This document shows positions 1-64,000 of a stretch of DNA of 64,000 nt, piece by piece (the first letter of the stretch is position 1; each line of letters opens with the position of its first letter). The notes beneath the pieces are model-generated. The model had not been told where the DNA came from and did not search any database. It saw nothing but the letters and a program-made list of their open reading frames with translations. The DNA lies in NCBI GenBank assembly GCA_963676835.2, contig CAXXFF010000002.1, forward strand, positions 1,056,001 through 1,120,000. The letters run 5' to 3'. The position numbers and the translations under genes were made by a program. Origin of the DNA: Marispirochaeta sp. GTDB taxonomy: Bacteria > Spirochaetota > Spirochaetia > JC444 > Marispirochaetaceae.

Positions 1-680
1 ATAATATCGGCAGATGCCTTGGTAACCCCGTTCATACCCATGGCATCTCCGGTTTTAAATGACAGGCGCAGAATAACCTTTACCCCTATCTGATAGGGAT
101 CGATTTTTATCAGGTTAACAAAAGGGTCTCCTGCAAAGCGTCCAAGATCAGCTGTCAGAGTGCTCTGATTCTGCTGTATCTCTTTGACAAATTTATCGGC
201 TTCGTAAATATCCGGTGCTTCAATCATGGGTGCCCGGGCCATTGAATCTTCCCTGACCAGGGTGGTAATTCCGCCGGCTTTATTTATTGCCTTTATTCCG
301 CGCTGAACTCCTGCCACAAGGGCTGCTTCGTTGGTTGCAAGGGGAATATAGTATTCACCGTCGGCATACCTGCCTTTGATTTTCAATGGGCCGGCAATCC
401 CCATGGGGACCAGAGCGGCTCCAACCTTCATTTCTATACCGGTAAGGAGTGAACCCTCTGCACCTGCCATGGCATTATCTATACGGCTCTGTTTTATCAG
501 GGAAAGATTTTTCCCTGTCCTTTTTTCAACATCTTCACAGCGGATAATACCGGCAATATGACAGGCGTCATTTATTTTTGTTGCATCGCCTGCAAACAGT
601 TCTGTGAAAACGACGGTTTCCAGTTCCCGGCCTTTTATTTTTCCAGTGCTGAAACGCTCAGCAATTTGTGAATAATCCAT
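1..680 (-). CDS. hmgA: HMG-CoA reductase, class I (archaeal/eukaryotic-like); 3' end runs off the window
   Basis: Not in the ORF track. Manual translation from ATG 680 (RBS AAGGAG) gives MDYSQIAERF...VPMGIAGPLKIKG...YIPLATNEAALVAG...SMARAP...KTGDAMGMNGVTKA. PLATxE and DAMGMN are class I HMGR motifs. Confidence 0.9.
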   Translation of the reverse strand, partial: MDYSQIAERFSTGKIKGRELETVVFTELFAGDATKINDACHIAGIIRCEDVEKRTGKNLSLIKQSRIDNAMAGAEGSLLTGIEMKVGAALVPMGIAGPLKIKGRYADGEYYIPLATNEAALVAGVQRGIKAINKAGGITTLVREDSMARAPMIEAPDIYEADKFVKEIQQNQSTLTADLGRFAGDPFVNLIKIDPYQIGVKVILRLSFKTGDAMGMNGVTKASADI

Positions 681-709
681 TTTTGATCTCCTTTTATCTA
701 CGTGAGCGC

Positions 710-1573
710 TTATACAAGCGAACGGGCGAAAACGCCGCATTCAGTTATTTTTTCTGCATCAATACCGGTTTCAATTCCCATGCGGTGAAACATATCCACA
801 ATGGTCTCTGTTGCAGTGTTTCCGGTGGCCCCGGGAGCAAAGGGGCATCCCCCCAGGCCGCCTACGGATCCGTCAATCACGGTAATCCCCGCTTGCATGG
901 CTGCCAGAATATTGGCGAACTCAATACCGTTTGCCCGGTGAAAGTGGGCCGCTACGGATGCTTCAGACAGGGCTGACTTGACTGCCTTGCATACTTCATA
1001 ACTGCTGGCGGGGGATGCCATTCCGGTAGGGTCTCCCAGGGATATTTCATAGGAACCGTAGGATTCCAGCTCCCGGGCAATATTAACCAATGTTTCCACC
1101 GGGATTGCTCCCTCCATGGGGCAGCCGAAAGAAGTTGCTATGTATGAACGTACCCGCAGCCCCGCCTCGGCGGCCTTCCGGTTTATCTCCTTTATCTGGG
1201 CAAGGGAATCGGCCATGGGCATATTGAGATTTTTTTTATTGTGGCTTTCGCTGGAACTCATAATGGTGATAACTTCCTTGAGCCCCGATTCAATAGCCAG
1301 TTCCAGCCCTTTCATGTTGGGGATAAGGGCGTTCAGGAGTATTCCCTTACGCTCTCCGATTGCAGCTACAACCTCTTTGGCATCCTTCATCTGGGGAACC
1401 CATTTGGGAGAAACAAAGGATGTCAGCTCTATTTTCTGACAACCTGCATCGATAAGCTTCTCAATCAACTCCAGTTTGCTCTCGGTGGGTACAAACTTTT
1501 TCTCATTCTGCAGTCCGTCCCTGGGGCCAACCTCAAAGATTTCAAGCTGCTTTGGATAATTCCAATCCGTCAT
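710..1573 (-). CDS. Hydroxymethylglutaryl-CoA lyase
   Basis: EVGPRDGLQNE, HFH metal motif, GLGGCPFAPGATGN. Confidence 0.9.
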   Translation of the reverse strand: MTDWNYPKQLEIFEVGPRDGLQNEKKFVPTESKLELIEKLIDAGCQKIELTSFVSPKWVPQMKDAKEVVAAIGERKGILLNALIPNMKGLELAIESGLKEVITIMSSSESHNKKNLNMPMADSLAQIKEINRKAAEAGLRVRSYIATSFGCPMEGAIPVETLVNIARELESYGSYEISLGDPTGMASPASSYEVCKAVKSALSEASVAAHFHRANGIEFANILAAMQAGITVIDGSVGGLGGCPFAPGATGNTATETIVDMFHRMGIETGIDAEKITECGVFARSLV

Positions 1574-1592
1574 TCAATCCTCCTGTTTTACA

Positions 1593-2261
1593 CTAATCTT
1601 CCAGACCTATATTGAATCTCATATGATTTATGTTTTTCCGGATACAGCGGATAGATTCATCCGTGTGCCTGAGTTTAAGAAAGCTGATAAGTTCGTCATG
1701 ATCTTTCATGGCTGCATGGTTTTTTTCATAAGCCAGTAGCTCTGTCTCCACAAGTCTGATGAGCTGAACGAATTCCCCTGTCCGCTCCAGCAGTTCAATG
1801 AGGAAGTCATTTCCGGAACCCTTGGCCAGTTCGTGGTGAAACTGAAAATCAAGGCGGTTGCATTTTTCGTAGTCTTTGTCTGCAAGGGCTGCTTCGAGTT
1901 GGCGGTTTATCTCTTCCAGATGGTTGATCCGCTCCGTATCCGCATGCCTGATGAACTCTGCAACGGCTAACGACTCGAGGTTGAGCCGTACATCCAGAAG
2001 ATCACTGATCTCCCGGCGTGACATGCGCCGGCAGTAGCTGCCTCTTTGGGGTGTGGATTCCAGAAGCCTCTCTGCTGTCAGTCTGTTTACCGCTTCTCTC
2101 ACCGGGGTTCGGCTGACATCAAGTTTTTTTGCCACCTCTTCTTCTACTATCTTCTGCCCCGGAGCGTAGATTCCCTGGAGAATCATCTGTTTTAACTGCC
2201 AGTAGATTCTGTCTTTGAGGCTGGCAAACTGTGCTGTATTGGAAAAAGGTACGTTAGCCAT
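1593..2261 (-). CDS. GntR family regulator (FCD domain)
   Basis: VSRTPVREA winged HTH; FHH in the FCD domain. Start could be 2276. Confidence 0.9.
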   Translation of the reverse strand: MANVPFSNTAQFASLKDRIYWQLKQMILQGIYAPGQKIVEEEVAKKLDVSRTPVREAVNRLTAERLLESTPQRGSYCRRMSRREISDLLDVRLNLESLAVAEFIRHADTERINHLEEINRQLEAALADKDYEKCNRLDFQFHHELAKGSGNDFLIELLERTGEFVQLIRLVETELLAYEKNHAAMKDHDELISFLKLRHTDESIRCIRKNINHMRFNIGLED

Positions 2262-2265
2262 ATGA

Positions 2266-2359
2266 AATGTATACATTGTGATGGGGTATCTGTCAAATTA
2301 ATTAGAAATTACCGGAAATTAAGGAGTAAGCCCTCCAAAACAGGATAAAAATGTATACA
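2266..2359. promoter_or_regulatory. Two TGTATACA palindromes, likely GntR operators
   Basis: AATGTATACATT (2266-2277) and TGTATACA (2352-2359) upstream of the gntR-lyase-reductase operon. Confidence 0.55.
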
Positions 2360-2449
2360 AATATAACCGGGATATCTTCTCCCGGAGAAATTCAGATAAT
2401 GCTCTCCCCGGGGGATATGGTTAAAAGTACAAGGAAATGCCCGAAGCTG

Positions 2450-2475
2450 GAGAGCCCTCAGAGATGAGGGCTCTC
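2450..2475. terminator. Stem-loop, probable terminator
   Basis: GAGAGCCCTCA-gaga-TGAGGGCTCTC downstream of 2498..3187. Confidence 0.55.
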
Positions 2476-2497
2476 AGAATGTGAAGTGTAGGTTGTT

Positions 2498-3187
2498 CTA
2501 TAGTTGCGTGAGGAATGTTGTGTACTGGTCTTTCTGCTCCGGAAGTACGCCGGCTTCGATATTCTGCGCAAGGTAGGCAAAGAGCTGTTCCCGGTACTGC
2601 TGGTCAACCTCCTGCATAATTGCCGGACCATAGACCGAAAGGTTCTTTTCAAGTAAGGCATAAATATCTTCCGGCAGTGCAGCTGTGTAAAGGGTAATAA
2701 TACTGCCTAAAACCATATTCACTCCGCCAACCTGTGCCTGCTGCAGTCCTTGCAGGCGGGTCTGGTAGGTGTAGCTTTCCGGATCAAGCTCTGTCAGATA
2801 CTCCCGTGATGCCTGCAGAACGCCTGCAAAGAGATGGGCGAGGACTGCGGTCATCTTAATAATCCGCTCGCTTGGTACAGGATTTGTGAGACCCTCCTCT
2901 TTTTGCAGCAGAACATTGAGATTGGTATAAATGGGAAGAATAAAATCCAGACCGGCTTCAGCCGATTGCGATTTGAGCTGCTGATCAAAGATTTCCCAGT
3001 TCAGATATATCTCATCCAGCAGGGTGTCGCTGATTCCCACTGTTTGGTTTTTATCAGCCAGATCCGTTTCTATCTGGAGTGCTGAAACAGCTTTGTTGAT
3101 GTCGAAAGGATTCTCCTGAGCAATCAACGAAACCGATGCACAGACAAGTAAGAGAAGAGCTATTGTAGTTGTTTGTTTCAAATTCAT
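2498..3187 (-). CDS. Hypothetical exported protein
   Basis: 229-aa ORF with an N-terminal signal-peptide-like stretch. Confidence 0.65.
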   Translation of the reverse strand: MNLKQTTTIALLLLVCASVSLIAQENPFDINKAVSALQIETDLADKNQTVGISDTLLDEIYLNWEIFDQQLKSQSAEAGLDFILPIYTNLNVLLQKEEGLTNPVPSERIIKMTAVLAHLFAGVLQASREYLTELDPESYTYQTRLQGLQQAQVGGVNMVLGSIITLYTAALPEDIYALLEKNLSVYGPAIMQEVDQQYREQLFAYLAQNIEAGVLPEQKDQYTTFLTQL

Positions 3188-3227
3188 AACAAGGATGGTA
3201 TCATAATAACCAATAGATTATCAAAGA

Positions 3228-3911
3228 TCAGAGCAGTCGTATCGAATCTCTCATAATATCTATATCATGTACCATTTCGTCCCGGGCCAGAGCTGAGAAG
3301 CCGTTCTCCAGAGCACGTATTATTGCATAATGATACCTGGTATTAACCATGCCGGGATTGCTGTTGGTTTTTTGACCGATTGCCTTGTATGCCAGCCAGT
3401 GATACCGGGCAATTCTGCTCTGTACGCTCCTGTATAATTCAAGGAGATATTTGTTTCTTGAGGCGTTAATAATTACCTGATGGAACTCACAATCCAGTTC
3501 TGCATATTTTTGACATGATTCGTCTGTGGTACTCAGATATCTGGCGTGTAGTTCGTTCAGCTTGGTTATCTCTTTCTGTGAAATTTCTTTTGCCGCAAGA
3601 AATGCAGCTTCCCCTTCTATTCCTTTTCGCATGGCACAGAGGTCAAGACAATCTTCAACACTCATATAGGAAACCCGGGGCATTTTACCTGGTTCCTTCT
3701 CTACCAGTCCGTTCATATGCAGCCTTTTAATAGCTGAACTAACGGGAGATCGGCTTATTCCTGTATCACGTGCGATCTTCAACTCATTAATTCTGGAACC
3801 GGGATTTATCTTCAAGGAAATTATATCATCAAACAGATGTTCATATACAATCTGGTTTATCGGGGTGAAGGGGTTTATATCCAGTTTTTTTTGCAGGTCT
3901 TCCCGGTTCAT
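3228..3911 (-). CDS. GntR family regulator (FCD domain)
   Basis: GISRSPV HTH, EFHQ; GGAGG RBS before ATG 3911. Confidence 0.88.
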   Translation of the reverse strand: MNREDLQKKLDINPFTPINQIVYEHLFDDIISLKINPGSRINELKIARDTGISRSPVSSAIKRLHMNGLVEKEPGKMPRVSYMSVEDCLDLCAMRKGIEGEAAFLAAKEISQKEITKLNELHARYLSTTDESCQKYAELDCEFHQVIINASRNKYLLELYRSVQSRIARYHWLAYKAIGQKTNSNPGMVNTRYHYAIIRALENGFSALARDEMVHDIDIMRDSIRLL

Positions 3912-4013
3912 AAAACCTCCAGAGTAGGCGTAATGGTACATATACAGGCAGAGCATTATAAAGCGGGAAATGTATAATGGACAGGTTTTTCAGCAGATCA
4001 TAATGATTTTTAA

Positions 4014-4048
4014 CCGAACCGGAAAGAGTTTTTTCTTCCCGGTTCGGC
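4014..4048 (-). terminator. Hairpin terminator after the aldolase gene
   Basis: CCGAACCGG...CCGGTTCGG inverted repeat. Confidence 0.5.
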
Positions 4049-4062
4049 ATAAGGAACTGGAG

Positions 4063-4833
4063 TCAGCTTTTTACAGCTTTTGCATAGGCTATCGCCGAGG
4101 ACATAAGAAAGCTCATGTCCACGTGTACAACTGCATCGAATCCTTGTGCAAAAGTTGGCTCTATAGCTTCCATCGCCATTGCGAGACCAAGGCAGAATTT
4201 GCCCGAATCTCTGCAGGCCTTTGTTACACGCTCAATAGCTGAAATAAAAGTCGGATCTTGAAACTGTGCCGGTTTTCCCAGAGCAATAGAAAGGTCATAG
4301 GGCCCGAGGAAAATCCCGGCTACACCCTCGAGGTCGCAAATTTCCTCAATGCATTCAAGAGCTTCAACAGTTTCGCATTGGGGAATAATCAGGGTCTCTC
4401 GATTGCAGGTTTCAAAATATTCTTCAGTGCTTTTATACCCGGGCATCATACCAAATGCATTTATGCGGCTGGCGCCGAATCCTCTCTGTCCCATGGGAAC
4501 GTACTTCGCATACTCTATTACCTGCTGTACTTCTGCTACAGATTTTATAAATGGAACCATTAAACCCATCGCTCCGATATCAAGCATTTTAAGTATGGAT
4601 GAGCGGGATGCATCTTTGACCCGGACTATAGGGACAATATCACGCCTTTCTGCAGCGAGAATAAGTTTAACTGTACTTTCTACATCTGACGGACCATGCT
4701 CTGTATCTATAATTACAAAGTCCAGCCCCGCAAGGCCCAGGCTTTCAATTACTGCACTGCTGTCGAGGATGGAGAAGGCGCCAGCCATTTTTTCTCCCTT
4801 CGAAAATTTCTCAAGTATTTTATTATTCATCAA
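4063..4833 (-). CDS. HpcH/HpaI (GarL-like) class II aldolase
   Basis: DFVIIDTEHG, VRV, GQRGFG, QCET, FLGPYDLS. Confidence 0.9.
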   Translation of the reverse strand: MMNNKILEKFSKGEKMAGAFSILDSSAVIESLGLAGLDFVIIDTEHGPSDVESTVKLILAAERRDIVPIVRVKDASRSSILKMLDIGAMGLMVPFIKSVAEVQQVIEYAKYVPMGQRGFGASRINAFGMMPGYKSTEEYFETCNRETLIIPQCETVEALECIEEICDLEGVAGIFLGPYDLSIALGKPAQFQDPTFISAIERVTKACRDSGKFCLGLAMAMEAIEPTFAQGFDAVVHVDMSFLMSSAIAYAKAVKS

Positions 4834-5073
4834 TTGTTGTCTCCTTATTTATGGATTGATGTCGGAAATTATAGGGCTATCTATTTTCATGTGTCAAAAA
4901 ATATGCGAACTGGCAGGATTACAGGTAAACTGTATATGACAAGAATCACTATTGCTGTACTGCTTCATTTATGAACATAGTTTGAAGCATGGTGCTGATT
5001 CTGTGAAACAAAATTATCAGTCTGCTAATCCTGTCTTAATAAAAACAGAACATTAATATTGAGTTATAAATTC

Positions 5074-5688
5074 ATGCGTGCAATTATTACAACCTTTCTA
5101 TTTGCGTTCTCATTTTATCCATTGTTTACTGTTGAACTGGATTCAAGTGTTGTCAGCCATTATGCGGTAGAAGCTCTTATCCAGAAAGAGTGTATCTATC
5201 TGGAGACAGAAGGCAGAACCGAAATGCCCCTGGAAATGGTCAGCAGCCTGATTGAGAGGCCGGAAATTTTCGAAATGATCGGAGATGCCTATGAAAGTAT
5301 GCAGACTGATGAAAAAGATGCAGAATTCAGGGTAAGAAAAGTAGGCGAGGGAAAGTATACCTATGTAAGCCGCAAGAACCAGGAAACCGGCATCGAAGAG
5401 GTTGCACGGGTTGTTGTGCAGCAGGAAAAAGCCCTTGTGGCCTATCTGGGTGAAGGACGCCGGTTTTTCGGAGCATTTCAGGTCCTGGTGCAGGTAGAAT
5501 TAACCCCTGCCTTTGACGGCGGAAGCAAGTACACTGTTTGTGTTTATGCCTATCCTGATTCCGGTGCTGTGCGGTTGTTTGCAAAAATACCGGGTGTGGA
5601 AAGTTACTTCAAAAGAAAAACCACCGAAATTACCGAGCTTGCCCTGTCTATATGTGAAATTCTTTATGGGCAGGAGAATGCGGGGTAG
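5074..5688 (+). CDS. Hypothetical protein, probably exported
   Basis: Hydrophobic N-terminus; about 200-aa ORF. Confidence 0.6.
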   Translation: MRAIITTFLFAFSFYPLFTVELDSSVVSHYAVEALIQKECIYLETEGRTEMPLEMVSSLIERPEIFEMIGDAYESMQTDEKDAEFRVRKVGEGKYTYVSRKNQETGIEEVARVVVQQEKALVAYLGEGRRFFGAFQVLVQVELTPAFDGGSKYTVCVYAYPDSGAVRLFAKIPGVESYFKRKTTEITELALSICEILYGQENAG

Positions 5689-5766
5689 GGCATGAAGCCC
5701 CTTTTGATCTGTTATCCAATAAGATATATATTAGTAAACAGCTAAAGATATCCGGAGGATGATGGT

Positions 5767-6783
5767 ATGAAAGAAACGGTGAGCAATATACAGTCGTTGG
5801 GGTTTCAGTGGGCAACCCGTGATCCTTTTCTGTTCTGTGCTCATCATTACGATCATTATCCGGCCGGGAATGAGCATCAGGGACCGGCTGCCTCCCTTGC
5901 CGGCAGAAGTATCGGGCAGGACTTTACTGTAAAAGACGGCTGGCGGATGTATCACGGTGAACAGGTCCCGGGCTTTCCGGAACATCCCCACCGCGGTTTT
6001 GAAACAATAACTATAGTTCTGGAAGGCTTTGTTGATCACTCCGATAGCCATGGTGCCGCAGGGCGCTACGGTGAGGGGGATGTTCAATGGATGACCGCCG
6101 GCAGCGGTCTGCAGCATTCGGAAATGTTTCCCTGTGTGTTTAAAGACAGACCCAACACCCTGCATATCTTTCAGATATGGCTGAACCTGCCTGCTAAAGA
6201 CAAGTTTGTCGATCCCCATTACACTATGCTATGGTCGGAAGATATCCCGATACGTAAAGAGACAGATGATGAAGGCAGGGAAATTTCCATCCGCATTATT
6301 GCAGGAAGCCTCCACGGGGATTCCGCTCCGGCCCCTGCTCCGGATTCGTGGGCTGCGGACTCTGAAAACCATGTTGCTGTCTGGCTGATCACCCTGGCCC
6401 CCAACGCTGTCTGGACACTGCCGGAGGCCTCCGCGGAAACAGCACGTACCCTCTATAACTATGAAGGAGACGGCTTGGCCGCTGAAGACACTGAAATTCC
6501 TGTTAATCACTCCTTTGATACAATTTTCGAACAACCAGTCTGCCTCAAAAACGGAAATAAGGAGAGCCGGATTCTGCTGCTCCAGGGTAGACCCATTAAG
6601 GAACCGGTCGCACAGTACGGGCCCTTTGTTATGAATACTCATGAAGAAATAAATCAGGCAATAAGCGATTATCAGGCCACTCAGTTCGGCGGATGGCCAT
6701 GGACTACCAGGGAGCCGGTCCACTCTCCCCATGGGATACGCTTTGCCCGGTATGCCGATGGCACAATCGAAGAAAGGCAGTGA
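5767..6783 (+). CDS. Pirin family protein
   Basis: GFPEHPHRGFET, WMTAGSGLQHSE, QIWLNLP, GPFVMN. Confidence 0.95.
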   Translation: MKETVSNIQSLGFQWATRDPFLFCAHHYDHYPAGNEHQGPAASLAGRSIGQDFTVKDGWRMYHGEQVPGFPEHPHRGFETITIVLEGFVDHSDSHGAAGRYGEGDVQWMTAGSGLQHSEMFPCVFKDRPNTLHIFQIWLNLPAKDKFVDPHYTMLWSEDIPIRKETDDEGREISIRIIAGSLHGDSAPAPAPDSWAADSENHVAVWLITLAPNAVWTLPEASAETARTLYNYEGDGLAAEDTEIPVNHSFDTIFEQPVCLKNGNKESRILLLQGRPIKEPVAQYGPFVMNTHEEINQAISDYQATQFGGWPWTTREPVHSPHGIRFARYADGTIEERQ

Positions 6784-6842
6784 CAAACCCCGGTTAATCA
6801 GCTGTTCAGTCGCCGTGTATACAGTTTGTGGAGGTTCCAGCA

Positions 6843-7187
6843 ATGAGTTCTGTTGATGAATATATAAAGAACCAGTCGGAGACTGTCCGTTCTGTTCTCA
6901 CAAAAGTGAGGGCCATGGTGCTCTCTTCGGCGCCCGATGTGCTTGAGGGGATAGCCTACGGAATGCCGGCCTACAAGCTTGCCGGCAAGCCGCTTGTCTA
7001 CTTCGCTGCACAGAAAAAACATCTCGGTTTCTATGCAACTCCGTCAGGCCATGAAGCCTTTGCTGACCGTCTCTCAGGCTATAAGCACGGTAAAGGCTCT
7101 GTTCAGTTTCCCTTCGATAGCCCGATTCCCTATGATCTGATACGTGAAATGGTGGAATTTCGGGTAAGGGAGAATGAGACGCTATAG
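6843..7187 (+). CDS. DUF1801 / YdhG-like iron chaperone family protein
   Basis: VDEYI, IAYGMPAY, HLGFY, KGSVQFP. Confidence 0.85.
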   Translation: MSSVDEYIKNQSETVRSVLTKVRAMVLSSAPDVLEGIAYGMPAYKLAGKPLVYFAAQKKHLGFYATPSGHEAFADRLSGYKHGKGSVQFPFDSPIPYDLIREMVEFRVRENETL

Positions 7188-7337
7188 CTGTCGGATAGTT
7201 CCTTAGTTGATGGAGGGTAGATTTTATTGTCTATTCTCTAATGAATTCCAATCGATTTACCAGGCTGGAAAGGAATTTCCTGTTTTCATATTTGATTATA
7301 TAATGTATATTATGATTATATACGTTTGGAGGGGTTT

Positions 7338-7649
7338 GTGGACTTTTCCGGCATTAATGGTTTTGAATGGGATGAAGAAAACTTCTACAAGAATATTGGA
7401 AAGCATGGTGTTTATGATTCCGAGGCGGAGCAGATTTTCTTTAACCATCCATTAGTAATCAAGCGGGACCATAAACACTCCCGATCAGAAGTTAGATACT
7501 ATTCCTTGGGTCGGACAAATCATGAAAGGCTGCTTTTTGTCGCTTTTACTATTCGATCTGATAAAATCCGGGTAATTTCTGCCAGGGATATGACGAACAG
7601 GGAGGTTAAGGTATATGAAGACCACAAAAAAAGAACTTCCTATATTTAA
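7338..7649 (+). CDS. brnT: BrnT family toxin
   Basis: FEWDE..N..KHGV, E.RY, IRVISAR; GTG start after GGAGG. Confidence 0.9.
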   Translation: MDFSGINGFEWDEENFYKNIGKHGVYDSEAEQIFFNHPLVIKRDHKHSRSEVRYYSLGRTNHERLLFVAFTIRSDKIRVISARDMTNREVKVYEDHKKRTSYI

Positions 7650-7902
7650 AAATGAGCAGGAAGAACGTGATTTCTGGGCCGTTCATGATTCTGCAGATTT
7701 TATAGACTGGAAAGAAGCTGAGACTGGACGCTTTCCTGATTTAAAACCGACCACCAAAGCCATTTCCATCAGGCTTCCTCAGTCTCTAATAGAAGATCTG
7801 AAAATCCTTGCGAACAAGCGGGATGTTCCCTATCAGTCGCTACTCAAGATATTACTGGCGGAGAAAGTTGATGATGAGTTTGGAAGAAAGAGGGTAGGAT
7901 AG
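7615..7902 (+). CDS. brnA: BrnA/CopG-type antitoxin
   Basis: EERDFW, ISIRLP, PYQSLLK; overlaps the toxin gene. Confidence 0.85.
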   Translation: MKTTKKELPIFKNEQEERDFWAVHDSADFIDWKEAETGRFPDLKPTTKAISIRLPQSLIEDLKILANKRDVPYQSLLKILLAEKVDDEFGRKRVG

Positions 7903-7928
7903 AGATGGCTGAAAGCTGAGTGGTGTAC

Positions 7929-9560
7929 TCAGCTCTCTTTCTTCTCCAGATAGTAGTTGTAATCCCCTTCAAACACTGTCATCTGTCCATGATCAATCTC
8001 AAAAACCCGGTTAACCAGGTGTTTAAGGAAGTAGCGGTCGTGGCTGACTATAATGACGGTGCCCTCAAACTCCTGAAGTGCTTCCAGCAGAACTTCCCGG
8101 CTGGCGATATCAAGGTGGTTTGTCGGCTCATCGAGCATGAGAAAATTGATGGGTCTGGCAAGCAGTGAGGCCAGCATGACCCGGCTTTTTTCCCCTCCCG
8201 AAAGGACCGAGATCCTCTTCTCTACATCGTCGCCGGAAAACTGAAAGGCCCCTAAGAGGTTCATGATGCTGCCTTTGGATTCGGTGGGCAGCAGAGCAGA
8301 AATTTCCTCAAAAATCGTGTTGGAGGAAGTCAGGCTGTCTCCGGAATACTGGCTGAAATAGCCGGGGGTAACAGAGGCTCCAAGTCCGCAGTTCCCAGAA
8401 CTTGCTTCGGTCAGCCCTGCAATAACTTTGAGAAAGGTGGATTTACCGGCGCCGTTGATTCCGGTGAGGGCGATCTTATTTCCCCGTTCTACTGTTCCTG
8501 AGATGCCGCTGAATACGGGGTGGACCCCGCCGTCGTCAAGGGGCCAGTCTTTGGCAAGGTCTTCCATGGTGACCACCATGTCGCCGCTCCGGGGGCAGGA
8601 AGGAAAGTTGAACTTCATTACCCGTGGTTCCGGAGGAACAACGATCCGCTCCATCTTTTCTATCATCTTTACCCGGGACTGTACCTGGGCCGCATGGGAG
8701 GCCCGGGCTGCAAAACGGGCAATAAACTCCTCTTCCTTGGCAAGCATTGCCTGCTGCCGTTTCTGGGCGGCAACAAGCTGTTCCCGTCTAATTGCCCTCT
8801 CAGTAAGGAAGAAGTCGTAATCCCCGCTGTAGGTCTGAATGGTTTCGCCTGCGGCCTCGATGGTACGGCTGCAGATGCGGGTCATAAACTCCCGGTCGTG
8901 GCTGGTCATCATCAAAGCGCCTTTAAAGCTTTTGAGCCACTCTTCCAGCCATAGAATGGATTCCATGTCCAGGTGGTTGGTGGGTTCGTCCATTAAGAGC
9001 ACATCCGGGTTGAGCAGCAGCACCCGGGCCAGGGCAATGCGCATTTTCCAGCCGCCGCTGAAGCTTGCCATATCCAGCTGCTGACGGCTCTCGGCAATTC
9101 CGAGGCCGTCGAGAATAGCCCTGGCTTCAGTTTCAAGCTCGTAACCGCCGAGGTTCTGAAATTCCATCTGCACTTCGCCGTAACGGGCCATGAATTTCTC
9201 CATGTCTTCATCACTCATCTGCCCCATGGCCTCGGTATCGCCCATGGCATGTTCCATCTCTTCCAGCTGCAGGCCTAACTCATAGACTTTACCGGCCCCC
9301 TGAAGCACTTCCTGAAACGCGGTTCTTCCGGCGCTTTCGCCTACATCCTGTGAGAAGTAACCGATTACTGTGCCGGGATCAACCGCGACAACGCCGTCGT
9401 CAGGCGTCTCTTCCCCGGTAATAAGACGGAAGATGGTGGTCTTGCCGGAGCCGTTGGGGCCTACCAGGCCGATCCGGTCCTGGGGGCGGATAAGCAGGGA
9501 AGAATCCCTGAAAAGGATGCGTTCGCCGTAGGCAACGCGGATACCGGACATATTGATCAT
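7929..9560 (-). CDS. ABC-F family ATP-binding protein
   Basis: Two NBDs (GPNGSGKT, FSGGW, DEPTNHLD; GINGAGKS, LSGGE) and no TM segments. Confidence 0.95.
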   Translation of the reverse strand: MINMSGIRVAYGERILFRDSSLLIRPQDRIGLVGPNGSGKTTIFRLITGEETPDDGVVAVDPGTVIGYFSQDVGESAGRTAFQEVLQGAGKVYELGLQLEEMEHAMGDTEAMGQMSDEDMEKFMARYGEVQMEFQNLGGYELETEARAILDGLGIAESRQQLDMASFSGGWKMRIALARVLLLNPDVLLMDEPTNHLDMESILWLEEWLKSFKGALMMTSHDREFMTRICSRTIEAAGETIQTYSGDYDFFLTERAIRREQLVAAQKRQQAMLAKEEEFIARFAARASHAAQVQSRVKMIEKMERIVVPPEPRVMKFNFPSCPRSGDMVVTMEDLAKDWPLDDGGVHPVFSGISGTVERGNKIALTGINGAGKSTFLKVIAGLTEASSGNCGLGASVTPGYFSQYSGDSLTSSNTIFEEISALLPTESKGSIMNLLGAFQFSGDDVEKRISVLSGGEKSRVMLASLLARPINFLMLDEPTNHLDIASREVLLEALQEFEGTVIIVSHDRYFLKHLVNRVFEIDHGQMTVFEGDYNYYLEKKES

Positions 9561-9680
9561 GGAAGGGGGCTCCTGACTGTGGGGTGAATCGGGGTGATTG
9601 TACTGTGTCGGTTTAGGGAGTGTCAATTTGGAGGTTCAGAAGCTGAAGGGGATAGTTTGTCATTTTCTTTCTGCCGATTC

Positions 9681-10364
9681 TTACTCTTCAGCCAGTGCGT
9701 CCAGAGCGGATTTACGGAACCCCCTGAAAATCAGGAACAGGCTCAGGCCTATCTCGAAGAGTCCCCCGGGCAGGGAAAGCAGCACACCTATGCCGGTTCC
9801 GAAAAGCTCAGAAACCATACCGGCGATAAAGATGGCATATCCCGCAGCGCCCCAGATGGAAAAGAATCGGGGTACGATTTTTGAGCTGTACAGCACCGAG
9901 ACAAACAGAAGGCCGCCGAGCCCCCAGATGGCCATGCTGATATAATAGCAATACAATCCCGCCTGTATCAGAAGATTTCCCAGGGTTTCAAATAGAAGCC
10001 CCGCGGCGGGTCCGGCATTGGCGTATTCCGCACTCAGGGGAAGCAGGAGGAGCGAAAAAACAGTACCGACTACAGCCATGGAAGTGGCGGCAATTGCTGC
10101 ACTCAGGTATCCATAACTCAGGGTTTTATTGAATCTTATCAGAATCGGCATCATAACAACCGGCAAACCTATGTTTACGAAGGTATGGACAATGGCTATC
10201 AGTATGACACCTAACACCAGGGTACTGCTGTTCTCATGGATTTGTGTAAGAAAGTCCGGGGCATCTGTGACAGAAGCGATAAGCCCGCTTCCAGTTCCAT
10301 ATGTAAGAAAAGCGACGATAAAAAATATTCCGAATATTCTGGCGGTAGATCTGTAGTTATTCAT
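9681..10364 (-). CDS. DUF4386 family membrane protein
   Basis: TARIFG N-terminus, PRFFSIWG, GLFEIGL..FLIFRGF. Confidence 0.8.
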   Translation of the reverse strand: MNNYRSTARIFGIFFIVAFLTYGTGSGLIASVTDAPDFLTQIHENSSTLVLGVILIAIVHTFVNIGLPVVMMPILIRFNKTLSYGYLSAAIAATSMAVVGTVFSLLLLPLSAEYANAGPAAGLLFETLGNLLIQAGLYCYYISMAIWGLGGLLFVSVLYSSKIVPRFFSIWGAAGYAIFIAGMVSELFGTGIGVLLSLPGGLFEIGLSLFLIFRGFRKSALDALAEE

Positions 10365-10365
10365 T

Positions 10366-10590
10366 CTATTCTCCTTGGTTGGTCGGGTTTACCGAAATTA
10401 TGGTTATTCCCAGGTTGTGCATCTTTTTGAAAACACCGTGAAGAGCGGCCTGATCGGAAATCGGGCCGTGCAAACAGCTGTTCCCGTCATCTGTACGGGT
10501 TATGGTCAGCCCATCAAAATGGTTCTCCCAGTCCGTATTCAGAAATCCTTTGATCTGTATTGAGTAGTGATCCGGTTCATTCATTTTCAT
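10366..10590 (-). CDS. Small conserved protein of the type found next to MalT-like LuxR genes
   Basis: YSIQIKG.L...W...FDGL...L.G.I.DQAALHG...LG..IISV pattern. Confidence 0.75.
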   Translation of the reverse strand: MKMNEPDHYSIQIKGFLNTDWENHFDGLTITRTDDGNSCLHGPISDQAALHGVFKKMHNLGITIISVNPTNQGE

Positions 10591-10622
10591 GTTCACAAAT
10601 TTAATGCGGGCGAGATGAAAAA

Positions 10623-10665
10623 AAACCACAGCAAACTGTAGTTTGACTGCGGAATGCTGTAGTTT
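10623..10665. promoter_or_regulatory. Repeated boxes, candidate activator binding sites
   Basis: CTGTAGTTT at 10636 and 10657 (21-bp period) plus an inverted copy AAACCACAG at 10623. Confidence 0.5.
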
Positions 10666-10710
10666 TGGAAAGGTTTAGAGAGAGAAAAAGGGGAGACGGC
10701 AACCCCAAGG

Positions 10711-13335
10711 TTACATGAGCCTCAGTTCCCGGGCTTTCGCAATAGCCTGGGTACGGTTTCTGACTCCCAGTTTACCAAAGATATTTTTGGTGTGATAGAG
10801 AACAGTGTTGAGACTGATGAAGAGCTTTTCCCCGATCTCTCTGTTTTTCAATCCCTCTGCAATGAGTTCCAGTATTTCCAGTTCCCGGGCACTCAGTATT
10901 TCAGGAACTGCAATTCCCTTGTCTATCCCATCTGATTGCATTGCAGATTTAAAAGCTGCTGAAAGCTGCTCAGCATAATCAGGGTGTATTCCCTGAATTA
11001 CAGCATTTGAAATCAGTTTTGCCATTTCCCGGCCTTCATCAAGAAAGGATCTGATAAAGCCTTCCTGTTCTGCCAGATGCATGGCATCTGCCAGATGGTC
11101 CACTGCTTTGTCGGGTGATCCATTGGCGGAATGCGACAGTGTCTGAAGTATTATAATCCTGAGCAGTTCATCCTGATATCCTGAAGCTTCCATCTGAACT
11201 CTCAGGGGATTCAGGATGGCCAGGGCGGCGGACGGATCTTTCCGGTGAAGCTGTACCCGGGCAAGCGAAAGCGGTAGGGTATACCTTTCTGCCAGTTCAT
11301 TAGCTCCTTCGGAATTGTCCTTATGGAGCAGGATCAGAATTTGCATCCCGGCGATTTGGGGCATTCTGAACTCAAATTGATTCCGGCGGACATACTTTTC
11401 TGCTTCAATCAGATCCGATTCCGCGGCCTTCCAGTCATCTTTTGCTATCCCGATCCGGGCGTTGATAATTTTATACGAAGCGAAGGAGTCAATACTATCT
11501 GTGTATCTGGTCATTTCCAGACCCCGGGATGCATACCGGGAGGCGGTTTCCAGATCATTCCATTCATAGTGTATTCTCGCCAGTCCCAGAAAAGCCTCGC
11601 AGGCGATGGTATGGGGAGGATCGCCGGCCAGGCGGATTCCCTCTTTGTATGTCTCCGCTGCCTGCAGGAGCTGGTTATTCGACTCCAGGATCTGCCCCAG
11701 GGTTATGGTGGCGGCAGTGGTATACAGAGAATCACAGCCTATGGCAATGGCTTCCCCGTAGGCTGATGCTGCAGCCTGCCGGTCCCCCTTAAGGTGGAAT
11801 ACGAAGCCTGATGTCCAATGAGCAATGGTGCGGAATATTCTATTTCCGGAACCCAGATATTTTTTCGCCAATTGTGATTGGGTAAAAATAAGCTCGGCAT
11901 CATTCTGAATCACTCCCAGGGTCGCCCGTATTGCGGCTATGCGCCCTGCAAGATCCATTGAGTCATCCCCGGCGGCTTGATTGTCCGATACTGCTTCCGC
12001 TGCACATAACTTCTTTTCAACAGCGGTATGCTGACCCGCAAGCAGTAAAGCTGAGGCATATATTACCCAGAGGATCGGATTCTTATCCATTTCGGTACTG
12101 GATACAGTCTCCAGCCATTTCAAAACATTGGGAGCTGCTCCCCGAAAGTAGAGGGGGACGTCCCCTGCTTCAACAAGACCCATCGCCCGAACTGTGTCAT
12201 TCGCAGCAGCGGCATATTCCAGTGCTTCGATTTCGAGGCCGTTTTGCTCAAACCATTCACTTGCCCGGAGATGTAAGGAATGAGTTTTGGGCAGTTTCCC
12301 TTGTCTTGACGATTGTGCTCCGGTTTTCAGTTTCTGACGCAGCAGGTCGGCGAACAGGTGGTGATACCGGAACCAACGCCGTTCATTATCCAGGGGAATC
12401 AGGAATAAATTGCTTTGTTCGAGCCGATTCAGGATTTTCTGTCCCGAAGCAGTATCATCGCGGGTAACTGCATCGCACAAAGATCCGCACAGACGATTGA
12501 GAATGGATGTCTGTAGAAGAAATGCCATGATTTCTTCTGATTGCCGGCCAAGCACTTCTTCCATCAGGTAGTCCAGTATGAATCTGTGGCTTCCGGAGAA
12601 GGAATCTATGAAGCTGCTGACATCCCCGAGACCCTGCATGGATATTGCGGCTAACTGCAGACCTGTAATCCATCCTTCGGTTCTTTTTTCCAGCCGTGCA
12701 ACATCAGCGGCGCTGATATCCAGGCCTGCTTTACTGTTGAGGAATTCAGATGCCTCATCTATGGTGAACTGAAGGTCTGCGACACGGATTTCTGTCAGCT
12801 GACCCCCGGCACGCAATCTGGCTACGGGTAAATCAGGATCCTCCCGGGTTGCAATAATCAGATGCATCTGCTGCGGCATGTTTTCAAGCAGGAAGGCAAC
12901 TATGGTAGCGACATCCGTGGAATCAATTACATGATAGTCGTCAAGAACCATTACAAAATCACTGTCTATCAAACTGATTTCGTTCAGCAGAGGGGGCAGA
13001 ACGGATTCTGTATCCGGTGGTTGCGGCGACAGAAGCATTGCCAGCAGAGCGTCGCCCAGGCCCTCAGCAATAGTCTGCAGTGAGGAAATAACATATGCCA
13101 GAAATCTCCCGGGATCATTTTCTCCCCGATCCAGGGATAGCCAGGCGACAGCGGGATTTATCTCTTCAATCCAGTCACTGAGAAGAGTTGTTTTCCCGGA
13201 ACCCGGAGACGCGGTAATAAGTGTAAGGGCTCCCTGGGTACCCGAACTGAGTTTCTGAAGGAGCCGGGGACGGGAAACGATTTTGGATTTTACCTTCGGG
13301 GTAAATAACTTTGTCTGCAGAAGGGCAGCAGGCAT
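10711..13335 (-). CDS. MalT-like STAND ATPase / TPR / LuxR-HTH regulator
   Basis: TKLF.P, ASPGSGKTT, WLSLD, VLDDYH, TEGW, FRYHHLF; C-terminal LSARELEIL...NREIG..LFIS..TV. Confidence 0.93.
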   Translation of the reverse strand: MPAALLQTKLFTPKVKSKIVSRPRLLQKLSSGTQGALTLITASPGSGKTTLLSDWIEEINPAVAWLSLDRGENDPGRFLAYVISSLQTIAEGLGDALLAMLLSPQPPDTESVLPPLLNEISLIDSDFVMVLDDYHVIDSTDVATIVAFLLENMPQQMHLIIATREDPDLPVARLRAGGQLTEIRVADLQFTIDEASEFLNSKAGLDISAADVARLEKRTEGWITGLQLAAISMQGLGDVSSFIDSFSGSHRFILDYLMEEVLGRQSEEIMAFLLQTSILNRLCGSLCDAVTRDDTASGQKILNRLEQSNLFLIPLDNERRWFRYHHLFADLLRQKLKTGAQSSRQGKLPKTHSLHLRASEWFEQNGLEIEALEYAAAANDTVRAMGLVEAGDVPLYFRGAAPNVLKWLETVSSTEMDKNPILWVIYASALLLAGQHTAVEKKLCAAEAVSDNQAAGDDSMDLAGRIAAIRATLGVIQNDAELIFTQSQLAKKYLGSGNRIFRTIAHWTSGFVFHLKGDRQAAASAYGEAIAIGCDSLYTTAATITLGQILESNNQLLQAAETYKEGIRLAGDPPHTIACEAFLGLARIHYEWNDLETASRYASRGLEMTRYTDSIDSFASYKIINARIGIAKDDWKAAESDLIEAEKYVRRNQFEFRMPQIAGMQILILLHKDNSEGANELAERYTLPLSLARVQLHRKDPSAALAILNPLRVQMEASGYQDELLRIIILQTLSHSANGSPDKAVDHLADAMHLAEQEGFIRSFLDEGREMAKLISNAVIQGIHPDYAEQLSAAFKSAMQSDGIDKGIAVPEILSARELEILELIAEGLKNREIGEKLFISLNTVLYHTKNIFGKLGVRNRTQAIAKARELRLM

Positions 13336-13540
13336 ATGTCGAGTATACGGGATAGTTCATTTATTGGTAAGTAACCGGTTACGTGCGGAGGTATCCATTA
13401 TTGGAAAGAAATTACAGGAGTTAACAGCTGCCTGTATGCACCGGACATGTATACAAATACTGAGGTCTGCGGAATATGTCTGACAGACCAGTAAAAAACA
13501 TTCCCTGACCCATCCTTCCTAACAGAAGCAGTTTGATAAG

Positions 13541-13563
13541 GAATTCCAATCAGTTTGGAATTC
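13541..13563. promoter_or_regulatory. 9-5-9 palindrome, candidate operator of the rubredoxin/rubrerythrin operon
   Basis: GAATTCCAA-tcagt-TTGGAATTC about 80 bp before ATG 13645. Confidence 0.45.
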
Positions 13564-13644
13564 ACCAAACATAAATCAGCATATGCACATAATCCATGAT
13601 AAACTTTTGTTATCAGATCTTAAATAAAGGAGTCTCATGGGTTT

Positions 13645-14319
13645 ATGAAGAAGTATGTCTGTTCCATCTGCGGTTATATCTATGATGAAGCATCCGGTTA
13701 TCCGGAAGGGAACATTACTCCCGGGACTGTATGGGCAGATGTCCCTTCCTCGTTTGTCTGCCCGCTTTGCGGCGCTTCTAAATCTGAATTTAATGAAAAG
13801 AAAGATGAGAGTACAAAATTGTCTGCTTCATCAACGGCAAACAGCTCTGCTTCCCTTCCGGATGACATCAGCTATACAGCCGCAGAATTATCTGCCGTCT
13901 TTTCCAATCTGGCAAAGGGCTGTGAGAAGCAGTATTATCCCGGGATGGCCCAACTCTACAATGAGCTGGCATCCTACTACAACAGCAAATCCGGAAATTT
14001 GGGCCGTCCGGAGTTTGATAATCTGCAAGCCCTTCTTCAGGATGATCTATCAGCACATTTCGCATCTGCCAATGAAGTGGCCGGAAAGCATCATGACCGG
14101 GGGGCTCTGCGCTCGTTGAAATGGGCAGAACAGGTTTCACGGATGCAAAATTCCCATCTGAATAAGCTTGAATCTGGTTCGGCAGATTTTCTTAAAGAAA
14201 CCAATGTCTTTGTGTGTGATATCTGCGGGTTTATCTATGTGGGTGATGAGAAACCGGAAATATGTCCGGTCTGCAAGGTTCCTAGTATAAAGATGACACA
14301 GGTCAGAAGGAGCGCTTGA
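13645..14319 (+). CDS. Rubredoxin-domain protein (N-terminal rubredoxin, C-terminal rubredoxin-like)
   Basis: [11 protein letters not shown]...[17 protein letters not shown]...CPVC. Confidence 0.88.
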
Positions 14320-14320
14320 T

Positions 14321-15316
14321 ATGCATGCAGTAAGAAATATACGGCTCTGTACAAAAGACTGCCTGTGCCTTTACGTTTGCCCCACCGGCGCGACGGATAC
14401 AGAAACAGGTCAGATTGATGCAGAAAAATGTTTGAGCGGCTGCCGTTTGTGTGTGGATGCCTGTCCCTCTCATGCAATCTCGCTGGTCCCCGAAACGTTT
14501 CCTGTGCAGCAGAAAACATCAGATGAGGTTAAAAAAGCCCTGGGAATACTATCCAAAAGTAAGACAGAACAGGAGCTTATAGCATTTAAAATTGGTAAAG
14601 AATCCGAAAACCCGATGGTCAGGCAGCTGGCCACTGCGATTGGAATGTCCAACAGAATTATGGCGGAGGATCTGTTAAGAGAAGCAGGCTTCATGCTTCC
14701 CCAGAGTGATAATGCGAAAGTATTACTTAGAAAATTATTGGCCGAAAACAGGGACAATGATTTACCCGAAGAAACGGTGAAAAAATTAATTGGTCTTTTA
14801 GATACAAACAATACAGAGGAGAAGCTCATGTCTAAAACCACAGACAATTTAATGGAAGCCTTTGCCGGAGAGTCTCAGGCAAACAGAAAGTATCTTGCAT
14901 TTGCCAGGAAAGCAGAGAAGGAAGGGTATTTGAATGCCGCCAAGCTGTTTAAGGCGGCCTCCGATGCAGAGACCATTCATGCACTTAAGCATTTTGAGGT
15001 AGCGGGAAAAGTTGGTTCCACCATGGATAATTTGAAGTCTGGAGTAGACGGGGAAACTCATGAATACAAAGAGATGTATCCGCCCTTTGTAGAGCAGGCT
15101 GAAGCGGAAGGCAACAAAGATGCAGTAAGAACCTTTACCTTTGCAATGAAAGCGGAAGAGGTTCATGCCGGATTGTATCAGGAAGCCATGAATAATCTGG
15201 AAAGCACGGAAGAGGTTTTCTATTATCTGTGTCCTGTGTGCGGGAATATTGAGAAAGCTATTCCCGGAAAATGCCCTATCTGCGGTGTTCCCGGGGAGAA
15301 ATTTATCAAGTATTAA
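14321..15316 (+). CDS. 4Fe-4S ferredoxin-domain protein fused in frame to rubrerythrin
   Basis: CTKDCLCLYVCP and CLSGCRLCVDACP; from M170: AFAGESQA, ETIH, ETHE, EEVH, CPVCG..CPICG. Confidence 0.88.
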   Translation: MHAVRNIRLCTKDCLCLYVCPTGATDTETGQIDAEKCLSGCRLCVDACPSHAISLVPETFPVQQKTSDEVKKALGILSKSKTEQELIAFKIGKESENPMVRQLATAIGMSNRIMAEDLLREAGFMLPQSDNAKVLLRKLLAENRDNDLPEETVKKLIGLLDTNNTEEKLMSKTTDNLMEAFAGESQANRKYLAFARKAEKEGYLNAAKLFKAASDAETIHALKHFEVAGKVGSTMDNLKSGVDGETHEYKEMYPPFVEQAEAEGNKDAVRTFTFAMKAEEVHAGLYQEAMNNLESTEEVFYYLCPVCGNIEKAIPGKCPICGVPGEKFIKY

Positions 15317-15339
15317 ATCATTTTCTGTTATGTAAATAT

Positions 15340-15367
15340 AGGGGTGTCTACTCGGGTAGGCAGCCCT
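15340..15367 (+). terminator. Hairpin terminator
   Basis: AGGG.TGTCTAC-tcgg-GTAGGCA.CCCT followed by GTTT. Confidence 0.55.
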
Positions 15368-15546
15368 GTTTATAATTGTTGTCCTGAAGAAAATTTGGAC
15401 CTACGCCTGAAACCCCGGACTATTACCTGAACTATGTGCAATCCGTTATGTAGTATATCGAACCATTTTATACTGTCTTGAGGCCCGTTTATGAAGGATG
15501 TCATCCAAATATACCTCTGGACTTTTCGATTAAAAGTATCACTTTT

Positions 15547-15861
15547 TCAGGACGCTTTTGGATGTATCTTGTTGTACTCTTCCTGATGTTTTTCCTTCGC
15601 AACATCAAGGTCATATAGCGACTGAAGATTTATCCAATACTCAGCAGATGTCCCAAAAAATCTGGACAAGCGAATTGCTGTGTCTGCCGTTATCTTGCGG
15701 GTACCGTTTATAATTCTTGAGATCCTCATTGGATCAACATTGATGCCCTTTGCCAATTCATACGCAGTTATTCCCATGGCATCAAGAAAATCTTCCTTGA
15801 GTACTTCGCCTGGAGTGGTCAGCTCAATCAGCTCATCGCAATACTGTTTATTTTCATTCAT
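15547..15861 (-). CDS. higA: HigA antitoxin
   Basis: PGEVLKEDFL, ITADTAIRL, YWINLQ..YDL. Confidence 0.93.
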   Translation of the reverse strand: MNENKQYCDELIELTTPGEVLKEDFLDAMGITAYELAKGINVDPMRISRIINGTRKITADTAIRLSRFFGTSAEYWINLQSLYDLDVAKEKHQEEYNKIHPKAS

Positions 15862-15872
15862 CTCACAGCTCC

Positions 15873-16154
15873 CTAATGATAATCACAAAATTCTACATCA
15901 AATGCATGCCCATTTTCCCAACGGAAGCATATGCGCCATTGATCATTAACCCGTATAGAATGTTGCCCTTTGCGATCACCTTTTAAAGCTTCCAGTTTAT
16001 TGCCTGGAGGGATTCTCAGGTCCTCAAGAGCAACGGAGCTCTCAATATTCCGCAGCCCTTTCAAGGCTTTTTTCGCCAATTCCGGATGCATACCTTTTTT
16101 CAACCTTCTGTTGAAAATGGCTTCTGTATTTTTATCAGCGAAACTTTTAATCAT
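15873..16154 (-). CDS. higB: HigB (RelE-fold) toxin
   Basis: MIKSF, PPGNKLEAL.GDR.GQHSIRVNDQWRICF, DYH. Confidence 0.95.
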   Translation of the reverse strand: MIKSFADKNTEAIFNRRLKKGMHPELAKKALKGLRNIESSVALEDLRIPPGNKLEALKGDRKGQHSIRVNDQWRICFRWENGHAFDVEFCDYH

Positions 16155-16159
16155 GGTAC

Positions 16160-16194
16160 ATTATAGCGCTGCAAGCTAATAGCGTAAAGAGCTA
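16160..16194 (-). promoter_or_regulatory. higBA promoter with two TAGC-N7-GCTA operators
   Basis: -10 TATAAT at 16160-16165, 5 nt from the ATG; palindromes at 16164-16178 and 16180-16194. Confidence 0.6.
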
Positions 16195-16314
16195 TTGTTG
16201 TGTCCCGTGCGGAAAGGTGATCTGTCTATTAGTGTTCAATCTTTAAGGCTCGTTGCGGACCTCTGTTCGGGATGAACTTCGAAGGTTAAAGTCGGCCGCG
16301 CCGTGCCGGATAAT

Positions 16315-16414
16315 CGGGCTAATCGCGCCGTGCTCATTCAGGAGGTTCAAGTACTCTTTATCTACCAATAAAAAAAGGCCACTCTCTATTCGAAAGTAGC
16401 CTTTTCCCATTGCC
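16315..16414. repeat. tRNA-linked repeat, copy 3
   Basis: GCTCATTCAGGAGGTTCAAGTACTC...AAAAAAAGGCCACTCTCTATTCGAAAGTAGCCTTTT, closely matching 18171-18265. Confidence 0.85.
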
Positions 16415-16430
16415 ATGCACATGCTCTAAC

Positions 16431-16481
16431 GTAATTTCCTGCGGAAATCACTGCCGCATGTTTCGGTTTGCGAATCCGCTT
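16431..16481. repeat. ~50-bp hairpin repeat, copy A
   Basis: GTAATTTCCTGCGGAAATCACTGCCGCATG...GCGAATCCGCTT. Confidence 0.75.
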
Positions 16482-16746
16482 AATAGCGGCGGCTGTTTCC
16501 CCGACTTTCTGCTTCGTTGACACGTAAATTACGGCCACCAAGATCTGTTCCATTAAGGGCGGAAATAGCAGCAGAAGCAGCGTTGTCGTCTGCCATTTCA
16601 ACAAATCCAAACCCTTTTGATCGCTGTGTGTCCCGATCTGTGATAATGCGGGCAGAGGTTACTTCACCGTACTGTGCAAAAAGCTCGCTCAGTTCGGTCT
16701 CTGTGGTATTCCAACTCATGTTACCAACATAAATGTTCTTAGACAT
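16480..16746 (-). CDS. RNA recognition motif (RRM) RNA-binding protein
   Basis: RNP2 IYVGNM, RNP1 KGFGFVEM, LRVNEA. Confidence 0.95.
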   Translation of the reverse strand: MSKNIYVGNMSWNTTETELSELFAQYGEVTSARIITDRDTQRSKGFGFVEMADDNAASAAISALNGTDLGGRNLRVNEAESRGNSRRY

Positions 16747-16901
16747 AATAGTCTCCTGTTCCGGAATTCTCCGGCAAATTTGATTTTACGGAATGAATAT
16801 TGAATATTTGAAACGGAAATTGAAGATGGGAAACAATAGATTTGGTTACTAAAAAATCAATATTTCGGTTCTGCATACAAAAATATCAGACTGTAGATTT
16901 T

Positions 16902-16930
16902 ACTATATGTGGTTTCCCGGGAAGTGTCAA
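16902..16930 (-). promoter_or_regulatory. Sigma70 promoter of the RRM gene
   Basis: TTGACA-17bp-TATAGT. Confidence 0.75.
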
Positions 16931-16982
16931 TAAAGGGTATTTAGCCCTTGCATTGGCATTTTCCTGACCTGCCCATGCTGTC

Positions 16983-17039
16983 GGAATTTCCTGTGCAAAT
17001 CACTGCTGCATAATTGGGTAGGCGAATCGCTTGCCCTAC
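16983..17039. repeat. ~50-bp hairpin repeat, copy B
   Basis: GGAATTTCCTGTGCAAATCACTGCTGCAT...GGCGAATCGCTTGCCCTAC. Confidence 0.7.
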
Positions 17040-17068
17040 GCAGGTCAAGTAATTTTAATATTACGTAT

Positions 17069-17338
17069 CTACACTGCAACATCGTGGAAATTCATTCCCA
17101 AGGCAGCCATCGCTTTGAAATAGGTGTCGATATTGCAGTTCTCTCCATTCTCGATTTTACTTACCTGTTGCTGGGTAAGATGAGCCAGACGGGCGATTAC
17201 TCCTTGTGATAACCCTTCTTCCTCGCGTTTTCGAGCAATTGCTACAGCCAAATCCACTCTTAGTTTTTCAGCTTGAACACGGCTGTCAAAACCGGGATCG
17301 TTTTTACGGAGTGAATCCTTGAAATCGTTGTATTTCAT
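17069..17338 (-). CDS. XRE-family HTH antitoxin
   Basis: R...GLSQ..IA....LTQQQVSKIENG; overlaps the upstream toxin gene. Confidence 0.85.
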   Translation of the reverse strand: MKYNDFKDSLRKNDPGFDSRVQAEKLRVDLAVAIARKREEEGLSQGVIARLAHLTQQQVSKIENGENCNIDTYFKAMAALGMNFHDVAV

Positions 17339-17691
17339 TCTGTCTTCCTTCTTAAGTAAGCAGTTCTAATATCATCCGCTTTCTTAATCTCTTTCTCAGG
17401 AACCTTGGAAACATTCTTATAAAATGGGTGGGTAAGCACTATTCGATTCTGAAAGACAAAAAAGTACAGAATTCGAACCTGATTATGAGCAACCTTAATC
17501 CTGAGCTCATGAATCCCATCCCGCAAAATATCAGCATATGGACGTGGGAGGAGAGGTCCCATCTCCTGCAGTTTATCAATCCAGGCAATTATCTTATCCC
17601 TGTGGGATTCTTTCTGCTTTAGTATCCACCTTTCTAATTCGCAGAAACCATCCTCGTTTGAATAGAACTCAATATCCCACTTTAGTTTCAT
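17335..17691 (-). CDS. RelE/ParE (Gp49-like) toxin
   Basis: IEFY, GPLLPRPY, GIHELR, RILYFF, LTH.FYK...VP..EI. Confidence 0.88.
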   Translation of the reverse strand: MKLKWDIEFYSNEDGFCELERWILKQKESHRDKIIAWIDKLQEMGPLLPRPYADILRDGIHELRIKVAHNQVRILYFFVFQNRIVLTHPFYKNVSKVPEKEIKKADDIRTAYLRRKTE

Positions 17692-17698
17692 GAATACA

Positions 17699-17727
17699 AA
17701 TCTACATCTAAAATGATGTAAATGCAA
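17699..17727 (-). promoter_or_regulatory. Promoter of the RelE/XRE pair with overlapping operator
   Basis: TTGCAT-17-TAGATT, 7 nt before the ATG; palindrome TACATC-N6-GATGTA (17703-17720). Confidence 0.6.
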
Positions 17728-17864
17728 GTGTGAGGATTGGGGCTTACGGTTTGAAGTACTTAGTGCATGTGCAGGTAGGATATGGGGTTGATGCAACTTC
17801 CATGAGGACAGTATCTATATGCCATAGCTTTAGGTCTTCATGGAAATTTTCGGTGTGTGTTTTC

Positions 17865-17914
17865 GTTATTTACTGCGTAAATCACTGCCGCAAGTTTGGG
17901 CTGCGATATCGCTT
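17865..17914. repeat. ~50-bp hairpin repeat, copy C
   Basis: GTTATTTACTGCGTAAATCACTGCCGCAAG...GCGATATCGCTT. Confidence 0.75.
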
Positions 17915-17928
17915 TGCGAATCGCTGTG

Positions 17929-18083
17929 CCCGCCCTTCATTCGCTGGCGTCCGGCATCCCTGCCGGACTTCCGGTGCTAATCGCACCGCGCTCATTCCGG
18001 AGGTTTAAGTTCTCTTTATCTGCCCAAAAAATAAGGCCACTCTCTGACGAGAGCAGCCTAATTTCTTTGCCCAGAAGAGGACT
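17929..18083. repeat. tRNA-linked repeat, copy 2, ending in a 17-bp duplicate of the tRNA-Leu 3' end
   Basis: TTGCCCAGAAGAGGACT at 18067-18083 is identical to 18261-18277; the body aligns with 18123-18260. Confidence 0.85.
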
Positions 18084-18122
18084 GAAGTCTCTGGTCATCG
18101 GCATCGTGCCGATTCCCGCCGA

Positions 18123-18261
18123 CCCGTCCCTCATTCACTGGCGCTCGGCGTCCTGCCTCGCTTCCGCACCTAATCGGTGCGCGTTCATTCAGGGGTTCAA
18201 GTTCTCTTTTTCTTGCCAATAAAAAAAGGCCACTCTCTATTCGAGAGTAGCCTTTTTCTAT
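18123..18261. repeat. tRNA-linked repeat, copy 1, including a terminator-like hairpin
   Basis: AAAAAAAGGCCACTCTC-tattc-GAGAGTAGCCTTTTT; aligns with copies 2 and 3. Confidence 0.85.
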
Positions 18262-18345
18262 TGCCCAGAAGAGGACTTGAACCTCCACCCGGAAACCCGG
18301 ACTAGAACCTGAATCTAGCGCGTCTACCAATTCCGCCACCTGGGC
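18262..18345 (-). tRNA. tRNA-Leu(CAG)
   Basis: GCCCAGGTGGCGGAATTGGTAGACGCG-CTAGA-TTCAGGT-TCTAG-long variable arm-GGAGGTTCAAGTCCTC-TTCTGGGCA; CCA not encoded. Confidence 0.97.
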
Positions 18346-18360
18346 TTAAAGCGTGGACGC

Positions 18361-18389
18361 ATAGTATGCAAAATGATGGCTTTTGTCAA
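18361..18389 (-). promoter_or_regulatory. Sigma70 promoter of tRNA-Leu
   Basis: TTGACA-17bp-TACTAT. Confidence 0.75.
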
Positions 18390-18604
18390 TATAATGTGAC
18401 GCTCATATATAAATACAGTTTTGCATGAAAAAACTTGGCTTGGCATCTTAAAAACATAGTGATGGAAATACGACTCATGTCTGCTTTTCTCCCGAAATGG
18501 AATCGCCAATTCCAAAAACGCAGAGAATAGTGATCTTTGGGAAATAACATGCCATGATGCGATGATGTCTTGATGTAGCGCAATTTACGTAATATCTTTA
18601 TTTT

Positions 18605-18835
18605 ATGCGGACCACGATAAATATAGACGATGATATTTATAAAATTGCTCAAAGTCTTGCGGCGGAAAAAGGTATTTCCATGGGGGCTGCAATCTCTCTG
18701 CTTGCGCGGGACGGGTTAAACATGTCGCGGGATGTTACCTATACCAAGGAGTCAGGCCTCCCGGTTTTTCAGGTTGCAGAAAACGCGGAAATAATAACAT
18801 CGGAAGATATTGCCGCAGCTGAGGATGAAGAGTGA
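18605..18835 (+). CDS. vapB: VapB-type (CopG/RHH) antitoxin
   Basis: MRTTINIDDD, GLPVF, IT.EDI; TGATG repeats upstream. Confidence 0.85.
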   Translation: MRTTINIDDDIYKIAQSLAAEKGISMGAAISLLARDGLNMSRDVTYTKESGLPVFQVAENAEIITSEDIAAAEDEE

Positions 18836-19281
18836 TATTTTTTCCGGATGTCAATGTTCTCATAGCTCTGGCCTGGCCGAACCATTTACATCACAGTGAC
18901 GCCCACCGGTGGTTCAGCGATACCATAAATGGTACTGAAAACAGCTGGGCAACCTCACCTCTCACTCAGACAGCGTTTATACGTATATCTTCAAATCCAC
19001 GAATAATTCATGATGCGGTTCCGGTAAGGGAGGCACAGACAATTCTGGATGCATATATCCAGCATCCTGCACATGTTTTCTGGGCCGATACCCTGGATGC
19101 TTCAGTATTGGCAAAACTCCCGCCTTCAATGCTGCAGGGCCACCGTCAGGTGACAGATGCCTATTTGCTGAGTCTTGCATTTCAAAACAGTGGAGTTCTG
19201 GTGACTTTCGACAAGGCTATAGTAAATCAGGCAGTTGGAACAAAATATACTTCATCGGTTCAGCTGCTGCAGAACTCCTAA
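18832..19281 (+). CDS. vapC: VapC PIN-domain toxin
   Basis: DVNVLIAL, H.HH..A..WF, QVTDAYL, LVTFD. Confidence 0.92.
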   Translation: MIFFPDVNVLIALAWPNHLHHSDAHRWFSDTINGTENSWATSPLTQTAFIRISSNPRIIHDAVPVREAQTILDAYIQHPAHVFWADTLDASVLAKLPPSMLQGHRQVTDAYLLSLAFQNSGVLVTFDKAIVNQAVGTKYTSSVQLLQNS

Positions 19282-19362
19282 GTAAGGTTGTGGCTTTCCC
19301 TGCTCCGAAACTACCGTCTTTGATGACGCAACAGTACGGTATGAACGGATTCGACTGTCTTC

Positions 19363-20904
19363 CTATGTCACCGGCGCCGGATTAAAAATCGCCAGATCGT
19401 TCTTCAGGCCGAACTTCTCCGCCGCAGTAACCTTTCGTCCGCTGGCGGTATCCAGAAGCAGGTTGAAAAGCTCCCAGCCTATCTCTTCAATGGTGGCCTC
19501 GCCTAAAACAATGCTGCTGGAATCAAGATCAATCAAATCAAACCAGCGGTGGGAAAGGTCCCTTCTCGAAGAGACTTTCAGAACCGGTGCTGCCGGCAGG
19601 CTGTACGGGGTTCCCCGTCCGGTGGTGAATATCTGTATACTTATGCCCGAGGCAAGCTGACAGGTTCCGCAGAAAAAGTCGCTTGCAGGGGTTGCTGCAA
19701 AAACGAGACCCTTCTTTTTGATCAGTTCTCCCGGCCCGATAACATCATCGATATTCATTGAGCCCGATTTGATAACCGATCCCATGGCTTTTTCAACAAT
19801 ATTTACCAGTCCGCCGGTTTTGTTTCCCGGGGTGGTGTTGGCGCTGCGGTCCACTCCGCCTGTATGAAGGTAATTATCATACCAGTCGAGTTCGCTGATA
19901 AGCTTGTCAAAGGTCGCTTTTTCTTTGCACCGGGAGGCCAGCACCGGAGCTGCGTCCCGAACTTCCGATACTTCGCTGAATACTGCCGTAGCTCCGGCCC
20001 GTACCAGCAGGTCTACAACAAATCCGACTGCGGCATTTGCGCTGACTCCGGAGAATGCATCGCTTCCACCGCATTGTACTCCCAGTCTCAGGTCGGAGAG
20101 GGGGCACTCAACCCGTTTTCTTTTATTGAGTTTTTCCAGATGTTTTATGCCCAGTTTCACAGCGGCATCCACCATGTCCATGTAGCCCTTCAGGGATTCA
20201 TCCTGGAGTATCATGGTAGAGAGAGAGTCTCTCGGGGTTCCCGCTTTCTCTACATGAAAGGCTTCGAGATTCTTCATCTCAAGCTTTTCACAGCCAAGGC
20301 CTATCATCATAACCTCGCCCCCCAGATTGGGATTAACAGAGAGGTTTTCCACCTGGCGGATGGGGATAAACGCTGCCGGGGCGTTTATGGCAACACCGCA
20401 GCCGTAGATGTGATTCAGGCCGACGATATCATCTACATTGGGAAAGCGGCTTAGGTGCTCTTCCTTTAAAATACGGACTACATGGTTAACAATACCGGAA
20501 ACACACTGCACACTGGTGGTTATTCCCAGGATATTACGGGTGCCCACGGTACCGTCCGCATTGCGGTAACCCATGAAGGTGTAGCCTTTTAGGGGTTTGC
20601 AGGGTACCGGCGGAGGCTGTTTCCATACCAGGTCTTTCAGTGCCGGAGAAGGGGGCATTTCTACAATCTTTTCCTGAACCCAGCGGCCGGCTTCGATGGA
20701 TTCCAATGCGGTTCCAATGGCAACCCCGTAGCGGATAATTCTTTCCCCCTTCGCAATAAAGCGGAGTGAGATTTTGTGTCCCTGGGGAACATCCTCTATG
20801 AGGGTTACTCCCTCTTTTTCCAGTTTTTCACCGGCTTTCATTCCGGTACTGCCGACGGCTATGGCAACATTGTCACCGTCATTGATTTTTATAGCCTGTA
20901 TCAT
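19363..20904 (-). CDS. garD: Galactarate dehydratase (UxaA family)
   Basis: SAF domain (DNVAI..PQGHK), TTSVQCV, HIYGCG, QCGGSDAFSG, NTTPGNK.GGL, FTTGRG, FNPAPVT. Confidence 0.93.
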   Translation of the reverse strand: MIQAIKINDGDNVAIAVGSTGMKAGEKLEKEGVTLIEDVPQGHKISLRFIAKGERIIRYGVAIGTALESIEAGRWVQEKIVEMPPSPALKDLVWKQPPPVPCKPLKGYTFMGYRNADGTVGTRNILGITTSVQCVSGIVNHVVRILKEEHLSRFPNVDDIVGLNHIYGCGVAINAPAAFIPIRQVENLSVNPNLGGEVMMIGLGCEKLEMKNLEAFHVEKAGTPRDSLSTMILQDESLKGYMDMVDAAVKLGIKHLEKLNKRKRVECPLSDLRLGVQCGGSDAFSGVSANAAVGFVVDLLVRAGATAVFSEVSEVRDAAPVLASRCKEKATFDKLISELDWYDNYLHTGGVDRSANTTPGNKTGGLVNIVEKAMGSVIKSGSMNIDDVIGPGELIKKKGLVFAATPASDFFCGTCQLASGISIQIFTTGRGTPYSLPAAPVLKVSSRRDLSHRWFDLIDLDSSSIVLGEATIEEIGWELFNLLLDTASGRKVTAAEKFGLKNDLAIFNPAPVT

Positions 20905-20981
20905 GCTGATTACCCTCGATGTTTGACTTAACAGTATAGGCTTTTATGAAAATTACGTAGAGAAACTGACTTTTCTGAATA

Positions 20982-21015
20982 ATTCAACAGGGACCGATTT
21001 TCAGCCCCTGTTGAA
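20982..21015 (-). terminator. Hairpin between gudD and garD
   Basis: ATTCAACAGGG...CCCTGTTGAAT. Confidence 0.55.
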
Positions 21016-21023
21016 TATTAATC

Positions 21024-22355
21024 TTAGCGTACCAGACAGGGCTTCTTGTTGTCAAAGGTCCAGCCGGGTATCAGAAACTGCATTCCGATGGAGTCGTCCC
21101 GGGCACCGAGACCTTCCTTCATATACAGTTCATTGGCTATTTTTACCTGCTCCATATCGATGTCGATACCAAGACCGGGTTTGTCCGGGATGGCAATGTG
21201 GCCGTCTTCCATCTTCATCGGTTCTTTGGTAAGTCGGTCCATACCTTCCTGCCAGATCCAGTGGGTGTCGATTGCGGTTACCCTGCCGGGAACTGCCGCC
21301 GCCACCTGGGTAAACATTGCCAGAGAGATATCGAAGTGGTTATTGGAGTGGGATCCCCAGGTGAGCCCGAAGGAGTCACACATCTGTCCTACCCGCACAG
21401 AACCTGCCATGGTCCAGAAGTGGGGGTCTGCCAGGGGAATATCCACACTGTTCAGTGCCACCGAGTGCTGCATCTGCTGCCAGTCAGTGGCGATCATATT
21501 TGTAGCGGTGGGAAGCCAGGTGGCTTTACGGAACTCCGCAAGGGTTTCCCGTCCGGAGAGGGTTCCCTCCGCACCGCAGGGGTCTTCACAGTAGCTCAAG
21601 ATACCGTGCATATCCTTACAGAGTTCAATTGCCTCTTTCAGATACCAGGCGCCGTTGGGATCAAGGGTAATACGGGCATCGGGAAAGCGCTTTTTCAGAG
21701 CCTTGATGGCTTTGATCTCTTCTTTTCCCTCAAGTACTCCGCCCTTCAGCTTGAAGTCTTTGAAGCCGTACATCTCGCTGGATGCTTCGGCAAGATGTAC
21801 AACCGCGTCGGGGGTCAGAGCCTCTTCCCGGCGGATGCGGTACCATTCATTGCTCGAATCTTTTTCCCGTACATAAGGGAGGTCTGTTTTGTCGGGGTTT
21901 CCGATGTAAAAAAGGTAACCTAAAATCTTGACCCTGTCCCGCTGCATACCGTCTCCCAGCAGGGAGGCCACCGGTACGCCCAGGTATTTGCCTAAAAGAT
22001 CAAGAAAACATGATTCAATGGCGGTAACCACGTGGATGGTTGTGCGGAGGTCAAAAGTCTGCAGCCCCCGTCCTTCGGAATCCCGGTCACTGAAAGATTG
22101 ATGTACCCGGTTGAGCACATTCTTGTAATCACCCAGGCTTGATCCTATAACCAGTTTGCTGGCATCTTCCAGAGTTTTCCGGATGCTTTCCCCTCCGGGA
22201 ACCTCTCCAATTCCGGTTTCGCCCTTATCGGTGGTGAGAATAACTATGTTTCTGGTAAAGTAGGGCCCGTGGGCCCCACTTAAATTTAGAAGCATACTGT
22301 CTCGTCCCGCTACAGGGTAAACCTTCATGTCCGCTATAACAGGCGTTACACTCAT
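21024..22355 (-). CDS. gudD: Glucarate dehydratase
   Basis: [52 protein letters not shown]. Confidence 0.96.
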
Positions 22356-22379
22356 AATTGTATCCTTCTGATGTACTGA

Positions 22380-23270
22380 TTACGCCTTGCGGGTAACTTC
22401 AGTGTTGGCAAGCTTTTCGTAGAATTTAACGATGCTTGAGTGATCCTCAACACCGCATCCGTCCTGCTTGATAGCCTGCATAATTTCCATGGAAAGTGCT
22501 GCCAGGGGCAGTGAACAGCCAACGGCCTTGGAAGTTTCCAGCGCGTTGTTCATGTCTTTAATGTGGAGATCAATCCGGAAACCGGGTTTGAAGTTTCTGT
22601 CCATCATCATGGGTGCCTTTGCATCCATTACAGTACTTCCGGCAAGACCGCCGCGGATTGCTTCGTATACAAGCTCGGGATCAACTTCTGCTTTCTTGGC
22701 AAGAACCATAGCTTCAGAAACTGCTGCAATATTAAGAGCTACAACAATCTGGTTACACAGCTTGGTGGTGTTACCGGCACCTAATTTTCCCACATATACA
22801 ACAGAACCGGCCATGGGCTCGAGGATCTCTTTGTACTTGTCAAAAATGTCTTTCTTTCCGCCAACCATTACTGCGATGGTTCCGTCGATAGCCTTGGGCT
22901 CTCCACCGGATACAGGAGCATCAAGCATTTCCATGCCTTTCTCAGCCAGGGCTTTTCCGATTTCCTGGGAAGCCTGGGGTGCAATGGAGCTCATGTCGAT
23001 AAGAACCTTTCCGGGAGCAGCAGACTCGATCAGTCCGTTCTCTCCAAGGGCAACAGCTTTTACGTGGGGAGAGTTGGGGAGCATGGTGATGATAACATCA
23101 GTTTTTGATGCTACTTCAGCGGGGCTTGCAGCAGATTCCGCACCTGCAGCTTCCAGTTCGGCAACGGCATCCTTGTTGATGTCTGCCACGAGTACTTCAT
23201 ATCCTGCTTTAAGCAGGTTTTTGGCCATGGGGCGGCCCATAATTCCGAGTCCGACAAATCCTAATTTCAT
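22380..23270 (-). CDS. garR: 2-hydroxy-3-oxopropionate (tartronate semialdehyde) reductase
   Basis: GLGIMG, MLPNSPHV, DAPVSGGEPKA, KLCNQ, FKPGFRIDLHIKD. Confidence 0.93.
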   Translation of the reverse strand: MKLGFVGLGIMGRPMAKNLLKAGYEVLVADINKDAVAELEAAGAESAASPAEVASKTDVIITMLPNSPHVKAVALGENGLIESAAPGKVLIDMSSIAPQASQEIGKALAEKGMEMLDAPVSGGEPKAIDGTIAVMVGGKKDIFDKYKEILEPMAGSVVYVGKLGAGNTTKLCNQIVVALNIAAVSEAMVLAKKAEVDPELVYEAIRGGLAGSTVMDAKAPMMMDRNFKPGFRIDLHIKDMNNALETSKAVGCSLPLAALSMEIMQAIKQDGCGVEDHSSIVKFYEKLANTEVTRKA

Positions 23271-23323
23271 CTTCTTTCCTCTCTCAATAAGTAAATAAGT
23301 TTATATTTTCATCAGCCTGCTGA

Positions 23324-24220
23324 TTAAAGCATGCCGATCTGCACAAGAATTTTCTCCGCTTTCTTTACGGTTTCGTCACTGACGTATTTAACCGGGCGGA
23401 TGGGGTTGCCTGCTTTAACCCCGAGGATGTTCAGCATAACCTTCATCATTACCGGGAAAGTTCCCAGTCCGTAGGCATCACGCAGGGGCATCAGCCGCTT
23501 CTGGGCATCAAGAGCACCGAGGTGGTCGCCTTTCACATAGTTTTCGTAGATATCAACAACCAGACGGGGCGCTACGTTTGCGGTTCCTGCAACACTACCG
23601 GCTCCGCCGTGACAAAGGGTCGCATAGATGTAGTAGTCGATTCCGCCGAATACTGCGAACTCAGGTCTGTTGGCCGCGGCCTCGATGTATTTAATGGTGA
23701 GGCTGAAGTCCATTGAGGTGTTTTTAATTCCCAGGAAGTTGTCAATTGCCAGAAGTCTTTTCAGAAGACTTGGGGTAATGGTGTTGTTGGTTTTTCCGGG
23801 GTTGTTGTAAAGCATTACCGGAAGCTTGCAGTTATCGGTAATGGCCTTGAAGTGGTCGAAAAGTTCATCCTCAGTAGGGGTAATGAACATGGGAGTAAGT
23901 ACAGAAAGTGCATCGGCTCCTACCTCTTCGGCCATCTTTGCCAGGGCAATGGATTCCTTGGTGGTAATTGCGGAAGCTCCGGCGTATACGGGAATTTTTC
24001 CGCCTACGTGGTCAACGGTAACTTCAACCGCTTTTTTCTGATTGGCAAAGTCCAGTCCGTAGAACTCACCGTTACTTCCGTTTACGAAAACACCGTGAAC
24101 TCCACCGTCCATGACATGCTGGATAACCTGTTTCAGGCCTTCAGCATCAACATTTTCGTTTGCATCGACAGGGGTAATAATCGGGGGCACAATCCCGTGG
24201 AAAGAGATCTCTTTACTCAT
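23324..24220 (-). CDS. DapA/NAL family (class I aldolase) protein
   Basis: PIITP, GSNGEF, LYNNP, GIKN Schiff-base Lys. Confidence 0.88.
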   Translation of the reverse strand: MSKEISFHGIVPPIITPVDANENVDAEGLKQVIQHVMDGGVHGVFVNGSNGEFYGLDFANQKKAVEVTVDHVGGKIPVYAGASAITTKESIALAKMAEEVGADALSVLTPMFITPTEDELFDHFKAITDNCKLPVMLYNNPGKTNNTITPSLLKRLLAIDNFLGIKNTSMDFSLTIKYIEAAANRPEFAVFGGIDYYIYATLCHGGAGSVAGTANVAPRLVVDIYENYVKGDHLGALDAQKRLMPLRDAYGLGTFPVMMKVMLNILGVKAGNPIRPVKYVSDETVKKAEKILVQIGML

Positions 24221-24320
24221 AAATAGCTCCTTTCAGCTGACAGCTGTAGATATGAGACTAAATATGGTGATATAGCATGAAAAAAGCTATGTGTAAGAGG
24301 TATGAAAGGAATGCTGAATA

Positions 24321-24337
24321 TTATGCAGTTTGCACAA
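24321..24337. promoter_or_regulatory. Candidate CdaR binding site
   Basis: TTATGCA-gtt-TGCACAA near-palindrome upstream of the catabolic operon. Confidence 0.55.
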
Positions 24338-25483
24338 TCAGCATCTGTCCAGATAGTGAGCCAGTTCCCGTAAGAATTCCCGGTCGGACCGCCGGTCCAG
24401 GGGATCAATATTCAGCAGGGATTTCAGCTTTTTCAGCCGGAAGGTAATGGTGTTCCGGTGTACATGCAGGGCCCTGCTGGTATGCACCAGGTTGTAGTTG
24501 TTGGCTTCAAGGGATTTTATGGTTTCCACCATTACCTCCTTTTCATCCCCGGGAAACAGAGAGTGGAAGGAGGAGAAAATATCCTTGTACAGCTTAAGGG
24601 TAACCGAGTTGCGGATGTAATCCTGAATATGGTCCAGAAAGAACGTGACTTTCTCATAGTTGCCGGACTGTGGCTGGATAGCCAGCTGCTGAGCATGCAT
24701 ATAGGAGGTCCGGAACTGATCTATCCGGGCCTGAAGGCTTCCGGCAAAGTAGTTCAGATCCTTCTGTTGAGGTATCTTTTTAACCTGCTCTTCAATCTGC
24801 CATATCCAGGAAAAAAGCTGTTCCCTATAGTCCTTGACTGCCTCCGGAGTTTCCCCTTTCAGGTTCTTCAGGACAAGCACATCATCATTCCATCCCCGTA
24901 TGGCAATGTCTCCGCGTTCCAGCAGTGTTCCCTCTTTTAAGGTTTTCAGCAAGCTGCCTCGGTTCATACCGTAAGGCGAACGGATCAGAATAATGACTGT
25001 CAGAGGTGAAAAGTTAAGGCTGTAACGGTCGCAGAGTTCCAGTGCTTCATCATGACTGTACTCTTCATCAAAGAGGCTGTAATGGAGGAATTTTTCCGCC
25101 TCATCAAGGCTGTCCCGGTTTTTCGATGCCTGGATCTCGTAATCGAGCATTGTTTCCAGGGAAGATTTCACAAATCCTGCAAAGGAGTTAACATTTTCCG
25201 GATCGCCGGTAACACAGATCACTCCTATATGTTTTTCTTTATAATCAACATACATATTGATTCCCGGTTTCGCTCCGATATAGTCATCCTTCGGGGTAAC
25301 AATGCCGGAGTCCAGGGTTCCGTGGAGTAGTCCGTAGGCAACTTCATGAAAATCGCCGATACGGGAATCGTCCTTGCTGGCTATTATAATTCCGTCGTGG
25401 TTCATAATATTTACGTTATAGGGGAGGTTTTTTACGGTTTTCTGTATGAATTTCTGGGCAAACTCCGGACTCAGAATAGCCAC
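24338..25483 (-). CDS. cdaR: Sugar diacid regulator (CdaR family)
   Basis: YNVNIMN..G.IIAS.D..RIG.FHE; C-terminal LHVHRNT..FRL; GTG start. Confidence 0.9.
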   Translation of the reverse strand: MAILSPEFAQKFIQKTVKNLPYNVNIMNHDGIIIASKDDSRIGDFHEVAYGLLHGTLDSGIVTPKDDYIGAKPGINMYVDYKEKHIGVICVTGDPENVNSFAGFVKSSLETMLDYEIQASKNRDSLDEAEKFLHYSLFDEEYSHDEALELCDRYSLNFSPLTVIILIRSPYGMNRGSLLKTLKEGTLLERGDIAIRGWNDDVLVLKNLKGETPEAVKDYREQLFSWIWQIEEQVKKIPQQKDLNYFAGSLQARIDQFRTSYMHAQQLAIQPQSGNYEKVTFFLDHIQDYIRNSVTLKLYKDIFSSFHSLFPGDEKEVMVETIKSLEANNYNLVHTSRALHVHRNTITFRLKKLKSLLNIDPLDRRSDREFLRELAHYLDRC

Positions 25484-25565
25484 GGTAACTCCTTAATCGG
25501 AACTTCTCCGACAAGGTTAAAATATAGAGAATAAAAAAGGTATTGTAAAATCCTGTCGAATCCGG

Positions 25566-27683
25566 TTAAAAACCGGAATGGGCGTGAGCTGCACCGGTTA
25601 GCAGGGTTTCCACGGTGCTGCTTTCACCGGCTGATATTGTTTTCATCTCACGGTAGATTGAGTGCAGCTTATCCACAATTTCATCAAGCTCCCGTGAATT
25701 GTCATCAACTTCTCTGCTTTTATCCTGTATCAGGCCGAGAGCCTGCTGAACCTGTGTTGTGCCGGCGGTCATTTCTGACATTGTCTCCGCCAGTTCCTGA
25801 AAGCTCAGGTTGAGAATCTGAATCTTATCTATCAGTTCAGTGATCAGCCCGTTTGTTTCGCTGGACTGATTCTGGGTGGCGTTTATGTTCTGTTCAATGC
25901 TCTTCAGATCCTGGGCAATAATATGAGCGTTTTTACCTGACTCTTCAGCAAGTTTGCGGATTTCCGATGCCACAACGGCAAAGCCCAGACCAGCTTTTCC
26001 TGCATGTGCAGCTTCGATGGCGGCATTCATGGCCAGAAGATTGGTGTTGGCCGATACGGAATCTATGGTTGTATTCACCTCACGGATTTTCAGCATTCCC
26101 CTGGTTACATCTTCCACCTGGGTGAGTGTTCTCTGCATGGCTTCGGCTCCGGAGTCGCACCGCTGCTTAAGATCCTTCAGTATTTCCTGACGCTTTTGCA
26201 CGATGGAGTTGATGTTGGTAATTGAGGCAATCATTTCGTCTATAGCAGAAGAGGACTGGGATACTGCATTAACCTGTTCTTCCGAACTTGAATGGTTTTT
26301 CATTGCCAGTTCAACTACGGCCTGCATAAGCTGATTCGCCGAGAGTATTTTTTCTTCAAGCACCTGTGCGGTTTCGTGAATATTGGATTTTGCCTTTTCT
26401 ATGACAGACATTTTGTAGTGATGGCAGTTTTCCGGATTATTCAGATTATTGAAAATTGCTGTTGCCATTTTCTCGCAGCTGCCGTACCCGCAGGAGGAAC
26501 AGTTATACAGGTCTTCTTCAGTAGACTTTTCCATTTTATTATAGATCTTCCAGAGCTGTTTGCTGTCAGGTATCTTTATAGTGATCATGCTGGATTTATT
26601 CTGATAGGTACGGGTATATAACTCAGGCTTCCAGAATTTCTTTAGTATCCGGTTTACCTTTTTTGAACTTTGTTTCCTGTTTTTCCCGGAGCCATATTTA
26701 ATCTTCATCTGTTCTGCTCTCAGGCTGACAGCGTGTTCCAGAATGTCTTCAGAAGTATCTGTTGAGGATGTACCGGTACCACCATTGCAGCCTTTATCGC
26801 AATTGAGACAATCTATAATCAGGGGCTGTGCTCCCTTTTTAAGGGATTCCGGAAGTTCCTGGAAATAGCGGTATATCTGCTGAACCCCCTCTATCTTGCG
26901 GATTCTGGGGCTTAATTCCGGTATCTCCCGTTCGATGGTTTCTCTTAATCCCCCGGGGGAGGAAAAGAGTACCGCTCGCTCTGCCGGAGGGTTGGAGAAC
27001 TCAATTTCAGGGAATCTTTCCAGGGCTATGTTCTTGTTTTTTAAATAGGCTTCAATTGAGGCGAATGTTAAGTTGTAGTCGCCAGTTTTTACGGCATCAA
27101 ATTCATGCCGTTTGGCAACACATGGCGAAAGAATTACAATTTTGTGTCTGGCATATTCTGGATAAAACTGCCGGACCATCTTCATGGTATGAACCATTGG
27201 GCTGTCTGAAGGAGCAAGGTAGTCGAGAAGTTCCGGTTGATACATTTCAAGGTAATTCACAATTGCAGGGCAGGGCTGGGCAATTACCATCTTCGGACTG
27301 TTTTCTTTTATATACCGTAGATAGGAATAGACGGTGAGTTCTGCTCCGAAGCTGACATCAAAAAAAGCGGCAACGCCCAGGGAGTGCAGAAAGCCGTTCA
27401 AACGCAGAATGTTTCCCTGAAATGATGCTTCTGCTGCAGGGGCGACAATGGCGATCATTTTCTGTTTTTCAGGCTGATTGAAAATGAACTCATCCCAGTC
27501 ATCCACGGCTTTCCTCGCACCATGAGTGCAGGCCTTAATGCAGGCCCCGCAGGCAATACAGGCTTCATGGTTAATCTTTACTGAATCGCCACTGGCATCC
27601 TGACAGAGTTTTATGGGACATACAGAAATGCACTGGTGACAATTTATACATTTTGCTTCATCAACCTGAATCAATGGTCTCAT
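25566..27683 (-). CDS. Sensory [FeFe]-hydrogenase-like domain fused to a methyl-accepting chemotaxis domain
   Basis: Two 4Fe-4S motifs; AQPCPA, SPCVAKRHE, CLNCDKGCNGG; CSSCGY.SC FeS domain; [22 protein letters not shown]. Confidence 0.88.
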   Translation of the reverse strand: MRPLIQVDEAKCINCHQCISVCPIKLCQDASGDSVKINHEACIACGACIKACTHGARKAVDDWDEFIFNQPEKQKMIAIVAPAAEASFQGNILRLNGFLHSLGVAAFFDVSFGAELTVYSYLRYIKENSPKMVIAQPCPAIVNYLEMYQPELLDYLAPSDSPMVHTMKMVRQFYPEYARHKIVILSPCVAKRHEFDAVKTGDYNLTFASIEAYLKNKNIALERFPEIEFSNPPAERAVLFSSPGGLRETIEREIPELSPRIRKIEGVQQIYRYFQELPESLKKGAQPLIIDCLNCDKGCNGGTGTSSTDTSEDILEHAVSLRAEQMKIKYGSGKNRKQSSKKVNRILKKFWKPELYTRTYQNKSSMITIKIPDSKQLWKIYNKMEKSTEEDLYNCSSCGYGSCEKMATAIFNNLNNPENCHHYKMSVIEKAKSNIHETAQVLEEKILSANQLMQAVVELAMKNHSSSEEQVNAVSQSSSAIDEMIASITNINSIVQKRQEILKDLKQRCDSGAEAMQRTLTQVEDVTRGMLKIREVNTTIDSVSANTNLLAMNAAIEAAHAGKAGLGFAVVASEIRKLAEESGKNAHIIAQDLKSIEQNINATQNQSSETNGLITELIDKIQILNLSFQELAETMSEMTAGTTQVQQALGLIQDKSREVDDNSRELDEIVDKLHSIYREMKTISAGESSTVETLLTGAAHAHSGF

Positions 27684-27793
27684 TTTTTTCCCCCTACTTC
27701 CTGCTTTCGCTCTATAATCGGAAGCAATTGGATCCTGTTTTAGGAAATATTCAGCCAGTCGACCGACATGGGGCTGATTCAAGGAGAATACCA

Positions 27794-28228
27794 GTGAAAA
27801 AACTAATGATCTTTCTGTTTTATGTTCTTTTCTTATCCGCTGCCTTCAGCCAGTCAAAAGAAGAAGATATTGTCCGTCTGATGGAGATGACCGGATCTGC
27901 CGACATGGGGATGCAGATTATGCAGAACATGATTACCCAGTTCAAACAGATCCTGCCGGAAGTTCCAGTGGAGTACTGGGACCAGTTCATGGACAAGGTG
28001 AGTCCAGAAGATATGATAAAAATGGTTGTTCCCATCTATGATCGTCATCTGAGCCATGAAGAAATCAAGGACATAATTGCTTTTTATGAGACCCCTACCG
28101 GCCGAAAGCTTATCCAGCAGCTGCCTCTTATCACTGCAGAATCCATGGCTGCCGGTCAGGAATGGGGTCAGCAGCTGGGAATGGAGATTCAGAACCAGCT
28201 TATAGAAGACGGGCTGCTGAATATCTGA
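27794..28228 (+). CDS. DUF2059 family exported protein
   Basis: IYDRHLSHEEI..I.AFYETPTG.K; GTG start after AAGGAG. Confidence 0.8.
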   Translation: MKKLMIFLFYVLFLSAAFSQSKEEDIVRLMEMTGSADMGMQIMQNMITQFKQILPEVPVEYWDQFMDKVSPEDMIKMVVPIYDRHLSHEEIKDIIAFYETPTGRKLIQQLPLITAESMAAGQEWGQQLGMEIQNQLIEDGLLNI

Positions 28229-28240
28229 TCTCCTGAGGCA

Positions 28241-29818
28241 CTACTCAAGCAGCTTCGGTTCATCCTGTTCTATCTGCCGGTACCCGTAGCCGGCTTGATT
28301 TATTTTGAAGAACTTCATTACTGCTTCCAGGTGACCGGCCTGATGAGCCAGTTCTTCCGAAGTTGCCGCTAACTCCTCCGATGAGCTGGCATTCTGCTGT
28401 ATAACCTTATCCAGATCCATAATCGCCATGGATATCTGTTCCACCCCGGTCTGCTGTTCCCGGTTGGCGGCGCTTATCTCCTGTACCAGTGAGGTTGTCT
28501 GCTGAATGTTGGGAATAAGGGCGTCCAGCATATCTCCGGCTTCGGTGGAGGTTTTTACCGTGGCATTGGAGAGTATGCTTATCTCTCCCGCAGCGGTCTG
28601 GCTCCGTTCCGCAAGACGGCGAACTTCTGCCGCTACAACTGCAAAGCCTTTTCCGTGCTCTCCGGCCCTGGCCGCTTCGATGGCGGCATTCAGGGCCAGC
28701 AGATTGGTCTGCCTGGCAATCTCTTCTACGATGCTGATTTTCTCCGCAATATTCTTCATAGCTTCCACTGCACTTACAACAGCAGTTCCGCTGGTCTGGG
28801 CATTATCGGAAACCGCATTGGCCAGTTTTTCGGTTTCCGACGAGTTGTCCGCATTCTGCCTCAGGTTGGCGCTCATCTCTTCGATGGAAGAACTGACTTC
28901 CTCTGCCGCCGCCGCCTGGTTGGTGGCACCGTTGGCAATATCCTGAGCAGCGGCTGAGAAATGTCTGCTGCTGGTGGAAATACTGATTGCCGCGGTATTT
29001 ACATCACCTACAATGGATCCCAGCTGGCTCGCCATGGAATCCAGCGCCCTTGCAAGCTCTCCTATCTCGTCCCGGCGTTTCATGTCCCCCTGTTCAACAT
29101 GAATATTAAGGTCTCCCTCGGAAATGATCTTGGCCAGTTCTACGCCGCGGATAATGGGCCGGGCAATACGCCTTCCGAAGATAAAGCCCGCCGTCAGGCC
29201 GACAAGCGCCAGTACCAGGCAGAGTATCAGAAGCATGGTTATTATGCTGGATGAAAGCCTGCGGGCCATGGTTTTTATTTCATCGTTGGGAATCCCCACA
29301 TAAAGAATGCCTATCAGGTTTCCCCGTCTGTCCAGCAGGGGGTCATAGGCTGTGAGGTAGGATTTTCCCAGAATTACCGCTGTGCCGAGGAAGCGCTGTT
29401 TCGATATAATCGGAGTATAGGCGGCACTCTCTTTGCCCAGAAAAGTTCCTACCGCCCGGGAGCCGTCGTCTTTCTTTATATTGGTTACGATGCGAATAAA
29501 GTCATCATCCCGGGCCTGGAAAACCGTGGCGGTAATGCCCAGCTTTTCTCCGAAATTATCGATAAAATCAAAATCTTCAACCGATGAGCCGGACTGGCTG
29601 ACAATTCGTCCTGCAGAAATAGACGGTGTACCGTAGCGGTTGAAGAAAAATGATCGAAAGGATTCTATATCCCCCTCAACCTTCATTTTTAATGCGGCAT
29701 GGGAAACATCGTCAGCCAGTTTATTCAGACCGTAGTGCGCAATAAGCAGCCCGGCACCTGTTATAGCCAGAACAATGACTGCAATAAAGAGCATAATCTT
29801 GTTGGTTATCGATTTCAT
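28241..29818 (-). CDS. Methyl-accepting chemotaxis protein (Cache, HAMP)
   Basis: TM-Cache (ATVF...RAVGT.L)-[36 protein letters not shown]. Confidence 0.95.
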
Positions 29819-29918
29819 ATCTTCAAAAACTCCTGGTTTGTGACCTCTTTTCTCAGGTTCAGCTTTAATCTTAGGAGGACCGGTGGAGGAGTGCAAATTT
29901 TTATGATACCGTTGCGGC

Positions 29919-30734
29919 ATGAATCGTCTTTTTGTTCTCGGCACCGGAAATGCCATGGCCACCCGCTGTTATAACACCTGCTTCGCCCTAAAAAGCGGCG
30001 ATGAATACATCCTGGTCGATGCCGGAGGCGGCAACGGTATCCTTGCCCGGTTGCAGGCAGCAGATATTGCCATTGGCAGTATCCGGCACCTGGTGCTTAC
30101 CCATGAACATTCGGACCATCTCCTCGGAGCGGTGTGGATAGTCCGGGCCGTAACCGCCGCAATACTTGCCGGTAAATACAAGGGTAACCTTAGCGTCTGG
30201 TGTCATGAAGGACTCGAGAAAGCCCTGCGGGATATCTGCGGTCATACACTGCAGCCCAAGTTTACCCGGCTCATAGGTGAAAGGATCAACTTTTCTATTA
30301 TCAGCGATGGGCATAGCGCAAAGCTGGGAACACAGCAATTCACCTTTTTCGATATTCACTCAACCAAAGCGCTTCAGTACGGATTTTCTGCTGAACTTGA
30401 GGGCGGGGTCCGGCTGACCTGTCTGGGAGATGAGCCCTATAACCCTGCCTGTGAGAAGTATGTACGAGGATCGGACTGGCTGCTTTCCGAGGCCTTCTGT
30501 CTCTATAAGGAGCGGGAAAAATACAAGCCCTACGAAAAGCATCACAGCACCGTCAAGGAAGCCTGCGAACTTGCGGAAGAGCTGAATATCCCCAACCTGG
30601 TGCTCTGGCATACCGAGGACGACAACTATACCGACAGAAAGGAACTGTACACAGCTGAAGGCAGAAAATTCTACAGCGGGAATCTGCTTGTTCCCAGGGA
30701 CGGAGAGACTCTGGCTCTTATTAACGATAAATAA
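29919..30734 (+). CDS. MBL-fold metallo-hydrolase (RNase Z-like)
   Basis: LGTG, THEHSDH, GD, HST, LWH. Confidence 0.85.
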
Positions 30735-30808
30735 ATATCAATTTATTGAAATATATTTCGTTTTGGTATATTTCTATTCACAGTACATTCAACACAAGGC
30801 TGTGCATA

Positions 30809-32896
30809 ATGAAACTCTATCAGAAAATTTCACTGGCCATCTGTATTCTTGTAACCTGTCTCTCCCTTTCACTGGGAATTACTTTTCTTGCCGTTTCCAG
30901 TAATGTCGTACGTTCTGTAGCTGAAAAAGGGCTGCGGGGCCAGGCAGATTCCGGAGCCCGGCTCGTAGGGCAGCAGGTGGGCAGTCTCCTCGCCGCCATG
31001 CATATTATTGCCAACCTGGAGTTCTCCTCCCTGGAGGTGGATTCCTCCAAAAAGGCCCGTTTGACGGAAGAGCTGAAACGCCTTCACCTGCTTGATTTCG
31101 GCGTAGTGGGGAAAGACGGTGTTGCCCGCTATGTCAAAGGAGAAACTTCTGCAGACCTTTCCGACCGTGAATATGTTCAGCAGGCCTTGCGGGGTGTTTC
31201 TGCTGTTTCTGACGTAATTATCAGCCGGGTAACCGGCAGGCCGGTTGTAATGTTTGCCGTCCCGATAATTCAGAACAGTAATATCGCCGGCGCACTGATT
31301 GCACGGGGAGACGGAAATATCCTTTCAAGTCTCATTGATAATGCCGGATTCGGTGACAGTGGGTATGCCTATATTCTGAGCAGTAAAGGCGTTATGCAGG
31401 CTCATCCCGATGAATCCCTGGTTCTTGAGCAGTACGCTCCCGTAAAAGCCGCCGAAAGCGATCCCGGAGTTCAGGGCCTGGCCGATACGGTGTCCGCAAT
31501 GCTTACCGAACCCAACGGTGTCGGCAGTTACAGTTTCCGGGGCAGTACCATGGAGGCAGGATACTCTCCTGTCGGACTCAATGGTCTCATTTATGTACTC
31601 ACGGTGAAGAGAAGTGAGCTTATGCATGAACTCCGTATTCTGCGTACGGTCATTATCTTCGGTACCCTGGCGGCCATAGCAGTGGGACTTATTCTGGGAA
31701 TGATCCTCGGTCGAACCATTGCCCGGCCTATCCGCAAAATGCTGCCCGTATTTGAAGAACTTGCTACCGGTGATCTTACCGGCAGGCTTGAGATCACCTC
31801 AAAAGACGAGCTGGGCCAGCTTGCCCACAAGTTCAACAGCTCCATCGAAGACCTCTCCCGTATGATACGCCTTACCGGCAGCCAGACCAATCAGCTTCAT
31901 GCCGATTTCGGCCTGCTCGCCCGGGACATGTCCGAAACTGCGGTCTCAATCAACCAGATAAGTTCCGGTATTCGGGGCATAAAAGACCAGACCGGCCGGC
32001 AGCTCTCTCTTATAAAGCAGAATAACGAGGCTGTCTCAAACATCAGTCACGTGGCGGACGAGTTGAACAGCGTTATAGATACCCAGGCATCTTCTGTTGC
32101 CGAATCATCTGCTGCCGTGGAAGAGATGGTCTCCAATGTTGCGTCCGTCGCCTCCATTCTCAAAAAGAACTCCAATGAAATTGAAGCCCTTACTGTCGAA
32201 GCGGAGAAGGGCCGGGGAGACATGCAGGCCATCAGCGAAGTGGTCTCGGAAATTGAGAGAGACTCCGAGAGCCTTATCGCAGCGGTTGAAATCATTCAAA
32301 GCATATCCAGCCAGACAAACCTTCTCTCCATGAATGCCGCTATAGAGGCTGCCCATGCGGGAAAAGCAGGCTACGGCTTTGCCGTTGTTGCCGCGGAAAT
32401 CCGCAATCTTGCCGAGACCTCTGCGGAACAGGGAAAAAAGATCAGTAAAGTGCTGAAAAACCTTAAAAAGCAGATTGCCGATGTCTCGGTCAAAGAGGCC
32501 GGATCCCGGGCACAGTTCGCCAGGATCATGACCATCATGGAGACAGTAAAAAATCAGGAGACTATTATAACCCAGGCCATGGATGAGCAGATGGTGGGAA
32601 ACAATCAGGTCCTTGAAGCCATGCGGGAAATCAACGAGATCACCTCAATGGTAAAGGAGGGCTCAGGAAACATGCTGGACGAAAGCTCCTCCGTACTTGC
32701 CGGTATGGATAACCTCTCCTACCTCTCCCAGGAGATCGGTACCGCCGTAGACCAGATAGCCGCAGCCTCCGGCCAGGTGGACACCTCCATCAGTCAGGTA
32801 AACAGCATTACCCGGGATAACGAAGAGAACGTCCGGCATCTGGCGGGGGAAGTTTCCCGCTTTGCCACAATTGCCGAGGAACCGCTGAATACCTGA
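30809..32896 (+). CDS. Methyl-accepting chemotaxis protein (dCache)
   Basis: [37 protein letters not shown]. Confidence 0.95.
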   Translation: MKLYQKISLAICILVTCLSLSLGITFLAVSSNVVRSVAEKGLRGQADSGARLVGQQVGSLLAAMHIIANLEFSSLEVDSSKKARLTEELKRLHLLDFGVVGKDGVARYVKGETSADLSDREYVQQALRGVSAVSDVIISRVTGRPVVMFAVPIIQNSNIAGALIARGDGNILSSLIDNAGFGDSGYAYILSSKGVMQAHPDESLVLEQYAPVKAAESDPGVQGLADTVSAMLTEPNGVGSYSFRGSTMEAGYSPVGLNGLIYVLTVKRSELMHELRILRTVIIFGTLAAIAVGLILGMILGRTIARPIRKMLPVFEELATGDLTGRLEITSKDELGQLAHKFNSSIEDLSRMIRLTGSQTNQLHADFGLLARDMSETAVSINQISSGIRGIKDQTGRQLSLIKQNNEAVSNISHVADELNSVIDTQASSVAESSAAVEEMVSNVASVASILKKNSNEIEALTVEAEKGRGDMQAISEVVSEIERDSESLIAAVEIIQSISSQTNLLSMNAAIEAAHAGKAGYGFAVVAAEIRNLAETSAEQGKKISKVLKNLKKQIADVSVKEAGSRAQFARIMTIMETVKNQETIITQAMDEQMVGNNQVLEAMREINEITSMVKEGSGNMLDESSSVLAGMDNLSYLSQEIGTAVDQIAAASGQVDTSISQVNSITRDNEENVRHLAGEVSRFATIAEEPLNT

Positions 32897-32944
32897 TCCT
32901 TTCAGCCTTGTCCGCAGGAGGGAATGGGGGTATCCTTTCTCAGC

Positions 32945-35584
32945 ATGAATACTATCCGTATCCACTTCAGGCTGCCGGCCCTCCTGCTTGTTCTTTTTGC
33001 GTTTGCCGAAGCTTTGCTGATCTTTTACGGACCCATCCGGCTCACCCGCACCCCCTCTCTTATGGTTGCTCCCTTCCCCTATACCCCCTCAAACCTGAGT
33101 GAGGACCAGAGCCGGGAGCTTACCGCAGCTATCGAAGGAGCCTTTGCCTCCACCGGCAACAGCAGCGTAAAGCCCCAGTATCTTGTTCAGGAGTATCTTG
33201 CCCCGTCAGAACGAAGCCTCACTGAAATTACCAATCAGGAAGATGCCCTAAGCCTTGCAAAGGAGCTCGGGGTCCTGCGGCTGGCCTATCCCTATCTCTC
33301 ACGCTACAGTGGAACATGGACCCTGCACCTGACTCTTCTTGAGACAACCGACGGAGAGCAAATTGCCGCAAAGAGCTTTCAGGCGGACTCTCCGGAGTCC
33401 CTCATGGATGAACTTGCAGGCCTCGCTTTTACGGAAACCTTCAATCTTGAAGTTCCGGGATTCACCACCTTCGACTACACCTTTTTTCTGTTTCTCGCCC
33501 TGGAGCTGCTGCTTGCCCTGCTTATCATGTTCCGCCCCTCTCGGTTGTTTAATCAGACTGTTATCATAACCGGTGGTACCCTTTTTCTCTTTGCCTGGTT
33601 CTTTGCCCGCAACGCCAACATGGATTATGTCCAGCGCTTCGTGGCCCAGGGGGGAGCTCTCAAGATTGCCTCCAGTACCGCCCGGCAGCAGGCCGAGGTG
33701 GCCCTGCGCTTTCTCCCTCTCTTACTGGTAAACTTCTTTCTCTATTTTTCCGGCGGCCCCGCCGCAGAATTACTGCGTAATTCAGCGGCCCGCCGGGCTA
33801 TCCGTTCCAATTCCTCGGGCCTGCGCCCCTCCGGGATTTCCACTTCTATCCCTGCCGCGGCAGTCGGTCTGCTGCTTAACCCTCCGGTGCTGGCAGCAGG
33901 AATTGTCTCAGGAGTGCTCTACGCCCTCTCCTTTCCCTCCCTGCTCAGACTGAGAGGCATTCCCCTTCTGGGTTTTTTCGCCCTGGTGCCGCTGTTCCTC
34001 GCTCTCCGCAGGCAGGGGCTTGAAAAAAGAGGGGAGGCTGCGGCGGGAATCATGGCCTTTGCGGCGGTTCAGGTGGTGCTTATCAATTTCTGGCACTCCA
34101 CTTACTCATACGTCTCGCTTCCCTTTACGGTGCTTCTCTCCCTTGCCCAGTGGCTGATCTTTCTTCCCCTGTTCGTATTTCTTTTGCGCAGAAAAAGCCC
34201 TGCCTGGATAATCCTTGCCCCTTCGGTAATGGTTGCCTTTGACTGGTTTCGGGGAATGGGCTTTCTGGCCTATCCCTGGGGAATGCTGGGGACAGTGGTC
34301 TACTCCTGGCCGGTATTTATACAGATCGCCTCTGTTACCGGTATCTGGGGGCTCACCTGGCTTATGACCGGAGTAAATGCTTCCCTGGCCCACCTCCTTT
34401 CTGGATCTTCTCACCGCAGGCAGGCGGTCAATCTGCTGGCAGTCTCCTTGCTGCTGCCCCTTGCCTTCGGCGCATTTCGTCTGCTCGTATCGGAATCTCC
34501 GGTTCCGGATAAACGCATCCTGCTGGTGCAGCACAATATGGATCCACGGAAGTACGACTATGCCGAAAGCCTTGATGTTCTCACTGAGATTACAGAAATG
34601 GGTCTTTCCGTTTCGGCAGAGGCGGGGAAGCAGGTAGATCTTGTTGCCTGGCCGGAAACAGCCTTTGTTCCGGATATCCGATACTGGATGCGTGAAGGCA
34701 ACGCCGGACGCCCCCGGAGAAAGCTTGCAGAAAAGCTCTTTGCTTCAGTGGACCGCTGGCAGGTTCCCCTTTTAACCGGAAGTTCTGATCATACCCGGCT
34801 CCCCGGAGAAAAGGACCGGGATTACCCATCCATAAGCTACAACTCCACCTATCTAATCCGGCCTTCTGTTCCGGCAGGATCAGCTATCGGCGATGATGCC
34901 GGGAACAAGGAAGAAGCTCCAGAGAGCAGGATTGTCAGTATCTACCATAAAATGAAGCTGGTACCCTTTACCGAGTACTTTCCCTTTAAGAAAGAACTTC
35001 CCGAAGTGTACGCCCAGCTGGACAAGTTTGATGTCTCCGACTGGACCCCGGGAACCGAATATACTCTCCACAACCTGGACGGAACACAGTTTGCAACGCC
35101 CATCTGTTTTGAGGACATAATGCCTGACCATGTACGGCGCTTTGCCTCCGCAGGAGCGGAGCTTATTGTAAATGTATCCAACGACTACTGGTCCCTTTCT
35201 CCGGTGGAGGGGATGCAGCACGGCGTAAACGGCATGTTCCGGGCAGTGGAAAACGGCATTCCCGCAGTCCGGGCAACCGCCTCGGGGCTTACCATGTCAA
35301 TCGATCCCTACGGCCGTATTCTCAAACAGGCTCCATTTTTCCGCCCCTTTGGTGTGCTGGCAGATCTGCCTCCGGCACTTCCGGGAAAAACCCTCTACAC
35401 CCGCTTCGGTGACTGGCTGCCGAAGCTCTCCTTTCTGCTTCTCCCCGGTATTCCGGTGTTTGAGATTGTGAGGAGGAGAATGCGGCGAACTGACAGGGAT
35501 GGGGAAGATAGGAAGGATAGGAAGGATAGAGAAGAAGGAAAAGAGAGCAAGGAAAGAGGAGAAAGCTCCGGGAGTGAAAAGTGA
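32945..35584 (+). CDS. lnt: Apolipoprotein N-acyltransferase with a long N-terminal extension
   Basis: YPW, WPETA (E), YHK..LVPF.E (K), ICFED (C), SND.W, RAVENG. Confidence 0.9.
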   Translation: MNTIRIHFRLPALLLVLFAFAEALLIFYGPIRLTRTPSLMVAPFPYTPSNLSEDQSRELTAAIEGAFASTGNSSVKPQYLVQEYLAPSERSLTEITNQEDALSLAKELGVLRLAYPYLSRYSGTWTLHLTLLETTDGEQIAAKSFQADSPESLMDELAGLAFTETFNLEVPGFTTFDYTFFLFLALELLLALLIMFRPSRLFNQTVIITGGTLFLFAWFFARNANMDYVQRFVAQGGALKIASSTARQQAEVALRFLPLLLVNFFLYFSGGPAAELLRNSAARRAIRSNSSGLRPSGISTSIPAAAVGLLLNPPVLAAGIVSGVLYALSFPSLLRLRGIPLLGFFALVPLFLALRRQGLEKRGEAAAGIMAFAAVQVVLINFWHSTYSYVSLPFTVLLSLAQWLIFLPLFVFLLRRKSPAWIILAPSVMVAFDWFRGMGFLAYPWGMLGTVVYSWPVFIQIASVTGIWGLTWLMTGVNASLAHLLSGSSHRRQAVNLLAVSLLLPLAFGAFRLLVSESPVPDKRILLVQHNMDPRKYDYAESLDVLTEITEMGLSVSAEAGKQVDLVAWPETAFVPDIRYWMREGNAGRPRRKLAEKLFASVDRWQVPLLTGSSDHTRLPGEKDRDYPSISYNSTYLIRPSVPAGSAIGDDAGNKEEAPESRIVSIYHKMKLVPFTEYFPFKKELPEVYAQLDKFDVSDWTPGTEYTLHNLDGTQFATPICFEDIMPDHVRRFASAGAELIVNVSNDYWSLSPVEGMQHGVNGMFRAVENGIPAVRATASGLTMSIDPYGRILKQAPFFRPFGVLADLPPALPGKTLYTRFGDWLPKLSFLLLPGIPVFEIVRRRMRRTDRDGEDRKDRKDREEGKESKERGESSGSEK

Positions 35585-36300
35585 ACTGGAAGCTGATACC
35601 CAGGCTGCTGCTTCCGGTGGCGGCGGTCGTTCTTGTTCTGCTTGTTCTTCACCGGGGGTATACTCTTGAAGAACTCACCGGTGCCATCGAAAGGCTGAAG
35701 GAGAGTAATCCTCCGGCAGCCGGGCTGCTTACCATCGGGGGATTCTGGCTCGGAATGATGTTTTTTATAACCATCCCCCTGCTCATAGTCAGCGCCGCTG
35801 CCCTTCATGGACCCCTGTTTGGAATATTCTACTCTGTGGCGGGGCTGCTTTCCGGGGCAGCCGTTTTTTACGGCATCGGCCGTTCCCTTCACGGTGCAGG
35901 GAGCCTTGAGCGGTTTAAAATGGTAGCGAAGGTAAAAAAGCAGTTTGCCCGAATCCAGCCCTACGGCGTTTGGGCAGTTGCCTTAACCCGCATGGTTCCC
36001 TCCGGTCCTTTCCTGGTGGTCAACCTGGTGACAGGCATTCTGGGTTTTACTCCCTTTCAGTTTGTATCCGGATCTCTTATTGGTCTTCTGCCCTCAATTA
36101 TTGCTTTTTCTTTTTTCGGCAATGCCCTCATCCGGGGAATAGCCGAAAGGAATCTCAAAACGTTGCTATTCGCAGTCCCCGTGTTTATTCTTTATGTCAG
36201 TGTCATTCTATGCATTGTCTGGTTTGTGCGCAGCCGTAAGATGGGACGGCAGGCGCCCTCCTTGCCTGAGCAGGGAGAAGCCGGTCCGGGAGAGACTTGA
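35581..36300 (+). CDS. TVP38/TMEM64 (DedA/VTT) membrane protein
   Basis: G....Y.IGR, RMVP..PF.VVN...G, F..GS.IG.LP. Confidence 0.85.
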   Translation: MNWKLIPRLLLPVAAVVLVLLVLHRGYTLEELTGAIERLKESNPPAAGLLTIGGFWLGMMFFITIPLLIVSAAALHGPLFGIFYSVAGLLSGAAVFYGIGRSLHGAGSLERFKMVAKVKKQFARIQPYGVWAVALTRMVPSGPFLVVNLVTGILGFTPFQFVSGSLIGLLPSIIAFSFFGNALIRGIAERNLKTLLFAVPVFILYVSVILCIVWFVRSRKMGRQAPSLPEQGEAGPGET

Positions 36301-36346
36301 AGCTCAATGCAGGTAAACTGAAAGACGCAGAAGGAATTAGAAGAGA

Positions 36347-37588
36347 ATGCAGAACAGGAACTATTTCGGGTTTCTCTGGCATGCCGTTTTTCTGTCAATA
36401 ACCATTACATTCACCGAAGTAAACACAGTTATCCCCGCTATGATACTGCAGATCGGCGGAAGCGAGCTGCAGATCGGCCTTGCCGGTGCGATTATGATAG
36501 GAGTTCCTCTCATAGCCCAGTTGAACTTTTCCGGCTTTCTCCATGGCAGAAAAAGAAAAAAGCCCTGGCTTCTTTTGGGTATCTACCTCCGGGTGCTCTC
36601 TCTTGTTCTTATTGCGGTAACTGTACTGTCTGTAGGAAGTCTCGGAATAATTCAGGCACTGGTAATAATCTATGCCGAGCTGCTTCTGTTTACTGTAAGT
36701 GGTGCCTTTGCCGGGGTATCCTATCTGGATCTTATCGGGAAAAGTTTTGATACCCCCATGAGACGGCTCTTTTTTACCCGCAAGCAGATTATCTCAAGTG
36801 CAGGTATTCTTGTTTCCGCACTTATAACCCGGCAGATTCTTGCCCGCACCGGCTACCCCGTAAACTATGCGGTACTCTTTTTCGCCGCCGGCGGAGTACT
36901 TCTGGCAGGCAGTTTCGGATTCTGGCTCATCGGGGAGAAACATGGTGAGAATAATGGAGGGCAAAAGAGTGAAGCCCAGGGCTATCTGAAAACCCTTGCA
37001 TCCCTTCCGGGGCTGCTGAAAGCAGACCCGAATCTACGAAACTACCTCTATTACCTGAACCTGGCGGGTATTCACATTTCCCTTATTCCTTTTTATATCT
37101 CTCTGGCCCGGCTTCGCTACACCCTGACTCCGGCCCTTACGGGAAACCTTATGCTCTTTCAGATTGCCGGAATGGTGGTTTCGAGCTTTATCTGGCCCAG
37201 GCTGGTTAAAACCGGAGGTTTCAGGATCCTGCTGATTATCTGGTCCGGGCTTTCGGTTGTTCTGCCTGTTCTGGCTCTTGTTACCGCCTGGTACCTTCCC
37301 CTGCCGTTTTATCTGGCCCTCTTTTTTCTAATAGGCGGTCTGGTGAGTGTGCGGAGTATCAGCCGGGATGCGGTTACTGTAGAACTCTCCACCGAGGAGA
37401 ACAGAGTTCTCTATACCGGAATAATCGGTACCCTGAATTTATCCACGGTTGTTTTTCCCATCCTGCTCGGCAGCTTTATTTCCCTCTTTGGATATCCCCT
37501 GGTCTATTCTGCAACCGCAGCGGTATCTCTGGTCTCTTTTCTTTTTCTATACCGTCTGGTCTGCCCGGTTGATCAGGAAGAGGTTTAG
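36347..37588 (+). CDS. MFS transporter
   Basis: About 12 hydrophobic segments over 413 aa. Confidence 0.8.
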   Translation: MQNRNYFGFLWHAVFLSITITFTEVNTVIPAMILQIGGSELQIGLAGAIMIGVPLIAQLNFSGFLHGRKRKKPWLLLGIYLRVLSLVLIAVTVLSVGSLGIIQALVIIYAELLLFTVSGAFAGVSYLDLIGKSFDTPMRRLFFTRKQIISSAGILVSALITRQILARTGYPVNYAVLFFAAGGVLLAGSFGFWLIGEKHGENNGGQKSEAQGYLKTLASLPGLLKADPNLRNYLYYLNLAGIHISLIPFYISLARLRYTLTPALTGNLMLFQIAGMVVSSFIWPRLVKTGGFRILLIIWSGLSVVLPVLALVTAWYLPLPFYLALFFLIGGLVSVRSISRDAVTVELSTEENRVLYTGIIGTLNLSTVVFPILLGSFISLFGYPLVYSATAAVSLVSFLFLYRLVCPVDQEEV

Positions 37589-37598
37589 TCTCCGGGTT

Positions 37599-38168
37599 TT
37601 AGTTCTCCCGGCTTTTGTTTTCCCGTTTGGGGAAAATAAACTCTTTGGGATCGTCATTAAAACTGCGTTTCTGCCAGCCCTCATTCTCCAGAGAGTGGGG
37701 ATCTCCCCCGGTTTCCCGGGCAATACGCTCCAGGGGCAGTTTCATGTAAGTACCGCTGCAGCTTGCGCCGATGGACCCGTCGGGGAGATAGAGCTCTCCG
37801 GTTCCGGAAAAACGGCGGCCCCTGTTTTCAGCCAGCCGGCCCCGGGCGGTAAGCACTGTCTCCGTGGGAATCGGCTTATGGTAGCGAACAGTCAGTTCCA
37901 CCGTAACACCCCAGATTTCAGGTTCCAGGGAGCTGATGGCCCTTCCCACCAGTTCGTCCAGTACCGCTCCGGTTACGCCGCCGTGTACCCTGCCGGGGTA
38001 GCCGTTATGGGTTTCCGGAATGGTAAACACTGCTGCGCTTTCCCCGTTTTCGAGCTCGTAGAACCGTGCACTTACACCGGCTGAGTTATTTACTCCGCAG
38101 ATAAAACAGTTGTAACTGGTTTCCTGGGGAGCCTTTACTTTAATTGTTTCCATCTCTGTCTGTTTCAT
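37599..38168 (-). CDS. PaaI family thioesterase
   Basis: CFICG..N..G, GYPGRVHGG...AVLDE. Confidence 0.9.
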   Translation of the reverse strand: MKQTEMETIKVKAPQETSYNCFICGVNNSAGVSARFYELENGESAAVFTIPETHNGYPGRVHGGVTGAVLDELVGRAISSLEPEIWGVTVELTVRYHKPIPTETVLTARGRLAENRGRRFSGTGELYLPDGSIGASCSGTYMKLPLERIARETGGDPHSLENEGWQKRSFNDDPKEFIFPKRENKSREN

Positions 38169-38186
38169 ATATCTACTTAAATCATA

Positions 38187-38217
38187 AAAAAAGGGCGGGT
38201 ACAAGTTACCCGCCCTT
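38187..38217 (-). terminator. Rho-independent terminator after wrbA
   Basis: AAGGGCGGGTA...TACCCGCCCTT with an A-tract (U-tract on the minus strand). Confidence 0.75.
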
Positions 38218-38233
38218 CATGCAGTGCGCTTTA

Positions 38234-38842
38234 TCAGCCTAACTTCGCAGCGATTTCTGCCAGACGTTTACCCTGGAAGCGGGCACCGGCAAGCTCATTC
38301 TCGCTGGGGAGCCGTTCTCCCTGGCCGCCGGTAATGGTGCTGGCGCCGTAGGGACTTCCGCCGGTCAGTTCATCCACGCCCATCTGCCCCTGGAAGGAGT
38401 AGGGGAGGCCCACAACCAGCATGCCGTGATGCATAAGACTTGCAGCGGTGGAAAGAATAGTGGATTCCTGTCCTCCGTGCTGTGTTGCCGATGAGGACAT
38501 CAGGGCCACCGGTTTGTCGATCAGGGACCCCTGAAGCCAGAGCTGTCCGGACTGGTCCAGGAAATTGGCCCACTGAGCGCTCATGCGGCCGTAGCGGGTG
38601 GGAATGCCGAAAATAAGACCGTCAGCTGAAGCAAGATCATCCATGGTTGCAAGGGGAATATCTGCAAACTGTTTCTGAGCTTCCAGGGCACCCATTGCTT
38701 CAAGAACACCGTCGGGAAGGGTTTCAGGAACCCGCAGTATATTCACTTCGGCTCCGCTTACTTCGCCGGCACCTGCTGCAGCAGCCTGTGCCATCTGATA
38801 CATATGACCGTACATTGAATAGAAAAGGACATTGATTTTCAT
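38234..38842 (-). CDS. wrbA: NAD(P)H:quinone oxidoreductase WrbA
   Basis: YSMYGH, PTRYG, TQHGGQE, GGSPYGA. Confidence 0.95.
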   Translation of the reverse strand: MKINVLFYSMYGHMYQMAQAAAAGAGEVSGAEVNILRVPETLPDGVLEAMGALEAQKQFADIPLATMDDLASADGLIFGIPTRYGRMSAQWANFLDQSGQLWLQGSLIDKPVALMSSSATQHGGQESTILSTAASLMHHGMLVVGLPYSFQGQMGVDELTGGSPYGASTITGGQGERLPSENELAGARFQGKRLAEIAAKLG

Positions 38843-38879
38843 ATACACCTCCAGGTGTATCGGCCTGATTTCCGACTGC

Positions 38880-39344
38880 TTATTTTTCTGCAGAGGAGAG
38901 GCTTAATCCAAGTTTTCGGCAGAGTCCTGCAAGGGTTGAAAGCTCCTCAGAACTAAGTCTGCCCATCACCTTGTGGATGGCCTCAACCTGTTTCGGAAAC
39001 AGGTCTTTTATAGTATTTTCTCCCTCGGGAGTAAGTGCCACGCCGACGGCGCGCCTGTCCCCGGCTACGGGTTCCCGCTTTACAAGACCGTCCCGCTCCA
39101 GGTTATCGATTACCAGTGTCAAATTCCCTCTGCTCTTCAGTATCTTGCCTGCTATCTGGCAGTGAGTGAGGGTTCCTCTATGCAGCAGAGCCTCCAGAAC
39201 GCCGAACTGGGTAATGGTCATCCCCTTGGGGAGCACTGCCTCATTGTTCAGTGCTTTTGTCAGGGAACTGTGGGCCCGTTCAAACTTTGTGTAGGCATCC
39301 AGATAAGGATCCCTGTTCTGTTTCTCCTCTGTTTTCTGCTGCAT
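38880..39344 (-). CDS. MarR family regulator (MhqR-like)
   Basis: QFGVLEAL, GNLTLVIDNLE..GLV.R, DRR, LT..G. Confidence 0.92.
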   Translation of the reverse strand: MQQKTEEKQNRDPYLDAYTKFERAHSSLTKALNNEAVLPKGMTITQFGVLEALLHRGTLTHCQIAGKILKSRGNLTLVIDNLERDGLVKREPVAGDRRAVGVALTPEGENTIKDLFPKQVEAIHKVMGRLSSEELSTLAGLCRKLGLSLSSAEK

Positions 39345-39356
39345 TATTCTCTCCAG

Positions 39357-39380
39357 ATATAGTTTGATATTAAACTATAT
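39357..39380. promoter_or_regulatory. Probable MarR operator
   Basis: ATATAGTTT-gatatt-AAACTATAT just upstream of marR. Confidence 0.65.
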
Positions 39381-39488
39381 CATATAAAACAAATATATAA
39401 ATATTATAAAAATAGTCAACATAAAAAGCCTTAAAAATTAAGAAAAGAGATAATATCTTGACTTATTGATAAGAGTTATTTATATTAA

Positions 39489-39503
39489 TGATAACGATAA
39501 TCA
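39489..39503. promoter_or_regulatory. Fur-like box
   Basis: TGATAACGATAATCA, 12 of 14 matches to TGATAATnATTATCA. Confidence 0.45.
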
Positions 39504-39517
39504 ATAGGAGGCATGAT

Positions 39518-39814
39518 ATGCCGGGATTTGATGGAACAGGCCCTATGGGCTATGGATCTATGACAGGTTGGGGCCAAGGCCCCTGTGGCCGCGGCAGACG
39601 GGGTTTTGCCGGACGCAGAGGAGGTGCCGGGTACGGTGCAGGTTCAGGCAGAGGACGCCGGGGCGGCGGATTCGGCTGGCAGGCAGCACCAATGGGTACT
39701 GTTAATGAGCAGGACAATGCTGATTACCTGCGCCGCAGAGCGGAAGTCCTGGAAGAGGAGCTGGCAGAAACCCGCCGGGTACTGTCGGAAATGGAAGCAG
39801 ACTCTCAGGAATAG
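39518..39814 (+). CDS. DUF5320 family Gly/Arg-rich protein
   Basis: MPGFDGTGP.G.G.MTG.G.GPC, RG-rich middle, coiled-coil end. Confidence 0.85.
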   Translation: MPGFDGTGPMGYGSMTGWGQGPCGRGRRGFAGRRGGAGYGAGSGRGRRGGGFGWQAAPMGTVNEQDNADYLRRRAEVLEEELAETRRVLSEMEADSQE

Positions 39815-39951
39815 AAACTTGTGTCTTGACTGTTTAGCTATTACAATTTCAAAAAGAAAAAGAAGATGGGCATCTCTTGAAACCTGGTTTTTTCGCCATT
39901 GTTAAAGTGCAGTAAGCTGAGATGCCCTGATTGCAGTATTCAGGAGTGCTC

Positions 39952-40641
39952 ATGACCATTCATCTTCTGTATGATAACCAGTCTGTCCGGTCCGGAATAG
40001 AATCCGGATGGGGATTCAGTTGTCTTGTAGACGGGCGAATCCTTCTGGATACCGGTGAAGCAGGTCCGGCACTTCTGAATAATTTGAAAAAAATGGAGAT
40101 TGCCCCGGAAGAGATTGAGGCCCTGGTAATCTCCCACCCCCATTGGGATCATACCGGCGGACTGGAGGATCTCCGGGAGATGCTGCCTCATGTTCCAATT
40201 TATCTTCCTGCAGGCGCAGTTGAGAGCTTTCCCGGAAAATCTTCTCTCAAAAATGCTGAGCTTGTAATCTGTAAGGATCCTGTTCACATCGGTTCGGTCA
40301 AAACAAGCGGTACATTTCTCTGTTCTTATAAGGGAATGCCCATGCCGGAACACGGGCTGGTAGTCAGTTCCCCCAAGGGTGTCAGTCTTATAACCGGATG
40401 TGCTCATCCCGGTATAGAAGCAATGGCAGAAGCCGTTGCTGAATCCCACCCTGAAGAGACTCTCCATGCGGTATTCGGCGGTTTTCATCTTATGGATCAG
40501 GAAGCGGATCATATAAAAGCCGTCTACTCCCGTTTACGGCAGTTAGGCTTTACCCGCATAATCGGAACCCACTGTTCCGGTGAAACCGCCCGGGAGCTGA
40601 GTGACTATAAAACCGGCGGCGGTGACATCTTTTCCCTCTGA
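39952..40641 (+). CDS. MBL-fold metallo-hydrolase
   Basis: WGFS, DTG, SHPHWDHTGG, GCAHPG, GGFHL, HCSG. Confidence 0.88.
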   Translation: MTIHLLYDNQSVRSGIESGWGFSCLVDGRILLDTGEAGPALLNNLKKMEIAPEEIEALVISHPHWDHTGGLEDLREMLPHVPIYLPAGAVESFPGKSSLKNAELVICKDPVHIGSVKTSGTFLCSYKGMPMPEHGLVVSSPKGVSLITGCAHPGIEAMAEAVAESHPEETLHAVFGGFHLMDQEADHIKAVYSRLRQLGFTRIIGTHCSGETARELSDYKTGGGDIFSL

Positions 40642-40683
40642 ACAGGTAGACCATCTCCGATAAATCACGCTATTTTCGACAGC

Positions 40684-41577
40684 ATGAAGCAGCAGAACGA
40701 TACTCTATTTCTTTTTTTAATGGTCCTTGCCATGTTTCTCTGGGGGGCAAGCTGGGTTTCGGGTAAGCTGGTTACCGGAGAGCCTGTTGCATTTGACCTT
40801 ATTGTATTCTGGCGCATGCTTATCTGCTTCATCGGCTTTGCTGCATTCTATCCGGTCCGCCGTTTCAGGCTGCGTCTGACACCCGGACAACTTGTTCCGG
40901 TTATTGTCAACGGCTTCCTGATGGTGCTCTACAACTATCTCTTTTTTACCGGAATCAGCCGGGGACTTGCCGGTAAGGCCGGGGTCATCGTTACCTCGCT
41001 GGCACCGGTAATTACATTCACCATCGGGTTTTTCTTTTTCCGGTTCTCAATCCGGAAGATTCAGGTAACAGGTGTTTTTCTCGGGCTTCTTGGCGGGGTA
41101 CTGCTGCTCGAGCCCTGGGCCATCAGTATGAGTGAACTCTACTCCAGCAGTTTTATCCTGCTTCTGGCGGCGTTAACCTGGGCTCTGATTACCCTCATAA
41201 GCGGTAAAGCCATGGAAAAGGGCGTCGGCTCTTTCAGCTACAATTTTTATTTCTATCTCACCGCCTTCATCGGTAGTACCGCACTCTCCCTGGATAATCA
41301 TCCCTTTGATTTCAGTCAGTATTCAACCGGTTTCTGGGGGAACATACTTTTTCTGGCTGTTTTCGCCACCATCGGTGCCACCAGCATCTACTTTTTCGCC
41401 ACCAGCCGTATCGGGTCTGCCAGAACCTCCGGTTTCCTGCTGCTGGTTCCTGCATTCGCCCTTGTTCTCAGCTGGATTGTTCTTGGAGAGGTTCCTCAGG
41501 TAACTACCCTCCTTGGCGGAGGTGTTGCGGTCTCCGCGGTCTATCTGATCAACTCAGTAAAGAGCGGCCGGGGATGA
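40684..41577 (+). CDS. DMT (EamA) family transporter
   Basis: LWG..W, about 10 TM segments in duplicated halves, LGE. Confidence 0.9.
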   Translation: MKQQNDTLFLFLMVLAMFLWGASWVSGKLVTGEPVAFDLIVFWRMLICFIGFAAFYPVRRFRLRLTPGQLVPVIVNGFLMVLYNYLFFTGISRGLAGKAGVIVTSLAPVITFTIGFFFFRFSIRKIQVTGVFLGLLGGVLLLEPWAISMSELYSSSFILLLAALTWALITLISGKAMEKGVGSFSYNFYFYLTAFIGSTALSLDNHPFDFSQYSTGFWGNILFLAVFATIGATSIYFFATSRIGSARTSGFLLLVPAFALVLSWIVLGEVPQVTTLLGGGVAVSAVYLINSVKSGRG

Positions 41578-41719
41578 TTTTCGGGCCCTGCCTGCGGGGG
41601 CCGGTGTAGCAATACTTTCTGTATTTCTGTAGAATACGTTCCTGCCGGAGGATTATCCCTTTTATTCTTTTACCTTTTTATTCTTTTATCCTTTCGGCCA
41701 ACTTTTAGTACTAATCAGG

Positions 41720-42400
41720 ATGCATATGATCTTCGGTAAATGGTATCAGCAGCAGGCCTTTAACCATTTTGTGCGCGGCAACTTCGATAAAGCCGAACGC
41801 TGGTTTCAGAAGCTTCTTTCCTCAAAACCCGGAACCGTCGGAGTCCGGCACAATCTTGCCCTGGTTAAGCTCGCCATGAAGCGCCATGATGAAGCGGTGC
41901 AGCTTCTCAATGATGAGCTCGACCGTTTCGGCGGCACCTACGAGCGCTACCGCGGTCTTGCAGATGCCTACTATCTCTGGAGTCATGCAGAGGAAGCAGC
42001 CGAAGCGTACCGCAAGGCTCTGGAAATGGGGGTGGAAGGCAAAGACAGGGTTTTTCTGACAACCCGCATTGAAATTTGCTCCGATGAAACCATGTTTGCC
42101 TCCGCCATGGAGGGGCTTAAGCTTTTCAACGATGCCAACGATATGCAGAGAAGCGGTCACTACGAAGAAGCCCTTACCCTGTTCCGCAAATCTGTTGATC
42201 TGGATCCCAGTAATTTCATTGCCCACAATAATCTGGGAAGTCTTCACATGAATTACGAAGAAGACTACCCGGCGGCCATAGCGGAGTTTGAAGCCGCTCT
42301 GGCCTTAACCGAACTGCCTTTGATACAAAAAAATCTGCAGATGTGCAGAGATAAAAGAGATAAACAAGCGAAGGAAAGGAAACACCATGCAAATGATTGA
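41720..42400 (+). CDS. Tetratricopeptide repeat protein
   Basis: Repeated A...Y.KALE and AHNNLG motifs. Confidence 0.8.
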   Translation: MHMIFGKWYQQQAFNHFVRGNFDKAERWFQKLLSSKPGTVGVRHNLALVKLAMKRHDEAVQLLNDELDRFGGTYERYRGLADAYYLWSHAEEAAEAYRKALEMGVEGKDRVFLTTRIEICSDETMFASAMEGLKLFNDANDMQRSGHYEEALTLFRKSVDLDPSNFIAHNNLGSLHMNYEEDYPAAIAEFEAALALTELPLIQKNLQMCRDKRDKQAKERKHHAND

Positions 42401-43742
42401 AGATGTTAAATCCATTTTTTCCGCAGCCGTCAAACGGGTCGATCCGGCCCTGATGGTTGAAGAACTGGTTACTGTAGCAGGAAACACCCTGACTATCCGT
42501 ACCGAATCGGAGTCAGCGGAGTACGACCTGTCAAAATATAACCGTATCGTCGTTATCGGTGCCGGAAAAGCCAGTGCAAAGATGGCTCTGGGACTGGAAG
42601 CCTCCCTGGGAGACCGGATTACCTCCGGCCTTGTGGCGGTAAAGACAGGACACACGGAAACCCTCAAATACATTGACCTCATTGAGGCGTCCCACCCCAT
42701 GCCCGATGAGAGCTGTGTAGAAGCTGCAACAAAGATCGCGGAAATCTGTTCCGCTGCAGACGAAAAGACCCTGATTCTCAACCTGATATCAGGCGGCGGT
42801 TCCGCACTGCTCACCGCTCCCTATCAGAACGATGCCTACAACATTACCCTGGACGATATTCAGGCTGTTACCGGCCTGCTGCTTGCCTGCGGTGCGGTAA
42901 TTCAGGAGATCAATGTTATCCGCAAGCACCTGTCTGCTGTACAGGGAGGCCGTCTGGCAGGATTCGCCGCACCGGGAACCATGGTCAGCCTGATTCTTTC
43001 CGATGTTATCGGTGATCCTCTCAATGCCATTGCCTCCGGTCCTACCGTTCCGGATCCCACCACCTATAAAGATGCCATGGGCATAATAAAGAAATATGAC
43101 CTCGGGGCGAAACTTCCCGCATCGGTGGCGAAGATTATGGAAGACGGAGTTGCCGGTAAAGCGGAAGAGACCCCTGGCGAAGATTCTGAAATCTTTAAGA
43201 ATGTTCAGAATATTCTTATCGGAACCAACATCTCCGCTCTCTACGCAGCATCAGAAGAGGCTGAGCGTCTTGGATATGCTCCGGTTATTCTTACTTCCCA
43301 GCTTTCCGGAGAAGCCAGGGAGATTGCCAAAGTTTTCTCCGGCATGTGCAAGGATATGACCCGTAACCGGCTTGCCTTCAAGCGCCCCGCATGTATCATT
43401 GCCGGCGGCGAAACAACCGTTACCCTCCGGGGCAAGGGTAAGGGCGGCCGTAACCAGGAGATGGCCCTGGCCTACATGATTGAGTACCTGGATAATCCTG
43501 AAGGCATGGAAAATACGGTATTTCTCTCCGGAGGAACCGACGGAAACGACGGCCCCACCGATGCTGCCGGCGGTATCGCTCATCTGAGTGTTATGAAGAG
43601 CATGGTGGAGAAGGGACTTGATCCCCTGGAGTACATCGGCAACAGTGATTCCTATCACTTTCTGAAAGAGTCCGGCGGACTGCTTATGACCGGCCCCACC
43701 AACACCAACGTCTGCGATGTGCAGATTCTGCTGGTAAAATAG
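42387..43742 (+). CDS. Glycerate 2-kinase (MOFRL, class II)
   Basis: GAGKAS, HPMPD, ISGGGSAL, IASGPT, GGETTV, GGRNQE, GTDG.DG, TGPTNTNV.D. Confidence 0.93.
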   Translation: MQMIEDVKSIFSAAVKRVDPALMVEELVTVAGNTLTIRTESESAEYDLSKYNRIVVIGAGKASAKMALGLEASLGDRITSGLVAVKTGHTETLKYIDLIEASHPMPDESCVEAATKIAEICSAADEKTLILNLISGGGSALLTAPYQNDAYNITLDDIQAVTGLLLACGAVIQEINVIRKHLSAVQGGRLAGFAAPGTMVSLILSDVIGDPLNAIASGPTVPDPTTYKDAMGIIKKYDLGAKLPASVAKIMEDGVAGKAEETPGEDSEIFKNVQNILIGTNISALYAASEEAERLGYAPVILTSQLSGEAREIAKVFSGMCKDMTRNRLAFKRPACIIAGGETTVTLRGKGKGGRNQEMALAYMIEYLDNPEGMENTVFLSGGTDGNDGPTDAAGGIAHLSVMKSMVEKGLDPLEYIGNSDSYHFLKESGGLLMTGPTNTNVCDVQILLVK

Positions 43743-43754
43743 ACGGAGTAATTC

Positions 43755-43997
43755 GTGTTCAATAAAAAACGGGACGATATTATCGAGCTTGCCAACAGGT
43801 TCGAAGCAGAACGGTTTGCAGCTATTATGGAGCAGGAGGAGATCCCCTGCTCCATAGTTTCCCGTCATTCAACGGTCTACGACGGAATCTTCCAGCTTCA
43901 GGAAGGCTGGGGCTTCGCGGAGATTCCGCCGGAGTATCGTGAAAAGGCTGCAGCTTTACTGGAAGAGTACCGGAACAGCGCTGAAAAGGGGGAGTAG
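43755..43997 (+). CDS. DUF2007-like small protein
   Basis: N.FEA......E.EIP, YDG.F, A..LL. Confidence 0.6.
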   Translation: MFNKKRDDIIELANRFEAERFAAIMEQEEIPCSIVSRHSTVYDGIFQLQEGWGFAEIPPEYREKAAALLEEYRNSAEKGE

Positions 43998-44070
43998 CTC
44001 CCTTTACGGCTCCATCCAAACCGTTTATAGTTAAACAAGATCGACCGATAGTTAAAAACAGGATATTTAT

Positions 44071-45312
44071 ATGTGGTTAAAAGTGCACCTTTTGTCGATC
44101 AGCGTCGGTTTCGGTGCTGCAGCGACCCTCACTTTTCTACTCTTTACAACGGCAATACTTTTTTTCGTCTCTCATAAACACAGCTATATCTACTATCTTC
44201 TTCTGCAGGCGGCATTTCTTCCCTACCTTACAGGCTTGGCGGTCTATGTTTCCGGCGGTGAAGATGCCTGGGTTCTGTTCTGGTTCAGGGTTTGTGTTGC
44301 CGGATTAATCCTGCCTCCCCTGGCACTGGAGTTTTTCCTCGGATCCCTGGTAAACCGTCAGAGTCCTGTCCGTCAGCTGTTTATCGGTCTTTCGGGACTT
44401 ATGCTGCTTCTTGTTCTTCTGATACGGCCGGATTTGATCGCTTCCGGAGAGATCAGTATTCATCCTCTTGGTTTCTACTCGGTGGACAAAGGTCCCCTCT
44501 TTCCTTTTGTCGCCGCCTACTCGGCACTCTGTCCTCTCTTCTCCATGGGTCTGTTTATCCGTACAGTCCTTGCGGTCAAAGGCTTGTGGAAAAGATATTC
44601 AATGATTCTCTCCGGACTGGCGGTGTGGATTGCCGCAATGCTGGTGGAGGCACTTATTTCGTTCAGAATCGTCTCTTTCTATTCTGTGTCATGGACCGGC
44701 CCGGTCGTTATGGTTCTCGCTATCGGACTGCATATGGGCCTTGAGGTTGACCGCAGTTTCCGTACCAGCAAAGCAAAAATGCGGGAGAACAAAATTCTCA
44801 GACAGAAGCTGAAGTTTGATCCCCTTACGGGTCTCTATACCAGGGATTTTTTCAATACAATTCTGGAAGTGGAAGCGGATGCCTGGGCCCGCAAGCCCCA
44901 GGAGAACAGTATTCTCTTTATTGATGCGGATAATTTCAAGGGAATCAACGACCGTTACAGCCATGCCGGCGGGGACCGGGTACTGACTCTTATTGGTGAG
45001 ATTGTCGGGGAAAATGTACGCCGCTCAGATCTTCCCGCCCGCTATGGTGGAGACGAGTTTATAATCCTGCTGCGGAACTGTACCCGGGACAGTGCCAGAA
45101 TTCTTGGAGAGAAGATTATCGGAGACTACCGCCGCAGGCTGCATGAGGAGTATCCGGATATGCCCGAAGGATTTACCGGTTTGAGTATCGGGATCTCATC
45201 CTCCTCCTTCTGGGAGAGCGGACGCAGAGATCTTGTGGCTCTGGCGGACGAGGCTATGTACTGCTCCAAGAGACATGGAAAAAATCAGGTGGTGGTGGCC
45301 GAAGCGGGCTGA
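44071..45312 (+). CDS. Membrane-bound diguanylate cyclase
   Basis: About 7 N-terminal TM segments; DPLTGL, D.DNFK.IND, RRSD I-site, YGGDEF. Confidence 0.92.
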   Translation: MWLKVHLLSISVGFGAAATLTFLLFTTAILFFVSHKHSYIYYLLLQAAFLPYLTGLAVYVSGGEDAWVLFWFRVCVAGLILPPLALEFFLGSLVNRQSPVRQLFIGLSGLMLLLVLLIRPDLIASGEISIHPLGFYSVDKGPLFPFVAAYSALCPLFSMGLFIRTVLAVKGLWKRYSMILSGLAVWIAAMLVEALISFRIVSFYSVSWTGPVVMVLAIGLHMGLEVDRSFRTSKAKMRENKILRQKLKFDPLTGLYTRDFFNTILEVEADAWARKPQENSILFIDADNFKGINDRYSHAGGDRVLTLIGEIVGENVRRSDLPARYGGDEFIILLRNCTRDSARILGEKIIGDYRRRLHEEYPDMPEGFTGLSIGISSSSFWESGRRDLVALADEAMYCSKRHGKNQVVVAEAG

Positions 45313-45317
45313 CCTGG

Positions 45318-47663
45318 TTAAAAAAGTTCCAGCTGCTTTCCCAAAACAATCTCATCAAAGTTTGTATTCAGCCAGGGAAGCACCCCGTCTGCAATCGGTT
45401 TTATCTGCTTCTCAATATAATGTGCGTAGTCTATGGGGCCGGTACAGAGTTTTACCGGAACCGGACCTTCCGGGGTAATGAAGTACTCTACGCGGCGAAT
45501 GTTGCGTGTGCCTTCAGGATCCAGCATCCGTGCAGCCTTAACATGGGGCGGTACGTTCTTTACATAGCCTTCTGCTCTTTTGGTAAGTCTGCGGCGGTAA
45601 ATAAGTTTATCATCCCGGCTGCCGCTGTTAACGGCTTCCACCTCGCTGAGAATCCAGCGGGGGATCTCCTCTCCGCTGAAAAAACGGCGAAAGAGTTCAA
45701 ACTGAAACTCCCGGGCAAGCTCGGTCCAGTCGGAGCGGACATATTCCATACCCCGGAACTCAATTTCACCTGTATCCGCGAGCCTTCCGGCATACCGTTT
45801 TCGGGCCCCTTCGCTGCTTCCCCGCATGGGGGGAAGAAAAAAAACATCGTAGTGCTTCTCATATTCCAGTTCCAGATATGATTCAACCCCGTACTCTTCC
45901 CCAAGCAGCTTAGTCAGATATTCATTTACGGCGGACACAATTTGTACTGCAGCTTCATCCGCCCGGGGGATCTCTTCCTGCCTCAGCTGCACAAAAACGG
46001 AGTCGGTGTCACCATAGAGAACCTGGTAGCCCGATTCTCTCAGGCGGGCGGTGCTTGTTTTCAGCACCCATTGTCCGGTGCCGGTAATGGCCGTGGGCAG
46101 CCTGGGGTCGTAGAAGCGGCAGCCAGGGGTGCCCATAACCCCGTAGAAACTGTTCATCAGGATTTTTACCGCCTGACTCAGGGCGGCATCCCCGGCCCGC
46201 TTTGCTTCCGCCCTGCGCTCAAGGAGTTCCGCGATAACCCCGGGGAGAATGCTCCGTTCCCGGTTGAAACTGATTCCCGCCGGAGTATTCCCGGGGTTTT
46301 CGGAAGCAGTAAGCAGGGAGAGAGGATCTACGCAGAAGGTTCTTATAATGGAAGGATAGAGGCTGCGGAAATCGAGAACCACCACATGGTCGTAACGTCC
46401 GGGTTCGGTGGTGAAAACATAACCCCCTGCAGCCTGTTCCGCCGCATGGATGTCCTCTGTATCCGGGGCCGCATAACCCTGACGGTGCATTTTCGGCAGA
46501 TACTGAAACTCAAAGGCCGCCACGGACATGCTCACCCTGTCCAGCCGCAGACCGGTAAGCAGGCTTCGGGTCATGTACTGTTCTGTCAGGACCGTTGCCT
46601 CGAGAATACGGCTTACCAGGCGGCAGTCTTCAAAATTGTAAACCACCAGAGACTGCAGATCCTCCGCGAAGAGCCGCATAATCTCGGCGACCTTATCCTC
46701 ATCGGCTGAAATGGTTTTTCCGGTACCCAGCACTGTATTTGCCACGGTCTCCAGGGAGAAATCCGGAAAAGTGTGGAAGCCTCCCCGCATTGCCTGGGGG
46801 CCGTCCATCACAATCCGTCCCCGTACTTCGGCGGAGCGCATGCCGGACTGCTTCTGAAAACACCTTGCGGGCGATCCGTCCCGAGCAATTCCGAAGCGGA
46901 TTCCCAGCCGTTCGCAGGCTCGGTTGAGCATCTCCAGATCGAAGCCGATTACATTCCATCCGGTGAGAAGATCCGGGTCAAAGCGCTGCACTGCAGCTGC
47001 TGCTCCTTCAAGCATGCTCTTCTCGCTGCTGTATGATACGGGAATAAAGCCTTCTCCCGGCTGTACCCTGTTGTGTTCATCAAGAACATGAACCTCTCCT
47101 GCCTCACTTCCGTCAGAAGCGGTGTAGTGGAGGCCGACGCAGAGGATCTGCATATCCGGACTGGTTTCAATATCCAGTGAAAGGATGGAGAGAACCGGCC
47201 GGTACTCTCCGCTGCGGATCGCCGGATCGGTAATTATGCGCCGGGGGCCTGCGGCCGCCGCGCCGCCCCGGTATTCCAGGCTTCTGCGGATAAAACGCTC
47301 CATAAGAAACCGCTCTTCCGGCCGGATATCCGATTCCAGGGGGCGTATTCCGGAACTGCGAAGGCTGCTTTTCAGGCTGTTCAGCTGGCGCATGCCGCTG
47401 CAGTAGACAGCATACAGAGGGTTGCCGTGAAAATCTGTAAGTTCAACCCTTTTGGTGCGCACCTCATGGCGCTCTAAAAGGTCTTCGCCCCGGGGCAAGT
47501 CATCTTCCCTCAGAAAAAAAAGGGGTTCCTGCCGGGTAAAGCGGAGGGTCAGGGGGCCGGTATCATCAATGCAGTGAAGCTGAATTTCACAGCCGTTTTG
47601 TCTTTCAAGGCACTCTTCGGTGAGAATGTAGCAGTACCTGGGGCTTTCCGCTGGCATATCCAT
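45318..47663 (-). CDS. polB: DNA polymerase II (family B)
   Basis: Exonuclease LDIET, GWNVIGFD; polymerase LDFRSLYPS, KILMNSFYG, YGDTDS, KRYAG. Confidence 0.93.
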   Translation of the reverse strand: MDMPAESPRYCYILTEECLERQNGCEIQLHCIDDTGPLTLRFTRQEPLFFLREDDLPRGEDLLERHEVRTKRVELTDFHGNPLYAVYCSGMRQLNSLKSSLRSSGIRPLESDIRPEERFLMERFIRRSLEYRGGAAAAGPRRIITDPAIRSGEYRPVLSILSLDIETSPDMQILCVGLHYTASDGSEAGEVHVLDEHNRVQPGEGFIPVSYSSEKSMLEGAAAAVQRFDPDLLTGWNVIGFDLEMLNRACERLGIRFGIARDGSPARCFQKQSGMRSAEVRGRIVMDGPQAMRGGFHTFPDFSLETVANTVLGTGKTISADEDKVAEIMRLFAEDLQSLVVYNFEDCRLVSRILEATVLTEQYMTRSLLTGLRLDRVSMSVAAFEFQYLPKMHRQGYAAPDTEDIHAAEQAAGGYVFTTEPGRYDHVVVLDFRSLYPSIIRTFCVDPLSLLTASENPGNTPAGISFNRERSILPGVIAELLERRAEAKRAGDAALSQAVKILMNSFYGVMGTPGCRFYDPRLPTAITGTGQWVLKTSTARLRESGYQVLYGDTDSVFVQLRQEEIPRADEAAVQIVSAVNEYLTKLLGEEYGVESYLELEYEKHYDVFFLPPMRGSSEGARKRYAGRLADTGEIEFRGMEYVRSDWTELAREFQFELFRRFFSGEEIPRWILSEVEAVNSGSRDDKLIYRRRLTKRAEGYVKNVPPHVKAARMLDPEGTRNIRRVEYFITPEGPVPVKLCTGPIDYAHYIEKQIKPIADGVLPWLNTNFDEIVLGKQLELF

Positions 47664-47706
47664 AAGATACCCTATCCTTCAGCAGATATGATACACTTCC
47701 TGTGCC

Positions 47707-48582
47707 ATGAATATTCTGAAAAACGGTTCCATAGATCTTGAGCTTCTGCACAGTCTGGAAGAGAAACCCGAACTCTTTACTCCCGGTGATATCACTATCT
47801 GGACCGATCCCTATATTTCGGAACATATTCTCGATGCCCATCTGGATCCGGATTCCGATGATGCTTCCCGCAGGGAGGAGACCATAGATGAGGTGGTTGA
47901 GTTCATAGCCGGCCGCTTTCCCTTTACAGAGTTTCCCCGTCTGCTGGACCTGGGCTGCGGTCCGGGGCTCTACGCGAGTCGTCTTCATGATGCCGGTTAC
48001 CGGGTTACCGGCATTGATTTCTCCGCGGTCAGTATTAACTGGGCCAGGGACGAGGCTGAAGAGTACGGCTGGGATATTCAGTATCTGCAGCAGGACTACC
48101 GATCCTGGCAGCCCGAAGCAGAGAGTTTCGATATGGTCCTGCTTATTTTCGGTGATTTCTGTGTTCTCAGTCCGGAAGACCGGACAGTGCTGCTGGAAAA
48201 GGTCCGTTACGCCCTGGTTCCCGGCGGCGTATTTCTGTTCGATGTGTTTACCGAAATGTATCTGCCCCATCCGGATGAGCGGGGCTGGTTCACCATGCTG
48301 GAGGACGGCTTCTGGCGCCCGGACCATAACCTGGTTTTTGAAATCAAACACCGCTATCCCGAGGACTCGGTACATCTGAACCGCTATCTCATTATCACTG
48401 AAGATGGTGAGGTCCGTACCTGCAACATCTGGCACCGCTGGTTTGGCCGGGCGGAGATCCGCAAGCTTTTGAATGACTCAGGTTTCGAAGTAGCGGAGAT
48501 GTGGGCGGACCTGAAAGGAACGCCCCTGAAACCATCTCCGGAATGGATAGGAATTGAGGCCCGGTCAACCCGGGCCCGCTGA
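47707..48582 (+). CDS. Class I SAM-dependent methyltransferase
   Basis: LDLGCGPG, GIDFS, L.PGG.F.FDV. Confidence 0.9.
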   Translation: MNILKNGSIDLELLHSLEEKPELFTPGDITIWTDPYISEHILDAHLDPDSDDASRREETIDEVVEFIAGRFPFTEFPRLLDLGCGPGLYASRLHDAGYRVTGIDFSAVSINWARDEAEEYGWDIQYLQQDYRSWQPEAESFDMVLLIFGDFCVLSPEDRTVLLEKVRYALVPGGVFLFDVFTEMYLPHPDERGWFTMLEDGFWRPDHNLVFEIKHRYPEDSVHLNRYLIITEDGEVRTCNIWHRWFGRAEIRKLLNDSGFEVAEMWADLKGTPLKPSPEWIGIEARSTRAR

Positions 48583-48583
48583 A

Positions 48584-49417
48584 TCAGCCCTTTTCGACCT
48601 TCTCTACAATTGTTTCAACAATCTTCTGCATTGCTTCCGCTGCAGGACCTTCGGTATTGTGGATAAATGCTTCGCCGGAGTCACCTCCCAGCATAATCCG
48701 GGGATCAAGGGGCAGGTCTCCCAGGAAGTACTCTTCAAAACGTTCTGCTGTGGCCTTTCCGCCGCCCTTGCCGAAGATGGGGGTCATAGTGCCGCACTCG
48801 GGGCAGACAAACCCGCTCATATTCTCCACGATTCCCAGGATCGGAACCTTGAGCTCCCGGGCAAAGGTAATGCTCTTCATTGAGTCAAGGTTGGCTACCT
48901 CCTGGGGGGTAGTGACAATTATGGTTCCTGTCAGGTCCGGCAGCAGCTGACAGATTGTCAGGGGTTCGTCTCCGGTTCCCGGAGGGGTATCGATAATCAG
49001 GTAGTCCAGTTCTCCCCAGACGGTATCCTTGAGGAACTGCTTGATCAGGTTGAGTTTTATGGGGCCCCGCCAGATGATTGCCCGTTCCGGTTCAAAGCCT
49101 GCAAGTGCAAGGCTGACTGCCTTCAGGTTGGGGCCTGCAGGGATGGGCTCGATTCTGCGCTCCTCTTCCGAGGAGTAGAGCTTCTCGTGATCAATGCCGA
49201 GCATTTTCGGTACATTGGGTCCGTGAATGTCGATATCCATAATACCGGTACTTTTGCCCATCTTCGCCAGACCGAGGGCAAGGTTTACGGAAACCGTGGA
49301 TTTTCCGACTCCTCCCTTGCCGCTCATAACCATAATTATATGTTTAACCTTGCTGAGATTTTCCCGCAGGGCCCGGGTTTCTTCTGCCTGTTTCATCAGG
49401 GGATTTTCTTTTTCCAT
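48584..49417 (-). CDS. Mrp/NBP35 Fe-S cluster carrier ATPase
   Basis: SGKGGVGKS, D.D.HGP, D.PPGTGD, ENMS..CPEC. Confidence 0.95.
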   Translation of the reverse strand: MEKENPLMKQAEETRALRENLSKVKHIIMVMSGKGGVGKSTVSVNLALGLAKMGKSTGIMDIDIHGPNVPKMLGIDHEKLYSSEEERRIEPIPAGPNLKAVSLALAGFEPERAIIWRGPIKLNLIKQFLKDTVWGELDYLIIDTPPGTGDEPLTICQLLPDLTGTIIVTTPQEVANLDSMKSITFARELKVPILGIVENMSGFVCPECGTMTPIFGKGGGKATAERFEEYFLGDLPLDPRIMLGGDSGEAFIHNTEGPAAEAMQKIVETIVEKVEKG

Positions 49418-49546
49418 GGATGCTTCCGCCTTTAGTTGAAAATAGATATCAATAATACGGTGATGCCATAATCTGGTCAATAAGCAGGATCTGAGAGTTT
49501 GTCTTTCTTTACCGGTACCAGTAACTTTGTATATAAGGAGGCGCCT

Positions 49547-50080
49547 ATGAAAACAGTCCTGCTCCTCCATGCTGCACTTATAGCTCTAACTGCCTGTATC
49601 TCCGATCCGGTTCTTCAGGAGTTGAGCGACTATACACCAGAGCCGGAATTGAGCCCCACCCAGGTGGTCTATATTCAGGTAGAAGCTCTGCGCCATAATG
49701 ATGATCGCGATAACGGTATAAAGATTGCCGCCCGGTTCAATTCTCCTGAAAACAGGATGATTCTTCAGGAGAACGGTTCCTTTGCCGAAATCCTGCGGGG
49801 GGAAAGCTTCATGCCCCTGCTTTTTCCGGTCCGGATTGTCTACTATCGTGCGGGAACAAAAGACGGATACTACTTTCAGCCGGTAGAGATCTCCTCAAAC
49901 GAGGGGAGGGTTATGGTCTATCTCTTTTATCTCTCCCTCCAGACTGAACCGCCCTATGAGGACTGCTGGATGGTAGACGGTGTCCAGTCTTATGAGCTGC
50001 AGCCGGGTGCTGAAGATTCTCAGGAAGGAGTCCCGCCGATAAAAGAACTGGGAAGCTCAGACGGAATCCTTCAGAGTTAG
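49547..50080 (+). CDS. Lipoprotein, DUF4864-like
   Basis: Lipobox LTAC; P.P.LSP..VV..Q..AL..ND, CWMVDGV. Confidence 0.7.
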   Translation: MKTVLLLHAALIALTACISDPVLQELSDYTPEPELSPTQVVYIQVEALRHNDDRDNGIKIAARFNSPENRMILQENGSFAEILRGESFMPLLFPVRIVYYRAGTKDGYYFQPVEISSNEGRVMVYLFYLSLQTEPPYEDCWMVDGVQSYELQPGAEDSQEGVPPIKELGSSDGILQS

Positions 50081-50101
50081 AGAATCTTAGTTAAAAATAT
50101 C

Positions 50102-52078
50102 CTAGTCGAGACCTTCCAGTTCTTCGATCCAGAGCCTGGCATCCGCATCTGACGGCATGCGCCAGTCTCCACGGGGAGAGAGGGATATGGTTCCCACTTT
50201 GGGGCCGTCGGGAAGACAGGAACGCTTGAACTGCTGGGAGAAGAAACGGCGGTAGAAGCTTCTCAGCCATTTGAGTATTACTTCTCTGGAGTGTACCTCT
50301 GCAAATACGCTGTAGGCCAGGAGAAATACTTTCCGGGGGGCGGTTCCGCAGCGGACGGCATGGTAAAGGAAGAAGTCATGCAGTTCATAGGGGCCGATGG
50401 TATCCTCGGTCTTCTGGGCTATCTCTCCGTTTGCATCCGGGGGCAGCAGCTCCGGCGAAATGGGTGTGTCCACAATATCATGCAGGACAACTGCTGCTTC
50501 TGGAGTCGCCCAGGTTTCCGCCGCATAGCTGACCAGAAACTTCACCAGGGTTTTCGGTACTCCCGTATTAACAGCATACATGGACATATGGTCTCCATTG
50601 TAGGTACACCAGCCCAGAGCGAGTTCCGACAGGTCTCCCGTACCAATGACAATTCCGCCTACCATATTGGATTTGTTCATAAGGTGCATGGTCCGCTGAC
50701 GGGCCTGGACGTTTTCGTAAGCCGTATCTTCCGGGCGTCCGGAGTGGTTCAGATCCTGCAATTGGGTGGTGCAGATATCCCCGATGTTGATGGTTTCAAG
50801 GGGTACTCCCAGGGCCTTACTGAGTTTCTCGACATTCCCCAGGGTTCGGCCGCTGGTTCCGAATCCCGGCATGGTGTAGGCCTTGATACCGGAGATATCA
50901 AGCCCCGCCTCCCGGAAGGCTTCCACGGTAACCAGCAGGGCCAGGGTTGAGTCCAGGCCGCCGGAGAGGCCGATAACTACATTTTTACAGCCGATATGCA
51001 GGAGCCTGCTGGCAAGGCCGGCACTCTGTATTGCAAAAATCTCTCTGCAGCGGGCTTCCAGATCCGCCGAAACCGCCGGAACGAAGGGGTTGCGTGCCAG
51101 TCTTCGGTTCAGTTCCCCCGCAGATACCTGCGGAAGCTTTACAGCCACCTCTATGCGCCGGTAACGTGCTTCTGCAAGGTCCGCTCCCTGGCTGAAGGTG
51201 GTGGAATTAATTCTCTCGTGATTTATAAAATCGATGTCTATATCTGCTGTAAGCAGGGTACCTTCTCTGGAGAAACGTTCGCTCTCGGCTAAAACACCGC
51301 CGTTTTCCGCAATAATGCAATGTCCGCCGAAAACTGTGTCGGTGGTGGATTCACCTACCCCTGCAGAAGCATATACGTAGGCGGCAAGACAGCGGGCGGA
51401 CTGCTGGCGAATCAGTTCTCCCCGGTAGGCGGCCTTGCCGACCAGCTCGTTGCTGGCGGATGGGTTGAAAATTATCTGCGCCCCTGCAGTACTCTGGCTG
51501 CCGCTGGGAGGAGCGGGGGACCAGAGATCTTCACAGATCTCGATACCGAAGGTAATATCCAGGCCTGAATCCGGGGATAAACAGCTGAACAGCAGATCCG
51601 ATCCAAGGGGGATGGAGGTTCCGCCATAACGGATCTCCTCATTTTTAATCCTGCCTCCACCGGCAAACCAGCGGGACTCGTAGAATTCACGGTAGTTGGG
51701 GATAATTATTTTGGGCACAGCCCCATGGATTTTGCCGCCGCCGATAACCAGGGCACAGTTGAGGAGTCTGCCGTTAAATCGCAGCGGAAGTCCTATAATA
51801 AATATGCCCTGTATCTTTTTGGTGGCCTCTGCCAGGTATACCGCAGCGGTTTCCGCCGAGCGTAACAGGGAGTCCTGCTGAAAGAGATCGCTGCAGGTAT
51901 AGCCGGTTATTCCCAGTTCGGGAAACACGGTTATTCCAACCCCTGCTGCTGCACTTTCCTTCATCAGCTCCAGGGTGTTTTCACAGTTGAAAACTACCGC
52001 GCCGGGTTTTACCGGGGGAACCGCGGAGGCTGTACGAATATATCCAAAATCTGCTAATGATTCTTTGATGGCTGCCAT
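50102..52078 (-). CDS. nadE: Glutamine-dependent NAD+ synthetase
   Basis: Nitrilase domain (FPEL, PK, EICEDLW) plus SGGLDS, ENVQAR, GTGDLSE, QFKRSC. Confidence 0.96.
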   Translation of the reverse strand: MAAIKESLADFGYIRTASAVPPVKPGAVVFNCENTLELMKESAAAGVGITVFPELGITGYTCSDLFQQDSLLRSAETAAVYLAEATKKIQGIFIIGLPLRFNGRLLNCALVIGGGKIHGAVPKIIIPNYREFYESRWFAGGGRIKNEEIRYGGTSIPLGSDLLFSCLSPDSGLDITFGIEICEDLWSPAPPSGSQSTAGAQIIFNPSASNELVGKAAYRGELIRQQSARCLAAYVYASAGVGESTTDTVFGGHCIIAENGGVLAESERFSREGTLLTADIDIDFINHERINSTTFSQGADLAEARYRRIEVAVKLPQVSAGELNRRLARNPFVPAVSADLEARCREIFAIQSAGLASRLLHIGCKNVVIGLSGGLDSTLALLVTVEAFREAGLDISGIKAYTMPGFGTSGRTLGNVEKLSKALGVPLETINIGDICTTQLQDLNHSGRPEDTAYENVQARQRTMHLMNKSNMVGGIVIGTGDLSELALGWCTYNGDHMSMYAVNTGVPKTLVKFLVSYAAETWATPEAAVVLHDIVDTPISPELLPPDANGEIAQKTEDTIGPYELHDFFLYHAVRCGTAPRKVFLLAYSVFAEVHSREVILKWLRSFYRRFFSQQFKRSCLPDGPKVGTISLSPRGDWRMPSDADARLWIEELEGLD

Positions 52079-52236
52079 GAATGCATGATAGGATGGTGGG
52101 TGCCGGGAGGTCAAGTTTCCGGAAAGAGACAGATTTATGTGGTACCCTGTGGAGTGTTTCCTTTTTTTCAGACATCTGATAGTCTGTTTGCCAACCTTGA
52201 GTCGGCCTATGGCCGAGTAGCAAAGGAGTCGTATTG

Positions 52237-55200
52237 ATGCAGAACAGGATTTCTCCTGAGAACCTACAATATTTTTTATCTTTATATACCAGCATGTTTA
52301 CAGCCCGGGAAATAGACCGGATTGAAGAGAGTTACACCCAGCGGGGAGAAGCCTTTTTTCATGTTTCCGGCGCGGGACATGAGGCCATAGCTGCACTTGC
52401 GCAGCATCTTACTCCCGAAGACTGGCTTCACTGTCACTATCGGGATAAATCCCTGATGCTTGCCCGGGGCATGGATGCATCCATGTTCTTTCATGCACTC
52501 TTCAATAAAGATGCTTCCCACTCCCGTGGGCGCCAGATGAATGCTCATATGAGTGACCCGGCACTCAACATCCTCAGCCTGGTAGGCCCTGTGGGCAATT
52601 CGGGACTGCAGGCAGCCGGTGTAGCCCAGGCTGTGAAGGATAATGCAGGCAGTCCGGTTGTTCTCTGCTCTCTGGGGGATGGAATGAGCCAGCAGGGGGA
52701 TGTGCTGGAAGCTATTGCCCATTCTGTCCGGGCTGAGCTTCCGGTTCTCTATGTAATTCAGGATAACGGTTTTGCCATATCCACCCGTACCGGCGGCAAT
52801 ACCTTCTACCGTACTCCCGACGGACTGGCAGACAGCTTTTACGGTATCCCCATTACCCATTTCGACGGCCGTAACGCGGTGGAAGCCGACCGGGTTTTTA
52901 AAGAGACGGTTGAAAAGATGCGCAGCGATCGCCGCCCTGCTATTCTTATAATGCAGGTGGAGCGGCTTTCCAGCCATACCAATGCCGATGATCAGCGTGT
53001 TTACAGAAGCGAGGACGAGATTGAAGCAGCCCGCAGTACCGGTGATCCCGTGGCTATTTTGCGGGGACTTCTGCTTGAGGCAGGTGCTTCTGAGGATGAG
53101 TTTGAAGAGAAAGAGGCAGAAATACGCAAGGAGCTCGAACAGGCTGCCAGAGAGAGTCAGCTTGGACCTGAGCCTGCGGCGGTTCACGACGCAGTTAAGC
53201 CCTATCCGGAGAGCCTGAAGGCGGTTGGTGAGATAAGTGCCGTCGACGGTGAGGGTGATCCTCATACAATGATTGAAACCCTGAGGGAAACCCTTTCTAT
53301 GCGGATGGCCGATGATGAGCGGGTTATCCTTTTCGGTGAAGATATTGAAGACCCCAAAGGCGACGTTTTCGGCGTTACCCGGGGTCTTTCGCAAAAATAT
53401 CCCGGCAGGGTGATCAACTCCCCTCTGGCCGAAGCTTCCATTGCGGGAATATCCGGCGGACAGGCTCTGGCGGGAAAACGCCCGGTGGCTTTCCTGCAGT
53501 TTGCCGACTTCCTGCCCATCGCCTTCAACCAGATTATTTCCGAGCTGGGAAGTATGTACTGGAGAACCGACGGCGGCTGGGAGACGCCGGTAATTGTAAT
53601 GATCTCCTGCGGCGGCTATAAGCCCGGCCTGGGACCCTTTCATGCCCAGTCCATGGACGGCGTTGCGGTACATACCCCGGGTGTTGATGTTTTTATGCCC
53701 TCCCGGGCGGATGATGCGGCGGCCCTTCTGAATGCAGCCTTTGCATCGGAGCGGCCAACCCTCTTTTTCTATCCGAAAAATCTGCTGAACAGCCGTGATT
53801 TTGCCACAAAAAAAGATCCTGCCCAGCTGCTGCTCTCTCCCGGTAAAGCCCGGACTGTACGGGAAGGTTCTGATATTACCCTCATCGGCTGGGGAAACAC
53901 GGTGGTGCACTGTACCAGAGCTGCTGAATCCCTTGCCGCGGCCGGTGCTTCTGCGGAGGTTATTGACCTGAGAACCCTTGCTCCCTGGGACAAGGAGGCG
54001 GTTATTGCTTCTGCGTCCAAAACCGGCAAGGTAATCGTTGTTCATGAAGACAACCACAGCGCCGGCATGGGAGCTGAAGTTATCAGTACCATAGCGGAAG
54101 GCTGCAGTACTCCGGTGGAATGCCGCAGAGTAACCCGGGGCGATACCTTTGTTCCCTGTAACTTTGCCAACCAGCTTGAAGTTCTGCCAAGTTACAGCAG
54201 GGTACTTGAGGCTGCAGTGGATATGCTGGGCGGTTCTATTGTCTGGAAGAAAGAGGAAGATGAATCCGGCGAGCTCTATGGTCTTGAAGCTGTGGGCTCC
54301 AGTCCTTCCGATGAGGTTGCCACCATTATTGAATGGTTGGTGAAAGAGGGTGACTCCATTGAGGAAGGTCAGGAAGTTGCCGAACTCGAGGCGGATAAAG
54401 CCATGATCACCCTGTCCAGTCCGGTAGCCGGTGTTATCAGTTCCATCGATGTCCCCGATGGTGAGTCGGTGAATGTCGGTACGGTGATTGCAAAAGTCCG
54501 GCTTCCTCAAGGGTCGGTACGGATCAAACCTATTACCCGGGAAGAGCCGGGCACACCCGAAATCAGCGGCCTGAAAACCGGCCCCGCTGCTGCAGGTCCG
54601 GTGATGCAGACCGGAGCAGTGGCAGCCATTGCCGGTGTCCGCAGTTCTCTTGGCGGCAGATTGGTCTCCAATAAAGAGATTTCTGAACTCTGCCCCACCT
54701 GGAGTGAGGCAGACATAGTAAAGAGAACAGGTATACAGGAGCGTCACTGGGTTGGAGAAGGGGAGAATGCTGTAACCCTTACCACCGATGCCGCTTCGAA
54801 GTTGCTGGATGATATGAACATAGGTGTGGAAGAGATCGATCTGATAATCTGTTCCACCACAACTCCCTTTATGAATACTCCTGCTCTGGCAACCATGGTA
54901 CAGTATGAGCTGAATAAGAAATATGGAGCCGACTGCAGCTGTGCTGCCTACGATATAAATGCCGCCTGTTCAGGCTATGTCTACGGCTTGCAGATTGCCT
55001 ATGACTATCTGGCCCAGCGGCCGGCTGAGAAAGTGCTGGTGCTTACGGCGGATGTACTTTCCGACCGTATAGATACCGCAGATCCTTCCACTGCCCCGGT
55101 ATTCGGCGACGGTGCCAGTGCAAGCCTTGTGGTTGGATCAGGACTGATCGGATCAATAGGTAAACTTGAAGTTAAGCGGCCGGTGCTCTCTGCAAAGGGT

Positions 55201-55584
55201 GAAGACGGATCACTGCTGCGCATTCCGAAAGATCCCTCGGAACCGGTATTTATGGAAGGGCCAGAGGTTTTCCGCAAGGCGGTTTCCGCCATGGCAGAGA
55301 TTCTCAAGGATGCCTGCAAGGTTGCAGGAGTCAGTCCGGACGAGCTCGATCTGGTTGTTCCCCATCAGGCAAACCAGCGGATTATCGATGCGGTACGGCA
55401 GAAGCTCAGGGCGGATAAGAGCAAAGTTTACAGTCTTATTTCCGGCATCGGGAATATCTCCTCTTCAACCATTCCGTTCTGTCTGGAACGGCTGCTTGAA
55501 GAGAAACCGGAAACTGAGCTTCTCGGCCTTACAGCCTTCGGCGGCGGGTTTACCTTTGCCGGCGGAGTGTTGAAGAAAATCTGA
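52237..55584 (+). CDS. Fusion of 2-oxoacid dehydrogenase E1alpha, E1beta, lipoyl domain and beta-ketoacyl-ACP synthase III (FabH-like)
   Basis: GHEA, HYRD, GDG...QDN (ThDP), SHTNADD; GEDI, PLAE, QFADF, FHAQS, IDLRTL.PWD; ELEADKA lipoyl Lys; RTGI.ER, AACSG, FGDGA, PHQAN, GNISS. Confidence 0.93.
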   Translation: MQNRISPENLQYFLSLYTSMFTAREIDRIEESYTQRGEAFFHVSGAGHEAIAALAQHLTPEDWLHCHYRDKSLMLARGMDASMFFHALFNKDASHSRGRQMNAHMSDPALNILSLVGPVGNSGLQAAGVAQAVKDNAGSPVVLCSLGDGMSQQGDVLEAIAHSVRAELPVLYVIQDNGFAISTRTGGNTFYRTPDGLADSFYGIPITHFDGRNAVEADRVFKETVEKMRSDRRPAILIMQVERLSSHTNADDQRVYRSEDEIEAARSTGDPVAILRGLLLEAGASEDEFEEKEAEIRKELEQAARESQLGPEPAAVHDAVKPYPESLKAVGEISAVDGEGDPHTMIETLRETLSMRMADDERVILFGEDIEDPKGDVFGVTRGLSQKYPGRVINSPLAEASIAGISGGQALAGKRPVAFLQFADFLPIAFNQIISELGSMYWRTDGGWETPVIVMISCGGYKPGLGPFHAQSMDGVAVHTPGVDVFMPSRADDAAALLNAAFASERPTLFFYPKNLLNSRDFATKKDPAQLLLSPGKARTVREGSDITLIGWGNTVVHCTRAAESLAAAGASAEVIDLRTLAPWDKEAVIASASKTGKVIVVHEDNHSAGMGAEVISTIAEGCSTPVECRRVTRGDTFVPCNFANQLEVLPSYSRVLEAAVDMLGGSIVWKKEEDESGELYGLEAVGSSPSDEVATIIEWLVKEGDSIEEGQEVAELEADKAMITLSSPVAGVISSIDVPDGESVNVGTVIAKVRLPQGSVRIKPITREEPGTPEISGLKTGPAAAGPVMQTGAVAAIAGVRSSLGGRLVSNKEISELCPTWSEADIVKRTGIQERHWVGEGENAVTLTTDAASKLLDDMNIGVEEIDLIICSTTTPFMNTPALATMVQYELNKKYGADCSCAAYDINAACSGYVYGLQIAYDYLAQRPAEKVLVLTADVLSDRIDTADPSTAPVFGDGASASLVVGSGLIGSIGKLEVKRPVLSAKGEDGSLLRIPKDPSEPVFMEGPEVFRKAVSAMAEILKDACKVAGVSPDELDLVVPHQANQRIIDAVRQKLRADKSKVYSLISGIGNISSSTIPFCLERLLEEKPETELLGLTAFGGGFTFAGGVLKKI

Positions 55585-57426
55585 TTATTCTGAAGCTGCG
55601 GGCTGGAGATTCCGTATTATGCGGATCTCCTGCCTGGTGGCTCTGTGGCGTATTTTGAAGAAAAGTGTTTTGCTGCGTACATCGTAGACCCATCCGTCGC
55701 TGTAGCGCTGAAACTCCGGATCACTCTTCCATGGAATTCCATGCATCTGAATCTGGTCGAAGGGTTCAACATTAAACACCGCAAAATGGTGAATTCCGCC
55801 CTGGGGAAACTGAAATGAAAGCACCGAGGTATTTCCCGGCTGAAACCGTACATTTGCCGCGGTGGTCCACATCCACTCCCGGCCGGCACCGAGGTCGATA
55901 ACCCTGGGTGTATAGGATGACTCCCGGTACATTCTCAACAGATTCTCAAAGGTTTCCGGCTCCAGTACCGAAGCAGATTCCCTGGTGGCAAACTCTGTCA
56001 TTTCGTAGCCCGCAGGCATTCTGCCGTACTCACCGGAGGAGCGGACTGCAGAAAGGAGCAGCCCGTATCCGATGGAGCGGGTAAGGGAGTCTTCGCTTTC
56101 ATGCATCAGTTTCCCTGCCTTGACATTAACCCGGGTATCGCTTCCGTCTGCCAGGTGGATGCCGTAGCTGTCATCACCGGTGGGGCAGATTCTGGGCAGA
56201 AGAATTTCCCGTATAAGAAATCTGATTGCAGGGTTGTCAGTACTTCCCCGGTTCAGCAGGAACTCTCCTGCATTCAAGGCAAGAATCAATGCCCTATCGT
56301 CAGCGGGCTCTTCCAGGATGACTTTCTCGGCGGTCTCTTCCAGAGACTTCAGTGCTGCAGTTGCTTCGGGTGTTCCGGAGGCGATGAAAATTTCCAGCAG
56401 TTCCGGATCGGCAAAGACATCGGGGCTGCCGTCCACCGCAGCAGAAATGGTTTGTATGGTAAAGCTCCGGACTGAATCGCCGAAGGATTTCAGCGGATCA
56501 ACCACGGAACCGAGATAGAGGGCGCTGGTTCGGTCTATAAGCCGTGGACTGCCTTCGGCAAGGCGGTTTCTGGTCTGCAGGTAGGTTCCCCGGTACAGGG
56601 ATTCCAGCAGCATGGCAGACGCGGTGGTCCCTTCTCCGGGGGCATCTGCGGCGTATTCCCAGGAGCCCGCTGCTGCAAGCCAGCGCTCTTTGTTCCATCC
56701 CTGCCAGGCTGTTTCTGCCAGCCGGGCGAGGGCAGACTCGAGGGTATCTTTATTTCCGGGGAAGGGATGTATATCGAACCAGACCCGGATAAGGGATTCA
56801 TCATCTTTGGGATTGAGAAAGCGTACTTCCTGAGGCTCTGCTCTTCTGGGGATTGAAACCCTAGAGTCAGTTACCCGGGTGTAAGGACTGAAGGACGCCA
56901 CACCTCCGGAACTTCCGGTACGGGATGCCCTGAGTATCGGAAGGCCGGTATGGACGGAGGCTTCCGCTCCTGTCCAGGGCAGGCGAATACCGCTGATGGT
57001 CTCATCCTTCACTGCGCTGAAGTCGACACTCATGGTGTAGCCGGCACTGTCTGTATCAGATTCGTTTATGGTAAAGCTTATCCCCGACAGAAAAATAATT
57101 TTTATGGTACTGCTTGTCCGGTCAATTTTTGTTATCGAGGCCTGAGACTCACTTCCGTCGGCATGCACCAGCACTCCTGCGCCGTTTTCGGGAAAATCCA
57201 GAGAAAAGCTGCGGTACTTGAGGGTAAACGAACGGTAGGCTGCACCTTTTCCGGGCAGCAGACCTCCTGCGACCCCTGCTGTCTGCCGGGCGGAAATGCT
57301 CATCTCTCCCAGGGTATATCGTACCGGACGGGTTTCGCCGAATTCCCGGTAGAGAAGACCGCCGATAATGAGAGCATAGACAACAAGCACAAGATAGTAG
57401 GCCGGTTTTACCCTGGTTTCACGCAT
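55585..57426 (-). CDS. Hypothetical membrane-anchored protein
   Basis: 613-aa ORF with one N-terminal TM segment. Confidence 0.7.
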   Translation of the reverse strand: MRETRVKPAYYLVLVVYALIIGGLLYREFGETRPVRYTLGEMSISARQTAGVAGGLLPGKGAAYRSFTLKYRSFSLDFPENGAGVLVHADGSESQASITKIDRTSSTIKIIFLSGISFTINESDTDSAGYTMSVDFSAVKDETISGIRLPWTGAEASVHTGLPILRASRTGSSGGVASFSPYTRVTDSRVSIPRRAEPQEVRFLNPKDDESLIRVWFDIHPFPGNKDTLESALARLAETAWQGWNKERWLAAAGSWEYAADAPGEGTTASAMLLESLYRGTYLQTRNRLAEGSPRLIDRTSALYLGSVVDPLKSFGDSVRSFTIQTISAAVDGSPDVFADPELLEIFIASGTPEATAALKSLEETAEKVILEEPADDRALILALNAGEFLLNRGSTDNPAIRFLIREILLPRICPTGDDSYGIHLADGSDTRVNVKAGKLMHESEDSLTRSIGYGLLLSAVRSSGEYGRMPAGYEMTEFATRESASVLEPETFENLLRMYRESSYTPRVIDLGAGREWMWTTAANVRFQPGNTSVLSFQFPQGGIHHFAVFNVEPFDQIQMHGIPWKSDPEFQRYSDGWVYDVRSKTLFFKIRHRATRQEIRIIRNLQPAASE

Positions 57427-57470
57427 GGGCCGATTGTATCAGGGCCGTGATTGTGAGGCAAGGTGGATTT

Positions 57471-59642
57471 TTATTTATCCCGTGAGCCGTTGAGCAGCTG
57501 GTAGGTGAAGAAGAGCCGGGCAAGGGATGTGGATACCGTCTGTAAATCAGCAGGTTCCCTGCTGAGAGAGACGGCCTCCGGAAGGTCACTCAGGCCGAAT
57601 TCCTTGAGAACCCTGCTGCACCAGCTTACCAGTTTTCCGTGTTCTGCCCGGAGACAGAGTTCCTTAAGCTGCTCCGCCTGATCGAAGAAGGGCTGGAAGG
57701 AGCGGGCTTCTTCCATTATCAGTCTGAGACCGGCACCGGATTCACCGTTTTCCCTGCTGTAGATCCAGTCCAGTCTGGGGTTGTATTCATCCAGTGCTGC
57801 TGCCAGGGAGAGGATATTCTGCTGATGATATACACCACGTTCTGCAGGCACAATCTGAAACAGCCTGCTCAGGTACCGTGTCCGTTCTCCGGCTACCGAA
57901 AGAGCAACCATAATATCGAGAATAGCCCGGGTCGGGTGACCGGGAATGCTGAGTACTTTTTCGAGCTCCTCCGGGTTTGATGGATTTCCTGTCCGGGCCA
58001 GAGACTTGGCAGCAGCTGCAGATATCCTGGGATCCTTGCTGGAAAAGAGCCGGTTCAAAGCATCAACTCCGGCACTGTCCGGATAGGCTCCCAGGGCAAA
58101 AATCGCACTTTGCTGCTGGGGTGACTCTCGGTTTTCCGCTTCCCTGATAATAAGGGGAAGCAGTCCCGGGCGGGGATTGGTAAAAAGGGATATAAGAATC
58201 TGCTCTTTTTCCGGGGCAATGGGGTTGTCCAGTATCTGCCGCAACTGGGGTTCCGCGTGGGGGGTGGGCGCGTAGTTCAGTGCGGTGAGGATTGTCTGCC
58301 GCTTTACCGGGTTATCGGTAAGGTGGAAGTTGTATATATCCATAAAGGTTTTAAAGTTTCTCGGAGAGAAGATAATGTTCGCGGTTTCTCTCATCCCCAG
58401 GCTGCCGTAATCCCGCACCGAAAGAACCAGAATCAGTGAAAGCCCGCAGTAGGCGGCCCCGGCAAAAAAGGTGAGGGTATACGAGGAGCCTACAGGCAGG
58501 GATATCTTCTCATTCAGGTCGATCAGGATACCGCCAATGAGGCCGGTGAGAAAGGCAAAGAGGGCAGTGAGAAAGTTGAGGAGCGACATGAAGCTGATCT
58601 TGTCGTGGGAGGGAATCACATTAAGCACCAGCCGGGCAACCAGCTGGTAGGTGGCGGCCTGCAGAAAAGTTGTTGCAAAACCGAGGAGAAGAAAAACTCC
58701 CAGGGGAGAATTGTTCAGAATACCCCAGAGCAGGAAGGTAATGCCCTGGCCGATAAATGCTGCCAAAAGCAGGGGCTTTGAGCCTATGCTGTCCATAATG
58801 GGGCGCAGAAAAAGGCCGCTTACCATCATGCCGAAGGTTCCCACCACGGAGAAGAGAAAAACCATGTTCTGGGGGTAATCGGCAACCACCCGCAGAAAAG
58901 GAACAGCAAAACCGATAAGAACCGCCGCAGAGAGGCTGAAGCAGCGGATAAGAATAACCAGAATCTGTTCCCTGTTTTTTACCGCCCGGGCAAAAACCTT
59001 GATAAGGCTGTTTCCCTTCTGGTAGCGGCTCTTTTCTCTGAAAGGTATCTTCATTAAAAAGAGGGCTGCAATGGTATTGGCGAATATACCCAGGCCGATA
59101 AGAATCAGCAGACCGTTGAGGTTGTTGAAATAGGCGAAGGAGGTAAGACCGTAGCTGAGCAGCTGGCTGACCAGACGGGCGGACTGGTTGCTGATAAAAA
59201 GCTGGGCGACAAAGCGTCCCCTTGTTTCGGTGGTTACCAGCATCTGCTGTACCGGTTCCGCCATGGAGGCGCCTATTATACGGAAAATACAGAATACCGC
59301 GTAGACTGCCAGGATGATTGCAACAGCCGTCTGCCCCCGGGTGAAGAGAACCAGAAAATAGAAAAGACTGGCGGCTCCCCGGAACATCCAGGATGCGTAA
59401 AACATCTTGTTCAGGTTGATTTCATTGCTTATACGGGGAAGGATCAGCACCACCAGCCCTGCAATATGAACGGCGGAAGAAATAAAGCCCAGCTCGGTGT
59501 TGGTGGGATTGAACTGCAGCGCCAGCAGATAAATGATGGTTTCCGCAAGGAATCCGTATCCGAGGCCGTTGAATAGTGCATGTCCCAGCATAAGCCGGGA
59601 GCCCCGCTCCCGCTCTTCCCGGGTAAGGAAATCAGTTATCAT
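57471..59642 (-). CDS. MFS transporter with C-terminal HEAT-like repeats
   Basis: About 12 TM segments, then AIFALG and AAAKSLARTG helical repeats. Confidence 0.8.
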   Translation of the reverse strand: MITDFLTREERERGSRLMLGHALFNGLGYGFLAETIIYLLALQFNPTNTELGFISSAVHIAGLVVLILPRISNEINLNKMFYASWMFRGAASLFYFLVLFTRGQTAVAIILAVYAVFCIFRIIGASMAEPVQQMLVTTETRGRFVAQLFISNQSARLVSQLLSYGLTSFAYFNNLNGLLILIGLGIFANTIAALFLMKIPFREKSRYQKGNSLIKVFARAVKNREQILVILIRCFSLSAAVLIGFAVPFLRVVADYPQNMVFLFSVVGTFGMMVSGLFLRPIMDSIGSKPLLLAAFIGQGITFLLWGILNNSPLGVFLLLGFATTFLQAATYQLVARLVLNVIPSHDKISFMSLLNFLTALFAFLTGLIGGILIDLNEKISLPVGSSYTLTFFAGAAYCGLSLILVLSVRDYGSLGMRETANIIFSPRNFKTFMDIYNFHLTDNPVKRQTILTALNYAPTPHAEPQLRQILDNPIAPEKEQILISLFTNPRPGLLPLIIREAENRESPQQQSAIFALGAYPDSAGVDALNRLFSSKDPRISAAAAKSLARTGNPSNPEELEKVLSIPGHPTRAILDIMVALSVAGERTRYLSRLFQIVPAERGVYHQQNILSLAAALDEYNPRLDWIYSRENGESGAGLRLIMEEARSFQPFFDQAEQLKELCLRAEHGKLVSWCSRVLKEFGLSDLPEAVSLSREPADLQTVSTSLARLFFTYQLLNGSRDK

Positions 59643-59657
59643 TCTAAGAGTATAATC

Positions 59658-59697
59658 TATCCGTGGAGCCGTTGCATTGCAACGGCTCCACGGATAA
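59658..59697. terminator. Long palindrome, probable terminator
   Basis: TATCCGTGGAGCCGTTGC-att-GCAACGGCTCCACGGATA. Confidence 0.65.
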
Positions 59698-59708
59698 GAA
59701 TCAACTAA

Positions 59709-61109
59709 TTAATGCAGGGTTACCTGCAGACCAGCGACGAGGTCGGTGGCAGGGTACTCTTCAGGATTGGACCAGTCGATGGTATCCGGTGTGGATGGAG
59801 TGACGGCATGCTGGGTAATGTAGCCCAGTTCGCTTTGCAGGTTTCCGATATTAACATTCATCCCGGGAATTTTATTTTCGCCGAGGTCATAGCTGTTAGT
59901 ATACTCATCGGGAGTCCAGCCGATGCAGTTTGATGGAAATGTACTTCCACTACTGCTGGTTAGGTCAATATCTGCTATCTTGTACAGCAGTGCTGGTTGA
60001 TTACGGGAATCACTGGTGAACCAGTCATTTTCATCAAAGGAGTGGTCAATTTCAAAATAGACATCAAAAACTTCCGGAGAACCATCAAGGTATATATCGA
60101 TGGCAAAGTCTCCGGTTTTTTGGGTTGCTCCACTTACGGCATCAATCTCGTCAATATCCTGTACAGTACTGCCCCGTCTGTTTGTTTCCCAGAATGGCAG
60201 GAGCGTTCCGGTCAGATCCTGGGTATTGACGTGATTACAGATATATATGTTGCTGAAAAAGTCTGAACCGTCCTCCATCCAAACCGTATAAATTTTGTCG
60301 CCGTGTATGGATCCTGTTTCGCCGTCTGTAGCACCACGTTCGCCCCACTCGGTGCCATCGGTAAAGTTTATGGTTATTTTTGGCGCAGTTGAAAGGTCAA
60401 GCTCTACTATATTTGAGTAGCTTGAATATCCTGCTGAATTATTGGCACGCACACGATAGTAGTAGTGGCTGTCTCCACTGATTGTGTTGTCTGTATCTGT
60501 ATAGCTTGTTTCACCTGCAGCGGTGGTAAAGGTTGTTACAGTTGTGCTGAAATCGGCAAACTCAGAACGTTGAATAAAAAATCCTTCTTCATTGTTTGAA
60601 TTATCGGTCCATGAGAAATGAATGAATGGGTTCAATAGTGCTGTGGTTGTTCCTGAAGTTTCAGCTGAACCCCATGCAATTACCGAGGTTAGGACAGGAT
60701 CTGAAGGGGCGGCAGGCAGTACTGATGGATCGGCAGAAAGGTCGATCTCTGCGCTTGCCGAATAATCAGATGCACCGGTGCTGTTAGATGCATATACCCT
60801 TACATAATAGGTTGCATTCGAATTGAGCCCTGTAAGATCAAGACTTACTTCATTTTCTGCAGTACTAGTGGTTGAAGAGGGACTGAATGTGCTGCTGAGA
60901 CTGTATTCAATTATAAATTCATCTTCGCAGTAGGAATTATCTGTCCATACAACCCTACAGCTGGTATCTGAAAGACGGGTAGCAGTAACTCCGGAAGGAG
61001 CCTCCGGGGCTGTCGTGGGAGTGGTTGCCGCATCAGGAGATTCACAGGCGCTTATAATGAGCAGAATTAGAGATACGGTACAGAGAGCTTTTGTCAGATT
61101 CTTCAACAT
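59709..61109 (-). CDS. Lipoprotein with two fibronectin type III domains and a DUF2271-like C-terminus
   Basis: Lipobox ISAC; WTDNS..E..F.I and YY.RV.A.N..G.S.YS each twice; VWMED, LPFW, DAVSGAT. Confidence 0.8.
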   Translation of the reverse strand: MLKNLTKALCTVSLILLIISACESPDAATTPTTAPEAPSGVTATRLSDTSCRVVWTDNSYCEDEFIIEYSLSSTFSPSSTTSTAENEVSLDLTGLNSNATYYVRVYASNSTGASDYSASAEIDLSADPSVLPAAPSDPVLTSVIAWGSAETSGTTTALLNPFIHFSWTDNSNNEEGFFIQRSEFADFSTTVTTFTTAAGETSYTDTDNTISGDSHYYYRVRANNSAGYSSYSNIVELDLSTAPKITINFTDGTEWGERGATDGETGSIHGDKIYTVWMEDGSDFFSNIYICNHVNTQDLTGTLLPFWETNRRGSTVQDIDEIDAVSGATQKTGDFAIDIYLDGSPEVFDVYFEIDHSFDENDWFTSDSRNQPALLYKIADIDLTSSSGSTFPSNCIGWTPDEYTNSYDLGENKIPGMNVNIGNLQSELGYITQHAVTPSTPDTIDWSNPEEYPATDLVAGLQVTLH

Positions 61110-61232
61110 TGCTTTAATCCTGTTTTAATAACTGTTGATCCGGTGATCCTGCCGGGCAATCGAAGGTCATTCTATGATAAGCAGAGTAAAAATTCCATTA
61201 GGGAACTTCGATTCCGTACGGAAACATGATAT

Positions 61233-61381
61233 GGGCAGCTCTAAAAACTACTCTTTTCTCCATATCCTGCGTCGTCAAGATTTCCCGCGGTCCTCAACTC
61301 TTGTTGCAATAAGAGTTTGCGGGCGCTACAAAATCTATCCTCCTTGCCTATGGCAAAAATACCACGTTTTTAGAGCTGCCC
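61233..61381. mobile_element. MITE-like element, 149 bp
   Basis: Perfect 16-bp terminal inverted repeats GGGCAGCTCTAAAAAC / GTTTTTAGAGCTGCCC, internal hairpin, no transposase. Confidence 0.7.
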
Positions 61382-61382
61382 T

Positions 61383-61688
61383 TTACTTTATGACCCTGCC
61401 AATAGAGAATCTCGTACCGATATTTTTCTGCAGAAAGCTGAGCAGATTCTGGTTGATGCCGTTCTCCCAACCGAATCCGGCTCCCCTGGGAGAGAGAAAC
61501 AGCACTGATCCTTTAACTGCCCAGTACATGCCCCATTCGGTAGTGGTGGGGTGAGAACTGTGGAGCCCCCCGAACCAGTAGTATCCTCCTCTCAGCCATG
61601 CAACCCGGCCGTAACTGTCAAAGTCTCCGGCAGATTTGAAGTCTGAAACATCCGGCAGACGTGTTGAAATATCAAGAGTGTTAATCAT
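61383..61688 (-). CDS. Hypothetical protein, possibly a fragment
   Basis: 101 aa with an AAGGAG RBS; the stop codon abuts the MITE end. Confidence 0.4.
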   Translation of the reverse strand: MINTLDISTRLPDVSDFKSAGDFDSYGRVAWLRGGYYWFGGLHSSHPTTTEWGMYWAVKGSVLFLSPRGAGFGWENGINQNLLSFLQKNIGTRFSIGRVIK

Positions 61689-61906
61689 GCAGTTATCCTC
61701 CTTGACTATGGTAGAAACACCAGTTTTAAGAGGTGCTCTTTATCTATTAACGCAGCCTGACGGAAAAATCAGGCACAAAAAACCGGGGGAAAAGAGCTCT
61801 TTACGCTCTTTTGACCGGAGGACCGGCAAACACCGGAGAACAGGTCGCTAAGAAATTTTTTTGATTTTTTATTTTTTTTTACTACACTGGAATTCAGGGT
61901 GAAGAT

Positions 61907-63769
61907 ATGAAAATTTCGTTTCTCTGGAAGATATTCTTTATAGTCGCATTCTCTTATATCGTACTGTTCGGAATAACCGTTTTTACCATGCATTTTACTA
62001 CCAATATGGTGAGCGATCTGATACAAACCAGAAACTATGAGTCCATGATGAAAGAGCGGAAGGCCTCAATTAAAAGCCAGGCTGAAATCATGCAGTCAAT
62101 TCTGAACGGGTTCCTTGCTGAAGGCACTGCCGGGATGGATCGGGAAGCTAAAATGTTTATGGTCCGCAAACTGATACGTGACGGCAGTTTTGGGGATAAC
62201 GGTTATTTTTTCGCATACAGTTATGACGGGCTTCGCCTTTCCTACCGTCCGGCTCCGGAAACCGAACTGGAAACCAATTTGTATGATGTTCAGGATGAGC
62301 AGGGAAGTTACCTGGTCCGGGATATGATCGAGGCCGCAAAAAGGGGCGGTGACTTTACCACTTACTACTGGAATAATCCGCTGAGCAATCAGGTGGAACC
62401 GAAGGTGGGCTACTATTTTCCCATTAGCTTTGACGGGTATCAGCTGTTTGTCGGTGTTGGAGAATATGTATATGCAATCCAGGCGCAGAACGAGCAGTTT
62501 GTAAAAACTTTGACAGGCAAAATGGCCAGTCTGTGGATAGGGCAGATTCTTATGTTCGGCCTGTTTTTTATACTGGCACTGTTGGTTCTCTATTTTGTTT
62601 TGCGCAGGTTTGTCCGCCCGCTGCGCAATATGGCGGATATTTTCACCAGAATAGCAACCGGGGAAGCTGATCTGGCCGCAAAGATTAACCTGCGCTCTCG
62701 GGATGAAATCGGCACAGTTGCTGCCAGATTTAACGATTTTATCGGGAATATGCGCAAGATAGTGCTGGAAACCCGGCAGATTGTGGAGAGTACTATGCAG
62801 ATAGAGGACTCTCTGAGTAGCACCACCGGGAACACCAGCAGGTCCGTGGAAAGTATTGTCCAGAATATTGAAAGAGTCCGGGTTCAGCTTAACAGCTTGA
62901 ATGAGATCGTCGCTGGTTCGGCTACAGCTGTGGAGCAGATTCATGCAAATGTTACAACCTTTGATAATCAGATCGAAAACCAGGCCGCCATGGTTGAGGA
63001 ATCAACTGCTGCCATCAACGAAATGATCGCATCCCTTGCCAGTGTGGACAGCATTACCCGCACCAAACGGGAATCCATTTCTCATCTGTCAAAGACCATG
63101 ACCGACGGCCGCAACCAGCTGGAGAATACAAAGAGTGATTTCGCCAAGGTTGTGGCAACCATGGACGAGATCAACGAAATGGCCACAATAATAGGATCCA
63201 TTGCGGATCAGACCAATATGCTCTCAATGAACGCTGCCATTGAAGCAGCTCATGCCGGAGAGTCTGGAAAGGGATTTGCAGTTGTGGCAGAAGAGATCCG
63301 CAAGCTGGCAGAGAATGCCGGAGACTCCTCTACAAGAATTGCCAATCTGGTAAAGCAGGTTGCGGAAGGTGTTTCTGCCACGGGGCAGAATGTGCAGGAT
63401 GTTGATCAGATTTTTTCTCGTATAAACGACGAGATTGACTCCACGGTAAATGCCTTTCAGGAGATTGAGTATTCCATTTCCGAGCTGAATACCGGGGGCA
63501 GTCAGGTTCTTGAGGCTTCGCAGGAGATCAATAACGCGACAATTCAGATTCGTGACGGCTCCGGCGAAATACGTTCCGGCGTGCAGACCATGATGGAGTC
63601 CGCCGAGGGGGTTCGAACAGTCTCCGGTGAAGTTGCGGATGATATGGGTAAGATTAACAGCGAGTCCGAGGATATCAGGCATGCGGTGCAGGGGATTGTG
63701 GACATTACTACTGAGCTTGCCAAAATTGTTGATGTGCTGAATGCGGAGTTCGGGAAGTTTAAGGTTTAG
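61907..63769 (+). CDS. Methyl-accepting chemotaxis protein (single Cache_2)
   Basis: GYFF.Y, D..G..L...[29 protein letters not shown]. Confidence 0.95.
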
Positions 63770-63778
63770 AGGTTTCCA

Positions 63779-64000
63779 TCAGGTTCCACTCTGTATTATC
63801 CCGATGCTCTGGGCGTAACGTACCAGTTCCGCGTTATTGTCCAGGGCAAGTTTTTTTAAAATGGATGACTTGTAATTTTCTACAGTGCGGTGGCTGATAA
63901 ACAGCGATGAGGCGATGGTTCGGTTTGAGTGTCCTTCTGCCAGCAGGCGGAAAACTTCCTGCTCCCGGTGGCTTAAGGAATCGTAGTCGTCGTGCCGGGT
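63779..64000 (-). CDS. LuxR/NarL-type response regulator, C-terminal part only
   Basis: Manual translation ...YDSLSHREQEVFRLLAEGHSNRTIASSLFISHRTVENYKSSIFKKL...ELVRYA; start lies beyond the window. Confidence 0.85.
   Translation of the reverse strand, partial: TRHDDYDSLSHREQEVFRLLAEGHSNRTIASSLFISHRTVENYKSSILKKLALDNNAELVRYAQSIGIIQSGT

Follow-up and report, generated by a model that had tools for sequence, protein, structure and literature searches.

In the textbook scheme, type II fatty-acid synthesis is primed by an acyl-CoA that comes from a multi-subunit dehydrogenase. A branched-chain 2-oxoacid dehydrogenase feeds FabH in Staphylococcus aureus and Chlamydia trachomatis (PMC8524195, PMC6167442), and the accessible text of an Akkermansia paper describes the standard Bkd-FabH route only. 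The gene described here lies in a 64,000-nucleotide stretch of Marispirochaeta sp. DNA (the window) and encodes E1alpha, E1beta, a lipoyl domain and a KAS III domain in a single chain. To the extent that the cited reports describe them, the branched-chain dehydrogenase and FabH share with this fusion a branched-chain-type ThDP E1, a lipoyl arm and a FabH-fold domain with Cys-His-Asn, and the net result is likely to be the same; the fusion differs in being one chain, in lacking an E2 core and an E3-binding domain, in having lost Trp32 and Arg151 of FabH, and probably in bypassing the acyl-CoA pool. The dedicated E2 of the branched-chain complex, with its core and E3-binding domain, is absent from both the protein and the window.

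Nearest on the E1 tree are all-in-one E1alpha-E1beta-lipoyl-E2 proteins (P0300, P0303, P0312, P0275 and L091), which share the E1-lipoyl unit but end in an E2 acyltransferase core where the fusion ends in KAS III. The literature searched yielded neither a characterization of these proteins nor a published description of an E1-lipoyl-KAS III fusion. In the Streptomyces glycolyl-loading cassettes QncN/QncL/QncM and SclQ1-4 (PMC6335953), a PDH-like E1 and a lipoyl arm likewise load a carrier protein for biosynthesis; as described in the accessible part of that source, they differ in having an E2-type acyltransferase domain, a ketose phosphate substrate, several genes and no fused KAS III. The present locus has no acyltransferase core, ACP or cluster of the QncN/QncL type; such a cassette is found in the relatives P0319, P0305, L134 and L135. 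MxnB and CorB have the FabH fold, the Cys-His-Asn triad and a carrier protein rather than free CoA as acyl donor, but in the available portions of the reports (PMC5724707, PMC5506619) that donor is an ACP-bound polyketide chain instead of a lipoyl domain, and the enzymes stand alone. Because they keep the triad yet join two carrier-bound chains, the triad is no proof of decarboxylative condensation. The fused KAS III is weakly similar to this type (4v2p, E 1e-20; 4yuc, E 2e-17) as compared with FabH (5e-51). Actinobacterial OdhA/KGD, in which an E2 core is fused to the 2-oxoglutarate E1, makes succinyl-CoA (bioRxiv 2023.02.23.529587); it too is a 2-oxoacid dehydrogenase fusion that borrows its missing parts in trans, and OdhA, as far as the accessible text goes, has no KAS III.

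Reading Frame and Overall Architecture

The features of the locus are collected in Table 1. The region had been described in an earlier note as one uninterrupted open reading frame joining E1alpha, E1beta, a lipoyl domain and KAS III, and this description stands: no stop or frameshift interrupts the plus strand from 52237 to 55584, and the Pfam matches comprise E1_dh (E 6e-42), Transket_pyr, Transketolase_C, Biotin_lipoyl (residues 695–753, 1e-18), ACP_syn_III (residues 905–967) and ACP_syn_III_C (residues 1028–1113). All of the motifs quoted in that note are present, namely GDG147-149 with N177, EADKA (718–722), AACSG (909–913), PHQAN (1042–1046) and GNISS (1072–1076). Its statement that the protein has no E2 core and the window no E2 or E3 gene also holds, with no match in the protein to PF00198 (E2 core) or PF02817 (E3-binding) in Pfam and all genome-wide E2-core, E3 and E3-binding matches outside the window. 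An in-frame TTG at 52234 is an alternative to the ATG start.

Table 1. Positions of the features of the fusion gene in the window
Feature	Position	Strand	Basis or remarks
Single ORF (P0001), E1alpha-E1beta-lipoyl-KAS III	52237..55584	+	1115 aa from ATG; AlphaFold2 mean pLDDT 93.1
Putative Shine-Dalgarno-like AAAGGAG	52222..52228	+	8 nt 5' of ATG 52237; read from sequence
E1alpha (E1_dh, aa 18-313)	52288..53175	+	ThDP/Mg motif GDG147..N177; H247 loop HTNADD; GRQM 98-101
E1beta (Transket_pyr 344-518, Transketolase_C 536-647)	53266..54225	+	E399, H469 invariant 139/139
Lipoyl domain, aa 680-755	54274..54501	+	lipoyl-lysine K721 (54397-54399) in EADKA; family-conserved GSSPSDE loop
Conserved segment, aa 763-779 (K764, T767, E769, G772, P774)	54523..54573	+	pLDDT and conservation
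Short flexible Gly/Ala/Pro linker, aa 780-795	54574..54621	+	pLDDT < 50 at 785-792
KAS III (FabH-fold) domain, aa 796-1115	54622..55581	+	C911 54967-69; H1043 55363-65; N1073 55453-55
KAS III clamp positions	D826 54712-14 (Trp32 position); P950 55084-86 (Arg151 position)	+	alignment/model

A full-length, stop-free gene is present in all seven genomes of the order, the host counted. These copies, together with those in 118 of the 119 other homologues listed, rule out an assembly or sequencing artifact, and the invariance of the catalytic residues rules out a pseudogene or chance fusion. A public contig matches the gene along its whole length, with no difference and no gap, but it may come from the same source DNA and is therefore not independent confirmation. 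The promoter/terminator scan gave no excess of sites (observed versus shuffled, 2 versus 2.4 and 5 versus 4.2), and none of 1077 matching plasmid records spans 80% of the fusion protein.

Between the lipoyl and KAS III domains, the Ala/Pro linker proposed earlier is confined to residues ~780–795, which are flexible and rich in Gly, Ala and Pro, whereas residues 763–779 are conserved and ordered. The pLDDT of this segment is 79–95 in the full-length model as against 48–64 in a model without E1; being ordered only when E1 is present, it probably anchors the lipoyl domain on E1beta. A single-chain model of residues 676–1115 has a pTM of 0.73, roughly the value expected of KAS III alone, and so speaks neither for nor against docking of the lipoyl domain on KAS III.

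E1 and Lipoyl Domains

The residues of an alpha2beta2-type ThDP E1 (G147, G149, N177, H247, E399 and H469) are each conserved in 139/139 sequences. The best solved-structure matches of E1alpha are the branched-chain E1alpha of Thermus (1um9) and human (1dtw). The fusion E1 shares the GRQM motif with branched-chain E1, where the PdhA of the host carries GKGGSMH; it also has the HxxxDD loop, resembles branched-chain E1 more than PDH E1, and scores under every NCBIfam PDH cut-off. By sequence it looks to be of the branched-chain type. Names given in homologue records, "2-oxoisovalerate dehydrogenase E1 component" for example, are annotation only. The lipoyl domain has the Biotin_lipoyl fold and a hairpin of the DKA rather than MKM type (D720, 130/139; K721, 139/139; A722, 130/139).

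The KAS III Domain

The fused domain has the KAS III fold, with 259.5 bits to NF006829 (cut-off 249) and a Foldseek target TM of 0.93 to FabH 2ebd; its score with TIGR00747 is 231 bits, under the cut-off of 292. The Cys-His-Asn triad is present in all 190 fused domains and in 54 of 55 divergent representatives. In FabH the adenine of CoA is clamped by stacking on Trp32 and Arg151 (PMC4606726). At the Trp32 position, the 164 distinct fused domains carry Asp in 144 cases, Glu in 14, Gly in five and Lys in one, but never Trp, and none has Arg at the Arg151 position. For the canonical adenine site Trp32/Arg151/Thr28 the fusion has D826, P950 and W822; in the predicted model D826 falls in the helix that bears Trp32. 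Both clamp residues are present in 31/31 stand-alone spirochaete FabH proteins, and in a paired comparison of 21 genomes Trp32 is found in every stand-alone FabH and in no fused domain. Arg151 is also missing from five of the 21 paired stand-alone enzymes, all from Planctomycetes, so its loss alone does not rule out CoA use. Divergent members retain Trp32 in 2/55 and Arg151 in 1/55. Trp32 is present in the fusion protein WP_218080544.1 of A. panamensis.

Residues on the pantetheine/ACP side are mostly retained (R36, 150/164; the N247 and R249 positions, 190/190), and the flap comprises 11 residues as against about 24. W822, one turn ahead of the Trp32 position, varies in divergent members but is conserved among the closer homologues (149/164); it might stack an adenine in place of Trp32. 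Its alignment with Trp32 itself, which MAFFT produced through gaps, was ruled out by counting from the invariant Gly38 and by the position of the helix in the model. At the Lys214 position, an ACP-docking site, the family has mostly Gln, Leu or Val. The Phe87 position is Thr in 175/190 fused domains, which suggests a roomier acyl pocket if residue 87 shapes that pocket; no role of Phe87 or Thr87 was found in the review searched.

Relatives and Phylogeny

The combination of E1_dh, Transket_pyr, Biotin_lipoyl and ACP_syn_III, for which the earlier note had advised a search, belongs to a large family: the six-domain Pfam architecture recurs in 118 of 119 other homologues among the matches listed. 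The fused KAS III family spans at least six phyla, with a patchy distribution in the phylum of the host (6/251 sampled genomes). Among the named carriers are Marinobacter halodurans, Ca. Accumulibacter, a cyanobacterium and the cultured thermophile Spirochaeta thermophila (AEJ62280.1). A further 120 shorter matches are mostly fragments on short contigs, and a few KAS III-only matches, such as P0214 and P0216, sit on long contigs. Among the homologues traced to their loci, no true split form was found, contrary to the possibility that they exist only as split genes; in L032 an assembly gap covers the lipoyl domain, in L087 Transketolase_C is frameshifted, and both were ruled out as split forms.

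In a scan of 24 long or odd relatives, the E1-lipoyl unit is followed by an E2 core in 12 (in one then by ACP and in one then by ACP-KS-NRPS), by a thioesterase in one, and in another (P0253) by KAS III, KR and ACP; E2-ACP-PKS also occurs after the unit. Because these different parts take the same position, KAS III appears to fill the slot of E2. The DHR motif of E2 was found in 12 of 13 E2-bearing relatives checked. The KAS III forms are nested within the E1-lipoyl-E2 family on the E1 tree. On the KAS III tree the fused domains fall on one side of a branch separating them from 26 stand-alone FabH proteins (SH-aLRT 99), and the two earliest-branching fused domains retain Trp32. P0272 has a candidate GNAT-like domain (Atlas score 0.85) that has no Pfam or NCBIfam match. 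It is an even bet that E1alpha-E1beta-lipoyl is a portable CoA-free loading module, that acyl-dihydrolipoamide is a third direct biosynthetic donor beside acyl-CoA and acyl-ACP, and that the unloading domain (E2 core, KAS III, thioesterase, GNAT-like domain or PKS/NRPS modules) has been swapped repeatedly.

Partner Genes and Genomic Neighborhood

A check of the host for partner genes, as the earlier note had proposed, found three operons with E2 and E3 genes, lipB-lipA and two genes of the LplA type in addition to an ordinary FabH. Each of the three E2 genes is in an operon with its own E1, lipoyl domain and E3. One or more E2 cores occur in 42/42 other carriers, an E3 match in 41/42 and another KAS III-family match in 39/42; LipA was matched in 49/50 carriers. 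Conserved neighbors of the fusion gene include no E2, ACP or fab gene, and no biosynthetic cluster surrounds it at this locus or at 77 others. Aconitase-like (31/78 loci) and NeuB-like (26/78 loci) genes, named by eye, are the most frequent neighbors.

Proposed Mechanism and Alternatives

We consider, with a probability of about 0.6, that the fusion is a self-contained chain-starting enzyme in which the acyl group passes from the lipoyl arm to the KAS III cysteine and on to malonyl-ACP with no acyl-CoA. The E1 part would decarboxylate a 2-oxoacid with ThDP, most likely a branched-chain one from Val, Leu or Ile metabolism in view of the motifs and nearest structures, and would reductively acylate lipoyl-K721 of its own chain by standard E1 chemistry, K721 having presumably been lipoylated by LipB/LipA or LplA of the host. 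Thioester exchange would then carry the acyl group directly to C911, condensation with malonyl-ACP would supply type II fatty-acid synthesis with 3-oxoacyl-ACP, and a host E3 would re-oxidize the arm in trans. Given this mechanism, a branched-chain substrate is somewhat favored, and the fusion would act alongside ordinary FabH as a dedicated, probably branched, primer route. Direct transfer is favored because the CoA-adenine clamp is lost while the triad is kept, and because relatives place an E2 core or other acyl consumers in the KAS III slot. Points against it are that the E2 cores of the host and of all 42 other carriers could make acyl-CoA in trans, that W822 might stack an adenine, that the Lys214 position is altered in most of the family, that neither ACP nor fab genes are conserved neighbors, and that the lack of an E3-binding domain leaves the recruitment of E3 without explanation. 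The earlier idea that KAS III stands in the place of the E2 core and is acylated from the lipoyl arm gains from the clamp loss and the sister architectures; the transfer itself is an inference, and its product may be a branched-chain membrane lipid or a specialized metabolite. If true, priming of KAS III by a lipoyl arm would initiate fatty-acid synthesis in a new way, without recourse to the common acyl-CoA pool and with the choice of primer made already at E1. It would also lead to reassignment of a family now labeled by a single domain, offer a one-gene part for branched-chain fatty acid production, and demonstrate acylation of a thiolase-fold cysteine from a lipoyl arm.

The KAS III domain could instead be a transacylase that does the job of E2: the lipoyl arm would acylate C911, and from there the acyl group would pass to holo-ACP (or CoA) for extension by FabF or a free FabH. 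Its place in the E2 slot, the relatives that load carriers via E2-ACP, the changed Lys214 position and the loading of ACP from a lipoyl arm by QncN/QncL/QncM, as partly described (PMC6335953), fit this reading, but we judge it unlikely, given that the His and Asn assigned to the KAS III condensation half-reaction in the accessible text of PMC5724707 are invariant (190/190), that the ketoreductase and ACP after KAS III in P0253 imply a 3-oxoacyl product, and that delivery to CoA is poorly compatible with the lost clamp. No better in our estimation is mere co-localization of ordinary chemistry, in which an E2 core of another complex would make acyl-CoA from the lipoyl-bound group and the fused KAS III would use it as FabH ordinarily does. 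The E2 cores in all 42 other carriers and the three in the host would allow it, as would the retained R36, N247 and R249, the Planctomycete FabH proteins without Arg151 and a W822 that might stand in for Trp32; against this are the acidic residue at the Trp32 position in 158/164 fused domains where stand-alone FabH of the same genomes keeps Trp (21/21), the binding of each host E2 gene to its own operon, and the fact that an E2 gene is never a conserved neighbor.

Less likely still, direct lipoyl-to-cysteine transfer might serve a specialized product (a signal lipid, pyrone or N-acyl compound) rather than bulk membrane fatty acids; the 2-oxoacid would then be non-branched or aromatic, and the extender malonyl-CoA or a dedicated carrier. 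The additional KAS III-family match in most carriers makes the fusion look accessory, and the wiring of relatives into PKS/NRPS lines, the patchy distribution and the presumably roomier pocket with Thr at the Phe87 position point the same way; the lack of a biosynthetic cluster at any of the loci argues against it, and the intact gene in all seven genomes of the order looks like housekeeping in that lineage.

The groups of Marinobacter, Accumulibacter and cyanobacteria have mainly straight-chain fatty acids, and their carriage of the fusion weakens a universal branched-lipid role. No usable fatty-acid profile for named carriers was found in the literature searched. Salinispira pacifica, from which no protein is named among the named homologues, contains 11.7% iso-C15:0 and 4.3% anteiso-C15:0 (PMC4511686 supplement 2).

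Domain architecture of the fusion protein

The fusion gene is one stop-free frame, as the earlier note had read it, and every motif quoted there was found in the protein; the frame carries all six Pfam domains listed in the table. The absence of an E2 acyltransferase core holds as well: neither an E2 core nor an E3-binding domain gives a Pfam match in the 1115 residues. The AlphaFold2 model (alignment of 139 sequences) has a mean pLDDT of 93.1, a pTM of 0.75, and a single disordered stretch, residues 785–792; in Foldseek it comes closest to FabH (2ebd) and to Thermus branched-chain E1β (1um9). The supposed Ala/Pro linker has to be corrected, in that residues 763–779 are conserved and are ordered in models only when E1 is included. 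One public contig, possibly from the same DNA source, covers the gene with 0 differences.

Location of the fusion, its domains, and other features (C, contigs of the host unless marked G285; L, loci)
Feature	Location	Strand	Remarks
Fusion gene	window 52234 (TTG)/52237 (ATG)–55584 (TGA)	+	1115 aa counted from ATG
E1_dh	aa 18–313 of fusion	+	Pfam
Transket_pyr	aa 344–518 of fusion	+	Pfam
Transketolase_C	aa 536–647 of fusion	+	Pfam
Biotin_lipoyl	aa 695–753 of fusion	+	Pfam
ACP_syn_III	aa 905–967 of fusion	+	Pfam
ACP_syn_III_C	aa 1028–1113 of fusion	+	Pfam
Pol II-like DNA polymerase (family B) of the spirochaete host	window 45318–47663	-	
Glutamine-dependent NAD synthetase	window 50102–52114	-	divergent from fusion, ~120 bp between
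613-aa ORF, no Pfam or NCBIfam match	window 55585–57426	-	convergent, stop codons abut
Fusion of an MFS transporter domain and HEAT repeats	window 57471–59642	-	
Ordinary fabH	C3:56803–57798		first gene of fab cluster
1833-aa ORF, biotin/lipoyl domain	C3:51041–56542 (L008)		divergent from fabH
Fused E1α/β, 724 aa	C2:1893808–1895982		no E2 gene nearby
Streptomyces plasmid cluster	L134:11941–18474		NZ_CP061282.1
Streptomyces plasmid cluster	L135:9941–16466		NZ_CP109590.1
Short-chain dehydrogenase	L034:5114–5965		3' of fusion, same strand
1209-aa fusion, complete	L133:3042–6671		genome G175
Two long KAS III-bearing frames	G285 C90:13708, C567:7125		1114 and 1148 aa

Exchange of the last domain

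Twenty-four relatives, picked for odd length or match range, were scanned. An E2 core follows E1-lipoyl in 12 of them, including P0319 (E1-lipoyl-E2-ACP) and P0305 (2895 aa), the latter with the order E1-lipoyl-E2-ACP-KS-MT-C-A (MT, methyltransferase; C, condensation; A, adenylation). One relative, P0273, is E1-lipoyl-thioesterase; another, P0253 (1942 aa), is E1-lipoyl-KAS III-KR-ACP with an unassigned tail; and P0272 has a possible C-terminal GNAT-like domain after E1-lipoyl, which we regard as a lead only. Of the other nine, some stop with the E1 or the lipoyl part, and the rest are fragments or contain unrelated domains. These E2, thioesterase, and KAS III alternatives support the proposal that KAS III stands in place of the E2 core. 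On two Streptomyces plasmids, an E1α/β gene is followed by a PKS-NRPS starting lipoyl-E2-ACP-KS, which constitutes a 2-oxoacid loading module; both clusters adjoin pabB, chorismate mutase, prephenate dehydrogenase, and methyltransferase genes.

E1 trees were built from 88 rows with FastTree and from 40 of those rows with IQ-TREE in quick mode. The KAS III forms group together (SH-aLRT 90), two E2 forms make up their sister group (99), and another E2 clade branches off outside; two E2 forms, the thioesterase form, and the GNAT-like form are nested among the KAS III forms. AU tests, with groups set by domain content but after the first tree had been viewed, rejected a single clade of all KAS III forms (p 5e-11) and of all E2 forms (p 4e-20), and the last domain was therefore swapped more than once. 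With host E1s as outgroup, the simplest, though not proven, order would be E2 first and KAS III later, on a quick tree with long outgroup branches and one key branch at 90. Eighteen fused KAS III domains lie on one side of a branch separating them from 26 stand-alone FabH (SH-aLRT 99), and the two fusions that keep Trp32 branch nearest the latter. These earliest-branching fusions, P0284 and P0285 (WP_218080544.1, from the cyanobacterium Anthocerotibacter panamensis), have near-canonical FabH scores.

The CoA-adenine site and catalytic triad of the KAS III domain

In FabH, the CoA adenine is stacked by Trp32 and Arg151 and hydrogen-bonded to Thr28 (PMC4606726). The equivalent positions were located in the fused domains by counting from invariant anchors. 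Among 164 distinct fused domains (190 rows), position 32 is Asp in 144, Glu in 14, Gly in 5, and Lys in 1, and none has Arg at position 151. All three FabH residues are present in 31/31 stand-alone spirochaete FabH, a control that leans to canonical enzymes because it was drawn from the best-scoring Pfam matches plus that of the host. A fairer, paired control of 21 genomes (the host and 20 of the 42 searched) gave Trp32 in 21/21 and Arg151 in 16/21 stand-alone FabH, as against 0/21 for either residue in the fused domains. The five exceptions (L141–L145), which have Thr, Met, Lys, Lys, and Glu at position 151 and keep Trp32, are all from Planctomycetes, so that Trp32 is the telling residue. In 55 divergent representatives, Trp32 occurs in two, Arg151 in one, and both together in none. 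The flap has 11 residues in 146/164 fused domains, whereas it has 22–25 in 29/31 stand-alone FabH.

The Cys-His-Asn triad is intact in 190/190 fused domains and 54/55 divergent representatives, and the Arg36, Asn247, and Arg249 positions are mostly retained; the Lys214 position is variable. Trp822 at the Thr28 position, a feature of 149/164 closer homologues, is a caveat to loss of the clamp. A MAFFT alignment made it the equivalent of Trp32, an assignment that was rejected because the model puts Asp826 in the helix and Trp822 in the preceding loop. Judged from these residues, the fused KAS III is a domain that has lost the CoA-adenine site.

Substrate, partners, and proposed mechanism

For each half of E1, the best match among solved structures is a branched-chain enzyme, and the GRQM motif of the fusion is common to branched-chain E1 structures, unlike host PdhA. 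The Phe87 position is Thr in 175/190 fused domains, which may point to a roomier KAS III pocket. Several named carriers belong to groups that we take to be straight-chain producers, which speaks against a universal branched-lipid role. A search of the review PMC10054515 gave no pocket role for Phe87, and no lipid profile tied to carriage of the fusion was found in the sources searched, including PMC4511686 and PMC11129491.

The scheme that we infer for each chemical step, and consider most likely (probability about 0.6), runs from the lipoyl arm through Cys911 to condensation with malonyl-ACP. E1 would decarboxylate a 2-oxoacid and acylate the lipoyl group on Lys721, the arm would hand the acyl group to Cys911, KAS III would join it with malonyl-ACP, and a borrowed E3 would reset the arm. 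The partner genes looked for are all present in the host, whose genome is 97.3% complete: the ordinary fabH, whose product shares just 31% identity with the fused KAS III, three E2 cores that each adjoin their own E1 and E3, lipB-lipA, and two LplA-like genes (all names but lipA assigned by eye). An E2 core was found in 42/42 carriers, which keeps alive an ordinary acyl-CoA route with E2 acting in trans, although we consider it improbable. An E3 match occurs in 41/42 (39 over cut-off), a further KAS III-family match in 39/42, and a LipA match in 49/50 carrier handles (47 over cut-off), at least one genome being counted under two handles. Because these counts have no background set and kin are non-independent, they indicate compatibility, not dependence. 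That KAS III is instead a transacylase, from lipoyl to ACP or to CoA, seems equally improbable, and direct hand-over from the arm into a specialized product is less probable still.

PMC6167442 and PMC8524195 describe the standard route from Bkd through acyl-CoA to FabH, and the passages of PMC9328018 (Akkermansia) this route only. The nearest precedent, QncN/QncL/QncM, retains an acyltransferase domain (PMC6335953), whereas the fusion has no E2 core. MxnB and CorB (PMC5724707, PMC5506619) served as KAS III-family comparisons and OdhA/KGD (bioRxiv 2023.02.23.529587) as a 2-oxoacid dehydrogenase fusion. Full-text searches of PMC open-licence papers and bioRxiv on the architecture, the mechanism, precedents, and named hosts listed no paper that describes the fusion in its title or the opening lines of its abstract. 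The fusion resembles branched-chain dehydrogenase plus FabH in its predicted working, but because the E2 and the CoA-adenine site are missing it fits the definition of neither. It is a real, widespread, and apparently uncharacterized enzyme.

Distribution and gene neighborhoods

Mapping of the architecture, as had been proposed, gave 118 other proteins with the same six Pfam domains (54–74% identity) among the 120 matches listed, the remaining two being the fusion itself and a 796-aa piece without KAS III. The closest named relative, at 93% identity, is a Marispirochaeta sp. protein, so that the host is probably a spirochaete of free-living type from this genus or one near it. E1 continues to KAS III in a single frame in 71/77 genome loci; in the others the contig ends first (three), or there is an assembly gap, a frameshift, or an E2 core instead (one each). 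Of the top 150 among the 50%-identity representatives, 145 were examined, 38 of them full-length fusions; P0384 was left out for its lack of KAS III. Record titles name Spirochaetota, Planctomycetota, Verrucomicrobiota, Armatimonadota, Sumerlaeota, Thermoleophilia, and Proteobacteria, and named carriers include Spirochaeta thermophila, Rarispira pelagica, Marinobacter halodurans, Ca. Accumulibacter, and Anthocerotibacter panamensis. Within the order, 7/7 genomes carry an intact copy, but over the phylum only 6/251 sampled genomes gave a match.

No recurring ACP, E2, or E3 cluster was found near the fusion in 78 loci, where the commonest neighbors are aconitase-like (31) and NeuB-like (26) genes, both assigned by eye, and a short-chain dehydrogenase (22); conservation is limited to kin. 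The dehydrogenase, absent here, occurs nearly always in spirochaete kin, and its best NCBIfam match, mycolate reductase, is far below cut-off. Loci L020, L021, and L023 likewise have the NAD synthetase close to the fusion, and the 613-aa ORF keeps its position in three close relatives. Elsewhere in the host, the 1833-aa ORF appears by eye to be a single-chain acetyl-CoA carboxylase-like protein, and the 724-aa E1α/β has transketolase-like and transporter genes as neighbors. The L133 fusion has long Gly/Ala inserts and an acyltransferase-like ORF (by eye) ~1.9 kb downstream, and the G285 frames are possibly two fusions in one genome.
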